Notes: generated by a model from the sequence alone, not told the origin. A stretch of DNA of 64,000 nucleotides from a virus (IMGVR_UViG_3300045988_129957); one strand, 5' to 3'. Shown: positions 1 through 64,000, counted from the stretch's first letter. Numbers and translations are program-made.

Positions 1-2
1 TT

Positions 3-3000
3 GTGTCATTGCCTGACAAACTTATCAATATGGCATCTGAGGGAAGTTACAAAGCTGCGTTAAACACTAACATGGATAAGTTTGTAGGTGATCTTGACCA
101 GCAAATAGACATGCTTCTTCCCCATTATTACAAGAAAGAGGTAGAAGATTATAATTTTGGTCAGAAGCTTTTTAAGGATACCGGTAATTTCTTGTGGAAT
201 GACGTCCTTGGTAATGGTATGTCTTTTACCGTAGGAGCCATGATATCAGCGTACATGACCGGAGGACTTGGAGTTGGATCATTGGGTAATATAGGCGCTA
301 AATTAGGTGGAAGAATCGGAGCTAAGTTAGCAGCAAGGCAAGCTGCCAATAGGGGCATAGGAAGCCTTAAAAGCGTGTTTAACGACTATGTAAGAAAAGG
401 AGTTGCTACCGGAAGAAATGTAGGGGAGGCGGCTAAGACCATGACGTTGTTGGCTACCAGTGCCGGATTCGAGTCATCGGTTGAAGCAAATTCTTTTATG
501 AAGCAATCTGAGTCTGATTTCAAGGATTATTATCGTAAGATTTATGGTCGTGATCCCAATGCAGAGGAAATGGCTGTTTTTCGTAATTCTAATGCTGATG
601 TAGGTAGTGCTATATTTGCCGCCAATATGGGTATCGTAGGATTATCTAACTGGCTTCTTTTTGGTAAGTATATAGGGTTAGGAGGCAAGGCTATACCAGG
701 GTTGGAAAAGAGGCTCAACAAGCATTTATTTGGATTAGGGACGGAAGTTGCGAAGCCGGGAGAGATGGCTATTAAAATAACCAATCCCAATATAGGACAG
801 AAGATAGCAGGCAATGTTTTCAATATCATGAAAAGACCGGTATCTGAAGGCTTATGGGAAGAAGGATCTCAAGGTGCTGTTCAGAATACGGCTGAGGAAT
901 ATGTTAAGTCAAGATATGATAATGTCGCCATGAACGGAGCCGTTGATGTTCTTGATGCTATTTCTGAAGGATTTAAAAAGCAATATACGTCTAAAGAAGG
1001 ATGGACTGAAATAGGAATCGGTGCTATTATCGGTTCTTTGTTTGGTATGAGAGAAGGCTTCTTTGGGGTGAAAGAGTATAGTAATAGTCAGATCTTGCTG
1101 GAAAGGCAAGTGAATGAATATAACAAAGCATCTTCTAATCTTAACACGGCGGCTTTGAATACGTTGAAAAAATCAATGAGTTTAGGGCCTCAAGTTCGTT
1201 CCGATGCCCAGTCTATGACTGGTAAGGAGCTTGATGATGCTATGTTTGAAAAGATGTCTATTGACAACCAAATGGGAACCTTAGAGGATTCGGCTGAAAA
1301 TTTCCGGCAGATGATTGATATGATGCCTATTTCGGAAATAGCCGAAGCTAATGGAATGTCTTTGGAAGAGGCAAAGAAATACAAGGACTCTATTATTGAT
1401 AATTATAATAATCGTCTTTCGGATTTCAGATCTGCCCAGAGTTTTGCCGAAGATCTTATAGGTGATGATTCTAAGATTGAGTTTAGGAAATACGTGGCTC
1501 GTAATGCTTTTCTTGGTCTTCAATCGGAATCAAGAATGAAAGACATAGCTTCTGTCATAGAAACGCTTTCGGGGCAGCCTCGCGTGGCGGATGCCCTAAG
1601 TACGTTCTCCCGGCTGTCGGACAGGGCAAGGGAGCGGGCGATGGCTATCCGTGGCATACGGTCAAGAATAGAAGAACTTGAATCCGAAATAGAAGATCTT
1701 GCTACCCGCCCTCGCAACGTAGAAGGGAAAGATCCACAAGCTGAATCCATACAACGAAAAACCAAAGAATTGGAAAGCCTTAGAACCAATTACAACAATT
1801 CGTTGTCTGAGTTATCAACGTTAATAGGAAAAGAGTTTTCGATAGAAGAGCTGGTAAGTAAAACCGAATCTGTTTTATCATCTCCTCTTTCTCCCATAAG
1901 TTCACAAGATGTGATAGAAGCCTATGATACGCTTGTGGCTTTTGATGATTATTTTAATGTAAAATCAAGACAGGAAAAGAAGTTTACAGCCAAAGACAAA
2001 GCCATGAGATCCTTGGTAAATGAATACCGAAGAAGTTTGATGGACTATAGGAATATGAATAACTTCTTGTCTAAGATGCTTGATAAAAGATTCTTAGCTG
2101 AGGAAAACAGGGGGTTTTCAAAAGCGCTGTCTTCTCTATGGTCTACTCCTTATAAAGGGGATGACAAGGTTCCTGATTTTGCAGAGTCTAATAAAGTTGG
2201 TGAATATGACACTGATGAGGTAGTAGATCAAGCTGTGTCAGAAGGTAAGATTTCGGAAGACGAAGCTTGGACTATCAAGGCCTTTATGCATGCTCTTGAT
2301 AAAGTAAGGGAAGATAGGATGAAGGAAGCAGAAGATGATATAAAAGAGTCACCGCTTACGGAGTCTGTATCGGATGAAGATTATGAGGCTGCTATGGATA
2401 ATCCTATTATGGTTCCGACCGTAAGGCAGTCTATAATTGATAAACTATATACAGGTAATGCCGATCTTCTTACTGAGAGAGAAAAAGATGTGTATGATAA
2501 ATACAAACAAGATTTTGATGATTATGTATCGTCTTTGGGTGACAGTCCCGTTAATCTCATAAAATCATTATCTGAAAAGGCTGATAGGCTTACAAGTCCG
2601 AGATCTGTGTATGAGGATAATAAAGCTATTATTGATATGGCTAAATCCAATTTGGAACCAGATCAAAGGAAGGAACTTGATGATGCTATTTCTTCGTATG
2701 TGGATATAATGAACAGACGGGACAAAGGGGAGAAAGTTGATGAAGATAAGCTTGCTGATTCGGTATTTACCATAGAAGATCTTGGCCAAGTTGGAAACAT
2801 CACAGATCTCCTTCCTTATATCGAACAAAACAGGATTATTGATAAAGGTCGTATTTCCGAATCTACGTTAAGTAATTTTGGGGAGGATGATGCTAATATA
2901 GATTCTCTTGTAAATGAGTTAGACGAATCCGATAATACGCCGGGAGCTAACATAGATAGTGCCCAGAATCCAGAGACGTTGATGGTTAGAAGAATGTCCA

Positions 3001-6000
3001 ACGATGGCAACGAAAGGTATGAAATTGCGGGTCTTAGAGCCGATAAATTTATATCTTCTATAAAATCATTGGTTCCTATTCAAATAAGCTCTGAAACGAA
3101 CGCTAATGGTACTAAAAGGTATTCTCTTAACATAGGTGGAGAAACGGCTACTATAATTGAACTGCCTTATCATGCGAGATGGTCTATAGACAAAGAATCG
3201 GCTCGTGTTCTTAACCGTTACACAGATGTGTCTATTCAGGACGTGGGTAATTCATATTCTTTGGTTTATAAGCGTCTTGATTCAGACGAATTGGTTCCGT
3301 ACAGAACAGGTGTTGGATTCGGAGAGAATGAAGTAGATAAAATAGATCAGGAAGCATTATCTTCTTTGAAGAAAGGAGATAAGGTTAATCTTGAGATAGA
3401 TGCAAATGATACCTATAATCAGTCTCTTTTTGCCGAATACAATGATGCTGTTCAGTCCGGTGATAAAAAAAGAATAGAATCTGCTGAAAATAAGCTGGTA
3501 TCCAATATGGTTATCAAGGTCATGAGTGGAAACAGATTCGTTTCTGTTGTAAAAGCTGACACAGGAGGCATAGATGGTATAAGTAAGATAAGAAGAACGG
3601 CTTTTAACAAGTGGAAGAAGGACGCCGGCCGGTCGGCCACCATCAACGTCGGCACGCATGTTGTTGCCCAGACCCTTCCTGGAAGACCGGTGTTTAACAT
3701 GAGAGTAAACGGTCAAGGATATGGTCAGGTAGAAAATCTCCCTATTACCGAAAAAGGAGCTGAAAAAGTATCTGATGTCGGATATGTATTAAATGGCAAA
3801 GTCGTGCTTAAGAACGGATCTAAATACACAGGCTTCCCATTTGCTTATTCTATATTAAATGACAAGGGGAATAATTACAAAAATGTAAGAGTTCCGGTAG
3901 TTGTCATCAAAGGCAAAAACGGTCTTAATTATCTTTTCCCGGTTAGTCTACGTTCTGTGGAATCAGAGGAAGGAAAGAAATGGATTTCTTTTATAGATAT
4001 GCTGCCTGAATCAGGTGACTCTGAATTGTTACAGATGGGTCAAGATGATATACAAGATCTTAATGCGTATCTAACCAAGTTAGGCCTTGATCCGGCTTCG
4101 TATCAAGTATCGTATTTGAATCCTATTTCAGGGCTTAGAAAAGCTCGTGAGGCTATAGAAAAATTATCTACGGTTCCTGATGTTGTTAAATGGGTAGAAG
4201 ATGAAAGCAGGAATGTGAAAGACATTGTGATGTCTGAAGTAGAATCTGGAATAGATTTCGAAGGTGAGATGTTTGTCGCTCCTAAGATCAGGATTCAGTT
4301 TGGTAAATCATCTTCCAGACCTAAATCACTTATAGAAGATGATCTCCCTTTCTCCGATGAGGGTAAGACCGTTACTTCCAAGGAAGATGTGGATATTTAC
4401 GAAGATGAAATGCCAGAGGAAGACCCTGTCCGGGGGACTCGGCCGGCGCCACCAGCCCAGCCGGCTCCTGCGGCACAAGCTACGCAGTCCTTACATGGCA
4501 AGAAGCGCACCTCCAGAAAAAACTTCTCTCTTATGTTAAACGAAATAGAATCTCATATAGAAAAAGAAGGATTGCCGTCTTATGCTAATATTTTTGATTT
4601 TATAGCAAGGAAGATTGTAGGAGGTGATTTGAGGTTTCTTCGTGAGAGAGGTAATCCTAAAAGCCTTAAGGAAGAAATGGGATTAGAACCTAAAGGAACA
4701 GTAGGTGATAAAATATCCACTCCTTCTAAAAAGGGAGGTAAGACCTTAGAAGAATATGTTTCTTGGCTTCGTTCTCAAACAGATCAGGTGGTGGTTGATT
4801 ATGTTGGTCCAAGATCTGACGAACAAATTATATCAGAGTTGAAAAACTTTTTGAAATATATTAATTTTGTTCCAAGCAAGGCTTTGAATTATTCTCTTAG
4901 AGTCAATGGCATGGATGCCCTAAAAGAATATGGCACAAAAGAGGAAGTAGAAAAAATGGAATCTGACATCAATAGTTTGGTTTCTGAAGTTTTGCCTACG
5001 GTAGATAATCAAACTGTAGAAGATGTTTCTACTGCAATAGAATTAAATAACCTGCCTGCCATATGGAGACCTATGGAAAGCCTTGATGTGACAAACGAGG
5101 AAAAAATAGAGTTTTTGAATAACGTAGCAGATTTCCTTAGCGGCATTCCAGAGTATGATGCTGTTGTGGAGTCTATAGAGTCAGAATCAGATAATATTTT
5201 AAATGATGGAAAAGAAGGAAGTGCAGAAGGCGGTGCAGTACGCGCTGAGGAAGATGGCGATAAAAAGGGAGATGGAAAAAGAGAAGGACAACCCAGAGAT
5301 GATGGCAAAGCTGAGGGAGATGTCTATTTACCTGGATCTGAAGAAGGAAGAGTAGATAACTATAAGAAGAACGGAGATAAGTTCTCTGATATTGCCGAAG
5401 TTACTTTATGGTTACTTAGAAGGGCTGCCGGCATAACCTCTATCCCGGAAGGAGAAGAGGTTTATGTAGAGGGGGATGAAGTTAATAGCATTATGACCGA
5501 TATGGAATCAAGGTACGGGATAGACACCATCAACCACTCGCATGCGACTAAGGCTATAAGGGGTCTTAACGGCGTATCAGGTTATAAAGTAGAATACGGC
5601 TTAACCTTTTTAACATACGATCCTTTTATTAGAATATCCAATCCAAGGAAAGAATCTAAGGCCGAGAAAGACGAACCTCGTATATCCGAAGAACCGCTTA
5701 CTCACATATCAAGGGTAACAACCCCTTATTTCCTGTACGGCGGTGATGAAGCATATACATCTGTTCCGGCTAAGGTAGAACCTATACCGGAGAAGATAAT
5801 GGGTCGTAATGGCATTAAATTTGGTATGAGTGTAGTCGAGTTAACCAAATTAGGGTACAAAAAAGCTGGTGGAAACTGGATATATAAATTCTATATGAAC
5901 TTAGGTGTGTATGATTTGTATAATATCAGTACCGGTGAAGCGTTTAGGGTAAAACCGGATCTTGGAGTTAAGATAAGTTCCAGTGCATTCATCCGCTCTT

Positions 6001-6131
6001 TATCTCAATCTGGTAGAAAAATACAAAATATGATGAGTAATATGAGCCAGGAAGAGATAGATAGAAATAAGAATCTCGTAGAAGGTTCTGATAATTCGGA
6101 TTCGATAAATGAGTTAAATAAAGAGTGTTGA
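3..6131 (+). CDS. Giant virion-associated protein, 5'-truncated by window edge (>=2042 aa); function unknown
   Basis: Uninterrupted ORF runs from window position 3 (no true start) to TGA at 6129-6131; coiled-coil and Pro/Ala-rich linker segments; co-oriented with other large late genes. Confidence 0.6.
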   Translation: MSLPDKLINMASEGSYKAALNTNMDKFVGDLDQQIDMLLPHYYKKEVEDYNFGQKLFKDTGNFLWNDVLGNGMSFTVGAMISAYMTGGLGVGSLGNIGAKLGGRIGAKLAARQAANRGIGSLKSVFNDYVRKGVATGRNVGEAAKTMTLLATSAGFESSVEANSFMKQSESDFKDYYRKIYGRDPNAEEMAVFRNSNADVGSAIFAANMGIVGLSNWLLFGKYIGLGGKAIPGLEKRLNKHLFGLGTEVAKPGEMAIKITNPNIGQKIAGNVFNIMKRPVSEGLWEEGSQGAVQNTAEEYVKSRYDNVAMNGAVDVLDAISEGFKKQYTSKEGWTEIGIGAIIGSLFGMREGFFGVKEYSNSQILLERQVNEYNKASSNLNTAALNTLKKSMSLGPQVRSDAQSMTGKELDDAMFEKMSIDNQMGTLEDSAENFRQMIDMMPISEIAEANGMSLEEAKKYKDSIIDNYNNRLSDFRSAQSFAEDLIGDDSKIEFRKYVARNAFLGLQSESRMKDIASVIETLSGQPRVADALSTFSRLSDRARERAMAIRGIRSRIEELESEIEDLATRPRNVEGKDPQAESIQRKTKELESLRTNYNNSLSELSTLIGKEFSIEELVSKTESVLSSPLSPISSQDVIEAYDTLVAFDDYFNVKSRQEKKFTAKDKAMRSLVNEYRRSLMDYRNMNNFLSKMLDKRFLAEENRGFSKALSSLWSTPYKGDDKVPDFAESNKVGEYDTDEVVDQAVSEGKISEDEAWTIKAFMHALDKVREDRMKEAEDDIKESPLTESVSDEDYEAAMDNPIMVPTVRQSIIDKLYTGNADLLTEREKDVYDKYKQDFDDYVSSLGDSPVNLIKSLSEKADRLTSPRSVYEDNKAIIDMAKSNLEPDQRKELDDAISSYVDIMNRRDKGEKVDEDKLADSVFTIEDLGQVGNITDLLPYIEQNRIIDKGRISESTLSNFGEDDANIDSLVNELDESDNTPGANIDSAQNPETLMVRRMSNDGNERYEIAGLRADKFISSIKSLVPIQISSETNANGTKRYSLNIGGETATIIELPYHARWSIDKESARVLNRYTDVSIQDVGNSYSLVYKRLDSDELVPYRTGVGFGENEVDKIDQEALSSLKKGDKVNLEIDANDTYNQSLFAEYNDAVQSGDKKRIESAENKLVSNMVIKVMSGNRFVSVVKADTGGIDGISKIRRTAFNKWKKDAGRSATINVGTHVVAQTLPGRPVFNMRVNGQGYGQVENLPITEKGAEKVSDVGYVLNGKVVLKNGSKYTGFPFAYSILNDKGNNYKNVRVPVVVIKGKNGLNYLFPVSLRSVESEEGKKWISFIDMLPESGDSELLQMGQDDIQDLNAYLTKLGLDPASYQVSYLNPISGLRKAREAIEKLSTVPDVVKWVEDESRNVKDIVMSEVESGIDFEGEMFVAPKIRIQFGKSSSRPKSLIEDDLPFSDEGKTVTSKEDVDIYEDEMPEEDPVRGTRPAPPAQPAPAAQATQSLHGKKRTSRKNFSLMLNEIESHIEKEGLPSYANIFDFIARKIVGGDLRFLRERGNPKSLKEEMGLEPKGTVGDKISTPSKKGGKTLEEYVSWLRSQTDQVVVDYVGPRSDEQIISELKNFLKYINFVPSKALNYSLRVNGMDALKEYGTKEEVEKMESDINSLVSEVLPTVDNQTVEDVSTAIELNNLPAIWRPMESLDVTNEEKIEFLNNVADFLSGIPEYDAVVESIESESDNILNDGKEGSAEGGAVRAEEDGDKKGDGKREGQPRDDGKAEGDVYLPGSEEGRVDNYKKNGDKFSDIAEVTLWLLRRAAGITSIPEGEEVYVEGDEVNSIMTDMESRYGIDTINHSHATKAIRGLNGVSGYKVEYGLTFLTYDPFIRISNPRKESKAEKDEPRISEEPLTHISRVTTPYFLYGGDEAYTSVPAKVEPIPEKIMGRNGIKFGMSVVELTKLGYKKAGGNWIYKFYMNLGVYDLYNISTGEAFRVKPDLGVKISSSAFIRSLSQSGRKIQNMMSNMSQEEIDRNKNLVEGSDNSDSINELNKEC

Positions 6132-6302
6132 GTATGAGAAGGAGATACGAAGATGTTTCAAATCTTGTTCAGTATCAGTTGAAGACCAATCAGCAGGGGG
6201 GGGGATATAGAGGTTTATGTTGATGACAGGTTTGTTGGAAACGTAAGTGAAGGAGTCTGTAATTGGAAGGATATTGAATACAAGAGTAAGGTTACTATAT
6301 CT

Positions 6303-6716
6303 TTGAAAGGAGTCGAGGATAAGGCTAAAACTTCAAGTAAAAGAGTCGGTCCTTATTGTCACATTTATAGCATATTTGGAGGAAATGAATCTTATCATGC
6401 AGGTCCGGATAGTAATATAAAAAAGAGTCCGGTTACCACCTTTATAATGTATTGTTATAAAAATGGGGATATTACAACTACCACTACTTATACTAAAAAT
6501 TTATCTGGAACTCTTCAGATAGGTAAAACACAATTGACTATCAATTACAAACAAAGTAAAAGTCAGTCTTTCTCCGGTGGTTCTGGAGATTATGTAACAT
6601 CCGTATCTGATTTCCCTTTTGTTACTGGTCCAGGAAATGATAGCGTTGAGTTCGAAGGAGAGGGAAGATTGATAGTTGAGACAAAGGCTTCGCATTATGA
6701 AATAGAAGTTTCATAA
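6303..6716 (+). CDS. Hypothetical protein; body of a gene whose natural ATG (6134) is out of frame across a G9 tract
   Basis: Frame is open from 6183; ATG at 6134 overlaps upstream stop (TGAgtATG) but is in another frame; G9 at 6196-6204 lies between. G8 would fuse a ~194-aa ORF 6134..6716. Confidence 0.45.
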   Translation: MKGVEDKAKTSSKRVGPYCHIYSIFGGNESYHAGPDSNIKKSPVTTFIMYCYKNGDITTTTTYTKNLSGTLQIGKTQLTINYKQSKSQSFSGGSGDYVTSVSDFPFVTGPGNDSVEFEGEGRLIVETKASHYEIEVS

Positions 6717-6732
6717 TTTCTATTTTTATACT

Positions 6733-6740
6733 ATCTTTGT
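6733..6740 (+). promoter_or_regulatory. Candidate Bacteroidetes -7 promoter element TAtcTTTG
   Basis: Exact match to TAnnTTTG, 19 nt upstream of ATG 6759. Confidence 0.35.
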
Positions 6741-6758
6741 CTAAAAATATTTATCACT

Positions 6759-9017
6759 ATGGGTGTCAAATGTCAGATAGAAAAAAAGGAAAATGAAATA
6801 AAACGGGTTAAGGCTCCTAACGGGGAGCCTTCCGTTCTTTACGAAAGTGCTTTAAAAGTATTAGGAAACAGCGAGCGGGCTCTTCAGGTATGGGCTAAGG
6901 CTTACACTCCTGGTTTTTTGTCGTATTACGGTCATTGGAATAACCCGGCTCCAGGGGAGATATTTAATACCGATCCCAATGGCGAACCTCTTTTAGAAGA
7001 CGTGCTGTCGTATATGAAGCGTCAGACTTATTTTGCTGATCCTTTAACGGCTCAGGACATTAAGGATGTAAGGGATTTCCTTTTGTCTACTCATTATTTT
7101 TTCAATGCGTCTTCATTGTCTAATGCTATCCTCTTCGATTTTTATGTAGATGGCAGTTTGATACTGAATGAGCAGAAATTAAGGAGATCCGGTTTGTATG
7201 ATGAAACAGAAATAAGTCGTATTTTATCCGATCCTTCTGTTTTAAACGAGGTTTCGACTTCCATGAGAAAGTTAATAGATTCTTCTATTAACGAACATGA
7301 TAGGGAAAAGGATAATTATTTTATGTCTGTTGACTATCAGTATGGTCCTATTGTTTACAAGGAGGGAGTGTTTAACCAATTTGGTAAAAAAGTACCATAT
7401 AATCCTTCTGAGCTTTATTGGGCTATGGGCAAAACAGTAGCCGGCATAAAAAACTTTTCTGAATTTTCATCTGCTTTTGAATCGTTGAGAAACTCATATC
7501 CTGAACTGGTTGAGAAATTCGTTTCTGATAAAGAATTTGCCGAATCTATGTTTGATGAGTTCTCATCTACGAATAAGATTCCGGTAATAAACATAGAAGG
7601 GGATGATGTGGTGGAAGGCAAGAGAAGATCCTTATCTAAGCTACAAGATCTGTCTTATTACAATCCTGGCAAAATAGAGTTCCTAAGAGCTCGTATATCA
7701 GCTTATTTACATAGGGCTAATGCCGACACCGAATCTGATTTAAGAAGCATGATATGGGATATAGAAGAGGCTTGTACGTGGTTTGGCATAGATATAATAG
7801 GGACATCGGAAACTTATGATGGCACAGAAGAATCTTTGAATAAGATAGATAATTTGATGCTGGATCTTGATATTTATGTGGCCAGGCATAATGATGTAAA
7901 TTATGCTCCAACGCTGGCATCTTCTATCGATGATGTTCTTGGTGATAGTACAGACTATTATTTTGGATTATTACCGGAGTATATGGATAATTTGAATATC
8001 GTTTATTCTGAATCCGATATAGACCCAGTAGAAGCGTTTGAGAAACATTCATTGCTTAAGGTAGGAGATAATCTATATCAAAGGATCAGCAAAGATGATC
8101 TTAACGAGATGTATCAAATATCAACAGTGTTAGCCAAGCACAACCTAACTCACTTTCCTGCTAAAATATATCCTGAATCTTGTTTTAAGAACGGCGTTTT
8201 GGATAAAGAGAAAGTACGGAACGTAGATAATAATACGCTCATGGATTCCATTAAAAAATACGTCAGATCGTTCATGGATTCTCAGAACACAGAGGACATG
8301 ATAATGACCAGGATGGTGTTTGGGCACCCGGCGGTACTTGATGTTTCTTACGCGGATGTGGATCGGGAATTTAGTCGGTACATGAACAAAAAACAAGATA
8401 GCGAAAACCCATTATCTTTATTCGATTTATACCAATATTACCTTGACAACAAACTCCATAAAACAAAATTATATGATAATGCCTATAAGTATCTTGACTT
8501 CAAATCTGGTCCATCTTTGGGTCTTATTTCTGATGATCCTGATATTTTGAAATCAATAGAATTATCTTTATCTGGAAAAGACAGGTTGATGTTGTTTGAT
8601 TATAGCATGACCAGCACCGATCCTTCTTTATCAAAATTGTTTTATTTGGATAGGTATGACCTTTCGTATGCCGATAATGATTTTGAACATTATTTTTACA
8701 CCAGGCACCCGTATCTGTTAAAAGAAAAATCGGGTCCTAATATCGTAGAGCAAGATGGTGTTATAACAGCCGAAGGTATTTATGATAATTTTATAAGAGT
8801 AGGTAATAAGATATGGTCTAAAGTAAGCGAAAGTAGTTCCGGCTCTATCTACCAAAATCTGACAGGAACCGAATCGGAGGTGAAATACGATTCTACTCAG
8901 AAGGTTAAGACGGTAGAAACCGATTACGCTCCATACCAAAACAGATCTGGCCTGACGCAAGATATGATCGTAAGCAAGTCTGAATTGGATGATCTTAACA
9001 AATTAGAATGCAGGTAA
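6759..9017 (+). CDS. Hypothetical 752-aa protein (likely virion/late protein)
   Basis: Long ORF with ATG start, candidate promoter upstream, terminator hairpin downstream. Confidence 0.6.
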   Translation: MGVKCQIEKKENEIKRVKAPNGEPSVLYESALKVLGNSERALQVWAKAYTPGFLSYYGHWNNPAPGEIFNTDPNGEPLLEDVLSYMKRQTYFADPLTAQDIKDVRDFLLSTHYFFNASSLSNAILFDFYVDGSLILNEQKLRRSGLYDETEISRILSDPSVLNEVSTSMRKLIDSSINEHDREKDNYFMSVDYQYGPIVYKEGVFNQFGKKVPYNPSELYWAMGKTVAGIKNFSEFSSAFESLRNSYPELVEKFVSDKEFAESMFDEFSSTNKIPVINIEGDDVVEGKRRSLSKLQDLSYYNPGKIEFLRARISAYLHRANADTESDLRSMIWDIEEACTWFGIDIIGTSETYDGTEESLNKIDNLMLDLDIYVARHNDVNYAPTLASSIDDVLGDSTDYYFGLLPEYMDNLNIVYSESDIDPVEAFEKHSLLKVGDNLYQRISKDDLNEMYQISTVLAKHNLTHFPAKIYPESCFKNGVLDKEKVRNVDNNTLMDSIKKYVRSFMDSQNTEDMIMTRMVFGHPAVLDVSYADVDREFSRYMNKKQDSENPLSLFDLYQYYLDNKLHKTKLYDNAYKYLDFKSGPSLGLISDDPDILKSIELSLSGKDRLMLFDYSMTSTDPSLSKLFYLDRYDLSYADNDFEHYFYTRHPYLLKEKSGPNIVEQDGVITAEGIYDNFIRVGNKIWSKVSESSSGSIYQNLTGTESEVKYDSTQKVKTVETDYAPYQNRSGLTQDMIVSKSELDDLNKLECR

Positions 9018-9060
9018 TTTTTGTACATATATATAGTTTTTCCATAGTTATAATTTGGGA

Positions 9061-9090
9061 AGTGAGGCTTGTGAAAGTCTCACTTTTCTT
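9061..9090 (+). terminator. Rho-independent terminator
   Basis: agtgaggc-ttgtgaaa-gtctcact hairpin (8 bp incl. one G-U) followed by tttctt, 44 nt after stop of 752-aa gene. Confidence 0.5.
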
Positions 9091-9513
9091 ATATATGCAC
9101 GTATATCAATAACATACAAGAAAAGTTAGATTTTCGTTGTTTATGAATTATTTTTATTAAGTTTGCAATATTAGTTTCAGGAAGGGATTATAGAAAATAG
9201 GGAAGGTAAGAACAGAACGTAACTAATAACGGTAGGGAATGAGAATCAGTACCATCAAACGTAATAACAGCATTCATCTTATGTATAAAAACATTATGAA
9301 TGATTTAGGTCAATTAAGAACTGTAGTTTCAAAATCCTATATTTATAATCTGATACGAAATCAAACCGGATTAAGTATCAGAACTATATCCCATGTCTTG
9401 AATCACACAAAAGAACAGGATACAGATTCTTTGTGAAAAGCGTACATTTTCATACATTTGTGTATTCTTTAGTTTTTAGATTTAAGTTTTTTTCATGGTA
9501 TTAGTTTAGAGAT

Positions 9514-9539
9514 CAGGGCTCGCAGTGATGCGGGCCCTG
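9514..9539 (+). other. GC-rich 11-bp hairpin with GNRA-type GTGA tetraloop in 744-bp intergenic region
   Basis: cagggctcgca-gtga-tgcgggccctg; isolated GC island in AT-rich spacer. Confidence 0.4.
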
Positions 9540-9733
9540 GTTTGATTTACAGCGCTTTACCCAAAATGGGAAAAGCGTAAGTTTCTGATTATCAGTTTTT
9601 CACCTTAAATGGGGAAAATTAATTATTGTGTATTATACTTCCGTTTTTGCTGAAAATACTTCTCTTCTATAGGAAATAAACACACCTGTATTCCACTCTA
9701 CAATCATGATCTTTGTTACGTGCTTCATGCACG

Positions 9734-9754
9734 TATGTTTAACAATTAAATACT
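9734..9754 (+). repeat. 21-bp exact repeat tatgtttaacaattaaatact (second copy 61396-61416), preceded by 7-bp palindromic hairpin 9717-9735
   Basis: Identical 21-mer in two distant intergenic regions; ends 7 nt before ATG 9762. Confidence 0.5.
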
Positions 9755-9761
9755 ATAAATT

Positions 9762-10769
9762 ATGGGTGGTGATAAAATCGTCCTTTTAGATGGAGCCGGG
9801 GCTAACGGTGGTGGTGCAGCCACTAACGGTCTTCTTTCAATGATTCCCGGCATGTTTGCTAATTTGATAGGTGGTAATAAAATGGATCCGAATCTGGTGG
9901 CGGCTTTGATGAACGGTCGTAATAACCAGGACGGTTTCGGTGGGGCTAACGGTTGGTGGCTCTGGATAATTGTTTTGTTCTGGCTGTGGGGTGGACGCGG
10001 CTTCGGTAACGGTTTTGGAAATGGTGGTGATTGTTGCGCCAATGGTTTACCCGCTCAGTTGAATAACGATTACGGTCGTGAGCTTCTGATGCAGGCAATT
10101 CAAGGTAATCGTAGCGCTATAGATCAGATCGCTTCTGCTTTGAACTGTTCTACTACTCAACTTCAGAGTGCTATCTGCAACGTACAGGGTGCTATTGATA
10201 AAGTAGCTGGTCAGGTAGGTATGACTTCTCAGGCTGTTATCAACGCAGTTCAACAACAAGGTTGTGAAATAGGAAATCAAATCAGCTCTTGCTGCTGCAA
10301 TCTGAGTTCGTTGATCAATCAAAGCACTTGCCAGACTCAGGGAATGATTACTCAGCAAGGTTTTGACAACCAGCTTCGCACGTTGGAACAAACCAATATC
10401 TTGCAGAACGGTCTCAACCAAGGTCTGGCTAACAATCGTGAGCAAGCTACAAGCCAATTCAATATCTTGTCTGCGAAACTTGATGCTCAAACCGTTATGA
10501 TCAACGACAAATTCTGTCAGTTGGAAATGAGGGAGATGCAGAACACTATTGCTCAACTTCGTGAAGAAAAAGCGGCTTTGACAGCTTCGGCATTATCTCA
10601 GCAACAAACCCAGAATATCGTTGGTCAATTACGCCCGACGGCCGTCCCAGCCTACCCCTCTTGTTCTCCTTACCAGGCTTATTCTTGGGGACAGGTATTC
10701 GGAGGAGGTTGCTACAATAACGGATGTGGATGTAACAACGGATGTTGCAATAACAACGCTGCTGTCTGA
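9762..10769 (+). CDS. Gly/Gln/Asn/Cys-rich protein with one hydrophobic helix (WWLWIIVLFWLWGG) and Cys-Gly-Asn C-terminal repeats
   Basis: 335-aa ORF; low-complexity composition; antisense ORFs over it are shadows. Confidence 0.55.
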   Translation: MGGDKIVLLDGAGANGGGAATNGLLSMIPGMFANLIGGNKMDPNLVAALMNGRNNQDGFGGANGWWLWIIVLFWLWGGRGFGNGFGNGGDCCANGLPAQLNNDYGRELLMQAIQGNRSAIDQIASALNCSTTQLQSAICNVQGAIDKVAGQVGMTSQAVINAVQQQGCEIGNQISSCCCNLSSLINQSTCQTQGMITQQGFDNQLRTLEQTNILQNGLNQGLANNREQATSQFNILSAKLDAQTVMINDKFCQLEMREMQNTIAQLREEKAALTASALSQQQTQNIVGQLRPTAVPAYPSCSPYQAYSWGQVFGGGCYNNGCGCNNGCCNNNAAV

Positions 10770-10792
10770 TTTTATTAAGAAAGGAGGCTAAT

Positions 10793-11206
10793 ATGGCTTG
10801 TGTTTCTAAAATAGGATCGTTGTATGAGGTGGTTACGAAGAATGTTATTGTCAGTACGACAAATACAATCTTCGGTATTAACCCACGGGCTTGGATCGCC
10901 CTTCCGTGTGAGGGTCTTATCCTTCTTAAGATAAGGCAAGTAGTCCCCACAGCCGGAAGTGCTCTACCGGTACAGATTGCGGTCCCGGCAAACAGCACAG
11001 TTTCAACAGTAGGAGCCGACACCTGTTGCTCGGTTACGGGAGTGAATGTCGTGAACCCTATTAACGTAGCTGTAACGGGTGCTGCTATGGTAAATGGCAC
11101 AGAACGCCTTCTGTACTTCAATAAAGTTCGTGGCGTGTTAAGATTAATGGATTGCTGTGTTCCAGTAGCGGCAGCCCAGGCGTCTGAAGTTAAAGCAGGT
11201 AAATGA
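10793..11206 (+). CDS. Hypothetical protein (137 aa)
   Basis: ATG preceded by strong SD aaggagg; co-oriented. Confidence 0.5.
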   Translation: MACVSKIGSLYEVVTKNVIVSTTNTIFGINPRAWIALPCEGLILLKIRQVVPTAGSALPVQIAVPANSTVSTVGADTCCSVTGVNVVNPINVAVTGAAMVNGTERLLYFNKVRGVLRLMDCCVPVAAAQASEVKAGK

Positions 11207-11256
11207 TTTCAGTAGGGTGATGGAGATCATCACCCTATTTTCACCTAAATAATATT

Positions 11257-11751
11257 TTGATCATGTTTTCAGATTTGAAGAAAGGGTTTCAGGTACATAC
11301 CCTTGATACTAATACAGTACCTAAATACGAATTGGGAAAGGTGGTAGCCGTATCCGAACCCAGGTATCTTCCTCCTCAGCCGGGTCAGTATCAGGCGATG
11401 CAGACCCGCGTGGTGGATCTGACGGTAGAGCTCACTGGCGAAACCAAGACCTATACGGTTCCGGAATCCCAGAATGTGGCTAAGGCTATGGGTATAACAT
11501 TATCTACCAGCATAGATCCGATTATGAACGAACTGAATGCTATAAAAAGCACCAGTCAAGACATAATAGACAGCGTAGATACCCATCGTGCTAAGATAGA
11601 GGCTTGTGAATCTATATTAGAAGATATCAATCCGGCATTCAAACAAACGAGAGAGCAGGATCGTAAAATAGCTGGTATAGAAAATAAGGTGAATGACCTT
11701 ACTGATTCATTCGAAGATTTAAAGAAGTTAATTGTAGAACGTTTGAAATAA
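11257..11751 (+). CDS. Hypothetical protein (164 aa)
   Basis: ORF in co-oriented block. Confidence 0.5.
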   Translation: MIMFSDLKKGFQVHTLDTNTVPKYELGKVVAVSEPRYLPPQPGQYQAMQTRVVDLTVELTGETKTYTVPESQNVAKAMGITLSTSIDPIMNELNAIKSTSQDIIDSVDTHRAKIEACESILEDINPAFKQTREQDRKIAGIENKVNDLTDSFEDLKKLIVERLK

Positions 11752-11758
11752 GTATAAT

Positions 11759-12136
11759 ATGATAGTATATGATTTAAATTCAGGACACAGAGAATATCCT
11801 GGATATGATGAGATAGAAGATAGGCGAGGTGGAGGCAGAGGCAGAAGCCGTCGTTCTGATGGGACGTACATGGAGTACGGACATGGGTTCCTTCCTCCTT
11901 ATGATCATTACGGTATGCATGAGAAGATGAAGGAAATGGAAGAACGCGAAAACGAGCTGGAAGAAAGGGAAAGAAGGCTCGAAGAGCGCGAACGTCGTCA
12001 TGAAATGGAGGACCGGGAATACCGGAGGATGGGTTACGAATCCTACCCGACCGATTACTATGGAGACGACAGATACTACGGTGACGGACCTCAGATGCGT
12101 AGAGGTCGAGGACGTGGCAGAGGTCGTTCTTATTGA
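11759..12136 (+). CDS. Arg-Gly-rich / Glu-Arg-rich low-complexity protein (125 aa), possible nucleic-acid-binding
   Basis: RGGGRGRSRR N-terminal and RRGRGRGRGRSY C-terminal RG repeats flanking ERE coiled coil; starts 8 nt after previous stop. Confidence 0.45.
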   Translation: MIVYDLNSGHREYPGYDEIEDRRGGGRGRSRRSDGTYMEYGHGFLPPYDHYGMHEKMKEMEERENELEERERRLEERERRHEMEDREYRRMGYESYPTDYYGDDRYYGDGPQMRRGRGRGRGRSY

Positions 12137-12229
12137 GGAGCAGACGCAGAGGATCCAGCTTATCAGAAATATGTAGATACTTACGGCTACCATTTTTCTA
12201 ATGCTCTTGCTGATGAGGCGGTAAAGAAG

Positions 12230-12523
12230 ATGGTCAACGTCGATGGATCCAAGAGGATCTGGAAGCAGCCGGAAATAAAAGATATTTTTGAAAAGTGCGG
12301 AGCGAAGAAGCCGGATAAAGCGACATGGGGCGATGTCCAATATGTCTTTGCAATGTACTATTCGGATGGTTTTCCGAAGGTCTTCAAATGTGAGAACGAG
12401 TTGGTGAAAGCTACGTTAATGTATTTGGATGATCCGGATGCTCCCGAAGGAGTAGCCTTTATAAGATGGCTTGCCGTGCAAGATTACCTCGGCGAAAAAA
12501 TAAACTGGAAGGATCTGACCTGA
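12230..12523 (+). CDS. Hypothetical protein (97 aa)
   Basis: ORF; terminator-like hairpin follows. Confidence 0.45.
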   Translation: MVNVDGSKRIWKQPEIKDIFEKCGAKKPDKATWGDVQYVFAMYYSDGFPKVFKCENELVKATLMYLDDPDAPEGVAFIRWLAVQDYLGEKINWKDLT

Positions 12524-12543
12524 GATCCAGGCCCTTCCGGTGG

Positions 12544-12595
12544 TGCGGGAGCCATAGTGAAAAATATGATTCCCGCATTCCCGTTTTTCCCGTTT
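12544..12595 (+). terminator. Candidate terminator
   Basis: tgcggga...tcccgca 7-bp inverted repeat followed by cccgtttttcccgttt. Confidence 0.35.
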
Positions 12596-12683
12596 GGAAA
12601 AAAAGGAATAAAAAAAATGTTATACCGGTCGGCGGGCAATAGAATACCCGTGGCCGGTTTGTTTCACATAACTTTTTTTTGAC

Positions 12684-12860
12684 ATGAATATAGCACACGA
12701 ATCTAAATCAAATAAAACACCCTTGTATTTAATAGGAGAGTTGATTGGCGTACCGAATACGGTTATGGACTCAGCATTGCATGAACTGAGAGATAGAATA
12801 GACAAAGACCCTAAATATAAAGATGTTAAAAATTGGCTCGAGTCTTTACCCAAGATCTGA
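12684..12860 (+). CDS. Small hypothetical protein (58 aa, below ORF-track cutoff)
   Basis: ATG 12684 to TGA 12858-12860, followed by strong terminator; overlapping minus ORF 12620..12874 is likely shadow. Confidence 0.35.
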   Translation: MNIAHESKSNKTPLYLIGELIGVPNTVMDSALHELRDRIDKDPKYKDVKNWLESLPKI

Positions 12861-12881
12861 ACCTGTTTTTTCAATACCAGG

Positions 12882-12918
12882 CCCGATGCGATTTTAACGT
12901 ATCGGGTTTTTATTTTAA
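12882..12918 (+). terminator. Rho-independent terminator
   Basis: cccgatgcg-attttaa-cgtatcggg (9-bp stem, one G-U) + tttttatttta. Confidence 0.55.
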
Positions 12919-12986
12919 TTCATATTGTTTTATTTTAAATCTAATTAATTCATGAATGTCGTACATTTGTTGAAAAAGTATTTTTT

Positions 12987-13214
12987 ATGGAAAATAAGGA
13001 AGATTACGTTGGTTACGAAGATCAAGAACTGTGTAACCGGTATTACAAAGAGGCTGAAGCCATGAGACAAAAGCAGGACTGGTCTCGGCTTAGGGCTGTC
13101 CCTGCTCCGGCTAAGGGAACGCCATCGCCCGGCTGGGGTCAGCTTGGACGTGGAAATGGTGTCAGTGTTAAGTACGTTAGCATCAATTCAGGATTAGGAG
13201 GGGACAGATTATGA
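12987..13214 (+). CDS. Hypothetical protein (75 aa)
   Basis: ORF; 4-nt overlap with next gene. Confidence 0.4.
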   Translation: MENKEDYVGYEDQELCNRYYKEAEAMRQKQDWSRLRAVPAPAKGTPSPGWGQLGRGNGVSVKYVSINSGLGGDRL

Positions 13215-13426
13215 CTGTAGAAGAATTGGCTAATAAAAGATACGGTGGCGAATTTGTTTTCATGTTTGGTCATCTTGAAGGTAGAACAAGATTCGTTTTT
13301 GAATGCTTTGATCCAAGACCTGATCATGAAGGTAAAAACACTTATATAGTTTCTTATTTTGATAAGGGACTTCGTAGAAGAGATGTGGTAGATGTGCCAT
13401 GTTATATGAATGTTTTAGCAAAATAA
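13211..13426 (+). CDS. Hypothetical protein (71 aa)
   Basis: ATGA overlap with upstream ORF. Confidence 0.4.
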   Translation: MTVEELANKRYGGEFVFMFGHLEGRTRFVFECFDPRPDHEGKNTYIVSYFDKGLRRRDVVDVPCYMNVLAK

Positions 13427-13446
13427 ATTAAAATATTGTAAATATC

Positions 13447-13854
13447 GTGGTTAGAATCGCATATTTCGGAACCGATGGCTGCCCCGGTCATCACGTTATT
13501 CCAATACGAGGTAAATTTACGGAAGAGGATATTAAGGTAATAGAATCTGTAGATTGTGATGATTTCTATAAGGTATTTGACGTCATGCGTTTTAAGATAG
13601 CTGAGTTTAAAGGATGGACGATATTGGGGATCCCGGCAAGCTTAGACGATCATAGACCTGGAAGCAAAACCGTTATCTTCATAGAGGGTAAAGCTAACGA
13701 AACTGACTTTATGGAAGTTATACAAGAGTATTCTTTTCTTAAAAATAAGGTAAAGAAACTTGCCGAATTGTATCATGATGGAGAATGGCTTGCGACTGGT
13801 AAATTGAATCAAGATCCGCCTACTAACAAGGAGCGGTTTCAATTTTCTACATAA
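13447..13854 (+). CDS. Hypothetical protein (135 aa)
   Basis: ORF, GTG start per track. Confidence 0.4.
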   Translation: MVRIAYFGTDGCPGHHVIPIRGKFTEEDIKVIESVDCDDFYKVFDVMRFKIAEFKGWTILGIPASLDDHRPGSKTVIFIEGKANETDFMEVIQEYSFLKNKVKKLAELYHDGEWLATGKLNQDPPTNKERFQFST

Positions 13855-14132
13855 TCCTAATAATGGTCGTATGCAAAGCGGTCATATTATAATAGATGGA
13901 ATTGGTCTGTTTAAACAAATAATTCATGAAAGGTAAAAAAGTTGATATTCGTTTAGGCAGAGGTCTGGCGAATCAGATTAAGATAAACAAAACCATCCCA
14001 GTGTCTCATAAACCAAAAGAAGAACGTCGAATGATGTTTATTTGTGGTGATGATATTGCTTCTCTTATAAAGCGGTTTGAAAACGAATCAAAGTAATATA
14101 AAGTAGGACATGTATCTTGTCCGATTTTTTTA

Positions 14133-14140
14133 TATATTTG
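14133..14140 (+). promoter_or_regulatory. TAtaTTTG -7-like motif only 4 nt before ATG 14145 (would give leaderless transcript)
   Basis: Exact TAnnTTTG match; spacing atypical. Confidence 0.2.
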
Positions 14141-14144
14141 TGGC

Positions 14145-14468
14145 ATGGCAAGAGGTTATTATTGGATACCACAAACAGATGAAACGTTAAATGGCAGAAG
14201 CTATTACGTGGCTAAGATAGTAGGAGATATCACGTTTGATACTAAACGAAAAAGAATCGTATTTCAAGCTGATAGGTATTTCCCTGTAGGATCTGTTTTC
14301 CATTTTACGCACAATTGCTTCAACTATATCATAACTTGCCGACTTCGTAAGCCGGGGCTTTGGTTTGAAGCCAGGAGAGAAGATTCAGGCTCTATTTGCC
14401 CTGAAGATATTGAGCGCTTTGAATCGGGAAGGTTTATACACCGAGATGGGTACATGCATTACATATAA
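14145..14468 (+). CDS. Hypothetical protein (107 aa)
   Basis: ORF. Confidence 0.4.
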   Translation: MARGYYWIPQTDETLNGRSYYVAKIVGDITFDTKRKRIVFQADRYFPVGSVFHFTHNCFNYIITCRLRKPGLWFEARREDSGSICPEDIERFESGRFIHRDGYMHYI

Positions 14469-14579
14469 GCTGAACTTGACGATTTTTCGTCAGATTATAA
14501 TTTTTTTTCATATTATTTTTAAGCCATCAGACTGAGAAGTTAGGTGGCTTTATTTTTTATGATATGCTTGATTTTTAAC

Positions 14580-14587
14580 TACCTTTG
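14580..14587 (+). promoter_or_regulatory. Candidate Bacteroidetes -7 promoter element TAccTTTG for giant gene
   Basis: Exact TAnnTTTG, 24 nt upstream of ATG 14611; preceded by hairpin/T-run of upstream unit. Confidence 0.35.
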
Positions 14588-14610
14588 TCTCATAACAAAA
14601 ATGTTTTACT

Positions 14611-17600
14611 ATGACATCAACGTGTATTATTAAAAGAGATAATAAAAATAAAGTTGTTTCTGTCTCTACCAGATCAGGGGACAGGTCTATGTTGTTTGAT
14701 AAAATAGCATCTATTCCTCTTATGGAGAATAGGGAACGGGCTACTACTGTTTTTAAAACCGTATTTTCTAATAAGTTCTTAAAGGCTTTTGGTGACTGGA
14801 GAAGGAATGTGCCTATCAACAAACAGGCTTACAATAAGGTAAAATCTAACATCGGCCTTATTCCAGAGACCTATAGAGAAAGGGTGCTGGATAAGGCTTC
14901 TAAGATGAGCAACCCTATTCTTGTGTCGAAATCAGATGCACCTTATGGGATTCAAGAATCAGGCTTTGGATTTTATAGCCAAGATCTGGGTGATAATATT
15001 ATGTTGGTGGATGCTATGGTTCCGTCAAGTATCTCCGTGCCGGAAGAACCAGGAATAGACTCAGGGCAGTATCTACAAGATGCTATATCTTCGGACTTCA
15101 CTCCCGTATCTATGGTACAGGATAATGATGTTAATTATATGGTTATAAAATACGGTCTTAAGATATTTAGTCCAGAAGAGCTACCAGAAACAGATTCTAA
15201 TCCTGTGGGTGTAACGTATCAGACTGGAGAACCTCGTTTGTTTTTTATGAATGATCGTAATCAATTATTTGAAGATTACGGAGAAGCTCTTCGCTCTGGC
15301 GGGAATGATATCAGAATAGGATTCTTATCAGGCATCGTTCAAGAATCTACCGTGGATGGAGTGGCAGACATTACTTACAAGGCTGGAAAGTATGTTCTTA
15401 ATAATCCCAAGTCTTTTATACCGGTCATGACCGCTTCTGCTTCTACTTCTTTATCAACAAAAGGCGGTATAATTAACTACCTTATAAAGAAAGGTCTTTT
15501 GTCCGGATCCAAGATATTCGATCCGGAAACAAGAAGCTATTATATTACAGGAGAAGGACATACAGGACAAATTAGACTTTTCAATTCAGCCTTATCCTAC
15601 ACTGAGCTCCGTAATCATTTTGGTTCCGATGTTTCCATGAACGACCAGGGTATGATAACCATAAATTCATTGGATAATAGTAAGGTAACTATGAGACTCG
15701 CCACCGGAGGAACAGAAAGAGTTAGCAAGGAGCAGATAAAGAGCGATCTTAAGTCTGGAAGATACAATGAATTGGATGCTAAATACGATCACTTTGATGC
15801 GCTTGTAGTTTCATTTATATTAGAAGACAATGATCTTTATGCTGATACTAAAGCTAAGATAGTATCGGATTATAGCCAAGAGGAACGTAATCAACGAAAT
15901 TCTATTGTTGAGATACTGAAAACGCTGGGCGTTAGTGTCGTTGGCATGACCGATTATATAGAGAAGTACCAAACTAAATACGGACACGAACCTTCTGCTA
16001 AGGCATTGGCGGATATTGCCAATAACGTAATAGCAGTCGGTGAAGATGCTACTTTGTCTGACTTAGTAGAAGAAACAGCACACTTTCTCGTAGAGGCGTA
16101 CAGAGATCAGAATGCTGTTGAATCTGTTTTGCAAGATGTAGAAGGCACTGAAGAATGGAATCAGTATGCAGGTCAGTATTATAATACATACGGTAAGGTA
16201 TATGAAGGCTCTGAACTTGATAATGCTGTTAGGAGAGAAATTCTTGGAAAGATCCTCGCCAGGGAGATGCAGACCGGTACAGCACAGGCGCCGGTAGAGC
16301 CCACCTCCTTCCTGGGGCGCGTCCGGCAGCTTTTCTCTGGAATCGTAAGCTGGCTTAAATCAGCTTTATCAACCCAAAGACAAGATTTGAATAACGTTAT
16401 TAAAAACATTCGTGATCTTGCCATTACTGACATAGATAAAGGATTTGACACCTCTCTGTTAAAGGATAATGACTTTACATTATACTCCCTTTCTTCTATG
16501 AAGAAGAACAAGTTTCTTGAGTCCAAGATCAGATCACTAAGAAAAACATTAAGAGACTTACGTCAGATAAGCTCTGATAGGGCTGTAACTACGTCTATGA
16601 CCCTTGCTCAGCTTAAGACCATAGAAGATAAGATAAATAAGGTAGAGACCGAAATAGACAAGAATGAGATGGCGGCTGCCATGAACAGCATGATCTCCAC
16701 AGCCGAAGCTCAGGTCAGATACTTAAGTAATGTGGTGAACACCATCCTTCATGGTGATGCCAAAGACGGCAAGCTTCATTTCAATACCAATGATCGAAAG
16801 AACGTAGATATTATCAACAATCAGGTTCTTCCGATCATGAACGATCTTCGAGGATATATCCGTAACAGAAGTACCGAATTTGATGAACGTGAAAAGCAGG
16901 ATTATACAAATAGGATCAATACCGTCATTGCCGACATCAACGGTATTCAGTCTGATATTAAATCAGTACAAGACCTTGATGAAAGCACGTTGCTTGATAA
17001 GTTAATGAACGAACTTCATGTGCCGGCAGATAAGGTAAAGAGAGTAAAAGAATTTTTCGACAAGGTTCAACACGATGTTTCTTGGATAAGTAGGTGGTTT
17101 GGTATATTAGAGCATTCTTCCAGTCCGTTCAATAACGCTCTTGGAGCTATGATTGCCAAAGACAATTACAATGCGATGGTGAATGCCCAGCCCGCCATAT
17201 CCGACTTCCTGGCATATGCGAAAAAGCATGGTTTTAACAAATCTGAATTTGAAAAACTGCTTCAGAAAGTAGACGGCAAAACTTCTAATTACCTTCGTAG
17301 TGCTCTTGATATGGCTAAATACGATCGTAATAAGAAGCTGGCGCAGATGCGAGCGTTTGCGACTGCCATGAACATAGAGATATCAGAAGAAGAAATTGGT
17401 GATGTGGTTGACAATAACCGTAATTACGTATTTAAAAGAGAAGTAGTTGACAAGGATGGAAATACGGTTACTGAAAACGCTAAATTCAAACCATCGTCTG
17501 ATAGAGTTAATACCGATATTTTTACCATCGAGCAGGAAAAGATCTATACAGAGCAGATGGAAAAGTGGGATGCTGAAAATTCGGAACTGGAATTTAGCGA

Positions 17601-20600
17601 AAGTTATGCCACAAGAATGGAATCCATATACAAAAAGGCCGAAGAAGAATTAGGGCATCCGGTTTCTCAAACAACCAAAGAATACCTTAATGCTCTTTCT
17701 CGGCAGAAGCGGATATTGAGGCAGCCTTTTATTGATAGCGGTGGTAATTTTGATGAGGTTGCCTATTTTAAAAGCAGCAATTACGAAGAAGAAGGACTGC
17801 TTCGTAAACAACGTAAGGAAGCAGCTTCAGAATACATATATGTAGGAACCAGGAGAGTGGAAAAAACCGGCGACCAACTTAAGATGGCCAAAGAAATACA
17901 AGCTATAAATGAAGTTTGGAGAAAGGAATCAAATAATGCCACTAATGCCGTATCAGAATCGTTTTTGCAAAAATTAAGAACGATTCAGAGCGAGTCTGGA
18001 GGAGAAGCTGCGCTGAAGACACTTATGTTGGGAGGTCACCTGTCATTCAACGATCGGTTTTGGAATGATGTAGAATCAGAACAGTCGGCACGTACCGAAT
18101 CAAATAACAAGGCTTCGTATCTTAAAATGGCGCATGATATCATTAGTTCTACGACAAGTGATAGAGATGCGACTGACGTGGATTCTATTGTGAAAGATAT
18201 AGAAAAAAATAAGGCTATTATCAAGGAAATAATCGGAAACAATCGCGATGTGGCTGATATCGGAGAGATTAACGAAGCGACATTTACCTCATCTGAAAGA
18301 GATGCTTTTAGGGCCGCATCTGAAGCTATTGAAGCCGATTACGCTATTTTGATAGATTATGCTAAGATGGTGGGTCTTGAAGATATTGATAAGTACCTTA
18401 CTAAAAGCAGTAAGGCTGAAAACGAAGTAAATCAGTCTTATTTAAATGCTCTTGCTGACTCCAAGGAAGTGGAATGGAAGTTCGTACAACGTCATACTAC
18501 GGCGAAGAAAGCAAAAAGGATTCAGGCTTTAAGGGATAAGCTGTTTAAGGCTGCTGATAACCGATATCTGTTTACCGTATCTGAAACCAACTACCTGTCA
18601 GAAAAGCTTGGTATAAGCAAAGAATTAGACGGTAGAGATTTCAGGAATGCTGTTAATGCTAAGATGGCCAGCTTATTTTTAAATAATACAAGAGAAGAGG
18701 GCGTAGAAGAAGCTAATGCTATTGTTAATGAATTTGCCAGAAGCCAGGTTTTTTCGTACTATAAACGCATGGCGCCTACCGGATATGCAGCTATGATCGA
18801 CAAAATCGGTCGAGGTGAGATAGATGTGGCGCAAATGGTTAAGGACGTACAAAACGGTACATCCACCCAAGATTATGGCATGGACATATCGTACTTGTCT
18901 TTCGACCCTGCAAGGGCATGGGTGGCTGAATCTGAAGCCGAAAATAGCGGTCGTAATCCTGATTATGTAAAAGATCATGGGTATGGTCATCGAATGCCTA
19001 AGAAAAGCCTGTATCGTGACGAATCGTATTTCAATGACTTTGGTATCAAGTATGATGCTGACGGTAATGAGGTTGCTACTAAAAACGTAGAGCAGTGGAA
19101 TATGATTCAAAAACTCAAGGAAATAAAAAGACAATCCCTTGATCTATACAAAGAGCAGAGCCCGAACCTGTATGCTATTCCACAGATATCCAAACAAGAT
19201 ATAGAACGTGTAGAAGGATTGGGTATTAACTTCAAAAATACGGTTCGTAATTTTGTATCAGATCTGTGCCTGGACAGAGTAGACGATTCTCTATATGGTA
19301 AGACCAGGCAAGGAGAAGTGTATGATCCAGAAGACAGGCTTAGGCCTATACCTAAATACTACATATATGAATTGGAGAACCAAGATGATGTATCTCACGA
19401 TTTTGGCTACTCTTATTCGATGCTTATGATGCAGTCATCGTTATACAACGAAAAGCAGAAGTCTATAGAGCTCGCTCAAGGACTGGAGCAGATGTTACTA
19501 AATAAACAATTTGAAGGTGGTAAAAAGGCTGAAGCAACCCAAGCATATCAGATGTTCAGGGACTTCTTCAACGATCATTATTATGGCATTAGGATGAACA
19601 CCAAAAAACTTACGGTGAACATCGGAGGATATACGGTAGACCTTACAAGAATTATGATGGCTGTTGAAAGGTTTATGTCGGTCATGAACTTGGCACTGTC
19701 TCCATTTGTGGCAGCTACCGGCGCCTTAACAGGTCATATCAACCTCATCATGGAATCTGCCGTAGGACAGTATATAAGCAAAGACTCCCTTAAATACGCA
19801 TCGGCTGAATTTTCACGCCTTGCTCCATCTTGTATAGCAGAAACCGGAGACATAGATAGGAAAAGCAAATTATATGTCATAGGTGAGAGAATGGGGATAT
19901 TCAATATCCGAAATCGTATGTATGGTGCCGGATACAATAGAGCGGCCAGGACCTTAATGCGTTCACCTATGTATGCTTTTATGGAAATCCTGAACTACCC
20001 TCTTGATCCGCAGGTTATGATTGCTACTATGGACAATGTTCGTTATTACAAAGGCCGGTTCTACACGTTCCAAGATTTCAAGATGGAAAAAGAACGCAAT
20101 AAAGAACAGAGTACCATAAAAAGAGAATGGAACGCATTAAAAGATCGTACTTTATGGAGTATGGTAGACGTCGTGGATGGAAAGGTGGTTGTAAAGCCCG
20201 GATCAGGTGTTACTGTTGAGGAAGTTGAAACCCAGATGGCTATAACCAGGAATCAAGTCCGTAGCTTGTCGCAGATATGCAACGGATCTTTGAATGAAGA
20301 AAACCGAACTGCCGCATCGCGCAACTGGATAGCCAGGTTCACGACCGCCCACCGAGGATGGTTGGTGCTGTCGGCTCAACGTCTGTGGAAAAGACGTGGC
20401 TTCAATTTCCAGACAATGCAAGAAGAGGAAGGGTTGTCAATTACGTTAAAGAATATGATAGCCAAAACATTTAGCCTGACTTCCGAGTCTGGTATGAAAA
20501 ACATCATAGATGCCTGGAATGAAAATAAAGACAATATGAATGAGGTAGAAAAAACCAATCTCAAACGTCTCAGTGTCTATGCCGGCACGTTCCTTATCAT

Positions 20601-21033
20601 GCAGGCCGTATCTATGCTTCTTGCCGGATGGCGTGATGATGATGAAAACGAAGAAAGTTGGCTTACTCAATTTGGATCCTATGTCGGATTCAGAACCATA
20701 AACGAAATAGCTTCACAGATGCCGTTTATTATGGAGCTTAACGTGGTAGATATCATTAACGATCCGTTTGTTATGGGGCGAAAACTGAAGGATCTTACCG
20801 ATCTTAGGAATTATTCACTTGATAAAGTAACATCCGGTACATACAAGGGAGAGTCTAAGTTATTTAGGCAACTCGCCAAACAGACGTTTATCAAACAATG
20901 GTATAATATCAAGACGCCGGAAGACGTAGCGCGCGCCTATAATTGGTGGCAGCAGACGAACAACAAGTCAATGATGTTCTTCATCGGCGCTACTCCTGAT
21001 TCGGAAGGGGACGATGATGTTAGCTACAAGTAG
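14611..21033 (+). CDS. Giant 2140-aa virion-associated protein, function unknown
   Basis: Single uninterrupted ORF with ATG; long coiled coils, C-terminal hydrophobic segments; no DxDGD motif found by eye. Confidence 0.7.
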   Translation: MTSTCIIKRDNKNKVVSVSTRSGDRSMLFDKIASIPLMENRERATTVFKTVFSNKFLKAFGDWRRNVPINKQAYNKVKSNIGLIPETYRERVLDKASKMSNPILVSKSDAPYGIQESGFGFYSQDLGDNIMLVDAMVPSSISVPEEPGIDSGQYLQDAISSDFTPVSMVQDNDVNYMVIKYGLKIFSPEELPETDSNPVGVTYQTGEPRLFFMNDRNQLFEDYGEALRSGGNDIRIGFLSGIVQESTVDGVADITYKAGKYVLNNPKSFIPVMTASASTSLSTKGGIINYLIKKGLLSGSKIFDPETRSYYITGEGHTGQIRLFNSALSYTELRNHFGSDVSMNDQGMITINSLDNSKVTMRLATGGTERVSKEQIKSDLKSGRYNELDAKYDHFDALVVSFILEDNDLYADTKAKIVSDYSQEERNQRNSIVEILKTLGVSVVGMTDYIEKYQTKYGHEPSAKALADIANNVIAVGEDATLSDLVEETAHFLVEAYRDQNAVESVLQDVEGTEEWNQYAGQYYNTYGKVYEGSELDNAVRREILGKILAREMQTGTAQAPVEPTSFLGRVRQLFSGIVSWLKSALSTQRQDLNNVIKNIRDLAITDIDKGFDTSLLKDNDFTLYSLSSMKKNKFLESKIRSLRKTLRDLRQISSDRAVTTSMTLAQLKTIEDKINKVETEIDKNEMAAAMNSMISTAEAQVRYLSNVVNTILHGDAKDGKLHFNTNDRKNVDIINNQVLPIMNDLRGYIRNRSTEFDEREKQDYTNRINTVIADINGIQSDIKSVQDLDESTLLDKLMNELHVPADKVKRVKEFFDKVQHDVSWISRWFGILEHSSSPFNNALGAMIAKDNYNAMVNAQPAISDFLAYAKKHGFNKSEFEKLLQKVDGKTSNYLRSALDMAKYDRNKKLAQMRAFATAMNIEISEEEIGDVVDNNRNYVFKREVVDKDGNTVTENAKFKPSSDRVNTDIFTIEQEKIYTEQMEKWDAENSELEFSESYATRMESIYKKAEEELGHPVSQTTKEYLNALSRQKRILRQPFIDSGGNFDEVAYFKSSNYEEEGLLRKQRKEAASEYIYVGTRRVEKTGDQLKMAKEIQAINEVWRKESNNATNAVSESFLQKLRTIQSESGGEAALKTLMLGGHLSFNDRFWNDVESEQSARTESNNKASYLKMAHDIISSTTSDRDATDVDSIVKDIEKNKAIIKEIIGNNRDVADIGEINEATFTSSERDAFRAASEAIEADYAILIDYAKMVGLEDIDKYLTKSSKAENEVNQSYLNALADSKEVEWKFVQRHTTAKKAKRIQALRDKLFKAADNRYLFTVSETNYLSEKLGISKELDGRDFRNAVNAKMASLFLNNTREEGVEEANAIVNEFARSQVFSYYKRMAPTGYAAMIDKIGRGEIDVAQMVKDVQNGTSTQDYGMDISYLSFDPARAWVAESEAENSGRNPDYVKDHGYGHRMPKKSLYRDESYFNDFGIKYDADGNEVATKNVEQWNMIQKLKEIKRQSLDLYKEQSPNLYAIPQISKQDIERVEGLGINFKNTVRNFVSDLCLDRVDDSLYGKTRQGEVYDPEDRLRPIPKYYIYELENQDDVSHDFGYSYSMLMMQSSLYNEKQKSIELAQGLEQMLLNKQFEGGKKAEATQAYQMFRDFFNDHYYGIRMNTKKLTVNIGGYTVDLTRIMMAVERFMSVMNLALSPFVAATGALTGHINLIMESAVGQYISKDSLKYASAEFSRLAPSCIAETGDIDRKSKLYVIGERMGIFNIRNRMYGAGYNRAARTLMRSPMYAFMEILNYPLDPQVMIATMDNVRYYKGRFYTFQDFKMEKERNKEQSTIKREWNALKDRTLWSMVDVVDGKVVVKPGSGVTVEEVETQMAITRNQVRSLSQICNGSLNEENRTAASRNWIARFTTAHRGWLVLSAQRLWKRRGFNFQTMQEEEGLSITLKNMIAKTFSLTSESGMKNIIDAWNENKDNMNEVEKTNLKRLSVYAGTFLIMQAVSMLLAGWRDDDENEESWLTQFGSYVGFRTINEIASQMPFIMELNVVDIINDPFVMGRKLKDLTDLRNYSLDKVTSGTYKGESKLFRQLAKQTFIKQWYNIKTPEDVARAYNWWQQTNNKSMMFFIGATPDSEGDDDVSYK

Positions 21034-21169
21034 ACGAAGAATATCGGACTTGCATTGTTTTTGTATGATTCCAATATGTTATATTAGCATCGTCAAAGAG
21101 TAGATTGTACGTTTTTTGTTCTTACTTGAAAGATTATGTAGGTTTAATTTTTTCTGAAATTGTTTTCTT

Positions 21170-21210
21170 ACCGGTTCTCAGTCAGAGATGATAGGGAACC
21201 GGTTTTTTTT
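21170..21210 (+). terminator. Rho-independent terminator after giant gene
   Basis: accggttc...gaaccggt 8-bp stem followed by T8. Confidence 0.6.
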
Positions 21211-21246
21211 ATGTTGTCAATTATTGCTATCTTGCAAACAAAAATT

Positions 21247-21696
21247 ATGAGAAGAAGATTTGAAAATATTAATACAGTTGCTGGCGGCAAGATCCCTGTT
21301 TTTGCTTGTTCGATTTCGGCCCCTACAACCACATGGCGAAATCCTGTACCTATTCTTGGTTGTAGATACCGATCTAATGGAGCAACTATGGCGGCTTCCT
21401 ATGTTTTAGATGAAATTAATAATAGCAAGGTATGTACGATGGGCGGTAATCCTATAAATTGTACGATATCAAATTCTGGACAATTTATCCAGGCTTACTT
21501 TAATGAAGGATCGGTAACAGGTGATATTATGTTACAGTTTACGATTGGAGACGTTTTTTATTATTTCTTTATTACAGAAGGATCCAATCAAGTACCTCAA
21601 CTGAAATTAAGTCCAAGTACTCACCTTATTCATTCAATATATAAGATAAGTACAATTGGCAGCTTTGTTCCTATTGACACCTATGTAGAATTATAA
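21247..21696 (+). CDS. Hypothetical protein (149 aa from ATG 21247)
   Basis: Track ORF 21160..21696 starts inside terminator; first ATG at 21247. Confidence 0.4.
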   Translation: MRRRFENINTVAGGKIPVFACSISAPTTTWRNPVPILGCRYRSNGATMAASYVLDEINNSKVCTMGGNPINCTISNSGQFIQAYFNEGSVTGDIMLQFTIGDVFYYFFITEGSNQVPQLKLSPSTHLIHSIYKISTIGSFVPIDTYVEL

Positions 21697-21760
21697 TAAA
21701 AGATATAAAAATAGTACTAAAATGTATTAGTATAAGATAAGACGGTTATTAATCATATAT

Positions 21761-21809
21761 TACAATAATCCCCAACCGTACACCTATTGTATGGCCGGGG
21801 ATTATTGTA
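21761..21809. other. 13-bp perfect inverted repeat (tacaataatcccc/ggggattattgta, 23-nt loop) at convergence of + and - gene blocks; likely bidirectional terminator
   Basis: Read directly; sits between stop of 21696 (+) and stop of 21811 (-). Confidence 0.5.
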
Positions 21810-21810
21810 G

Positions 21811-22068
21811 TTACCATCTTCTCTTGTAACAAGAGTCCACTACCTTTACCTTTTCTTCTTTGTTCTTACCATAATTAAATTCATACGCATCTTCGAATGA
21901 ATAAAAAACAGCATAACGCGCCATGCCAAACATATCGTATTTTATTCCGTTTTTCCATTTCCCAAAAATGTTTTGATATTGGCACCAATATTCTACCTCC
22001 CCATTAGTTGATTTCCTTTCAACTATTCTAAGAAGAATATGAAATAAGTTCCTAAGCATCAACTTCAT
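21811..22068 (-). CDS. Hypothetical protein (85 aa)
   Basis: ORF, last gene of minus block. Confidence 0.4.
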   Translation of the reverse strand: MKLMLRNLFHILLRIVERKSTNGEVEYWCQYQNIFGKWKNGIKYDMFGMARYAVFYSFEDAYEFNYGKNKEEKVKVVDSCYKRRW

Positions 22069-22540
22069 GACCTTCCCTATCTGTGAAAACTAAACCAATA
22101 CCTTCTATAATATATCCTACTACAGGGGCTTTGTCAAATTCCTCCTTCGTAGCCCAAGTAGCATTATCAGGCATCAGATCCTTAAATGCATCCGAAACAT
22201 CACCCTGACACCAGCAATTGTTTGATGCAACAATACCCTTCCCTTCGATATTGATATACATTTTTCTTCCACCACATCCAAGGCTATTCCATCCTCTTGG
22301 CACGTTTTCCACCATAGGTTTAAGAACCCAGCTTTCACCGTCTATCCTAACCCATCCAGGATCGTCTTTGTGCTTGTCGTACATATTTTGCCAAAAAGAG
22401 CATTCGTAGCACCATCCCTTGTCTTCCATGATAGTTCTTATCTCACACCTTTCAAATCCATCTGCATCCATCGTGTGCGGAGAATGAGGCTGGTGAGGGG
22501 TGCCACATTTTGGGCATACGAGTTTTAAATTATTTTCCAT
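22052..22540 (-). CDS. Hypothetical protein with N-terminal CxxC...H..H zinc-ribbon-like motif (162 aa)
   Basis: CPKCGTPHQPHSPH N-terminus. Confidence 0.45.
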   Translation of the reverse strand: MENNLKLVCPKCGTPHQPHSPHTMDADGFERCEIRTIMEDKGWCYECSFWQNMYDKHKDDPGWVRIDGESWVLKPMVENVPRGWNSLGCGGRKMYINIEGKGIVASNNCWCQGDVSDAFKDLMPDNATWATKEEFDKAPVVGYIIEGIGLVFTDREGHEVDA

Positions 22541-22541
22541 A

Positions 22542-22778
22542 TTATTTCACTTTTACGATCTTAATAGAATCTCCGATATTGTATTCCCCTTGGCGTCCAA
22601 TGAATTTGATGTATTTGGTACCACGAACACATGTAATGCCATTATCTTCTCCTTTGTATAACACACGCCCATCATTCAAAGATTCTAAATTATATATAAC
22701 CCATCCAGTATTAACATTGTCAATATCACATGATGACAATAACAATATTATCAATAAAATAAAGTACTTCATAATCAC
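22542..22778 (-). CDS. Small lipoprotein (78 aa)
   Basis: Signal peptide plus lipobox LLSSC. Confidence 0.45.
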   Translation of the reverse strand: MIMKYFILLIILLLSSCDIDNVNTGWVIYNLESLNDGRVLYKGEDNGITCVRGTKYIKFIGRQGEYNIGDSIKIVKVK

Positions 22779-22978
22779 ATCCCAATATCATTAACACAAA
22801 AATTTATAACCTGGTTTTACCGCTTCCGCTTCTTCTTTTGTATCAAACATTAAGGTAGTAACGGCTCCCATGCCATAACAAATGTAAGATACTTTCACCC
22901 ACCACCTGAAAATTCCCGATCCGTAATCATCATAATATGGTTCGGAAAGAACCTCTTCTACGTACCCATCTAAGTAAT

Positions 22979-23692
22979 TCATGATCGTTCCTCCTTATTT
23001 TTAGATTCTGCCTCTTCGAGTATGCTAATTACCTTATCGACAATATTCGAATCAGACATTTTCTCAATAAAAACATCCATCGCCTTAGTTATGTCATTGG
23101 CTTCTTTTTCTTCAAGAGCTATTTTTCCACCGGTAATAGCATCAGATAATGATGTAGATAAGTGTCTTATCTTATCAATGCTCATAAACGTAAATGGATT
23201 ACCACCTTGACCCCCACCCATTTCTTTCATGATCTGATATCCACCTGAAATAAGTCTGCCTGATGTCGTGGCCAAGGAGGATACGATTAGGGACAGTACC
23301 GCCGCTTCCGTCCACTCCTCGGACACACCCTTCGACCACACGGCTGCCCTTATAGCGCCGGCCAGGTCGTCTATGTATGGCATGAGGCAATCTTCCATCG
23401 CTTGTGTTATATCAGCTATAACCTCACTACGCTCTTTATTTATGTAGTAGATAGAAGCATTGTACCTCTTTATCTCTTTGTCCATATCATTTAAAAGACG
23501 CTTGATATTGTGCTTATACATAGGACTGGTTTTAATTACTTCCTTTAGCTTAAGAATGTAATTATAAGCCTGGTCGTTTACGAACAACGTCATGGTTTCA
23601 ACCGTTGAATGAAGCGTGTTGAGACTGTTAAGAATCTTATCGAAATTGTTTATCAAATAAGCTTTTCTGGCTTTTGCCGCGTAGTTAATCAT
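22979..23692 (-). CDS. Hypothetical protein (237 aa)
   Basis: ORF. Confidence 0.45.
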   Translation of the reverse strand: MINYAAKARKAYLINNFDKILNSLNTLHSTVETMTLFVNDQAYNYILKLKEVIKTSPMYKHNIKRLLNDMDKEIKRYNASIYYINKERSEVIADITQAMEDCLMPYIDDLAGAIRAAVWSKGVSEEWTEAAVLSLIVSSLATTSGRLISGGYQIMKEMGGGQGGNPFTFMSIDKIRHLSTSLSDAITGGKIALEEKEANDITKAMDVFIEKMSDSNIVDKVISILEEAESKNKEERS

Positions 23693-24215
23693 CGCATTTA
23701 AATTTTAGATTTTCAAGTTCATTCAATTGTTTCTTAGTAGACTCGATCAGGTACGTTCTCCGTTTCTCTGCATGTTTTAAAGCTTCTTCTTTGCTCTCAA
23801 AAGCATCCCTTCCTATTTCATAAGGAGTGATCCTATCAGGAATGTCGGCTAACAAAAGACCACCATACTCTTCTATTTTAGCTTTTACTTTTCTTATTAC
23901 ACCGTCTCTCATGCACGCATCTGTAATCCATATAAACCTATCACATTCTTCTAATCCCCTTTCGTACAATTCATACCATTCTGGTTTAGGAAATCTTAAT
24001 GTGAATCTAATTTCGGTATCTTTCTCTAAGACATTAATATCATACGCCTCCGGCCACAGTTCTTTTATGCTGTCTTCATCTTCAGCATACGCCACCAATA
24101 CAAATGAATTACTGGATTCTGCACTACACCAATATGGATATTTTATAGGCCATTTGACTGGACGGTAGTCGTTACCGCAGTCGGATTTTTTAATGTAAAA
24201 TCTTGCTCTAATCAT
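23685..24215 (-). CDS. Hypothetical protein (176 aa)
   Basis: ORF, 8-nt overlap with downstream. Confidence 0.45.
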   Translation of the reverse strand: MIRARFYIKKSDCGNDYRPVKWPIKYPYWCSAESSNSFVLVAYAEDEDSIKELWPEAYDINVLEKDTEIRFTLRFPKPEWYELYERGLEECDRFIWITDACMRDGVIRKVKAKIEEYGGLLLADIPDRITPYEIGRDAFESKEEALKHAEKRRTYLIESTKKQLNELENLKFKCDD

Positions 24216-25390
24216 GATTCTTTTATTCTTTTAAGTATATGTTCAATAACTTTAATAGTCCACCCGTTTCCCAACATCTTGTACTGTTGGGTTTCGCTGC
24301 ATTCCCATTTATACCAATTTGGTACAGTCTGTAACCTGGAGCACTCTGTAGGGGTTAATCTTCTTATTCTGAAATCGCCATGTAATGCTCTCTGTATGAT
24401 AAAATTGTTTCTATCATATGAATTACAAGATAATGTTGGAGCCTTATCTTCATGAAATCCACCTTTGTTAAATCCTCTTGGTATTTGAAAAATAAGATTA
24501 TTTTTCTGAACTGTTGTGAGACAATTGGATTTTCCATCGTTTTTAAATTCAATCATCTGAACTGTTTTAAGACCAGATTCTCTACATGTAGGTTTTTCTG
24601 GATTCCTGCCTCTCATTGCTACACAAATAAGATCGTACATGTATTTACCCTTTACGGTAACAGTATTGGATTTTTCATCTTTTGTTTTAATATTAGCTCC
24701 ATAACAATTTCCCTTGTCGTGATTTCTTTTTAAGTGAAAAGCTAAATTGTTTAAAACTTTTTCAGATAAGTAATATTTTTCATCTACTTCATATTCAGCT
24801 ATATCACTTATGGTCAAACCTTCGTCTTCAGGTTGAGGAATAATGCCGTCTTGAATATTAGTCCAATAAATACGTTTCCTGACTTGAGCTGAAACAAGTG
24901 CTGAATTAATATGATTGCCCTTACACCCTATAGCATCATCGAATACCGGCTCCCATTTCTTTCCTATCTTAACGTTCTCAAGAAGAAACAACACATCAGG
25001 ATTAGTTTTTCTTACATCATTCAAAATACGAATAAACTCCCAGAACAAGTAAGACTGACCGGCAAACTCAAATCCTTGTTTTTTTAATTCAAGATACTCA
25101 TTAAGTGATTTGACTTCTATTCCTTCTACGGTAGACAACCCTTTTCTTTTTCCAGAAAAAGACATATCCGTACATGGGCTGCCGGCTAAAATAAGATCTA
25201 TGCGTCCAAGATCTTCTACATTTAAATCCCTCACATCTCCTACTTGTATCGTATTAGGAAAATTTAATTGCGTTTGTTTAATAGCGAACTTATCTATTTC
25301 TGACGCATAATATACTTCAGGCGTGATCCCTATTTCTTTTAACGCTATTTGACCACATGACATTCCGTCAAATAAACTTAACACTCTCAT
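24212..25390 (-). CDS. DNA (cytosine-5)-methyltransferase
   Basis: Motif I LSLFDGMSCG, motif IV GSPCTDMS (PC), motif VI LLENV; probable start at Met26 (MRVLSLF, ~25390) abutting upstream stop. Confidence 0.8.
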   Translation of the reverse strand: MRVLSLFDGMSCGQIALKEIGITPEVYYASEIDKFAIKQTQLNFPNTIQVGDVRDLNVEDLGRIDLILAGSPCTDMSFSGKRKGLSTVEGIEVKSLNEYLELKKQGFEFAGQSYLFWEFIRILNDVRKTNPDVLFLLENVKIGKKWEPVFDDAIGCKGNHINSALVSAQVRKRIYWTNIQDGIIPQPEDEGLTISDIAEYEVDEKYYLSEKVLNNLAFHLKRNHDKGNCYGANIKTKDEKSNTVTVKGKYMYDLICVAMRGRNPEKPTCRESGLKTVQMIEFKNDGKSNCLTTVQKNNLIFQIPRGFNKGGFHEDKAPTLSCNSYDRNNFIIQRALHGDFRIRRLTPTECSRLQTVPNWYKWECSETQQYKMLGNGWTIKVIEHILKRIKES

Positions 25391-25394
25391 GACA

Positions 25395-25703
25395 TTATAC
25401 ACATTTTTCAATTTTAATTGATTTTGATGATAGATACATATTCCATGTTCCTCTGCCTTTGTCACCTTTTTCGTTTTGTTTTTGGATTGTCAAGTACAGA
25501 TCTCCGTCTTCACATACTTCAACTTTTTTCAAGAAGCCTATCATTTCATCTCCTGTTTCGTGTAAAATACGGATCTTATCTCCTTCTTTTAACCCATAAT
25601 TGGAATCAAAATATTCTTTTTTGATTCTATCAATATTGTCTTTATGTTTTTTTATAGCATAAAGCTCTTTTCTTAATAAATAATTTAGTTGTTCTATTGT
25701 CAT
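25395..25703 (-). CDS. Hypothetical protein (102 aa)
   Basis: ORF. Confidence 0.4.
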   Translation of the reverse strand: MTIEQLNYLLRKELYAIKKHKDNIDRIKKEYFDSNYGLKEGDKIRILHETGDEMIGFLKKVEVCEDGDLYLTIQKQNEKGDKGRGTWNMYLSSKSIKIEKCV

Positions 25704-26266
25704 TTCTTTTCCTCCTTATTTAATGGTATCAACCCTTTTCCATGCTTGTCATACCACAGCATAGCTATGCAGTTCCATGCACATTGTGCAAGATGAAAAC
25801 ATCCTGTATCGGAATCCACTCTTTCTCCTTTCATGTATTCCATCAGGTGTCGAAACATTGCAGCTCGACACCGCTCAAATCCGTTGTCAAGATTCTGCCA
25901 ATTATTAGACCCATATTTTTTGGCTCCGGCATGATAGACTTTTACAATGTCCTCAATTTCTTCCATCGGAAGCAAATCCCATCGTAGTTTGTCGTCAATG
26001 ATGTCATTTTTCACTGATTTTATTGAAGTACTTTTTTCTGGATCTCCTACACGAATAAGTTCCATAATGTCTGTTTCTATAATAATTGCGTCTCCATTGT
26101 AATAAACTTCAGCAAACTTGTCATTTTCTTTTATGTTTGTTGCTGAAGTCACTAAAGATCCTTTGTATATTATAGTGTTTTTATCTATCTTATCATCTTT
26201 CAGTGTTTGAAAAATAGATCCTTTTGGATAAAGGATGTTTTTAGTATTATTGTCCATTTTTTCCAT
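25700..26266 (-). CDS. dATP/dGTP diphosphohydrolase-like (DUF5664-type) domain protein
   Basis: RWDLLPMEEIEDIVKVYHAGAKKYGSNNW and HLAQCAWNCIAMLWY resemble the phage dNTP pyrophosphohydrolase N-terminal family (from memory, no search run). Confidence 0.5.
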   Translation of the reverse strand: MEKMDNNTKNILYPKGSIFQTLKDDKIDKNTIIYKGSLVTSATNIKENDKFAEVYYNGDAIIIETDIMELIRVGDPEKSTSIKSVKNDIIDDKLRWDLLPMEEIEDIVKVYHAGAKKYGSNNWQNLDNGFERCRAAMFRHLMEYMKGERVDSDTGCFHLAQCAWNCIAMLWYDKHGKGLIPLNKEEKK

Positions 26267-26310
26267 CGTTTTATCGTTGTTTTAATCAATTAGTATAATG
26301 ATATAGTCCA

Positions 26311-26682
26311 TTATTTTTCTTCTTCGCCTATAAAGCGATCAAATTCTTCTCCGCTCATAACAATGCGGTTAATGATAATTATGCCGTTATTGCTATAATC
26401 ATCATCTTTAACTCCCATATCATCAAGCTCCTTCTTTAATTCTTCAAATGTGGAACCTGTCTTGCTTTTAAAAAATAAAGTAGCATGTACAACCTTTCCG
26501 TTGTTTAGTTTTACTCTCACGGTATAGACATATCCTTTTTCCTCTTCATCCTTTTTGTTGACACCATCAAGGATGCTATTTATCATGTTCTTATCCTCAC
26601 GTGATAGGTTAGATATGGCTATTCTGCCCTTCAACCTAAATATTTCGTTTTCGTTCATGACTTTCTGTTTTATTGTTTTCAA
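26311..26682 (-). CDS. Hypothetical protein (123 aa)
   Basis: ORF. Confidence 0.4.
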   Translation of the reverse strand: MKTIKQKVMNENEIFRLKGRIAISNLSREDKNMINSILDGVNKKDEEEKGYVYTVRVKLNNGKVVHATLFFKSKTGSTFEELKKELDDMGVKDDDYSNNGIIIINRIVMSGEEFDRFIGEEEK

Positions 26683-26941
26683 AATATTGTCTTACGGCTT
26701 CTATGGCTTTATCGTCATCAAAAGCTTCTTCAAACTCCGTGTAGAACCTATCTCGCTCCATGCAGAATGTGTTTTTCCCTTCCGGTATAGGACGGAACAC
26801 AACCACCCTCTCTTCAGCGTGATCGGTTCCTATTATGTTATTATCTAAGATAATAGAATACCTTCTTGAACTTTTGTTGATAACAACATCATGTTGAAGA
26901 CCATACAATTTAAGTATTTCCCTTAATTCACTTGTTTCCAT
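26636..26941 (-). CDS. Hypothetical protein (101 aa)
   Basis: ORF. Confidence 0.35.
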   Translation of the reverse strand: METSELREILKLYGLQHDVVINKSSRRYSIILDNNIIGTDHAEERVVVFRPIPEGKNTFCMERDRFYTEFEEAFDDDKAIEAVRQYFENNKTESHERKRNI

Positions 26942-27298
26942 TTATATTATTCCTTCCAAATTTACTTTAATAGAACCATTTATAGTTTTAATGCTCCCAT
27001 CTATGGTTGAAATCACATCATCTAAATCGTTTATAATGCCTTCCATGTCATCAACCACCTCTTCCATATCAGCTACAGCCTGATCTGATTCCCAATATTT
27101 TTCTGAGTCTTGTAACGATTCCGGTATATTATCTCTCGCCTCAGTCTCTTCGTCTAAAATCATATCAACATCATCTTTGGCTGAATTTATGTTATACTTC
27201 AACTCCGATAACTTTGATTTGATGTATTCAAAATCTGTTTTATACTTATCTACGTTTTTAATAACACCCAATATTTTTTTTCTTCTCTTGTCGTTCAT
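26942..27298 (-). CDS. Hypothetical acidic protein (118 aa)
   Basis: ORF. Confidence 0.4.
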   Translation of the reverse strand: MNDKRRKKILGVIKNVDKYKTDFEYIKSKLSELKYNINSAKDDVDMILDEETEARDNIPESLQDSEKYWESDQAVADMEEVVDDMEGIINDLDDVISTIDGSIKTINGSIKVNLEGII

Positions 27299-28716
27299 GC
27301 TTTTATTCTATTATAATATTCGATAATCTTTTCTTTTCTATCTCCTGGTTTTACTGCCATATTCTCAGCCAAGAACCTAAAATACGACACCGGTATGTCC
27401 TTGAATCTAATTCCTTCATATTTTCCAAACCACATTATTATACTGTCAAGATCGTCTTCTCTCCTACCATCTCCATTCACAGATTTAAGCGAGGCTGCCC
27501 GGCGAAGGATCTCGTCTTTGGTAATAATATCACCCATCCTTATATTGGACAGAAGTTGATCGCCGGCAAACATACACCAGCCTTTAGAAGGGAATTGTTC
27601 GATTGTCAAGTCTTCTATCCGACCGAAACGCCTCATGTTGTCGCAGCAATCAACTATCAGTGCCTCTTTCTTGTCAGGATGGATGCGAACGGCACGGCCT
27701 ACAATCTGGTAAAATACTGAATATGAGAATGTTGGACGCCCAAACATCACACAGTCAAGTTCAGGAAAGTCAAATCCGGTAGCAAGCGTTGAATAATTAA
27801 AAACCACCTTCAACTTGCCTTCTTTGAAATCGGATATGATTTGTTCTCTTTTCTTTTTGGTTGTTAGCGATGTTACGACACCGGTTATGGCTCCCATCTT
27901 GGCATTCATGAACTCTGATATTCTATTACATGATTCAATAGAATCCATGCAAACCAAAATGGCTTTACGTTCGTTCATAAGTTGAAGAAGGCGCTTGTAG
28001 ATAGAGTTGTTTAAGCCATTTCGTACAATACTTTCTTTAATAGATTCGTTGGTGTATTCAGCTCCGGTGCTGTTCAACATCAGAGCCGATTCATCAAAAG
28101 ACCATCGTTCGTACTTAAGTGGACACCAAAACCCTTGAGAAGTTAATTCTTGTATTTGAGTCACATGAACTATTTTCTTGAAGAAATTATGCTCGTCTTT
28201 CGTCAGCATATTGAGCTTGCTGTAGTTTCCTTCCAGCATGGAACTGTAGGTTCGGAGGCGGCAGGGAGTGGCGGTGAAGCCCAGCACCTTCGCCTCTGGG
28301 AACCTGTTCATAAACTCCATAAATTCAGAACCTTCTTCAGGAGAATACCCGCTATGCACCTCATCTATCAATAATGTGTCTATCCCTATATCTTTCAACC
28401 TTGCTACGTCTTTCTTTATGCTTTTAAGTGTAGCATAAGTCATAGCCGATAACTCTTTTTTTTTACATGAAGCAGAATATATGGTAGGTTTAGAACCGAA
28501 TGATACAGCCTTCGCATAATTCTGCTCCAGAATCTCTTTAGATGGCTGTAATACAAGGATAGGTCTTTTTAATTCATGAGCTATCTTGCTAATTATCAAA
28601 GACTTCCCCGCTGCACACGGCAAGACTTCTATGCCAGGCTTCTTAGATCTTCCTGTAAGGAACTTAAGCCCGGCATCTACTGCCTCTTTTTGGTAAGGTC
28701 TAAGTTCAAAGCCCAT
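27295..28716 (-). CDS. Superfamily-2 DEAD/DEAH-box helicase
   Basis: Walker A LPCAAGKS, motif II DEVH, motif III TAT, motif VI QIVGRAVR. Confidence 0.8.
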   Translation of the reverse strand: MGFELRPYQKEAVDAGLKFLTGRSKKPGIEVLPCAAGKSLIISKIAHELKRPILVLQPSKEILEQNYAKAVSFGSKPTIYSASCKKKELSAMTYATLKSIKKDVARLKDIGIDTLLIDEVHSGYSPEEGSEFMEFMNRFPEAKVLGFTATPCRLRTYSSMLEGNYSKLNMLTKDEHNFFKKIVHVTQIQELTSQGFWCPLKYERWSFDESALMLNSTGAEYTNESIKESIVRNGLNNSIYKRLLQLMNERKAILVCMDSIESCNRISEFMNAKMGAITGVVTSLTTKKKREQIISDFKEGKLKVVFNYSTLATGFDFPELDCVMFGRPTFSYSVFYQIVGRAVRIHPDKKEALIVDCCDNMRRFGRIEDLTIEQFPSKGWCMFAGDQLLSNIRMGDIITKDEILRRAASLKSVNGDGRREDDLDSIIMWFGKYEGIRFKDIPVSYFRFLAENMAVKPGDRKEKIIEYYNRIKA

Positions 28717-29083
28717 CGCAATCTATTTTACTGTTTTTTGAAAGTTCTATTATCGCCTCTTTCAACATCTCCCTTGCTTTATCTTCGTTATCTTCAAGCA
28801 AGCATACACTGCACGATATGCCCATACGATCCCCATAAGCCTCGGCATTACCTAATGTGAATGCGCAGCAGTAATCATAATCCATGTTTTTTGCTACGGC
28901 AATAAACTGATTATCTTCTATCAGTACAGCATATTCAGCATCAGTTTCACACATGATAATGGCTTTATCTTTTTTTATAGACAACACCTTGTTTCTGAAA
29001 AGTCCGTTATAAATCCATAGTTCTTTTCCTGTATTTTTATAAAACACAGCCATATCTTCCTTGATTGTGACTTCTTTTTTCAT
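28706..29083 (-). CDS. Hypothetical protein (125 aa)
   Basis: ORF. Confidence 0.4.
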   Translation of the reverse strand: MKKEVTIKEDMAVFYKNTGKELWIYNGLFRNKVLSIKKDKAIIMCETDAEYAVLIEDNQFIAVAKNMDYDYCCAFTLGNAEAYGDRMGISCSVCLLEDNEDKAREMLKEAIIELSKNSKIDCDGL

Positions 29084-29086
29084 GAC

Positions 29087-29416
29087 TTACTTGTGTTTAA
29101 CATCAGTAATTAAAATGTATTTTTTAACAATATCTTCAAGACTCACAGAAGAACGTATATATGGTTTTTCTTCGTACTCATATAGAACGTACCCTTCTTT
29201 TATGTCTAATATCTTAATCACATGCTTGCCTCTTTCAAATGGATCCTCAAAGTAGTTCTTATGTTCGTATCTTTGACCTACTTTGATTTTGTCAGTTTTC
29301 TTCTTCATCTTATAACGATCTACTGCTCTACCTGTTTTTATGAAAGCTGTCGTGAGCAAGTATAATAAAACTAAATACAAAAGGATCGCTACTCCACATA
29401 TTAGATCTTCTTTCAT
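29087..29416 (-). CDS. Membrane-anchored hypothetical protein (109 aa)
   Basis: N-terminal TM helix. Confidence 0.4.
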   Translation of the reverse strand: MKEDLICGVAILLYLVLLYLLTTAFIKTGRAVDRYKMKKKTDKIKVGQRYEHKNYFEDPFERGKHVIKILDIKEGYVLYEYEEKPYIRSSVSLEDIVKKYILITDVKHK

Positions 29417-29582
29417 TGGACTCCCTTTAAGTAGTTAAACCATATATCCTCCAGCTTCTCCTGAAGTTCAAATGCTTTCTTGAAATTCCCACATCTTACA
29501 GCAACGCCTCTCATGTATTCTACGTTTATAACTTCCGGATCTTGCCGGTATTTTGTTCTTAACTTTTGAACGTCCTCGTATT

Positions 29583-30602
29583 TCATCGTTTTATCTTTTT
29601 AGACGGATCCCAATCCGAAGAGAAAGGGCATTCGTTTTTGTTATGTAATCCAAAGTCACAATAATAACACAGTGCTGACGGGCAGGGTAGCTTGTTTTGC
29701 GAAACAGGCTGGCTTAGGGTGGCACGCCGCTTGCTATACCTGGCTCCTTCTGCTCCCTGGATGTACGCTTGAAATGATTTTACACTATTATCTTCAAAAT
29801 CATACATTTTAGACAAAGTGTCATTTAGCATCTCTATAGATTTTGTTTTACGTTCCTCATCTACCTTAACCTTTTGGTACTGCCTGGTCCTGGTAAAGAA
29901 ATAGATGTTCATATCTGGTAGAACCCCACCATATCTTCTATAGATGTAAAATGAATATATAGGATGCTGTAAATTTGTTTCCAACTTCTTAGAATCAAAA
30001 ACCTTATTACCTGATTTCCAATCTATGACATAATGGTGAACTACGTTCTTGCTTTTTATAGCCAGATGAAGGTCTACCGATCCTACTATGTACACATGAG
30101 TATGAATTACTCCATTTATGTTAACAGGCTTAGGAAGACGGTACGGCAGCACAAAATCTTCTTCGACTCCAACTATAGCGCTGTGTCTGATAAGTTTCTC
30201 GCAGGGATTAAGATCACTATCAGCTATCATAAACCTATTGCCGTCTTTTTTGAACAGATCCACAATCCAAGCAAGAAGCTCCCCGGATTGCTTCATGGCT
30301 ATCATCATATTTTCCGGTGATTGCCAAGGTATGTCTTCTTGGTAAGCATAGTAACTTATAGCTTCCCCCAGGTCTTTTCCAGAAGGCTGTCTTCCGTTCT
30401 TAAAGAAGTATTCCAGTGTCTTATGGATAACCGTACCATAAGACGTAGCTTCTTGTTTTTCCGTAGACCTTTTGCCCTCTACGTAAGTCTTATACCATTT
30501 CATTGGACAAGTAAGAAACGTGTCTATCTGGGAATAAGATATGGCAAGACGTTTCACGCCATTAAACTCCTTATATAGCAAATGCGTTTCCGGGACCATC
30601 AT
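29583..30602 (-). CDS. Cas4/RecB-like PD-(D/E)xK exonuclease with Cys cluster
   Basis: N-terminal SQIDTFLTCPMKWY, VDLHL...IDWKSG (D...D/ExK), C-terminal CPSALCYYC...CPF four-Cys cluster. Confidence 0.7.
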   Translation of the reverse strand: MMVPETHLLYKEFNGVKRLAISYSQIDTFLTCPMKWYKTYVEGKRSTEKQEATSYGTVIHKTLEYFFKNGRQPSGKDLGEAISYYAYQEDIPWQSPENMMIAMKQSGELLAWIVDLFKKDGNRFMIADSDLNPCEKLIRHSAIVGVEEDFVLPYRLPKPVNINGVIHTHVYIVGSVDLHLAIKSKNVVHHYVIDWKSGNKVFDSKKLETNLQHPIYSFYIYRRYGGVLPDMNIYFFTRTRQYQKVKVDEERKTKSIEMLNDTLSKMYDFEDNSVKSFQAYIQGAEGARYSKRRATLSQPVSQNKLPCPSALCYYCDFGLHNKNECPFSSDWDPSKKIKR

Positions 30603-30958
30603 AAGTCATTGTCTTTAAATCCTTCCGGGTAATACACGACATACTTCTTACCGTCCTCCGGCGTCATGGCGAACTGCATGTAGTTATTACGATTACGATG
30701 CTTGCCATCCAATCCTCGTTTCCAATACAGGATACCGTCTATATCCACATAAGACCGTCCGCGTTCGGCTCTAACCACGTCCGTGTGTAGCAGATACCCG
30801 TCGGAAGACACGATCCACACTTTATCCCCTTTGTTTAAATAAGATATTCTTTTTCTTACAACAACCTTTTTCTTATTATCCAATACAAATTCCTCATCCG
30901 TCATATTCTTCATCCTCCTCTTCTTCTGTTTCAAAATCAATTCCATAACACTGATCAT
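30599..30958 (-). CDS. Hypothetical protein (119 aa; alternative coupled start at 30904)
   Basis: ORF; 36-aa acidic ORF 30894..31004 overlaps N-terminus, its TGA overlaps internal ATG (ATGACGGATGA). Confidence 0.4.
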   Translation of the reverse strand: MISVMELILKQKKRRMKNMTDEEFVLDNKKKVVVRKRISYLNKGDKVWIVSSDGYLLHTDVVRAERGRSYVDIDGILYWKRGLDGKHRNRNNYMQFAMTPEDGKKYVVYYPEGFKDNDL

Positions 30959-31001
30959 AATGTCCGGTCAGTTCTTCTGGTTCTAAATCTTGTCCAAAAT
31001 C

Positions 31002-31043
31002 CATATTAAAAATATATTAATACATATTAAAAATATATTAATC
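31002..31043. repeat. Tandem direct repeat 2 x 21 bp (catattaaaaatatattaata / ...aatc)
   Basis: 20/21 identical adjacent copies in intergenic AT-rich region. Confidence 0.6.
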
Positions 31044-31142
31044 AATAAAGCACTAAAAATCACTATTCCTGCTGGCATGAAATCTATAAATGCTGCTTTT
31101 GCTTCTTCAATTAGGCCCAAGTGTAACCTTGGGCCATTGTAT

Positions 31143-32843
31143 TTATTTTTTGTCATCTCCTTTTAACTTCTTTAAAGTATCTGCAATCGGAAGCTGATCA
31201 ATGACTCCCAATGCCGGAGCGACAGTCTTAACAACATTGTTAAGGAAATTACCGGTACTGTTCTGACCGCCGTCAAATACCGTGATATTTCCGAGGTTAA
31301 TGTGCTCGAACGCCTTAACCTGTTCTCCAGCAATTTCTTTCCACTGATTAACCATCTTGTACTGGATGGCTATCTGAGGATTGGATTCTGCTGCTTCCAC
31401 CATAGCCTTAAATCCGTCGGCTTCTGCCATCAACGACTTTTTCTTACCTTCGGCTTCCGCCTCCAGCTTCATCTGAATAGCTTTTGCTTCCGCTTCTGCT
31501 TTTGCCAAATGTGCTGCTGCTTCGGCATCAGCCCGACGTTTGATTTTCTCAGCTTCAGCATCAGCTTGCAACATAGCCTCCTGCTTCTGAATTTCAGCCG
31601 GCACAATCTTTTCAGCTTTAAGCGCAGCTTGAACCTTCTTAGCTTTAGCTTCTTCCACTTCTTTATCAGCAAGCTCTTTTGCCGTTTTCACAGCCGCTTC
31701 CGATTTAACTTTCTCTTCTCCGGCTTTCTTTTCTGATTGAGCTTTGATAACCTGCAATTCTGATTCTGATACAGCAACCTCTTTCTGGGCATTGTTGTAG
31801 CCTACAGAAGCATTTTTCTCAGCCTCAGCTTTCTTAATCTGAGCTTCAGAGTCTTGTATTGCTATAGCTGCTTGTTTGTCAGCTTCAGCTTTATTCTTTC
31901 CAACTTCTTCCATTCTTTCGGCTTCAGCTTTGTTTACTTCAAGTTCTGCCTTAGATTTTGCGATCGCTGATTCCTTATCAGCCAAAGTCTTTGCAATAAC
32001 CGCAGCCCTATCTCTATCGGCTTGAGCTACACCGATCTGTTTTTCTTTATCGGTTAAAGCCAAAGCTACTTCTTTTTCTTTCTTTGTTTCAGCTACTACC
32101 GTTTCCTTTTCTTTTTCAGTATAGGCAATTTGAATCTCTTGCTCTTTTTGGGTATTAGCTACAGCCGTTTCTTTTTCCTTTTGCTGTACAGCAATCTTAA
32201 TAGCACCCAGCTTTTCCTGTTCTTCGATATTAGCCTGTGCTTCGTTCAGGGCCTTACTTTCAGCTTCTTTGCCAAGATTCATGATATAGCCGGCTTCGTC
32301 TCTGATGTCACTGATGTTGATATTTAGGAGGTAAAGACCTAACTTATTAAGTTCGTTATCAATGTTTTTTCTTGCCTTATCCAAAAACTCATCCCTGTCA
32401 GAATTAAGTTTTTCAATCGTCATTTCAGCAATGATCAAACGCATTTGGCCATAAACAATATCCGTAATAAGATTTTCAGTAGATTCAGTATCCATCCCCA
32501 AAAGCCTTTCTGCTGCATTCTGCATAATTTCAGGATTTGTGCTGATTGCTACTGTAATAGTAGTAGGTACATCCACTCTGATATTTTGAGACGACAAAGC
32601 ACCGGTGAGCCTACAATCTATTTGCATAGGCTCCATAGACAAAATATCATAGCTTTGAATAATAGGCAAGACGAATGCCGCTCCACCATGATATAATTTC
32701 GCCGATTTCTTTTCCCCACCTGTCTTACCATAAACGACCAAGACTTGATTAGGCTTACATCTACGATACCTTGATAAGACTCCGATGATTGTCAAAATAA
32801 TCACTACAGCTAAAATAGCTGACACGTACATGATTGTTGTCAT
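31143..32843 (-). CDS. SPFH/Band-7 flotillin-like protein (YqiK-type)
   Basis: N-terminal TM helix, RYRRCKPNQVLVVYGK SPFH start, long Ala/Glu/Lys-rich coiled coil. Confidence 0.8.
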   Translation of the reverse strand: MTTIMYVSAILAVVIILTIIGVLSRYRRCKPNQVLVVYGKTGGEKKSAKLYHGGAAFVLPIIQSYDILSMEPMQIDCRLTGALSSQNIRVDVPTTITVAISTNPEIMQNAAERLLGMDTESTENLITDIVYGQMRLIIAEMTIEKLNSDRDEFLDKARKNIDNELNKLGLYLLNINISDIRDEAGYIMNLGKEAESKALNEAQANIEEQEKLGAIKIAVQQKEKETAVANTQKEQEIQIAYTEKEKETVVAETKKEKEVALALTDKEKQIGVAQADRDRAAVIAKTLADKESAIAKSKAELEVNKAEAERMEEVGKNKAEADKQAAIAIQDSEAQIKKAEAEKNASVGYNNAQKEVAVSESELQVIKAQSEKKAGEEKVKSEAAVKTAKELADKEVEEAKAKKVQAALKAEKIVPAEIQKQEAMLQADAEAEKIKRRADAEAAAHLAKAEAEAKAIQMKLEAEAEGKKKSLMAEADGFKAMVEAAESNPQIAIQYKMVNQWKEIAGEQVKAFEHINLGNITVFDGGQNSTGNFLNNVVKTVAPALGVIDQLPIADTLKKLKGDDKK

Positions 32844-32875
32844 AACTTTTAAAATTTAATTGTTGATAAAAAAAA

Positions 32876-33370
32876 TTAGATACTTAATTCTCCTTCTTCG
32901 TATTTTATATTCACCTTGTCACCGTTTTTGTAATTTTTTCCAGACAAGCACCTCACTCTCATCTGTTCCTGTCTTCCATTTTTCGAAATATTTACCATAT
33001 AATGATTCTTACCTGATCTAAACACTATCTCCACCTCTCTGCCATTTAAATCTTCCGGACATTCGTACACCATTTCTTGCTTTAACTTAAGAAGTAACTT
33101 ATATACGTAAAACAAAACGATAAAGAAAAACGACCCTATCACAACCCCTACTAAATGGGAACCCGAAAAGTAGGTAGTCCAGCTATATCCAAGAATAAAA
33201 TGTGTTATGCCCTTGAATGATATGATGTCCGACAAAGACATACTTAAATCAGAAGCATCATCAATATCAATATCCGTATCCAGATCAGATCCTAATATCG
33301 ACAACAAAAACTGTATAACAAAAGCAAATGACGCTATTAAAGCCATGCATAAAATTATGTCACTTCCCAT
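32876..33370 (-). CDS. NfeD-like membrane protein (partner of flotillin)
   Basis: Two hydrophobic segments plus C-terminal beta-rich ~60 aa; immediately upstream of flotillin as in yqiJ-yqiK/yuaF-yuaG operons. Confidence 0.55.
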   Translation of the reverse strand: MGSDIILCMALIASFAFVIQFLLSILGSDLDTDIDIDDASDLSMSLSDIISFKGITHFILGYSWTTYFSGSHLVGVVIGSFFFIVLFYVYKLLLKLKQEMVYECPEDLNGREVEIVFRSGKNHYMVNISKNGRQEQMRVRCLSGKNYKNGDKVNIKYEEGELSI

Positions 33371-33611
33371 ATCCTTCTGTTATTATTTTGTAAACAAGAT
33401 CAGTCATATCTTTGATGGTCTCCATATCATAATCATTAATAACAATATTGAATTTTTGTTCCACCATCATTTCCAGTTCAATTTGATCGATAGAATCTAA
33501 TCCAAGTTCTTTAAACGTCACATCTTCTTCATGAACTATATCTATTTCCGAATTAAGAAACTGAGTAATAATTATATCCTCTATTATCTTTCTGATTCTT
33601 ACTTTTTCCAT
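33360..33611 (-). CDS. Acyl carrier protein
   Basis: ELGLDSIDQIELEMMVEQKF matches ACP helix-II motif [20 protein letters not shown] incl. phosphopantetheine Ser; 83 aa. Confidence 0.8.
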   Translation of the reverse strand: MEKVRIRKIIEDIIITQFLNSEIDIVHEEDVTFKELGLDSIDQIELEMMVEQKFNIVINDYDMETIKDMTDLVYKIITEGYGK

Positions 33612-34312
33612 TGCTTTCTAATTTTGTTAAATAAATACGTTTTTATGTTTTTCAATCGCTCTTTGTCTGTTTCAGAACTTCCGGTAAACAAATAATCCGG
33701 ATTGCCTTTAGCCGGCGGCGTAGGCAATTTAGATACGGCAAACAACCAATCCATTTCCTTATTCTTCTTAGACTCCAAATAAGGCTCGGTAGCGATCTTA
33801 AATTTTTCAGCTATTAAGTCAAAGAGCTTTGAATTTTTAAGGTTCATATGGACCGAAAAGGCCTGAGAAGGCGGTTTCCATATGAAGTTACATAAGCTCA
33901 TTGTATAATCTCCTGACTCTGCTATATAAGATTCCGTTACCTGAAGTATGACCTCTTTCTTGAATGAGGTGTTACCCATAAACCAACACAACCTGGATTC
34001 CGCTTCTTTTCTGCTGACACCTATGTCTTTTGAATACGATTCGTACATTCCTATCATAATCTTCAACGTTTCCAGAACCTCGTCTGTCATCTCCGGTGTC
34101 TCTATATAATTCACAAAAGACGTTCCTTTGTTGGTCAATCTCATCACACCTGATTTTAATTTCTCAACCAGGCCAAGCTCTATATACCTCCCAGCATCTT
34201 TTTCCAGCATGGCTTCGATCATAACCGTATCCTTCTGTCTTATAGCAAGAAGATTAGCCAGATCATTAGGAGTCATGTCTGATGCTGCAAGTTGTCTGAA
34301 ATTGATGTACAT
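33599..34312 (-). CDS. Hypothetical protein (237 aa)
   Basis: ORF; 13-nt overlap with ACP. Confidence 0.45.
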   Translation of the reverse strand: MYINFRQLAASDMTPNDLANLLAIRQKDTVMIEAMLEKDAGRYIELGLVEKLKSGVMRLTNKGTSFVNYIETPEMTDEVLETLKIMIGMYESYSKDIGVSRKEAESRLCWFMGNTSFKKEVILQVTESYIAESGDYTMSLCNFIWKPPSQAFSVHMNLKNSKLFDLIAEKFKIATEPYLESKKNKEMDWLFAVSKLPTPPAKGNPDYLFTGSSETDKERLKNIKTYLFNKIRKQWKK

Positions 34313-34314
34313 GC

Positions 34315-34524
34315 CTAATCAGCTTTAATAAAAATAACATCCTTACCATCCTCCCTCTCTACGTGATTACACGGGCCTGCGACTACATCTACCGACCCGC
34401 ATGTAATGTGGTCATTAAATATACATCCTTCACATCCTAAGTCTGGCTCTGGAGCATCCACACATTTTAATCTCACAAGTCCGGCATCAAACACTTCTCC
34501 TACTTTAAATTCCTTCTTTTCCAT
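34315..34524 (-). CDS. Small Cys-rich protein (69 aa)
   Basis: CVDAPEPDLGCEGC...CGS...CNH. Confidence 0.35.
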   Translation of the reverse strand: MEKKEFKVGEVFDAGLVRLKCVDAPEPDLGCEGCIFNDHITCGSVDVVAGPCNHVEREDGKDVIFIKAD

Positions 34525-34539
34525 ATTTCCTCCTTGTTT

Positions 34540-35142
34540 TTAACTGTTGTACCCTTCTTTGATAATCGAATTTCTACCGGTAGATACCGACTGTCGAAGA
34601 TCGTCATGTACAGAATCTACCGTAGAATACTTGTTTCTGGTTGTAAAAATCACTTCCAGCATCTCCTTGTAATCACCTAAAGCTACTTCATATCTCGGAT
34701 CTACTTTGGCTTTTCTTTCGGCCTCGGCATTACTCTTAGCCAGCTCTCGGTCAAGAAGATCTTCTTTGATTCGGTCAGCAATCATATCAAGTTCTTTTTT
34801 TATAACTTCTCCTGCTGCCCGAAGTTGACCTTCTACGTCGCCAAGCTGATCTTGGACGGTTCCTATTTCTTTCTTTAGACGATCGTATTCGTTAATCATA
34901 CCCATATCACCTGCATAGCCGGAAAAGTCCTTGATTATTCTGGTTCCTTCTTTAAGGAGCTCAATGACTCGTCTTTTGCGTTCTCTGCTTATTAAAGACG
35001 GAAGACGATAATTCATATCCGCCACCGCCTTGTCGTGTATGGAGTTGATTAAAAACATCTCTCTTTCATCCCCTGCAAATTCGGTAAGAACCAAAAGGAA
35101 CTTACTTATCAGGTATTCGTTTTCTTCTACAGTAAGTCTCAT
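34540..35142 (-). CDS. Hypothetical coiled-coil protein (200 aa)
   Basis: ORF. Confidence 0.45.
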   Translation of the reverse strand: MRLTVEENEYLISKFLLVLTEFAGDEREMFLINSIHDKAVADMNYRLPSLISRERKRRVIELLKEGTRIIKDFSGYAGDMGMINEYDRLKKEIGTVQDQLGDVEGQLRAAGEVIKKELDMIADRIKEDLLDRELAKSNAEAERKAKVDPRYEVALGDYKEMLEVIFTTRNKYSTVDSVHDDLRQSVSTGRNSIIKEGYNS

Positions 35143-35155
35143 ACGTTTCTTTTTT

Positions 35156-36289
35156 TTAATATACTGACTGTTCTTCCTTTGTCTCTTGTTCTTGATCTTG
35201 ATTGTTCGTAACGTCTTCCACAGTATAGAGCTTGGGCGGCGTCGGCGGCTGGTTAGGGTTCACGAACTTCGTCCCTCCCTCCCCGTACATCCATCCATGC
35301 CCCGGCAGGATCTCTGGGTGGATTGTATTAGTAAGCTCTTCCATACTAACTTGCCTTACCTTCAGTATATGATGAAACACCAGTCCGGCTGTCCTGAATG
35401 ATGTTTTGTTTTCAGTTTTAAACCGGTCAAGAGTCTGATACCAGTCTTTCCCAAATATCATATACTTGTCCAGCCCGTATCTGCGAGGATTATGCAAACC
35501 TATCATTAACGTACATAGTTGCCCCAGCGTATCAGACTGATAAAAGTCAGAAAGACGGGGAGGCTGCTCTTGAGGGCTTTTTATCCTTCCTTCTATCTCT
35601 CTGTTGAATTGGGATATGATGAGGAAAAATATGTTTTTATATACTAATTTAGCCTCGTTCATAACCGCCACCAAATCATCTATAGCCGACTTAGGATCCA
35701 ATCCCATTCTTTTTATCAAAGCAATATGATCGACTTTAAATATTATAAGACGTTTGTCTTTATGCTTAGTAGCTATATGATATACAGCCGCCTCAAACTC
35801 TTTTACCGTACACGGAGCGTCGATGTATATTATATTATTTCTGATTTCACCTTGAAGGATTTCAAACATCCTCATCTCTTCTACTGTATTAGAATCTTGC
35901 CTTCTTAATATTTCAGGAGCCCGTTTTTTCATATCCTGACTCATTCTGCGAAGAAGAAGATCTTGAGGATTCATTTCGAACTCGCAATTGACAAGAAAAT
36001 AATCTTCTGCTTGTGGGTTGATCATCGGATTCATCACATTTTCCAATATCTTTTGGGCCACATACGATTTACCCACAGATGGCCGAGCCCCTATGGCAAT
36101 AGCATGCTGAGGGAAAATACCTCCAAGCAAAGCCTCATCAATATAATCGTATCCGGTTTTAGCGGGGATAAGCTCTCCCCGCCTGTATTTTAAGATATTC
36201 TCATACGCCTCTTCCATAACCTGTTTGGAGGTTTTGAATATCCTTCTTATATCTATCCTATTTGCTATCTCCTCGTGCATTTTTGTCAC
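35156..36289 (-). CDS. DnaB-family replicative helicase (RecA-fold C-terminal domain)
   Basis: GELIPA...IAIGARPSVGKSYVA matches DnaB GELIII.ARPSMGKTA Walker A; Walker-B-like LIIFKVDHIALI. Confidence 0.75.
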   Translation of the reverse strand: MTKMHEEIANRIDIRRIFKTSKQVMEEAYENILKYRRGELIPAKTGYDYIDEALLGGIFPQHAIAIGARPSVGKSYVAQKILENVMNPMINPQAEDYFLVNCEFEMNPQDLLLRRMSQDMKKRAPEILRRQDSNTVEEMRMFEILQGEIRNNIIYIDAPCTVKEFEAAVYHIATKHKDKRLIIFKVDHIALIKRMGLDPKSAIDDLVAVMNEAKLVYKNIFFLIISQFNREIEGRIKSPQEQPPRLSDFYQSDTLGQLCTLMIGLHNPRRYGLDKYMIFGKDWYQTLDRFKTENKTSFRTAGLVFHHILKVRQVSMEELTNTIHPEILPGHGWMYGEGGTKFVNPNQPPTPPKLYTVEDVTNNQDQEQETKEEQSVY

Positions 36290-36569
36290 CTTTTGTATCC
36301 GATTTGGATCCCCTATTAGCTTTTACTGATTTATACCTAAGACCGTTTTTGGTATGAGAACAATCTTTGCCTTTCCTCCAGCTTTTGCCTTTCTTCTTGT
36401 CCGTTTCGTAGTTTTTACGACCAAGCTCCCGGCGTTTGGCTTTCTGTTCCGGTCTGGCATTTATCTCCTTGTCCTTTTTAGCCTTTTTCTTCCTGGCTTC
36501 GGGATGAGTCCTGTAGTACTCTGTCGATCTACCCATGTGCTTATATTTTTTTTTGATGAATAATAGCAC
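36258..36569 (-). CDS. Highly basic Lys/Arg-rich small protein (103 aa), possible DNA-binding
   Basis: Composition. Confidence 0.35.
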   Translation of the reverse strand: MLLFIKKKYKHMGRSTEYYRTHPEARKKKAKKDKEINARPEQKAKRRELGRKNYETDKKKGKSWRKGKDCSHTKNGLRYKSVKANRGSKSDTKGDKNARGDSK

Positions 36570-36589
36570 AAAGATAGGTAATTCGCGTC

Positions 36590-37156
36590 CTATTTCAACC
36601 TGCCGTAGCTCATATCGGGATCACACCAGACATACCCGTCTTTCTCATCATGGAGATACTCAGGGCATCCTCTGCATGCGCTACTGCCTGACACTATTTG
36701 ATTGTTCTTATTAGGGCACTTATCTCCAGGTTTATGCCATTCTATTCTCGAACCTGATCGTTCTTTGTTTACATGACAGAACTGAAAGACTTTTCCCATC
36801 GTCTTCTCGCCAAACATACCTATATGTGTGTACTCTTCCGGTATAGCGAGAAATTCAGATAAATCTTTATACATCCTTTCCCGTTCCTCTGGCGTAGACC
36901 ATAGTCTATCAAGTTCGGCATGGACTCTTATCTTAAGAGACCTCAGTGATGGCCCCGCAAGCCGGCCTTTAGCTTTTCCCTTATTCGGCCCTGATTCATG
37001 AACACCGACATAAGCGTTGCATGGTTTACACATCATAACCATCCCTAAGCCTTTTCTGCTATATATTTTATCGGCATTGACCAACTCGGTTTCTCTTCCG
37101 CAATAAGGGCAAATTTCGCCTCTTAAAATCCGTTGTTGCCGCACATTGAGTTCCAT
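36590..37156 (-). CDS. Zinc-ribbon protein (188 aa)
   Basis: CPYCG...CKPC N-terminus; C-terminal CRGC. Confidence 0.45.
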   Translation of the reverse strand: MELNVRQQRILRGEICPYCGRETELVNADKIYSRKGLGMVMMCKPCNAYVGVHESGPNKGKAKGRLAGPSLRSLKIRVHAELDRLWSTPEERERMYKDLSEFLAIPEEYTHIGMFGEKTMGKVFQFCHVNKERSGSRIEWHKPGDKCPNKNNQIVSGSSACRGCPEYLHDEKDGYVWCDPDMSYGRLK

Positions 37157-37401
37157 ACTCTATCCTTTTGTTTCTCTTTAAACTTTTCATACAAACTGCT
37201 TTCAGTTTCCATTTCCGAGATCTCCACCTCTACGTCCTCTCTTTTGAAAATTACTTTCTTGGCTGTAGGATACGCACATTTAGAGATACGAATAGCATTA
37301 CGAATAGCGTAAACAAAATACGTTTCTGGTGATGATTCGATCACCACTACCTCGTTTAAAGTGTTTTTATAATTTTCCATGTTGTTATCTACTTGCTTCA
37401 A
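37123..37401 (-). CDS. Hypothetical protein (92 aa)
   Basis: ORF. Confidence 0.35.
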   Translation of the reverse strand: MKQVDNNMENYKNTLNEVVVIESSPETYFVYAIRNAIRISKCAYPTAKKVIFKREDVEVEISEMETESSLYEKFKEKQKDRVWNSMCGNNGF

Positions 37402-37738
37402 TTACACACCCTGGATTATCTTCACATGCCTCTTTGTATTCGATAAGAAACTTAAGAAATGAATCATAAGACCCCCATCCGTTTTCTGGTTCGTATCTCA
37501 AAAGACTCTTTCTCTTGGAGATCATAATATATATACCTTTTGTGAGTATCTTCACCATCTCCTTAGTATCTATTTCCCTGCCCAATTCTTCCGGTCTCCA
37601 AACATAATCGTATAGTGTTTCTTTGTTTTCTGATACGAATATTTTTTGTGCCATCTTGTTCATGTTGTGGGTGATGTTTGCAACCCATTTACGATCCTCT
37701 TCTTTCTTCTTGCTCTTAATATAAACGTCCAGGCTCAT
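37385..37738 (-). CDS. Hypothetical protein (117 aa)
   Basis: ORF. Confidence 0.4.
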   Translation of the reverse strand: MSLDVYIKSKKKEEDRKWVANITHNMNKMAQKIFVSENKETLYDYVWRPEELGREIDTKEMVKILTKGIYIMISKRKSLLRYEPENGWGSYDSFLKFLIEYKEACEDNPGCVIEASR

Positions 37739-38729
37739 AATATTTCTCTTTTACTTTGTTATTAATTATCAAATCTGCCACATCATCTCCGTCCCCTACA
37801 TTCTCAACACTCTGAAGATAGTCCGATACTTTTATCCTTGACTTCATCATCATCCCATCTATCTTTTTACTCCATGTGTCAAATGCTTGTCCTTTGTCCG
37901 GAAAAGCTACAGTCTTTCTATCTTTTAAAACATCTATCACTTCCGGTCTTAAGTTCTGCAACCCACCGGTAGCCACAAACAACTCATCTGGTTTATTCAC
38001 GGCGCATATAATAGCCGTCTTTTCTGACTCCACCAAATTAACTACCTTATCTGGATACTGGCTTAGAAGATGTTCTCCAAACAGGCATTGTCTAAACAAG
38101 AAGTCTCTTGCATGCAACGAGTGATAAAACATGACATGAGGTCGCTCATTGTCACCGTCTTTTTCCTTCACTCTTTTTACATCAATCTCATTCCCCTGGC
38201 TGTCGGTCTTTATATAAAAATCCATAATCTTGCCGGTTCTGCATGCAAAGTCCTTATCTATCTGCCAGAATATACAACACCCTTTCCATCCCCATAAGTC
38301 CATTGTTCCAACATGATACCTTCTAAATACGTCAGATACCCTTTCTTTTCCCCATAGAGACGATAAAAATCTAAATACGGTGTTTCTGTCGTCTGGAACC
38401 ACAGTCCTCTCAAACTCGCTAAAAGGTATGTAATTTACAACGTCAGGATTTACAGGAGGACGATAAGCTCTTATACACTTGTTTCCCGAAATCCAAAGAT
38501 CTTTGTCACCTACATCCTTACCAGTAGGTCGTTTATCGTAACCGCAAGTCCGTTCATGATCGCATCTTCCGAACTCGTTGCCAACAACCTGACCTGTTGC
38601 CACATCAATATAAGGAGTGAGGCACCGGCTTTTTCCGCAAGCCGGGCAGGTTAGCTTCAGCCGGCTCCTTCCGGGCCTGCGGTCAAGTTGAAACCGGGGT
38701 ACGTTTTCGTATCTTCTGAAATCAAGCAT
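37716..38729 (-). CDS. DNA primase, zinc-ribbon + TOPRIM (DnaG-like)
   Basis: CPACG...C...H..C zinc-binding N-terminus; TOPRIM Glu (LVESEKTAI) and DxD (GDGDDVADL). Confidence 0.65.
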   Translation of the reverse strand: MLDFRRYENVPRFQLDRRPGRSRLKLTCPACGKSRCLTPYIDVATGQVVGNEFGRCDHERTCGYDKRPTGKDVGDKDLWISGNKCIRAYRPPVNPDVVNYIPFSEFERTVVPDDRNTVFRFLSSLWGKERVSDVFRRYHVGTMDLWGWKGCCIFWQIDKDFACRTGKIMDFYIKTDSQGNEIDVKRVKEKDGDNERPHVMFYHSLHARDFLFRQCLFGEHLLSQYPDKVVNLVESEKTAIICAVNKPDELFVATGGLQNLRPEVIDVLKDRKTVAFPDKGQAFDTWSKKIDGMMMKSRIKVSDYLQSVENVGDGDDVADLIINNKVKEKYYEPGRLY

Positions 38730-39072
38730 TTTTAACTCCTCTCATTGCTTCTATGATTCTATCCGCTATAGTTATAGACCATGACACCACATCTGGTATA
38801 TATACTCCGCAATCTATTTCTCCTTTTCTATCTTGCATTTTAATGAACTCAATAGAATAAGCCTTAACAAGATCGAATCTACGTTGTTCCCAGTCTACAT
38901 CTTTGTTCTCATCATCCACAGGAAGGGTATCGAGATAATAATTTAAACTCTCATTTATCACACTTCCGTTGCTGTCATAGAATTGTATTTGGTCATAGTC
39001 GCTTCTTATAGTTGAACCACTGAAGGTGATTACGTCTATTATCTCCCCGGTTCTTCTAATTTTTCTTTTCAT
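38722..39072 (-). CDS. Hypothetical protein (116 aa)
   Basis: ORF. Confidence 0.4.
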   Translation of the reverse strand: MKRKIRRTGEIIDVITFSGSTIRSDYDQIQFYDSNGSVINESLNYYLDTLPVDDENKDVDWEQRRFDLVKAYSIEFIKMQDRKGEIDCGVYIPDVVSWSITIADRIIEAMRGVKNA

Positions 39073-39302
39073 ACTATTCTTGTGTTTCTAACCAGTATAG
39101 GCATTGTCACATTAACAGTCTTGCCATATTTCTCGTAAGATGTGAGTATGCATATTGCATACTTATCCCCTATTTTCAAATCTTTCGATAATCTTAATCT
39201 TGAACCCCTTTTGATGTTAATAAAACAATTACCAAAAGGATTGATACATATCGGTTTTACGATTTCCACATAATCTCCTTTAGGAATAACAATATCACTC
39301 AT
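39069..39302 (-). CDS. Hypothetical protein (77 aa)
   Basis: ORF. Confidence 0.35.
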   Translation of the reverse strand: MSDIVIPKGDYVEIVKPICINPFGNCFINIKRGSRLRLSKDLKIGDKYAICILTSYEKYGKTVNVTMPILVRNTRIV

Positions 39303-40615
39303 ATTACGAATCTTTTAGACATTTCCTCAGCAATATCATATACGACAATATGATCCTCTTCATTGTACGGCTTATTGATATTCAGCACTCCTTTTCTCAC
39401 TTTAAACTTCTTATCTTTTCTAAGGTGATTCAACATACCTTGTTGGAACACACAGTCCGCCTTTTCAAGTGCTACACTGTCTTCTGTCCATTCTTTCAGC
39501 GTATATCCTTTACTGCTCGTGCTTTTTGGAGAAAAGTTCATAATACGTGCATCAATGCCATACCATGCTTTAACCATTCTTCTTTCAGCTTCCAATTGGA
39601 ATGCATATGATTCCCATATTCCTCCCGATTTAAAGTCAAGAATGACCACTTCTTCTTTTTCCACTTCTCTTACTTCCTTCTTCGGATCACCTTTTTTGAA
39701 CTGTCCGGTAGCCCTTTGATACACGGCTCCAAAATAACCTTCTTCTTTGTATTTGAATGTCATTTTAACCATCGCATCAATAGGTGTTGCTACAAGGTAA
39801 TCCTCTAAAGAAAGGATTCTTTCTATCATCATCGGTTTCACCTTGTAATCAGAACAGAATTTGGCAAACTTCATGACCCTGACAATCATATCGTCAAGAT
39901 CATCTATGCTATTAAAGAACCGATCAAGATTTTTCTTAGATATCTTCAGCTTGCCTTCTTGCACTGTCTTAACCACAAAGCTTCGATTTAAGACCATATC
40001 TCTACCTGTTAGGTACAATCCGTATAAGTAGTGCATGATCGTTCCCTTATCGGCTTCATACTGCGCTACCTCTTCTGGATTGCGACCAAGCATCTTTATC
40101 TCTTGCTTCCATTCCTGAAGTGCTGTCTTATCATCTACATACCCATCTTTGATTAAAGTTGTTACCGAAGCATATATCTTAGCCGTCCCATCATCCATCT
40201 TTCTTACATAAAAACGATTATCGTCTAATGTCAATCTTACGAATTTGGGGGTCTCAATCTTCTTTAACTCATCACAGATATAAAACGGCTCTAATGTTTC
40301 CTGATTTTCTGTAAACGGATTCGAATCTTCTTCTCCAGGGTTAGGAGCGGCTTCCTCCGCCTGAGCTTCCGGTTCCTCCTTCTGGGCCTGCTCTGGCTCA
40401 GGCGCCGGCTCTTCAACTATTGGAACCTGCCCGCCTCTTTCTGCTATGTCTCTGTTCTTTATTAAAGACATAACCTCCTTCTTCAACTGCTCTGGTGTTT
40501 GGTTAGGATCTGACACCGACATCACAACATCGTTCATTCTAAACAACGTATTTCCTTCTCCTTCCACCATAGGGACAAATCCTAAATCTGTCAATATTTT
40601 TATTTTCTCTTTCAT
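39299..40615 (-). CDS. Hypothetical protein (438 aa) with acidic linker; possible nuclease fold (unverified)
   Basis: IDAMV...ILDFKSG weakly resembles PD-(D/E)xK motifs but spacing atypical. Confidence 0.45.
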   Translation of the reverse strand: MKEKIKILTDLGFVPMVEGEGNTLFRMNDVVMSVSDPNQTPEQLKKEVMSLIKNRDIAERGGQVPIVEEPAPEPEQAQKEEPEAQAEEAAPNPGEEDSNPFTENQETLEPFYICDELKKIETPKFVRLTLDDNRFYVRKMDDGTAKIYASVTTLIKDGYVDDKTALQEWKQEIKMLGRNPEEVAQYEADKGTIMHYLYGLYLTGRDMVLNRSFVVKTVQEGKLKISKKNLDRFFNSIDDLDDMIVRVMKFAKFCSDYKVKPMMIERILSLEDYLVATPIDAMVKMTFKYKEEGYFGAVYQRATGQFKKGDPKKEVREVEKEEVVILDFKSGGIWESYAFQLEAERRMVKAWYGIDARIMNFSPKSTSSKGYTLKEWTEDSVALEKADCVFQQGMLNHLRKDKKFKVRKGVLNINKPYNEEDHIVVYDIAEEMSKRFVI

Positions 40616-40771
40616 GATCTTCCTCTAATCAATTCTTCTTTAATACAATGTAACACTGTTTCCACTTCATCTTTATCTCTATCTTTCACTGCGATAGCTA
40701 TATCCTTACCATAACTTTCTCTCTGTATGTGAGCATAAAAGATAGTTTCATCGTCAGCTTCTATTCTTATT

Positions 40772-41287
40772 TTATAAAGTTTTCTCATATCTGTCAATTA
40801 TTTCAATAATTAATCTACCTCTTTCTTTAATCATTCCCCTGCTTTCCATATCCAGTACCTTCTTTACCGCATACTTCCACACAAAAGGAAATTCTGTTTC
40901 AAGTTTATCAAATTCCATCCGGTCGAGATACATGTCGAATACCGTATGCTCCGATTCATGTAGGAAAACTATATTATCTCTGCAAGTAGCAACCGACTTA
41001 TATATCCTTTTCGGAAGTATGTGACAGATGTTACATACTGTAGGAAAATGAATAGCCTTACCGGTCATAGACATTCGAATACTACCCAACTCTTCCAGCA
41101 TAAGACGAAAAAACCCGGATAAATCCGGGTTCTCTAACTTTTTCTTCTTGCTGCTGTTTTTAATGGATGTAATTCTGTCTTTCTTCTTCGGAGTCAACTC
41201 TTTGCTCCTGCAAGCCTGGCATAAGCCATGACTTCTTATCATTACTTTTCGTCCACATTTTTCGCAGACGTACAATTTCTTTTCCAC
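40772..41287 (-). CDS. Zinc-ribbon protein (171 aa)
   Basis: CEKCG...CQAC N-terminus. Confidence 0.4.
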   Translation of the reverse strand: MEKKLYVCEKCGRKVMIRSHGLCQACRSKELTPKKKDRITSIKNSSKKKKLENPDLSGFFRLMLEELGSIRMSMTGKAIHFPTVCNICHILPKRIYKSVATCRDNIVFLHESEHTVFDMYLDRMEFDKLETEFPFVWKYAVKKVLDMESRGMIKERGRLIIEIIDRYEKTL

Positions 41288-41472
41288 TCTCTATATTTCA
41301 ATACAAGTGATATAATTGAAAAGGATACTGCCGTTAAAGATAACGTATATGGTAAGTTCATTAACCATCTCGGTACTTCTTCGGTCTTAATCACTATCAG
41401 CAAAGTAGCACCTGCTACTACCAATAATACAATTGCCGTCGCAAGTGCTACACGGGAAACAACATCACTCAT
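41242..41472 (-). CDS. Small two-TM membrane protein (76 aa)
   Basis: Two hydrophobic helices. Confidence 0.35.
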   Translation of the reverse strand: MSDVVSRVALATAIVLLVVAGATLLIVIKTEEVPRWLMNLPYTLSLTAVSFSIISLVLKYREWKRNCTSAKNVDEK

Positions 41473-41935
41473 CAGTTTTCTTTTCTCCCAATTTTTCTAC
41501 ACCTTTTTGCAGATCGTATTTAAATACTTCAATGATTTTCGTTTCTACAATAGACTCGCAATTCCAGTCGCCCAACGTACCTTGCATCCCCTTAGTCAAC
41601 ACAGCTTCGGCGTCTTTAGGATTGCCGGCCTGGACATACATATAGCATGGCGTTTTCTTTTCTTTACCTTTCCTTTCATCCAGTGTAATGTAATTCACCT
41701 TACACTTATACCAGTACTCAGCCTCTCCGTTGAAGAAGATTTCCGACACTTTAATAGGATTAATTTTTACAACCTCGAAAGAATTGTACAAATCCTTAAA
41801 GATCTCCAACGATCTTGATTCTGCCTCTGTGTAAGACAAGGCATCTACCAAATACTTTTCAGTTACTTTCTTTTTTTTGCCGTTCTCGATATTATCAATC
41901 TCGGCTTTTACTGTGATTTCAAACCAACGATTCAT
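41465..41935 (-). CDS. Hypothetical protein (~156 aa from ATG 41935) immediately downstream of IscB
   Basis: Track start is TTG overlapping IscB stop; first ATG gives MNRWFEITV...; no HUH motif so not TnpA. Confidence 0.45.
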   Translation of the reverse strand: MNRWFEITVKAEIDNIENGKKKKVTEKYLVDALSYTEAESRSLEIFKDLYNSFEVVKINPIKVSEIFFNGEAEYWYKCKVNYITLDERKGKEKKTPCYMYVQAGNPKDAEAVLTKGMQGTLGDWNCESIVETKIIEVFKYDLQKGVEKLGEKKTDE

Positions 41936-41958
41936 GTCTATATTTTTATTTAAATTGA

Positions 41959-43185
41959 TCAATCCATTTCCTTTTGTACCATAAAGCGTTTACACCTTGA
42001 TAATTTCAATTTCTTGTATGTAATATCTCTTTGGTTTTTACCATCAATATCTCGAATATTAAAACTACCGGTTTTACGCCTTGCAAATATAAAGTAATAA
42101 CTGTTTTCAAACATAACCCTATCAAACAATCGGAAACCAAAAACTTCAAAAGGAGATTGATTTGGTCTTTTTATCCCTCCTTTTGGAATCTTTTGTTTAT
42201 GGATCTGACGATTATGTCTTCTTACTAATCTTACTTTATAATAATAACCTAACCTTATAGCATCAAAGTTTTTAGAAATAACAAATGCATCGAAAACATG
42301 AGATTTTTCAATACCATGTTTAATCCTATTGTATTTTGTAACATAACCGAAAGTCATAGAAATGTTGTCGTATTTAGATTTTAGTTCTTCATACAATCTC
42401 CATTTCATTATTCCCATTACGGCTGCGTCGCGAAGCGACTTGCCTCTTCTGATTTTTAAATCTATATTACCTTTATGGTATTCTTTATGACAAGTTTCAC
42501 ATAAGGTAATAAGATTAGATGGGGAATCTCCACCTGTCTTTCGTGATTCAATATGATGAACATTCAATACTGGGTCTTTTGACTTTCCCTTACAATGCTG
42601 GCATTTATGTCCATCTCTTGCTAAAACATATTCCCTAACGTTCCAAAATCCAAGTTGATCACCCTCCTGATATTCTTTACCTGATATTTCAGGATTGTTA
42701 ATCTTCTGAGTATCAAATTGAGCTACTTCGATAACAATACGAGATATTGGTAATATAGAACATACATTGTCAATAACACGAATATGGGCGTCTACTTTGT
42801 ATTTCACCGAAGGTGCTACCCATCCCGGACGCTTACTTTTTATTCTATTATCAAAACGAGGTTTTCTATATCTCAATCTATTTCGTCTTGATCTTCGTAG
42901 CTCCCTTCTGGTAGACAAAAGATCTACGATATCATTTCTAAGAATAACTTCACTGCTGTAAAGTTCTTTGCTTTTCGTCGTTGCTGATAGACCAACGTGT
43001 TTAGTTCCAGCATCAACGCCTAACACAATTTCTTGTTTGTAATCAGATGTTACGTACGTTAATTTGATGGTAAACGGACATAGGTTTACAACGACTGCCT
43101 TTTTGTCTTTAAGCAATCGCCTAACCTTTCCATGCCTTGTTGTAGGCATCAAAGGTTTACCATTTATATCCTGTACGTACACCAT
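41959..43185 (-). CDS. iscB: IscB, IS200/IS605-family OMEGA RNA-guided nuclease (PLMP-RuvC-BH-HNH-RuvC)
   Basis: PLMP motif NGKPLMPT; RuvC-I IVLGVDAGTKHVGLSA; Arg-rich bridge helix RRELRRSRRNRLRYRKPRF; RuvC-II IVIEVAQFD; HNH HKCQHC...NVHHIE...NLITLCETCHKEYH; RuvC-III SHVFDAFV; 408 aa. Confidence 0.85.
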   Translation of the reverse strand: MVYVQDINGKPLMPTTRHGKVRRLLKDKKAVVVNLCPFTIKLTYVTSDYKQEIVLGVDAGTKHVGLSATTKSKELYSSEVILRNDIVDLLSTRRELRRSRRNRLRYRKPRFDNRIKSKRPGWVAPSVKYKVDAHIRVIDNVCSILPISRIVIEVAQFDTQKINNPEISGKEYQEGDQLGFWNVREYVLARDGHKCQHCKGKSKDPVLNVHHIESRKTGGDSPSNLITLCETCHKEYHKGNIDLKIRRGKSLRDAAVMGIMKWRLYEELKSKYDNISMTFGYVTKYNRIKHGIEKSHVFDAFVISKNFDAIRLGYYYKVRLVRRHNRQIHKQKIPKGGIKRPNQSPFEVFGFRLFDRVMFENSYYFIFARRKTGSFNIRDIDGKNQRDITYKKLKLSRCKRFMVQKEMD

Positions 43186-43560
43186 ATTTACAAACGTTTT
43201 TAATGTTTATTCAACATAAGTCAGAGTGAAACTCTGTTAGTACCCATCGCCAATGTTATTTAAGGTTTTTAGTAAGCAACACTATAGCTCGAATACAACC
43301 ATTGTTTAATCACTTACCTTAGAGCTACAGACTTGGGCAAACATCCGCAGGTAACTATCTATTCTTAAATAACGTAGTGTTTGTTTCAACACTTAGGCTA
43401 ATAATCGGAATAGCTTTTGGCTATTATGCATAATACAATACAAATTGGTTATGATTTGTATGAGTTATGTATTATTCTCGATTATCTAAGTGCGTCAGGG
43501 CTTCAATCATAGCTTCTTTTATCTCTTTTTCTTCCATTCTGTTTGTCTTTTTTGGACAAA
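43186..43560 (-). ncRNA. Candidate omegaRNA of IscB (position-based inference)
   Basis: 430-bp region upstream of iscB with no ORF >=60 aa in any frame and several hairpins (43221-43236, 43295-43337, 43408-43424); omegaRNAs lie 5' of iscB in the same orientation. Confidence 0.3.
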
Positions 43561-43614
43561 GATATGTCTTTTGATAATAAAAAAGATTCAAAATAATTTA
43601 ATTTAGCTTAATTA

Positions 43615-44280
43615 CTACTCTTTTGATTCGTCCGGCATAGGCATGTCAAACTTTTTCCTGATAAACGATTCTGTTTCTTCATTGAATGGATAGGCCTCCT
43701 TAATAAAATTCATAGCTACCTCCATATCACCGTCTGCTATATCTTTATACCTTTCAAAGATACCAACCAGGTCATTGTTATATGAACGCTCTTGTTTTAT
43801 GTTGTACACGTATTTCAACACCCTGTCTTTAATTTCATTGGCTTTTTTCACAGTATCATTGAAGGAATTTATACTTTCCAATTCTGGATCTTTGCTTTCC
43901 TTGTTTACCTTATCAAACTCTTCTTTGCTATACCCCGCTTCCCCTTTAATAGCCGGGCAAACACTTTCTTTTATGATCCAAAACTGTTCATACGATCCTG
44001 TCAGAAACCTTGATTCTATTTTAAATGCATTATATTTAACAAGCAAATTAGCCACCTCAGTTGCACCTTCTACGGTTCTAAAACCGATGCCGATATCTTT
44101 TAACATAAATACTGGAACTCCAGTTCTTGGATACACGACTTCTTTTTCGTTCTTTATATTCCAGTTTTTAGCTTCAATTGGAATACCTTTACCAGCAAGC
44201 TCTTTGTCTATATACAGACTTATCTCTTCGTCTGTCAATGCCACAATCTCATCTCTGCTTAAATCAAAAACTGTTTTCAT
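43615..44280 (-). CDS. Hypothetical protein (221 aa)
   Basis: ORF. Confidence 0.45.
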   Translation of the reverse strand: MKTVFDLSRDEIVALTDEEISLYIDKELAGKGIPIEAKNWNIKNEKEVVYPRTGVPVFMLKDIGIGFRTVEGATEVANLLVKYNAFKIESRFLTGSYEQFWIIKESVCPAIKGEAGYSKEEFDKVNKESKDPELESINSFNDTVKKANEIKDRVLKYVYNIKQERSYNNDLVGIFERYKDIADGDMEVAMNFIKEAYPFNEETESFIRKKFDMPMPDESKE

Positions 44281-44330
44281 TTCTTTTTATTTATTAAATT
44301 AGGTGATTATATACAACTTTACACCATCTA

Positions 44331-44382
44331 TATAAAACAGAAGCCGGATAATGATTAACGTATATCCGGCTTCTGTTTTATA
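44331..44382. terminator. 20-bp perfect inverted repeat (tataaaacagaagccggata / tatccggcttctgttttata, 12-nt loop) with A/T flanks; bidirectional terminator or IS-end structure
   Basis: Read directly; between the IS1595 unit and the 221-aa gene. Confidence 0.5.
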
Positions 44383-44385
44383 TGG

Positions 44386-45560
44386 TTAAAATTCTTTTTC
44401 GTTACCACCTTTTTTAGAGGTGGTTTTATCAAAAAGAGGGTCGTTAGGATCTGTTTTGGGATTATAGCTAAATATACTTTTAGCTATTCTCTTCATATCC
44501 TTCTCTAATTTTCCACTTTTACTACTTCTGATCGTAGTAGTGGTTGATATTGTGAATTTCTTATTTTTTTTCATGCCGTAATTTTCTTTAGTTGTGAATA
44601 CCTTAATCGTCGTTTGGTATTCTGCAAAAATACATCGAATCTTTCAGATTCCGATAGATGTTTCGTGTTATATCTGAAAGATTCGCAATCTACATATCTT
44701 TGAAGATGTTTTCTCGACACCCAGAAATGGGTTCCAGAAATCATTTTCTTCAAATGGCTCCAATATCCTTCGATTGTGTTTGTTGATCTTCTGCCTATTA
44801 CATACGCTCCCTTTTTGTGATATACTTTTTGATGATCAAACTTTTCTTTGTCGATCCCGTTATACGCATACCATTCGTCAGAATATATGGTAGAATTAGG
44901 GTGAACGGTATTGTATATCAAAGGAAGTAAGGTTTTACCTTTTGTGTCTGTAACGACATAAGCGACAACAAATCCTTCTCGTTGGAGTGTCCCAAACACA
45001 GGGGTTTTATCTTTTAAAGATCTCCCCTGTGCATCTTTAACTTTATCCTTACTATGTCTATTCTTGTTTTTGCCACCAATATAAGTTTCATCCACTTCAA
45101 TCTCGCCTTTCAAACACGGCTCTTTTATTTCAATACTAAAACAATTGTGAATACGTTGAAGCATAAACCAAGCCGTTTTCTGTGTTACTCCCACGATTTT
45201 AGACAACTGTAAAGATGATACTCCTCTTTTCATTTCAACAACAAAATAACAAGCCAACATCCATTTTCGTAATGAAACCTTTGAATTTTCAAAAATCGTT
45301 CCTGTACGAACATTGAAGTATTTACCCGTGTTTTTACACTTGTACCTATTTCCTTTGCATTTATACACCTTAGATTCCGGATCGAAAGGAGAAACAACGT
45401 GATCTCCCCACCTTTCTTTTTCAAGAAAGGTTATACACGCTTGCTCATCAGGGAACAATTTTGAAAATTCAGGAAGTGATTTAAAATCGAACATACTTCT
45501 TATCTTTATATTGGATTATAAAAATACAAAAATATATTCATATAACCAACTAAAAATCAA
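44386..45560 (-). mobile_element. IS1595-family insertion (boundaries approximate; inverted repeats not found)
   Basis: Transposase plus 62-aa trailing ORF; located 1.3 kb from IscB element. Confidence 0.35.
44571..45494 (-). CDS. IS1595/ISXO2-family DDE transposase
   Basis: N-terminal Cys-pair zinc-ribbon, then ...LQLSKIVGVTQKTAWFMLQRIH and EVDETYIGGK DDE segment typical of ISXO2-like transposases; 307 aa. Confidence 0.7.
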   Translation of the reverse strand: MFDFKSLPEFSKLFPDEQACITFLEKERWGDHVVSPFDPESKVYKCKGNRYKCKNTGKYFNVRTGTIFENSKVSLRKWMLACYFVVEMKRGVSSLQLSKIVGVTQKTAWFMLQRIHNCFSIEIKEPCLKGEIEVDETYIGGKNKNRHSKDKVKDAQGRSLKDKTPVFGTLQREGFVVAYVVTDTKGKTLLPLIYNTVHPNSTIYSDEWYAYNGIDKEKFDHQKVYHKKGAYVIGRRSTNTIEGYWSHLKKMISGTHFWVSRKHLQRYVDCESFRYNTKHLSESERFDVFLQNTKRRLRYSQLKKITA

Positions 45561-45662
45561 TTAAATTCATCGAATATCTGATTTTGAATTATTTTTTTTT
45601 GTTGTTAAATTTCTAATTCTTTTCTATTTTTGAGGATTGTCTAACTTAATAATACTAATATC

Positions 45663-45971
45663 ATGGAAAATTTTTCAAGCGAAATTGAAGAAGAAATAAA
45701 AAATCTTCTTACCAAAATTTGTTCATCAACCTCAATCGAACAAGTTGATAAATTGCGTTTAAAAATAGAATCTTCTGTTAAAACATTCATAAAAGAATAC
45801 CCTTATAAATCAGAGGAAATAGAAATGCTTTATTTAAAAGAACATTGCCCATTAGACACTGTTGTTAAATTTAGAATAAATGAGATTTTAAACATCCCTA
45901 ATGCTTATCCTTCTCAAAACATTTCATTGGATATCGCTATGATGTTGCTTTCTTTGCGATTAGATCATTGA
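45663..45971 (+). CDS. Hypothetical protein (102 aa), isolated +-strand gene
   Basis: ORF divergent from transposase. Confidence 0.35.
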   Translation: MENFSSEIEEEIKNLLTKICSSTSIEQVDKLRLKIESSVKTFIKEYPYKSEEIEMLYLKEHCPLDTVVKFRINEILNIPNAYPSQNISLDIAMMLLSLRLDH

Positions 45972-46120
45972 TAGAATCAAGCAGTTTTCGGTCGTGAGGA
46001 GAATCGTAATTTTTAAGTTTTTCCTTACAAATTTCTCTCATTTTGATAAGACGATTCAATTCTTGTTGTCCATTTTCTTTTGATGTTTTCATAATTGTAA
46101 CTTTTAAAAGTGAATAATTA

Positions 46121-46168
46121 ATTGATTTATAAAAAGAAAGCGGTGATAAACTAAGTTACCACCGCTTT
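46121..46168 (-). terminator. Rho-independent terminator of TRL lipoprotein gene
   Basis: aaagcggtg...caccgcttt 9-bp stem, followed on minus strand by CTTTTTAT. Confidence 0.55.
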
Positions 46169-46189
46169 CATGTTTTGCATTAAAATAAG

Positions 46190-46498
46190 TTATTCTCCAT
46201 ACACTGTAACCGTGTATTTAGCAAACAGCCCTAATACACCTGTCGACTTTTCGTCTACATGGCTAATTTTTGTTATACCAGCTTCTTTTGCTGCTTTCTG
46301 TACACTTGCATTGCCTAAAGCAACCCACCCCAGAATACTAACGGCACTGGCTTTACCTTTCTTAGAACCTACCGGATTTTCTGTCACTGTTACAGGCGCT
46401 TTTGTGTTTGTATAAACAAAACCTGTTACTGGAGATTTTACCATAGCGCAGCTTGATAATAGTAATACTGCACTACAAAAAGCAATGATCTTTTTCAT
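46190..46498 (-). CDS. TRL-family lipoprotein (Bacteroidetes-type)
   Basis: Signal peptide + lipobox LLSSCA; VKSPVTGFVYTN...LGWVALGNASVQKAAKEAGITKI...TVTVYG matches TRL-like family (from memory, no search run); 102 aa. Confidence 0.65.
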   Translation of the reverse strand: MKKIIAFCSAVLLLSSCAMVKSPVTGFVYTNTKAPVTVTENPVGSKKGKASAVSILGWVALGNASVQKAAKEAGITKISHVDEKSTGVLGLFAKYTVTVYGE

Positions 46499-47000
46499 TG
46501 TGTGTTTGTATTGTCTCTCCTGTCCCCTCTGGAAAGATTAACAAAAAAAAGAAGCGTGGAGACTATTGGATACTACCGCATTGAGGTCTTGGACTACCCT
46601 TCGCACAATAGTAAACAATAGCCCCACGCCTTATGTCAGTATATAATATCCCCATCTTACATACAATACAGGAATGCATATAACAACATAGACGTAGGAG
46701 CACTTGTTCATCACCTTGTGCGAATGAAAGTGTCCAAGTTTCAATGCAAGGCAATATCTTAACGCTTCTACGTTACTTCTCTAATATGTGGGGACAAAGA
46801 TAGTAAATACGATAAATATTTAAAAACAAATTAAAAGGATTTAATTTGATGTAAAATAAATATGATTGTTTTAACAGGTTTGTATTTTTGTTGTAAAAAC
46901 GCTCTCAAATATTGGATACTAAAATAAAAACTGACTGAAAATCAGTCGGAAGTAGATCTTGAATCTACATTTTTAACTTTGTTAAATAGGAGAAATTCTT

Positions 47001-47132
47001 ATGAAAACAAAGTCTGGAAATAAACGGGTGTATGTGCATGAATACTCATATACATCGCCTAATGGTAATAAGGTTATAGTACCAAAACATTACCGTACAC
47101 CTCCTTGCCCACCATGCAAGAAGGCTGATTAA
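47001..47132 (+). CDS. Small protein (43 aa) with strong RBS and terminator
   Basis: taggagaaattcttATG; stop TAA 47130-47132; hairpin terminator follows. Confidence 0.35.
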   Translation: MKTKSGNKRVYVHEYSYTSPNGNKVIVPKHYRTPPCPPCKKAD

Positions 47133-47139
47133 TTTCCAA

Positions 47140-47168
47140 GGGGATAGGATTTCTATCCCCTTCTTTTA
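47140..47168 (+). terminator. Rho-independent terminator
   Basis: ggggatag-gattt-ctatcccc + ttctttt. Confidence 0.55.
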
Positions 47169-47275
47169 ATATCCTAATATTTAAAGAGCGTTTTTTTGTT
47201 TATTCAAATATACACAAAATAAATATTGAAGTGGTCAATGATTATTTTTTGGTAGTAGTGTAAAGTTGTATATAA

Positions 47276-47467
47276 TCACCTTAAATTAAACAATCTACCT
47301 CTTTGTTCAGGCTCCGTATATTCTACCCATATATCGGCTGCCACATTTCTAAGAAATTCCATAAAGTCTTGATGATCCCTGTATTCAGCAGAATCAACTT
47401 TTCTCACAAAACTTAGAATTTCCTTTAACATCTTATTGTTTTCTTCAAGAAGTTCTCTGTCGGTCAT
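47276..47467 (-). CDS. Hypothetical small protein (63 aa)
   Basis: ORF. Confidence 0.3.
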   Translation of the reverse strand: MTDRELLEENNKMLKEILSFVRKVDSAEYRDHQDFMEFLRNVAADIWVEYTEPEQRGRLFNLR

Positions 47468-47473
47468 AACCTT

Positions 47474-47722
47474 TCAAATTTTCTTCTTATGGTGTTGATT
47501 CTTTACCGCTCTGGCTACCTCCGACAACTCCACGTCCCTTTCCATTGTTACCCGAAAATCTTCTTCTGTTAAAGAAAAAGACATAGTTAATGTAGGAGTA
47601 TCCTTAAAATACCAATCACATAATTCTTTTAACTCTTTACGTTCATCCTCGTTTTTACATTTATGAATGGTAAGGTAATTCATTCTTTCCTCTTTTTCTT
47701 TGTCTGTTAAATCTTTTTTCAT
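47474..47722 (-). CDS. Hypothetical small protein (82 aa)
   Basis: ORF; conserved TTTTAAAAGTTAGAATT motif before ATG. Confidence 0.4.
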   Translation of the reverse strand: MKKDLTDKEKEERMNYLTIHKCKNEDERKELKELCDWYFKDTPTLTMSFSLTEEDFRVTMERDVELSEVARAVKNQHHKKKI

Positions 47723-47755
47723 AATTCTAACTTTTAAAATTGAGTATATAATTAC

Positions 47756-48022
47756 CTAAGGTAATAGATCATCCAAATAAGCCCATGATTCCATTTCATC
47801 TAATCTGCATAAAATACATCCTGGACGGCTGGATATAAAAGTTCTGTTCTCTTCCAATATACCCATAATTGGATTCTTTGATCCTATTGTTGATTTCTTA
47901 GGGAGAAACACAATAAAACGGTGGCAATCTGGAATTACTGTTATAGAATGCCACACGCTGTTAATGCGCCATTCTGCACCAGCTTTAAAAAGAGGAACAG
48001 CAAATTCTATATCTTGTTTCAT
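47756..48022 (-). CDS. Hypothetical small protein (88 aa)
   Basis: ORF. Confidence 0.35.
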   Translation of the reverse strand: MKQDIEFAVPLFKAGAEWRINSVWHSITVIPDCHRFIVFLPKKSTIGSKNPIMGILEENRTFISSRPGCILCRLDEMESWAYLDDLLP

Positions 48023-48066
48023 GTCTTATTATTGTTTAATTAATTTAAATATTTTTAGTTTTGAAA

Positions 48067-48312
48067 TTATTTAATATGCTTATCGGCTGGATTGATTATC
48101 AATCCATCGTCACATGAAGGGAATGATATGTTAGATTCTCCATTATCAAGATTAGCCAGTTTAACCGTTCCAGCATATTCATCATCCACAAAAAACAATT
48201 GACCCGAAGAAACCACAAACCTGCATTGATATGCATTCATCATTGCTCCAAGTTGTCTAATCTTAGTTTTAATCTCTAAAAGTTGAGCGTTGTTGATTAT
48301 ATTCTTATTCAT
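48067..48312 (-). CDS. Hypothetical small protein (81 aa)
   Basis: ORF. Confidence 0.35.
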   Translation of the reverse strand: MNKNIINNAQLLEIKTKIRQLGAMMNAYQCRFVVSSGQLFFVDDEYAGTVKLANLDNGESNISFPSCDDGLIINPADKHIK

Positions 48313-48465
48313 ATTTTATTAAAGTTTATCTATTATTTTGTCACCCATTTCCTGCCATTCATCACTCACGCTTATAACCAATCCTATGACAGTTGATGAT
48401 AATAACAATGTAAAAATAAGCCATAACAGAAAGCAGATAAAAACACATACATACCTCATGATTTT

Positions 48466-49212
48466 TTAGTTGTTAGATAAAAGCAAAATCGGTTCATTTG
48501 ACTCCGCAATTGCTTTTATTTGTTCTGGATTGACAAAACTCTTAACTTGTTCGCTTATATTACAAATGGACTTGATCATATCAACGAATAATTTCGAGGT
48601 ACATTCGTTACACTCCACTTCCATTACCTGTTTATGTCTATTGTATGATATGCTCGTTACACAATTCAGCCAGTGCGCATAAGTTCCTTTTTCTGTATTT
48701 AACCTGCCGTATTCTACTTTTGTCTCTCCATTTCCATATTCAATTACTCTTTTTAGAAATGGTTTTGCATAAACACTAAAACCGAAAGGTTGGGTGTTTA
48801 AGGCATCTAAACGGGAAGTTCCATCTCTCCATTTTCCATTTTCATCGCCTCCTGTCCATTCCTTAGAGGGGTTAGGGACAATATTTCCGTTTTTGTCATA
48901 GGAAAACATGCAATTCGTTTCCAGTTGATACTTAATAACAGGCACTTCTTCTACTATTTTATAACTTAAACATCTCTTCAGAACTTCCCTGATTTGACTT
49001 TCCAAATCAGAAAGTGCTATACTATTGAAATATCCTTCGTTGCCTAATCTGTTTGTAGGTAATTTGATCCTATAAGAATGAATCTTATCCACATCTTCTT
49101 TTGACAATGTAGTGGTAAACACTCCTTCTTTGGTGACATTCACTTTAACAGTTACGGACAAACTGTTATTAGCGTTCTTTTCCGTTATATTTAGTGTTGT
49201 TAATGCTGCCAT
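48466..49212 (-). CDS. Hypothetical protein (248 aa)
   Basis: ORF. Confidence 0.45.
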   Translation of the reverse strand: MAALTTLNITEKNANNSLSVTVKVNVTKEGVFTTTLSKEDVDKIHSYRIKLPTNRLGNEGYFNSIALSDLESQIREVLKRCLSYKIVEEVPVIKYQLETNCMFSYDKNGNIVPNPSKEWTGGDENGKWRDGTSRLDALNTQPFGFSVYAKPFLKRVIEYGNGETKVEYGRLNTEKGTYAHWLNCVTSISYNRHKQVMEVECNECTSKLFVDMIKSICNISEQVKSFVNPEQIKAIAESNEPILLLSNN

Positions 49213-49230
49213 AATCAGATCTTTTTAAAA

Positions 49231-49482
49231 TCAATTCGAATAAATATAATACATTCCTGCTTCATATACCTTATGTACATCAGGGTCATTCTTGTCTTCC
49301 GGTTCCAATTCGCTCTCTTCACGAGTATAATCCCATTCAGAGTTGTAGTACATATTCTCATTTGTTTTCTCCAAGGAGCAATCTTTCATCAAATTCAGAT
49401 ATTCTCCCCAAACTGCAACTTCTTGCTGTTGCTCTTCTTCTGTCATAAGAGATATTTTGTCTTTCAATTCTTTCCAGGTCAT
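49231..49482 (-). CDS. Hypothetical acidic protein (83 aa)
   Basis: ORF. Confidence 0.35.
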   Translation of the reverse strand: MTWKELKDKISLMTEEEQQQEVAVWGEYLNLMKDCSLEKTNENMYYNSEWDYTREESELEPEDKNDPDVHKVYEAGMYYIYSN

Positions 49483-49511
49483 AGCTTGATTTATAAAAGG
49501 TGATTACTAAT

Positions 49512-49895
49512 TCATTCCACATCAAAAAGTTGATCCAATACCAATAATTCCGCATTCATATCTTCATCTTTTGGGAAACGAACTTTTATGTTCCCAAACT
49601 TAGATGTTTTGAATAAAATGTAGGGATTCATATCCTCGGCAGTTACCGGTTTATATTCCTTGATTTCCGACATCTTGAGATACCAGTCGCCTATTTTCAC
49701 AAATCCGGAGAAGACAGAACACAGATGCGCTTTTACAGACTGTATCTCCTTTTTATCTTTGAAAGGTATAATTTCCTCCTTCCCTCTTATCCTGATTGAC
49801 AGGAAAGGACAAATATTATCTGTTTCATTTTGGAACTTAAAGCCTGTTATAGCCTGCTTTGGGATTCTTCTCCCCATTAATACAAAATAGCTCAT
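49512..49895 (-). CDS. Hypothetical protein (127 aa), last gene of NTase-ATPase operon
   Basis: 12-nt gap from ATPase gene. Confidence 0.4.
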   Translation of the reverse strand: MSYFVLMGRRIPKQAITGFKFQNETDNICPFLSIRIRGKEEIIPFKDKKEIQSVKAHLCSVFSGFVKIGDWYLKMSEIKEYKPVTAEDMNPYILFKTSKFGNIKVRFPKDEDMNAELLVLDQLFDVE

Positions 49896-49907
49896 TGTTG
49901 AAAATAT

Positions 49908-50705
49908 TTAATTGGACATAAATACACAAGTTTTACTAAGATATCCTTCTGTCATCTCTATGAAATTCACACAATCTAATTTGCTTAATTTGTAAATCAA
50001 TGCCGGATTGTGTATTATGGCTATAATTTGTGTTTGTGGTTTATGGAATGATAATACATTATAAATTTGCATTATATTGTCAATGTCAAGATTCCTGTCT
50101 GGCTCATCCATGAGAACCGTGTATTCAAAACTGCTTTCTGCTAATGTTATGCGGTTTCTTTTATAATACTTCAACAGATTATCAATCCTTTTAATCCAAA
50201 ACGCATTTGATTTTTTCTTGTATTCTACAAGATCTTGTATTGGAAACGTATAATCCTTTTGACCGAACATTAAATTGAAAAGTGATTCCAATGATAACAC
50301 CACTTTCTCTCCATAAGATCTTCTAATATTATTCACATACAAATCAAAGTTGCTGATGTTTTTCAATACACTATCTCGATTCATCTCCGCCGATGGCAAT
50401 AAACGGAATACTTTCCCTGCATAATCGGATGATATGTCAATCCCATCAAGAACCTTGTCATCATCATCAAATATAGGTGGAAAATCCAGTGCCTCGATCG
50501 GTATTTCAGAGCACATGGATTTCTCACATAACGCATACATTGATATGATGTTAAGCAAAGTTGATTTTCCACTACCGTTTTTACCTACAATCACATTCAC
50601 TCCTGGCTTGAAAATAAATTCTCTACTATTTTCAAACGCTTCTATGTCAGAAGCATATTCAAAAGGAGTTTTTGTATTGTCTTTTATTTTCACTGATGTT
50701 ATCAT
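49908..50705 (-). CDS. ABC/SMC-like P-loop ATPase (AAA_21-type), 265 aa
   Basis: Walker A GKNGSGKST, Walker B VLMDEPDRNLD, H-loop IIAIIHNP. Confidence 0.65.
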   Translation of the reverse strand: MITSVKIKDNTKTPFEYASDIEAFENSREFIFKPGVNVIVGKNGSGKSTLLNIISMYALCEKSMCSEIPIEALDFPPIFDDDDKVLDGIDISSDYAGKVFRLLPSAEMNRDSVLKNISNFDLYVNNIRRSYGEKVVLSLESLFNLMFGQKDYTFPIQDLVEYKKKSNAFWIKRIDNLLKYYKRNRITLAESSFEYTVLMDEPDRNLDIDNIMQIYNVLSFHKPQTQIIAIIHNPALIYKLSKLDCVNFIEMTEGYLSKTCVFMSN

Positions 50706-50716
50706 TGTAATCCTTT

Positions 50717-51571
50717 TTAAAAATCAATTACCGCCCGAACCCTGCTACTGTTGTACTTGTCACTGTAGTACGCGCTACCAATGGAGAAGTCCACGTACCA
50801 CGCGACGCTCGGGCTGCTCTCAGTACTGGACCAATACCACGTCGAGGAGAGGGGAGATGCCGAAACATAAGTGAATGCTTTGTTTAGTTCGTCCATATAA
50901 TGGGCCATTAAATTTAATTGACCAAGAGATGGTATATACTCGCCATCTTCCAGCAGATTTCTCAATTTTGGATTTCTGGTTACAAGGCGTTCCGTATTGC
51001 CGCGTCCGTCAATGTCAAACAGCGCATCACATTCACGTTCGTAATATGTTCCACTTCCGGATTTTTCACGGCTATCATCGTCAAGCAATTGTATGATATC
51101 ATGCTCCGTCAGTGAGATTGCAAATGACATGTATCTGTGCTTCAACCCAATGTATCGTACACAATCTTTGGAGTTATCGCCGGTAAACGGCTCTGCATGT
51201 CCGTCTTTGTAGATTATATACAGTCCGTCAGTTGACTCTTTCTTATCCTCTTCGGATGGTACTCTGTTTTCACATGTACATTTCTCACTTTTGGATCTTA
51301 CGATTATATTCAACTCATTTAATACATGATTCCTGATGACGCTCTCGCACGCTTTTCTTACAAAATCATGATCTCTTCGTTTGAGTTCATCATTCACCAT
51401 GCATCTGATCCAGTTTTCTATCTGGTTGTCACCTCCATATGTATTAACCATGTACCGTTTTACGTGTTTCTCCAATAACGGCTCTATGTTTTTGATTATA
51501 TCTTCTTTGGTAAGGTGAAGTTCATTTAATATACAGTTCCTTACTGCCTTGTATTCTTTACTTGTGCTCAT
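50717..51571 (-). CDS. Protein with C-terminal DUF1566/Lcl-like domain (284 aa)
   Basis: C-terminus WYWSSTESSPSVAWYVDFSIGSAYYSDKYNSSRVRAVIDF resembles DUF1566 signature (WSST...AW.V.F..G...VRaV); from memory, no search run. Confidence 0.45.
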   Translation of the reverse strand: MSTSKEYKAVRNCILNELHLTKEDIIKNIEPLLEKHVKRYMVNTYGGDNQIENWIRCMVNDELKRRDHDFVRKACESVIRNHVLNELNIIVRSKSEKCTCENRVPSEEDKKESTDGLYIIYKDGHAEPFTGDNSKDCVRYIGLKHRYMSFAISLTEHDIIQLLDDDSREKSGSGTYYERECDALFDIDGRGNTERLVTRNPKLRNLLEDGEYIPSLGQLNLMAHYMDELNKAFTYVSASPLSSTWYWSSTESSPSVAWYVDFSIGSAYYSDKYNSSRVRAVIDF

Positions 51572-51582
51572 GATATGCCCAT

Positions 51583-52050
51583 TTAATACTGTGAATCATA
51601 TTTTCTTTCTCTCCCGCTGTCTTCCCCTATAGGATTATCCCATCCGTATTTTACAGCCGTAGCTTTAAATAGAGGTAGCCCGTAAAATCTATAATCATCC
51701 TCATCCCAGTCTTCAAGACCTTCTTCCAGGATGTAGTTCCACATCATTACACATTCAAACATTAAACTGGCTGATATTCCTCTCTGATTTAATGCCTTTT
51801 CAAAACCGAATCTTACATCTTCTTCAAGCTGTTTCAAAACATTCTCCCTGGTAAATTCAACTACAGTACTGTTCCACCTTTCTTCGTTATTGTATTCTTC
51901 GTTCGGCTCCATACCGAAATCCTTTATCATGTTATATGGGATAAATTTAGCCAGTCTGTTAAAATCTCTACCGTCTAAACATTTTGATGCTAATCCTTTA
52001 AGTTGTTCTAATGTTTTCATAAGCAATTTTGTTTTATAGGTTAATCCCAT
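51583..52050 (-). CDS. Hypothetical protein (155 aa)
   Basis: ORF, 10-nt overlap with NTase gene. Confidence 0.4.
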   Translation of the reverse strand: MGLTYKTKLLMKTLEQLKGLASKCLDGRDFNRLAKFIPYNMIKDFGMEPNEEYNNEERWNSTVVEFTRENVLKQLEEDVRFGFEKALNQRGISASLMFECVMMWNYILEEGLEDWDEDDYRFYGLPLFKATAVKYGWDNPIGEDSGRERKYDSQY

Positions 52051-52703
52051 CCTCCAGTAGTGTACAAAGATACATCTTCCTCCTCTACGTTTACACCTTT
52101 AATAGCCTGTAGAAGTTTTTTCTTTGTCTCCCGGCACATATTGTAACCATATCCTTTATACCGATATGAGCGCTCCCATGTACTTACTGGAAAAGGAATA
52201 TTTTCGTCAATGACCAGCCTCTTCATATGAAGATGTTCGAAGAATTTCTCATGATAGAGTAGTTTGTACTCGTATGCTACTATACTTGCAGATGAGAATG
52301 GAAAATAATCATCTTCTTTTTCTTCGTATTTGGGCTCCTTATAGTAAGCCATTTTTGTCACAGTAAAATCGAAGCTCCTAAGAATCTCTTTCGGCTTTCC
52401 AAACTCTGACTCTATGAACTCTATCCATACCTTTTCTCCCTCTTTCTGGAACGCACATACCTTCTCATTTCTGTACTTAAATTTCCATCCTTCTTTCTGA
52501 TGTTTTTCATCATTGAACGAATCAATAGCCTCCTGAAAATCGCTTTCACTTTCAAAGAAAATATCAATGTCTTTTACTCTTTCTCCGGAAAGGATATTTT
52601 TAAAACATCCACCAGCTATGAATCCTTTGTGGCCTTCCATATACTTGTCAAGCCATCTTATTTGCCAGAAATTATCTGGAGTATCTATTACAAAATTATT
52701 CAT
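52041..52703 (-). CDS. Pol-beta-superfamily nucleotidyltransferase-fold protein (220 aa)
   Basis: GFIAGGCFKNILSGERVKDIDIFF = hG[GS]x9-13DhDh NTase signature; third acidic residue candidate in SFDFTV strand. Confidence 0.5.
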   Translation of the reverse strand: MNNFVIDTPDNFWQIRWLDKYMEGHKGFIAGGCFKNILSGERVKDIDIFFESESDFQEAIDSFNDEKHQKEGWKFKYRNEKVCAFQKEGEKVWIEFIESEFGKPKEILRSFDFTVTKMAYYKEPKYEEKEDDYFPFSSASIVAYEYKLLYHEKFFEHLHMKRLVIDENIPFPVSTWERSYRYKGYGYNMCRETKKKLLQAIKGVNVEEEDVSLYTTGGWD

Positions 52704-52721
52704 ATTGTTTATGTTTTGCCG

Positions 52722-52976
52722 TTACCAAGCGAGATAAAAATTCCGCTTCACAATAATACAATGAGTGTAATTACTCAGGTCGATTCCGTTGTCCGTAAAT
52801 GCATCCAGGACCCGTTTTTCCACGTATTTGAGTTTTACTGTTATCCCCTTCTTAAACACTTCTATTAACTTCTCATTGCACTCAATAGGTCCAATAAGAC
52901 AGTATCTATTCGAAGGACTGTCTGATATACAATATGTCTGACATCCTAACATGTTGCTTAAAATTACTTCGTTCAT
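52722..52976 (-). CDS. Hypothetical protein (84 aa)
   Basis: ORF. Confidence 0.35.
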   Translation of the reverse strand: MNEVILSNMLGCQTYCISDSPSNRYCLIGPIECNEKLIEVFKKGITVKLKYVEKRVLDAFTDNGIDLSNYTHCIIVKRNFYLAW

Positions 52977-52983
52977 AATTTCT

Positions 52984-53460
52984 CTATGATTCTAATATGG
53001 TGTCTACAAACTCCGTTATTTTATCAACGGATTCTTTTGATAAGGTATATCTTCTCCAATCCCATCTAAAATGCGCTTTTGGGAGATTTTTAGTAGAATA
53101 TTTTTCATTTCCGTCCTTGTTAGTCCATTCGTAATTATCCTCTAGATCCGCCACTTTTATCCCCGATTTAGGTCCGTTACGAAAGCTATATAGCATTCTT
53201 ATAACCGATTCAAAATCCGAACCTATATCAAATAGCATATGATACACCTTGTTTATTAAAGCCCTATCAGCTTGTTCCAAGTCTTCACCAAACAACTCTC
53301 TTACACTCCAATTTTTCATTTCTGAATAACGAATGAAATTAAGTTTCCCTTTTTCTATATTAGGATTTTTTCTTGATAATACAAGCTCCAAATCTTTCAC
53401 AAATGATTCTTTTAGCTTCTGTTGTCCTAACAAGGCGGTGTATTTACTTACTATATCCAT
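52984..53460 (-). CDS. Hypothetical protein (158 aa)
   Basis: ORF. Confidence 0.4.
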   Translation of the reverse strand: MDIVSKYTALLGQQKLKESFVKDLELVLSRKNPNIEKGKLNFIRYSEMKNWSVRELFGEDLEQADRALINKVYHMLFDIGSDFESVIRMLYSFRNGPKSGIKVADLEDNYEWTNKDGNEKYSTKNLPKAHFRWDWRRYTLSKESVDKITEFVDTILES

Positions 53461-53819
53461 TATCCAAAGTTTTTTAATATTGCTCCAAACGAATCATATT
53501 TAACCCCTAATATATCATGTGCCTTTTGGGATCCACATTCACATTTTCCTACCTTCTGTCCTGATCCACACCCGCATAAGCCTATTCCCCAATGGTTGAC
53601 ACAGTGGTCGCAGCAGTAGGACTGGTGAAGTCATGTGGCATCACCAGTATCCAAATCCAATTTTTCAAATGTTTCCCAAAACATGCTATTCGAAGCACTA
53701 TTATCAAATCTGATAGTGACTGCACCGCATTTACATTTTTGTATGTATTCTATTTTCATATATGTTCCATTTTCAAAATATCTGGGGACAGATATTCTTG
53801 CAACTCCAATTTGCGTACA

Positions 53820-54551
53820 TTAAAGCGCCTCATCAGTTCCTAAAAGATGCTCGTTACCCTCAAAATGAATACAATAATCCCATAATGTTCCATTAGAACA
53901 TTCGTACTTATAAGGCAATCTATTATAATCGTCCACAATTTCCCTTGCAAACAAACTGATATTCCATTTTTTATTTCCTTCTTTTCTTACCAGCACTTTA
54001 TCAAACGGCTTAAACTCATATTTCGGCTCTTCTTTAATCCCGAAGAAGCGTTTCAGATACTCTTTAGCTTTAGGTTCTTTGCTTGCCTTTAATGCGTCAA
54101 CCAACTTTTGTCTTTCGGACTCAGTGGCAAATCTGTATTTTTCTATCTGATTTTCCCCAGCAGATAAACCATCTTTTATTTTAAGAATACCTTTTTGATT
54201 TAAAGAGGCATAAAAAGACGTTAAATATTTCCCATGTGTATTTAAAATAAAGATATAGCTACCATCTTTATTACTTAACACCTCTCCATCTTTAAATGTA
54301 ATATATTCTGGAACTTCAAGAAGGAGGCGATTTTCGCTGCTAAGTGCTTTTCCTGTAGCAGAAAACCAGTCTGCCGATACAGAAATCGAATGAATTACAA
54401 CCAATAACGGACAATTTGACGAATTGTCTTCATATACGATTTCCGCTCTATTTTGTCCTTTCTCTGTCACAATACGACCTGCTATTTCCCCTATGTTTAT
54501 TTTTTTCGCCGTTTCTAAATCAAACGGAATTGTTGCTGTTCTCTGTTCCAT
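53820..54551 (-). CDS. Hypothetical protein (243 aa), paralog of adjacent gene
   Basis: Shares PFDL.T..KI..GEI, KPFD.VLVR, W..LFAR, YKYEC, GNEHLLGT with 54556..55299. Confidence 0.5.
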   Translation of the reverse strand: MEQRTATIPFDLETAKKINIGEIAGRIVTEKGQNRAEIVYEDNSSNCPLLVVIHSISVSADWFSATGKALSSENRLLLEVPEYITFKDGEVLSNKDGSYIFILNTHGKYLTSFYASLNQKGILKIKDGLSAGENQIEKYRFATESERQKLVDALKASKEPKAKEYLKRFFGIKEEPKYEFKPFDKVLVRKEGNKKWNISLFAREIVDDYNRLPYKYECSNGTLWDYCIHFEGNEHLLGTDEAL

Positions 54552-54555
54552 GATC

Positions 54556-55299
54556 TTATTTGCTTTTATTAGTTCCTAAAAGATGCTCATTTCCTTGGTA
54601 TGGGATACACTCTTTGTATCTCAAACCTCCCAAGCATTCATATTTATATTCTTCTTCTCTTACTCTGGCAAATAAGTGTAGATTCCAATTTCCCAAATTG
54701 CTTGCTCTCACCAAGACTTGATCGAATGGCTTAAAATCGCATTTCTTTTCTTTAGTCAGCAAGTATTCGTACTCACTTAGATATTGTTTTATTATTCCTG
54801 CTTTTTTAAGGTTTTCTGTATTAGCAATTCTTTCAGCAAAAGATTTTTTCTCTTCCTCTGTAGCTAATCTAACATACTTGGATTTATCCTCACCGCACAC
54901 ACTTGTCCATATTGGAACTTCTTCAGATGTAATCTCGCCATATGCCGATATACCATATATGCATCCCATATCTCCTTCTCTATTAATAATACCATTATAT
55001 ATAAATGGGTTCCCAAGCGTGCTTATTAATACATCTCCTTTCTTAAAATACGCTCCAGCCTCTACTTCCAATTCCAGAACGTTGTTGAAAAAAGTACGAC
55101 CTTCTGTATCGGCATATATAGCACTTATCCCAGATTCATCTTTTTTTACAAAAAGTAAATTATAACGATCTGCACAGTCTTTTGACTCATATACAAATTC
55201 TATTTTAATATTACCAATTAATACTGAACCTTCTATTTCTCCGCTTTTAATTTTTCTCACCGTATTTAAATCAAACGGAACAATAATTGGATTTTCCAT
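54556..55299 (-). CDS. Hypothetical protein (247 aa), paralog of adjacent gene
   Basis: See paralog; tandem duplication. Confidence 0.5.
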   Translation of the reverse strand: MENPIIVPFDLNTVRKIKSGEIEGSVLIGNIKIEFVYESKDCADRYNLLFVKKDESGISAIYADTEGRTFFNNVLELEVEAGAYFKKGDVLISTLGNPFIYNGIINREGDMGCIYGISAYGEITSEEVPIWTSVCGEDKSKYVRLATEEEKKSFAERIANTENLKKAGIIKQYLSEYEYLLTKEKKCDFKPFDQVLVRASNLGNWNLHLFARVREEEYKYECLGGLRYKECIPYQGNEHLLGTNKSK

Positions 55300-55345
55300 A
55301 TCTTTTTATTTTTAATTATGTAATCAATAAAACAAGATGGGTTAC

Positions 55346-56407
55346 TTAAACCCATCCCAGTTGTTTTGCTATTCTCTCCATTTCGTTATATGCTATCCTA
55401 TGACATCCAGCGGTTAGCAAATCGTTTTCGTACCGATTTAGACTCCACTGGTGACCGGCGATGTCCTCCACCAGACCGTGCCGAAACTCGGCGCCCCGGT
55501 GCATTGCCGACACAGCCCGCCACAGTTTTCTGGCTTCTGCTATTCCAATCTTTATCTGTTTACTTGTCTCAATAATATTTCCTTTTATACGAATCCAGGC
55601 GTTAGGTTTTTCACCAGGAATATATAAAGGTGTATTCAAGAAATTGATTTCTCCTGACTTCCACTCTTCCAGTTTTTCATCAAAATCCTTGTAACGGGCT
55701 TCTTCTTCCTTTCTTAATCTCTCTAGTTTTATTCTTTCTCTTTCTTCCTCACCCTTTCTCCATCTTTCAGATCTTTCTGAATACTTAATCCATGTACCTT
55801 CCCCGCAAACTTCATCAACAATCACATTTACGGTCCCTAACACTTTTAATCCTTGATGATCCAATAAAATTTGAAAGATGCGTTTTAATTCATGTACGTG
55901 CTTACGCTTGATACTATCTCCGCTCTTGGATAATTCATGATTGGTTCCAAGCCAATCATTAGCACTCTTTTTAAGGATACTCTTAGCAGTTCCCATGTTA
56001 AAGAACTGAATGTAATCCATCATATTCCCAAAAGCGCCCCAAATATCTGTATAAGATAATTCTGTTTTAGCTCTTTTGTATTTTTCAATAGACTTCTTAA
56101 TTGATTCCAGTTTGCTGGCAACAAACCTCATATTACCAGTATCCGATATATTATCCCCTACACTGAAAACCATTGCCCAAGTTGGTATCGCATTACGAAC
56201 ATAGCATTGATGTTTGCTCGTGGTAACAGAATAATAATCTTCATTTATCAGGTATGCTTTCTTCCCTTGTTTGTTTTTTACTATTCTCCCGACTTCAAAG
56301 TGATACCCATAAGAATAAATACTTGTACCTTCAAAGAAGAAATTGCTCCCTGATGCTGATTCTTCTTGTTCATGAGCCCACAAGTGAGCGACCATTGAAT
56401 TGTTCAT
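55346..56407 (-). CDS. Hypothetical protein (353 aa)
   Basis: ORF. Confidence 0.45.
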   Translation of the reverse strand: MNNSMVAHLWAHEQEESASGSNFFFEGTSIYSYGYHFEVGRIVKNKQGKKAYLINEDYYSVTTSKHQCYVRNAIPTWAMVFSVGDNISDTGNMRFVASKLESIKKSIEKYKRAKTELSYTDIWGAFGNMMDYIQFFNMGTAKSILKKSANDWLGTNHELSKSGDSIKRKHVHELKRIFQILLDHQGLKVLGTVNVIVDEVCGEGTWIKYSERSERWRKGEEERERIKLERLRKEEEARYKDFDEKLEEWKSGEINFLNTPLYIPGEKPNAWIRIKGNIIETSKQIKIGIAEARKLWRAVSAMHRGAEFRHGLVEDIAGHQWSLNRYENDLLTAGCHRIAYNEMERIAKQLGWV

Positions 56408-56419
56408 ATAAATATCTTT

Positions 56420-56734
56420 TTAATTGTTTAACTTACCTTTATCATATGACATTCTCTTTTCGTATTTTTCAATACGTTCGGTTATCATATCGCAGAAGAC
56501 TTGCCCCTCTTTTTCGGAACCTCTGAAGTAACCAATCATCTTCAGGATATTCCCGTTAAACTCATGGACAAACTTGTTATAATAATGTTCACCCATAACT
56601 TTCCCGTATTTTCCCATAAACAAATCCTTGTCTAACGACTCATCCTTGAAACAACGGTTGTAATCCCATCTTACAATACGAAACAATGTTTCAAAATCCA
56701 ATCTTTCCATATCCTGTATTTTATTTAAGCTCAA
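56420..56734 (-). CDS. Hypothetical protein (104 aa)
   Basis: ORF. Confidence 0.35.
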   Translation of the reverse strand: MSLNKIQDMERLDFETLFRIVRWDYNRCFKDESLDKDLFMGKYGKVMGEHYYNKFVHEFNGNILKMIGYFRGSEKEGQVFCDMITERIEKYEKRMSYDKGKLNN

Positions 56735-57617
56735 ACTTAATACCTTCCGGCAACTGAGAGCGGTCTACCTTATTCACAAAATCATCAAACTCTTCCTGTG
56801 TGATTTTTTCTCCATAACCGTTCCAGTTGAAAGACAAAGTGTTCGTGTGAGAATAATATATAACATTATCGGTAGACAACCCATAATCAAACACACAGAG
56901 CATTATCTTCTTTTCTGCTTCTGCTTGTCTGATTTTCTTATCGTATCGCTCACAAATTTCAGCACGTTTTGCCGCCATCTTTGCTTTATGGGCTTCCACT
57001 CTGCGTTTCTCTATATTTTCTGAGGAATAATGCCCGGCTTTAATACGCTCTTCAATAAGAGATCGTTCCTCGTCCGTTAGTGTTAAAACAAATCTTTCTT
57101 CTTCCGGCTTATATGGATTAACCCACTTCTTACCACACAATTTTTCAAGTTCCGCAATAAGTTCTTCTGATTCTCTTTTCCATCTATCCACGATCCCCAG
57201 ATTGAAAAGCATATACCTGAAATACAACTTATCCTCAGAGGCTTTATATAATTCTACGCATTCTTGTTCTGATATACGCAAATACTCCATTGCCACAGAC
57301 ATACCGCTTCTTCTAACGTGATATATGCCATTTTCCACCGGATACATAGGAGCACCATAATGGTTACAAAGATGCAACGATATGAATTTTGCCAATTCCG
57401 GAAAATGTTTTGCAACTTCATCATGGCAGCAGCCTCCTAAGTAATCCTCATATTTTCCATGCTTGTTTTTCCAGTCAACGTCGGCTGTTATGCTCCAGTC
57501 GCATATGTTATTTTTGCAGTCATCATCCAAAGAGATTCTAACTGTTATTCTATAATCTTCTTCATTTTCTGTAAAGAATTTTGTACCTGAATAAAACAGT
57601 TTGTTTGTAGTTTCCAT
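56721..57617 (-). CDS. Hypothetical protein (298 aa)
   Basis: ORF. Confidence 0.45.
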   Translation of the reverse strand: METTNKLFYSGTKFFTENEEDYRITVRISLDDDCKNNICDWSITADVDWKNKHGKYEDYLGGCCHDEVAKHFPELAKFISLHLCNHYGAPMYPVENGIYHVRRSGMSVAMEYLRISEQECVELYKASEDKLYFRYMLFNLGIVDRWKRESEELIAELEKLCGKKWVNPYKPEEERFVLTLTDEERSLIEERIKAGHYSSENIEKRRVEAHKAKMAAKRAEICERYDKKIRQAEAEKKIMLCVFDYGLSTDNVIYYSHTNTLSFNWNGYGEKITQEEFDDFVNKVDRSQLPEGIKFELK

Positions 57618-57832
57618 ATTATTTTAGTTTAATCATTACACTTATGAAATTTATTATTCTACATCAATTATTCCATACTCTGCCACTTCCAACACATCCT
57701 GTACTATTTCCGGATAGTCAGTTGTATCTAACGAAGCATCTTGTACGTATGCTTCTGCTAATTTCTTGGCTTCTTCAAACGATTCGGCTTGTATATATAA
57801 GTCAAGCGTCAATGAAAACGGGTATAACATAG

Positions 57833-58147
57833 CTAATCGGTTATTCTGTAATAATAATCAAGTTCTTCTCCCTTAAAGTTGCTCATGGCATACTCGTCAG
57901 CTTCTCGCCACAACCGGTCATACAATGCAGCCAGTTCACGATTGCTTTCATAATGCTGCCAGATTTTATGATTCAATACGAGCGTTAATTCCGTGAAGAA
58001 CTTATAATCGTCTTTCCATTCATTGAACGCACGTCTGTAGGTATCTTTGACACCTACTATACCATACTTGTCGGCTATACTAAAATCTTCCCAAAAGGTA
58101 GTCAGTAGGTTATAGCCCACTTCTTTCATAAATTCTTTGAATGTCAT
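57833..58147 (-). CDS. Hypothetical protein (104 aa)
   Basis: ORF. Confidence 0.35.
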   Translation of the reverse strand: MTFKEFMKEVGYNLLTTFWEDFSIADKYGIVGVKDTYRRAFNEWKDDYKFFTELTLVLNHKIWQHYESNRELAALYDRLWREADEYAMSNFKGEELDYYYRITD

Positions 58148-58567
58148 AAACTATTATTTTAGGTATATAATTATCTTATCTTATCAATGACCTCTCTCTT
58201 GAACTCGTAATATTCATATATGCGACCTTTATAATCAGCCACCATTTCTTAAAATTACTTCTGCTTCTTCTGCGCTGTTAAGTTTTAATTCGTTTCCCAT
58301 TTTATGTATTGTTTTCGCCGTTCACTATCTGATTAATGTATGGCCCTGGCCACGAACAGCCAGGCTGGCCTCATGGCAGGACGGGCGCCTCCTTACCCTG
58401 GCTGCTCTGCCCACTCCCTGTATCCTACGTTAAAACCAATAGGATCATACCTTTTGATCATAGTACCATAATTCTCTCTACCGCAATACCTGTTCTTTCC
58501 TCCAATGATCCATGCCTCATCGTCTCTATCTGGAGATATGGAGTTAAGAAACTTCTCATAATCTTTT

Positions 58568-58927
58568 CTACTCTTTCCCATCTTTGTCTTGATTTAAGCA
58601 ATAGTTAATAAAATAAGCAACCTGTTCATTTTCCCCTGTATTATCAAAATCACCTAAAGTCATATCATCATAGTCCAGCAGAACCATGCGAAAATCGTTT
58701 TTTTTGACATACACCTCCGTTAAAAACATAGGAATCCCAGCAATTTCTATTATCACCGGAAACTGATCATCAAAGTCAAACGCATTATTATCTTCTCCCC
58801 ATTTTTTAAATTTTAGCTTTATACTTCCACCATTCTCCACTAATGCCTCTTTGATGTACTTTAATCTTTTTGCATTCAGATCAATCTCTGCTTTTTCTAT
58901 TTCTTTGTACAATTCATTCAGATCCAT
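58568..58927 (-). CDS. Hypothetical protein (119 aa)
   Basis: ORF. Confidence 0.35.
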   Translation of the reverse strand: MDLNELYKEIEKAEIDLNAKRLKYIKEALVENGGSIKLKFKKWGEDNNAFDFDDQFPVIIEIAGIPMFLTEVYVKKNDFRMVLLDYDDMTLGDFDNTGENEQVAYFINYCLNQDKDGKE

Positions 58928-59014
58928 ATTCCACTATATTTATATTGTCAAATTTTTCTTTTATAATATCCAAAGCACCGCACTCGTTTGTTACCATAAC
59001 ATACTTTCCCGGCT

Positions 59015-59266
59015 TCATTCCTTTATTCTCCTTATCTTTAAATTGTTATTCCCACAGTATTCCTTCAGCCAACTATCCGTTAGATAACGATTAACTCTAT
59101 CGTATTTCTTTTTCGGACCCTTGCTCCAGAATTTCCATTCGTTTGTGATATTGTACCCATATTTATCAAACCAATAGATATAATACACTACGTTACCATA
59201 TAAATCCACTCTTTTTCTTTCCTGTATGACTACCTCATAAGGTATCTCCTTGTCTCTTTTTCCCAT
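59015..59266 (-). CDS. Hypothetical protein (83 aa)
   Basis: ORF. Confidence 0.3.
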   Translation of the reverse strand: MGKRDKEIPYEVVIQERKRVDLYGNVVYYIYWFDKYGYNITNEWKFWSKGPKKKYDRVNRYLTDSWLKEYCGNNNLKIRRIKE

Positions 59267-59343
59267 CTTTGTCCTCCTTCCTTGAATAAAAAAACGGCGC
59301 CTATCTTCGCAGACCAGTGCCGGTAACTAACTTACATGGAAAA

Positions 59344-59754
59344 CTACTTAACCTCAACTAATTCTACAGAGCTGTAGAATTTAGTGAAGCTACCAACAAA
59401 TTCTCTTATATTTTTATATTCTTCTGGTCGTTTTCCGTTACCATCTTTTATATAATTCACCCACAGTCTATCCTCTATGTTCTTAATCGCATTCTCTATC
59501 GTAAATTCGTCGCTGACGCTCATTAAACACGAAGACCCGGTTTTCTTATGTGGTTTATATATCCTTGAAAAAGACCACATTTTTATTCTATCATATATAT
59601 ATCCGTTGTTGGGATAAACGAATCCTATCCGGCTGTCACCTTCTTTAGCGTAAAACACACCTGGCTCCTTCCCGCCCTTTCTATATACTACAAATCCTTT
59701 TTCTTTTAGGATATTAACCACTTTATCTAATTTATTTTCTACGTTCATTTTCAT
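59344..59754 (-). CDS. Hypothetical protein (136 aa)
   Basis: ORF. Confidence 0.4.
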   Translation of the reverse strand: MKMNVENKLDKVVNILKEKGFVVYRKGGKEPGVFYAKEGDSRIGFVYPNNGYIYDRIKMWSFSRIYKPHKKTGSSCLMSVSDEFTIENAIKNIEDRLWVNYIKDGNGKRPEEYKNIREFVGSFTKFYSSVELVEVK

Positions 59755-60205
59755 GCAAAAATTTAAAAACGACCCTCATTATAGTTGCGAAGTTCTCTAC
59801 CTTAACCCACTCATGAGCTACTGCTCTAAGTACAGACGTTTCATATGTTGGGACATTGTCTTCTTCAACCACCTTACAAGAAGCCAGAACTCCTTCAGTC
59901 GGCTTTAGTCCGAGGTCATGCAGCTCGCAGAGACCGCCCGGCTGGCGGAATGCGCACCACCCGTCTTTCTCTGTTGGCTGGATCATCGCTATTGGTTTTT
60001 CTTTCACTGCAAGATACCCTACCATCCACATTGTTTCTTTTAACCTGTCAGCGTATCCGGCATCTATGATAGCCTCTATGTCTTTTGGCGTACCAATACA
60101 AGGAACTTTACACATGTTTTTACATTTATCACATGTACAAGGTTGCTCCCATCTGTTATGATCTATGCCTACCAACTTCTTTATCCGTTCTACTTCTTCT
60201 TTCAT
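59732..60205 (-). CDS. Cys-rich hypothetical protein (157 aa; CxCxxCxxxCxxxC N-terminus)
   Basis: CTCDKCKNMCKVPC cluster. Confidence 0.4.
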   Translation of the reverse strand: MKEEVERIKKLVGIDHNRWEQPCTCDKCKNMCKVPCIGTPKDIEAIIDAGYADRLKETMWMVGYLAVKEKPIAMIQPTEKDGWCAFRQPGGLCELHDLGLKPTEGVLASCKVVEEDNVPTYETSVLRAVAHEWVKVENFATIMRVVFKFLHENERRK

Positions 60206-60206
60206 A

Positions 60207-60488
60207 TTATACTATCTCTGCTAGTTTTTCATAATACAACTTCATTTCCGGTGAAGCATATTCCATGAATGCTTCGAATAAGTAGGGTACCTCTATTATC
60301 ATATTCACATTACAACCTTCTGCCTGTGAAAGAGATTCAAGATCATTGCTGTATGAACACGTTACATGAGCTCCTACATTAAACACATGTAAATCTAATC
60401 TTACATATTCCATACATAAATCTAACGCTTTAAACAAGTTCTCTACCTCAATCTCCTGAAATAGGTCTATAAACATCCTTAAATCCAT
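60207..60488 (-). CDS. Hypothetical protein (93 aa)
   Basis: ORF. Confidence 0.35.
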   Translation of the reverse strand: MDLRMFIDLFQEIEVENLFKALDLCMEYVRLDLHVFNVGAHVTCSYSNDLESLSQAEGCNVNMIIEVPYLFEAFMEYASPEMKLYYEKLAEIV

Positions 60489-60871
60489 TATTTTACCACC
60501 CTTTCTACATGTTTAATTAATACTACTGCTATTCCATTGCCGGTTTTTATCGCACATTCCGATCCCCTTATCCATTCTACACACCCTACATACTTTTCCG
60601 TAGCATGAAATCCGGGATTGTATTTTCCAGATGTACTGAACTCTACCGTATCCCCTACCTTCAGATCATCAAAAGCGACAGACCATGTGGTCCAAATTCT
60701 ATCATGTCTCCCAGGCTGAATGGCCCCAATTACGCCCTTCTTACGACCGTTTTTTATTGCCCTTAGTATTATCTTTCTATCACCTTCGATAAGGCTGCAA
60801 AAGCGCCCGTAAAAGGTCAAATCAACCTGTTTTCCTCCTATTTCTTCTCTTATTTTTGTTATTCTGTTCAT
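60488..60871 (-). CDS. Hypothetical protein (127 aa)
   Basis: ORF. Confidence 0.4.
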   Translation of the reverse strand: MNRITKIREEIGGKQVDLTFYGRFCSLIEGDRKIILRAIKNGRKKGVIGAIQPGRHDRIWTTWSVAFDDLKVGDTVEFSTSGKYNPGFHATEKYVGCVEWIRGSECAIKTGNGIAVVLIKHVERVVK

Positions 60872-61095
60872 TTTCTGATTTTGTTTTATTTTTTTCTTTG
60901 TTTTTTCTATCTTCTATAGAAGATGATAATAACATTATCTTTTCTATGTTACTTTTTGACTGTAAAAAAGAATCGCATTTCATTACTACTACCACCTTCT
61001 TAAGTTCCCCATTATCGTATAGCGATACACGCATCATGTTTTGCACCTCGTCCACTATCAGACCTGGAGTAGTCTTAGCCATTTTGCGTAGCTTA

Positions 61096-61344
61096 TTATA
61101 CTCCGGTCTTTCCATTTCCTCTGTTTATTACTCTATAGTATTTATCCTTATCCCCTTCTTTCAACTTCTCCAGATAGAAAATTCCATCATGTAAATGAGA
61201 CAAACAAAACCTGTATCCGTATTTCTGTACTCTTCTTACATGATCCCGCAGTCTTATCTCTTCACTTTTGTCTTGTACTTTGATTTTAATACTGTCTCCT
61301 TCTTTGATTGTGTATAAAATAGTTTGAATCTCTTCTTTTTTCAT
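61096..61344 (-). CDS. Hypothetical protein (82 aa from ATG 61344)
   Basis: Track ORF starts at GTG 61380; internal ATG (MKKEEIQ) more likely. Confidence 0.35.
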   Translation of the reverse strand: MKKEEIQTILYTIKEGDSIKIKVQDKSEEIRLRDHVRRVQKYGYRFCLSHLHDGIFYLEKLKEGDKDKYYRVINRGNGKTGV

Positions 61345-61407
61345 TTTATAAAATATTTTAACGGCAGCACCTATACTCACGCACCACTACTGCCTTATGT
61401 TTAACAA

Positions 61408-62217
61408 TTAAATACTTAACTCTTCAATGGTCAAGCCTTTTTCTTTTGCCCACTTTAGCATCGCGCATAATTCTGTTTCTGACTTATATTTCGGATCACG
61501 CCACGCCCATCCGAATTTATCCAGGACATGATGATATAATTCGTCGGCCTTTGCCGTGTAAATGTCTTTGAATAAATGCTCCGAACCTTCCGGTATAAGC
61601 ATCTCTGTTGTTGCAAAATCGGAATACGATAAACATCCGTAAGCATATTCTGTTATTTCACTCCATGCTTCTCCGGCTTTAAATCCAAATTCTTTTACAA
61701 AAGCCAAAGTTAGATACATATTTAATAATATTGTTACATCATATCCGGAATCCGACTTTCTTTCTATTATTTCCTTTTCAAATTCCTTTAAATCTTCAGG
61801 TCCTAAAAAGATGTATCCTGATACCGACCGGTAATTAGCCTCCGCATACTTCTTGCATTTATCATCATTGACAATCTTACTAATGTTAGATAACATCTTT
61901 TGCCTCCATTCATCACAAAACTCTACCTCTACGTTCATCCAATCAGTACCATAATTATATTCTTTCGGATATCCGACCGATGTTACCTTTATACTATTCA
62001 CGCCATATCCGTAAAGGCGTTCACTTACCTCATTCGCCCATTCCTGTACAAAAGGAATAAACTTATTGTAATAAGAATCAAAATCAAAATCCGATTCCTC
62101 CTCATATTCTGGCATCTCTTCATAATCCTGTTCAAAGAAATGACGAGGATCTGCTATTGTTTCGTAGAAACTTACGTTAATGAAACAAAACTCGTTGGTT
62201 GTCGTTTTTAATATCAT
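61408..62217 (-). CDS. Hypothetical acidic protein (269 aa)
   Basis: ORF. Confidence 0.45.
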   Translation of the reverse strand: MILKTTTNEFCFINVSFYETIADPRHFFEQDYEEMPEYEEESDFDFDSYYNKFIPFVQEWANEVSERLYGYGVNSIKVTSVGYPKEYNYGTDWMNVEVEFCDEWRQKMLSNISKIVNDDKCKKYAEANYRSVSGYIFLGPEDLKEFEKEIIERKSDSGYDVTILLNMYLTLAFVKEFGFKAGEAWSEITEYAYGCLSYSDFATTEMLIPEGSEHLFKDIYTAKADELYHHVLDKFGWAWRDPKYKSETELCAMLKWAKEKGLTIEELSI

Positions 62218-62468
62218 AACTTTTTGTATTTACGTACATTTTTCTTGCCATAGAATCTACACATGGCACGAATCTGACTATAAAATACTTTTGTCCTCCT
62301 GGCCTCAAAGTATTTAAACATTTCTTCATTCTTTGTTTCCCAAACGTAATCCGTTTGGGAACTCATGCGATCTTTCTCCTTGCGTGAATAATGGTAATAT
62401 GATACCACAACACGTTTCATACCATTCTTTACAGGTACGATATTTACGTCTATACTATTCTCTGTCAT
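62214..62468 (-). CDS. Hypothetical protein (84 aa)
   Basis: ORF. Confidence 0.35.
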   Translation of the reverse strand: MTENSIDVNIVPVKNGMKRVVVSYYHYSRKEKDRMSSQTDYVWETKNEEMFKYFEARRTKVFYSQIRAMCRFYGKKNVRKYKKL

Positions 62469-62587
62469 ATTATTATTGTTTTATGCATTATACAAATACA
62501 AAGAGCGCATACCTTCACAGGCCGGCGCTCCTTTCAATAAAAATGAAAAAACTAATATTACATAAACATATTGTTTTCTACTCTTTA

Positions 62588-62821
62588 TTACAATACTTTT
62601 GTTCCGCAATTATTATATCTTCCGTACTCTTTTTTCGTATCATTCAAGATTTCAAAAACCATCTTCTTGTGATCTTCGTTTGGTAACCTATCCTTAACAG
62701 CCGATATTACGCCCGCTATAGACGTGAATCCTGAATCTGTTATTGAACACAGCAACACACCTCTGTTGGCGCCGGTGCTTATTGCTGACGCCTTTATAAT
62801 ATCATTTTTATATATTCTCAT
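62588..62821 (-). CDS. Hypothetical protein (77 aa)
   Basis: ORF. Confidence 0.35.
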   Translation of the reverse strand: MRIYKNDIIKASAISTGANRGVLLCSITDSGFTSIAGVISAVKDRLPNEDHKKMVFEILNDTKKEYGRYNNCGTKVL

Positions 62822-62845
62822 AACTCTTTTGTTTTATTGTTTGTG

Positions 62846-62920
62846 AGATGCCCAGAATCGAACCAGGACCGGCACATACATACCGGCACGCCGCGCCATC
62901 CCTCTATGATACACAAATAG
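62846..62920 (-). other. tRNA-like fragment: T-arm (GGTTCGATTC) plus acceptor-like 3' segment on minus strand; not a complete cloverleaf
   Basis: Plus-strand gaatcgaacc = revcomp of canonical T-loop; GC-rich neighbourhood atypical for this genome; second ggttcg at 62930-62940. Confidence 0.25.
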
Positions 62921-62995
62921 ACATGCCTATTCTCACGAACCGACATGCCAAAACCCAAAACTTAATTTGATGAATAAAATAGATTAACAAAAATA

Positions 62996-63310
62996 CTATT
63001 CTAACTCTTTTATAATATCTTTCACAATATTCAGCCTTACCTCCTTCGTTTCTGGACTAATACAACCAAACCACCCATAAAACGTTCTTGTTTCCTCTGG
63101 TTCTGTGGCCATACTTATCTTCTCTTCCAATTCCGGGAAATATATTCTCACCATTTCGTCTGAACGAAACTCATAGATATTTTTATGTGTTTTGAAATAC
63201 ATAAACACTACATTTCTTAACGCAACACATATGTATTCCCCATCCTCTAACCTATCAATCATCTCATATACCTTTTTCCATATGAATAATCGCTCTTCTT
63301 TTGTAAACAT
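62996..63310 (-). CDS. Hypothetical protein (104 aa)
   Basis: ORF. Confidence 0.35.
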   Translation of the reverse strand: MFTKEERLFIWKKVYEMIDRLEDGEYICVALRNVVFMYFKTHKNIYEFRSDEMVRIYFPELEEKISMATEPEETRTFYGWFGCISPETKEVRLNIVKDIIKELE

Positions 63311-63318
63311 ATTCTTCT

Positions 63319-63666
63319 TTATTTTTGTGGTATTATTTGACTGTACGCAGACTTTTCCATGTACACAATACTATGCTCCTGTCCAAGTATTTTCTTTGCT
63401 GCTTCTTTCTTTATCGCGCAATATCTCCCTGTACGATACGGATTCTTTTGATCTGATCCATCCTCAACTTCGATAATAAAACAACCTCCGTCATCTATTA
63501 TCTTTTTGCAATTGTCACATATTTCTCCCGTGCATATATGATGCGGCGCCTGCCCTTTGATGTTATTCCCTAATAAAGCAATCCCCATCTCTTCACCGCA
63601 TACTATGCATAGTTCTATGGATGGATTCAACCCATGCTCTGGATGCAATACAATACCGTCTTTCAT
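63319..63666 (-). CDS. Cys-rich hypothetical protein (115 aa)
   Basis: CIVCGEE...HHICTGEICDNC. Confidence 0.4.
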   Translation of the reverse strand: MKDGIVLHPEHGLNPSIELCIVCGEEMGIALLGNNIKGQAPHHICTGEICDNCKKIIDDGGCFIIEVEDGSDQKNPYRTGRYCAIKKEAAKKILGQEHSIVYMEKSAYSQIIPQK

Positions 63667-63983
63667 TTTCTATCCTCCTTTATTAATTCTATTATAAACT
63701 TTTTATCTTGTTCCCACAATGGCAGCCCTTCTTTTACTGTGTATGCCACTGTTTCCCTCTCTCCTATTAATCGCACGGCAATCTCTCTTGCTTTCAAGTC
63801 ATCCTCCTCATGCGATTTGTTTATTAAATCATAGGCACATGATTCCACCTTTTGCCTTTCGATTATTATCGAACCCATTAACTCGCTTATATGCGATCCT
63901 AAAAACGATAAGACATTAATAGCTTTCCCAATATCATTTGAAATAGCACTTGCTAAATACATCTTATCCATATACTCCGGCAA
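63663..63983 (-). CDS. Hypothetical protein (106 aa)
   Basis: ORF, 4-nt overlap with downstream. Confidence 0.35.
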   Translation of the reverse strand: MPEYMDKMYLASAISNDIGKAINVLSFLGSHISELMGSIIIERQKVESCAYDLINKSHEEDDLKAREIAVRLIGERETVAYTVKEGLPLWEQDKKFIIELIKEDRK

Positions 63984-64000
63984 AGCCTCGTATGCCGTTT

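Follow-up and report, generated by a model that had tools for sequence, protein, structure and literature searches.

The locus described here raises the question of what an apparent RNA-guided nuclease gene is doing in the genome of a phage, and of what it is directed against. IscB is the RNA-guided ancestor of Cas9. Within a window of 64,000 nucleotides of viral DNA (IMGVR_UViG_3300045988_129957, the whole stretch that was analysed), a sequence-only reading had identified a minus-strand ORF with the motifs of IscB, preceded by a 430-bp ORF-free leader that was expected to encode the omegaRNA, and had left it to the guide to tell a purely selfish insertion sequence (IS) from a co-opted nuclease. 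The analysis set out below makes it quite likely that the locus is a non-autonomous IS of the IS200/IS605 type and ISC/IscB class that homes into vacant sites, and that the present copy probably lacks a licensed target.

The protein provides the first part of the answer, and its features are as follows.

41959..43185, minus strand: iscB gene, 408 aa, with RuvC residues D58, E153 and H296/D299 and HNH residues H210/H211
IscB residues 11-14: PLMP motif
IscB residues 56-60: RuvC-I, GVDAG, containing D58
IscB residues 93-111: Arg-rich bridge helix
IscB residues 150-158: RuvC-II, IVIEVAQFD, containing E153
IscB residues 195-198, 208-213 and 224-237: CQHC, NVHHIE and NLITLCETCHKEYH of the HNH domain
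IscB residues 295-302: RuvC-III, SHVFDAFV, containing H296 and D299

The 408-aa ORF is an intact iscB in which all of the motifs first noticed are present, and searches of Pfam, NCBIfam and the PDB agree that it is not a plain HNH gene. The Pfam RRXRR profile (PF14239) aligns at 1.1e-61 (IscB residues 2-175 against profile positions 1-174 of 174) and the HNH profile (PF01844) at 3.7e-09 (residues 195-238), and the NCBIfam equivalog NF040563, “RNA-guided endonuclease IscB”, returns 366.6 bits against a cut-off of 175 bits. A PDB sequence search recovers solved IscBs at E values of 1e-44 to 9e-47, including OgeuIscB (7utn/7xht) at 1e-44. The RuvC domain is split, with the HNH domain between RuvC-II and RuvC-III, and D58, E153, H210/H211 and H296/D299 align with the catalytic positions of OgeuIscB. 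At the level of sequence membership is unambiguous, and the ORF is a true IscB. Comparison of the window gene with 14 relatives gives a dN/dS of 0.05-0.11 at dS of up to 1.8, and the iscB ORFs sampled from relatives are full length; at the level of the family, the protein evolves under purifying selection. PHROGs assigns it to phrog_119 (2.7e-68), labelled only “HNH endonuclease”, and the exact protein is a “hypothetical protein” in public records.

The leader upstream of iscB contains four features, of which the omegaRNA scaffold is the largest.

43186..43485, minus strand: omegaRNA scaffold (HEARO), supported by the Rfam match, the MFE fold, compensatory pairs and a block shared across insertion contexts
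43486..43501, minus strand: predicted 16-nt guide GCCCTGACGCACTTAG, directly 5' of helix P1, lying in the phage flank within the remnant of a small ORF
43472..43537, minus strand: stump of a displaced 86-aa phage ORF, MEEKEIKEAMIEALTHL followed by DNRE and a stop codon inside the element
43557..43564, minus strand: TATCTTTG box, present in all relatives and fitting the Bacteroidetes -7 consensus TAnnTTTG

HEARO (RF02033), the RNA today called the IscB omegaRNA, is the single above-threshold Rfam match in the whole window. It lies 5' of iscB and on the same strand (43236-43452, minus), covers the full model and scores 101.6 bits (E 6e-21) against a gathering score of 83 bits. The MFE fold has a z-score of -4.1, and 23 of the 39 pairs predicted by RNAalifold in the body of the RNA carry compensatory changes on both sides, so that the proposed coding of an omegaRNA in the leader is well founded. 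Its extent has to be revised. The leader (43186-43614) does contain no ORF of at least 60 aa, but the omegaRNA fills only about 300 of its 430 bases (43186-43485), and the rest (43486-43614) is phage flank that holds a promoter-like box and the 21-codon stump of the 86-aa phage ORF.

The 5' boundary of the Rfam match, 43452, was rejected, as both helix P1 and the block conserved across insertion contexts begin at 43485, 33 nt further upstream. In P1, ATAATCG (43485-43479) pairs with CGATTAT (43407-43401) directly before an invariant TAGCC, as in bacterial HEAROs; the helix encloses two hairpins, one unusually long and covarying and the other short, and beyond it lie the body of the RNA and a terminal hairpin. 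Across 36 sequences, 86.5% of cells in P1 and the 5' domain are paired, compared with 30-41% when the partner strand is slid, none of 500 shuffles matches the observed score, and five P1 pairs are altered on both sides. The Rfam alignment that starts at 43452 has several non-canonical pairs in its first helix, and Infernal misplaced P1 because the first hairpin, much longer in the window than in the Rfam consensus, is enlarged. With the scaffold starting at 43485 rather than 43452, the guide becomes the adjoining flank sequence GCCCTGACGCACTTAG (43501-43486). The promoter consensus at -7 in Bacteroidetes is TAnnTTTG, and the TATCTTTG box is presumably the promoter of both omegaRNA and iscB, a putative assignment that follows from this consensus. 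Some relatives have 18-19 nt between box and scaffold, a spacing at which the primary transcript would start at about the guide.

Alignment with related phages, among them element-free ones as had been proposed for defining the insertion, places its limits at 43485 and 41936 with an ATG alongside.

41936..43485, minus strand: whole mobile element, 1550 bp, comprising omegaRNA and iscB, with 5' end ATAATCGAG... and 3' end ...AAAATATAGAC
41933..41935, minus strand: ATG flanking the 3' end of the element, inferred transposon-adjacent motif (TAM) and start codon of the DUF4494 gene

These limits were set by comparison with 170 related loci: wherever a relative sits in unrelated flanks, its match to the window begins at 43485 and ends at about 41936. 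Across relatives the element starts with ATAATCG[A/C]GAATAAT and finishes with ...AAAATATAGAC. There are 308 relatives of the IscB protein in IMG/VR, of which the best 80, at 79-99% amino acid identity, come from phage contigs as long as 253 kb; two copies of the element are present on some IMG/VR contigs. The family is abundant in phages (IMG/VR; phrog_119). Relatives whose ends agree are found in at least 14 flank contexts. For three of these the fetched loci include vacant alleles, and there the flanks of the occupied allele, once joined, equal the vacant allele exactly (for example ...GTGTTGAGG, element, ATGTTCGG in L052 compared with ...GTGTTGAGGATGTTCGG in the vacant L045, 300/300), which means that insertion is precise and without target duplication.

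An ATG stands directly 3' of the element in all 14 contexts, and 11 of the 14 use it to start a gene (ORFs of 82-919 aa; L030 read by eye only). One context lies upstream of a tRNA, and here the five occupied loci all have ATG and the twelve vacant loci all have GTG at the same place. The ATG was considered as part of the element and rejected, as vacant sites have a single ATG after the insertion point. We infer that it is the TAM, a reading that rests on flanks and geometry; the flank of the window copy reads ATGAAT. A TAM that doubles as a start codon, together with selection in a tightly packed genome, would leave surviving insertions just before genes. The stop codon of iscB is only 23 nt from the end of the element, and these A/T-rich last 23 nt resemble the native sequence before the DUF4494 start, which they may functionally replace.

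The genes that flank the element in the window are 91-95% identical to those of phage csAssE-Sib (OR575929, 151 kb, human gut), and the carrier is a roughly 150-kb human-gut phage. The element sits in a replication/recombination module that also encodes a methyltransferase, two exonucleases and two helicases, one of them DnaB-like. The exonucleases and helicases encoded nearby amount to a phage repair capacity, which was counted in favour of homing. A phage gene of the DUF4494 family (1.2e-40) starts 23 nt beyond the iscB stop, and it is found in phages without the element as well. In csAssE-Sib, which lacks the element, 177 bp comprising most of the 86-aa ORF stand in place of window positions 41976-43484, so that at this site the element replaces DNA, unlike a simple insertion. 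A clean-insertion ancestor for this context, with the element directly after ...ATTAATACA or with the element followed by ATGAAGAGG, gave 0 matches in IMG/VR for either form. Sibling loci were retrieved through the neighbouring 221-aa gene, and the site could be delimited in 78. About 62 are vacant with an intact 86-aa ORF, 14 carry the full element, and a derivative with an internal deletion and a solo omegaRNA from a related subfamily are found once each. The presence/absence polymorphism and sharp boundaries among related phages bear out the view that this is a mobile element and not a conserved core gene.

Every occupied allele in the context of the window shares the same 3' junction, while the guide-side junction falls at eight or more positions. 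The classes are listed below.

J6 (ending ...ACGATAGTAA): 15 contigs; vacant allele continues ATGAAG
J1 (ending ...AAACAGA): 4 contigs; vacant allele continues ATGGAAG, the start codon of the small ORF
J1-like, rearranged: 2 contigs
J5: 2 contigs; vacant continuation not ATG
J4: 1 contig; vacant continuation not ATG
J3: 1 contig; vacant continuation not ATG
J2 (window and ENA contig L172): rare; vacant continuation AGG

For the two commonest classes, therefore, the vacant allele continues with ATG after the guide. The exact junction of the window has 0 matches in IMG/VR and was found by exact-protein look-up in a human-gut contig in ENA (L172). The element of L173 (J6) is identical to those of L174 and L175 (J1), with 0/1549 differences, and the element of the window and L172 differs from these three at 2/1549 nt. 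L173 and L174 are 99.5-99.9% identical throughout except for a deletion of about 85 nt that abuts the scaffold, and flank has been lost in two other contexts, where L049 lacks 60 nt and L072 lacks 5 nt. Near-identical elements thus carry three different guides, by way of deletions that abut the scaffold, as read from these alignments. Three origins of the staggered junctions are possible. They may stem from adjacent deletion of the TnpA type, in which the right end is joined beyond the next CAT/ATG motif; they may be random deletions, some of which happen to end next to an ATG, recover a target in this way and then spread through homing; or they may reflect leaky self-cutting at the near-cognate ATA that starts the scaffold.

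The guide of the window copy, on which the choice between selfishness and co-option was to depend, is thus the adjacent phage flank GCCCTGACGCACTTAG. This supports a purely selfish IS and gives no support to the targeting of a host genome. In a 596-Gb genome collection a 16-mer would be expected to match about 280 times by chance, so that matches of this kind would say little about a host target. The guide matches 16/16 in most vacant sibling alleles, where it is followed by AGGGGTG (AGG) and not by ATG; within the window, even with up to three mismatches allowed, it matches nothing but itself. Measured against the occupied allele that is most common, the window copy has lost 33 nt of scaffold-adjacent flank. 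If ATG is required, this copy would have no licensed target among the known relatives, and it is probably not homing-competent at present, being in all probability an intact nuclease-RNA pair without a licensed target.

The two absences that had been claimed, of TnpA and of a CRISPR array, were also upheld. No Y1/HUH TnpA was found by Pfam scan in the element or among 52 window ORFs of 95-300 aa, nor by tblastn with validated IS608 and IS200 TnpA queries in the window and 171 loci (about 1.5 Mb), and the window has no CRISPR-like repeat array. The right end (RE), at the omegaRNA, is strongly structured (z -4.5), and at the left end (LE), distal to omegaRNA and beside the iscB stop, the DNA hairpin sought in three copies folds no better than shuffles (z about 0.3). 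A tnpA gene lies near only about 1.5% of iscB genes (PMC10055086), so that non-autonomous copies are the rule.

The explanation that we favour brings these observations together as a cycle. The upstream phage promoter would transcribe through the flank to give an omegaRNA whose 5' approximately 16 nt are the flank-derived guide. IscB and omegaRNA would then cut guide-matching DNA that is followed by ATG, a pairing that would exist only in a vacant site. On co-infection with an element-free sibling, or after excision, the break would be repaired from the occupied copy, giving over-inheritance, that is, homing. Jumps to new ATG sites would need a Y1 TnpA in trans.

A more far-reaching version of this explanation, which we regard as tentative and somewhat unlikely, is that the family works as an RNA-guided gene drive from one co-infecting gut phage to another, in which the guide is renewed by loss of flank DNA beside the omegaRNA. 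Where a deletion joins the scaffold to the next ATG-preceded sequence, a new licensed guide would arise, either through adjacent deletion of the TnpA type or by chance with subsequent homing; point changes in the target or the ATG would let vacant phages escape; and the window copy would be a snapshot of failed renewal. None of the vacant alleles matches the commonest J6 guide exactly, 35 having one change and 25 another. These changes hint at escape and are suggestive, a signal weakened by polymorphism all along the region and by the phylogenetic structure of the loci. Many vacant alleles look susceptible, in that they have the ATG and differ from the common guide at a single distal position, so that a drive, if operating, is not sweeping.

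It is equally doubtful, though conceivable, that the window copy is simply a dead end, with nuclease and RNA intact, a guide without an ATG-flanked target and no transposase, so that it hitch-hikes and will decay. The AGG that follows the guide match in vacant alleles points this way, as do the failure to find TnpA and the rarity of the junction class, which comprises the window and one ENA contig group and has no representative in IMG/VR; cleavage by IscB is, moreover, reportedly very sensitive to mutation of the TAM (PMC10055086). Decay is, however, not visible, with only 2/1549 nt differing from copies at the common junctions. IscB could also use omegaRNAs supplied in trans, solo omegaRNA mini-elements being present in relatives, and the enzyme may tolerate motifs other than the predicted ATG.

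We prefer homing by a selfish element to the idea that IscB has been domesticated as a phage weapon against the host chromosome or unrelated competitor phages, which is very improbable. Strong purifying selection on the gene, its place within an operon-like run of phage replication genes and the abundance of the family in phages would all be expected of such a weapon. The guide, however, is the adjacent flank and differs at every insertion site, with no second match in the window, and the element is missing from most near-identical phages and occurs at 14 or more sites with transposon-like ends. There is a similarly slim chance that the element is a cassette that has spread only by homologous recombination between phages and has never transposed. 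The lack of a detected transposase and LE hairpin would fit, as would the replacement of DNA in place of a clean insertion in the context of the window, but 14 unrelated contexts with identical ends, exact vacant sites and no common flank homology speak against it, and the invariant flanking ATG is the trace expected of a motif-dependent transposase. The labels “HNH endonuclease” and “hypothetical protein” in PHROGs and public records would suggest an ordinary free-standing homing endonuclease of the HNH type, one whose site recognition depends on protein contacts, with an unrelated leader or terminator as the upstream structure; this reading is refuted by the full RRXRR/RuvC architecture, the NF040563 equivalog score, the alignment to solved IscB-omegaRNA complexes and a HEARO above threshold with compensatory changes, leaving it virtually no probability.

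The selfish, homing IscB element proposed here can be compared with characterised systems. OgeuIscB (7utn, 7xht) resembles the window protein over PLMP, RuvC, bridge helix and HNH (E 1e-44) and likewise has a HEARO-type omegaRNA, but is longer (496 aa compared with 408 aa), the bridge-helix region and the C-terminal domain being shorter in the window. The TAM of OgeuIscB is NWRRNA, unlike the ATG inferred for the window. The closer parallel is with the ISC2-type ISGst IscB element of G. stearothermophilus (PMC10055086), which has the same order of guide, omegaRNA at the RE and iscB, and which also lacks tnpA in cis, makes no target duplication and inserts beside a short motif. Meers et al. (2023) report that TnpA and IscB of this system share the TAM TTCAT and that the RE marks the boundary of the omegaRNA (PMC10055086). 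On the iscB strand TTCAT becomes ATGAA, 3' of the element, where the window has ATGAAT, and the catalytic residues D58 and H209/H210 of GstIscB correspond to D58 and H210/H211. The two differ in that ISGst resides in a bacterial chromosome and the window element in a lytic-type gut phage, in that the window family has kept only ATG of the motif, and in that the iscB stop is 23 nt from the end with no detectable LE hairpin in the window element.

Goltsman et al. (2022) describe over 16% of HEARO/IscB-encoding fragments as viral or prophage-derived (PMC9755519), and the window element is one such virus-associated case; the part of that paper considered here does not analyse where such elements insert in phages, their vacant alleles or the source of the guide. 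Homing into co-infecting phages is treated as a conceptual category in a 2026 review (PMC13565253), which also covers SegF, SegB and Mob, homing endonucleases that stand as separate genes in T-even phages. The outcome predicted for these is the same, in that an element-free co-infecting allele is cut and the element copied by repair, but recognition in the window would rely on an RNA guide and a 3-nt motif rather than on protein, and self would be told from non-self by the presence or absence of the element.

IscB, its omegaRNA, ISC elements that lack TnpA and their presence in viral contigs are all already published, and the part worth following is the population-level features, namely insertion sites, vacant alleles and guide turnover. 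Hundreds of near-identical gut-phage genomes that carry or lack the element at many sites constitute a natural experiment, from whose sequences one can read a 3-nt motif that is a start codon, non-disruptive insertion before genes, vacant alleles with a mutated motif and replacement of guides faster than the timescale of one point mutation. Should this be confirmed, it would provide evidence from the field that the homing model of OMEGA nucleases applies between viruses, as well as a lead on guide turnover before CRISPR-style arrays evolved. Phage annotation pipelines name such genes only “HNH endonuclease” or “hypothetical protein”. A scan of a genome collection (596 Gb) for relatives of the IscB protein returned only 10, the closest on a Vibrio olivae contig (79%) and in a Phocaeicola MAG (70%), and with bacterial relatives so few and distant the family looks phage-adapted.

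Related omegaRNAs also occur among the loci compared without a nuclease gene, and one further copy of the element has lost most of its interior.

Solo omegaRNAs and a deletion derivative of the IscB element

L033, 7451-7695: solo HEARO/omegaRNA above the Rfam threshold, no iscB behind it
L041, 7446-7690: solo HEARO/omegaRNA above the Rfam threshold, no iscB behind it
L063, 1703-1943: solo HEARO/omegaRNA above the Rfam threshold, no iscB behind it
L106, 5801-6046: solo HEARO/omegaRNA above the Rfam threshold, no iscB behind it
L125, 5820-6125: MITE-like internal-deletion derivative of the IscB element, both ends retained

The solo copies are mini-elements of a related subfamily, with the ends ATAACCCC... 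and ...GGGAT|ATG, and one of them sits 5' of an ATG within the small phage ORF that is displaced by the window's IscB element. They could provide extra guides in trans for an IscB encoded elsewhere. In the L125 derivative, the omegaRNA breaks off after its initial ~100 nt and runs straight into the final ~190 nt of iscB. Smaller changes are found at the guide junction, the omegaRNA-side end of the element, where L009 (~3680-3720, on a contig shared with L110) carries the element's initial 13 nt twice in tandem (TAATCGAGGATAT TAATCGAGGATAAT) and L015 shows a small rearrangement resembling it.

One insertion site lies upstream of a phage tRNA gene, and a comparison of L045, L046, L050, L051 and L054 with L052, L053, L055, L058-L062, L065, L068, L069 and L072 covers it. 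Each of the five occupied alleles has ATG there, while GTG stands at the same position in 12 of the 12 vacant alleles. The difference reflects either lineage structure or a resistance of the GTG alleles to being inserted into or cut.

The nearest "bacterial" relative of the window's IscB, with 79% amino acid identity and a matching omegaRNA, lies on a 20 kb contig of the marine Vibrio assembly Vibrio olivae CECT 8064 (L162); all remaining close relatives are human-gut phage contigs. The Vibrio contig may belong to a phage, be a contaminant or reflect a genuine transfer. The 90%-identity protein cluster of the window's IscB has 3063 members, some of them 318-319 aa long and named DHH-family oligoribonuclease/phosphodiesterase. 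In L023, which represents another insertion context, this is the gene that follows the element, and its listing in the cluster is probably an artefact of clustering or gene calling across the element junction.

A second transposon, unrelated to the IscB element and separated from it by 686 bp, is also present in the window.

IS1595-type transposon and its features

44301-47281: transposon
44330-44383: perfect 21-nt inverted repeat, 12-nt loop, just inside the element's end
44571-45494: IS1595-family DDE transposase (NCBIfam, 193 bits vs 75)
46190-46498: TRL-like lipoprotein ORF, among the passenger ORFs

This transposon is missing from csAssE-Sib, a closely related phage in whose sequence the target is intact. 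Its terminal inverted repeats are perfect and 23/24 bp long (AGGTGATTATATACAACTTTACAC), and 8 bp of target sequence, TTAAATTA, are duplicated. The internal inverted repeat, for which Rfam matches are weak and sub-threshold, is terminator-like.
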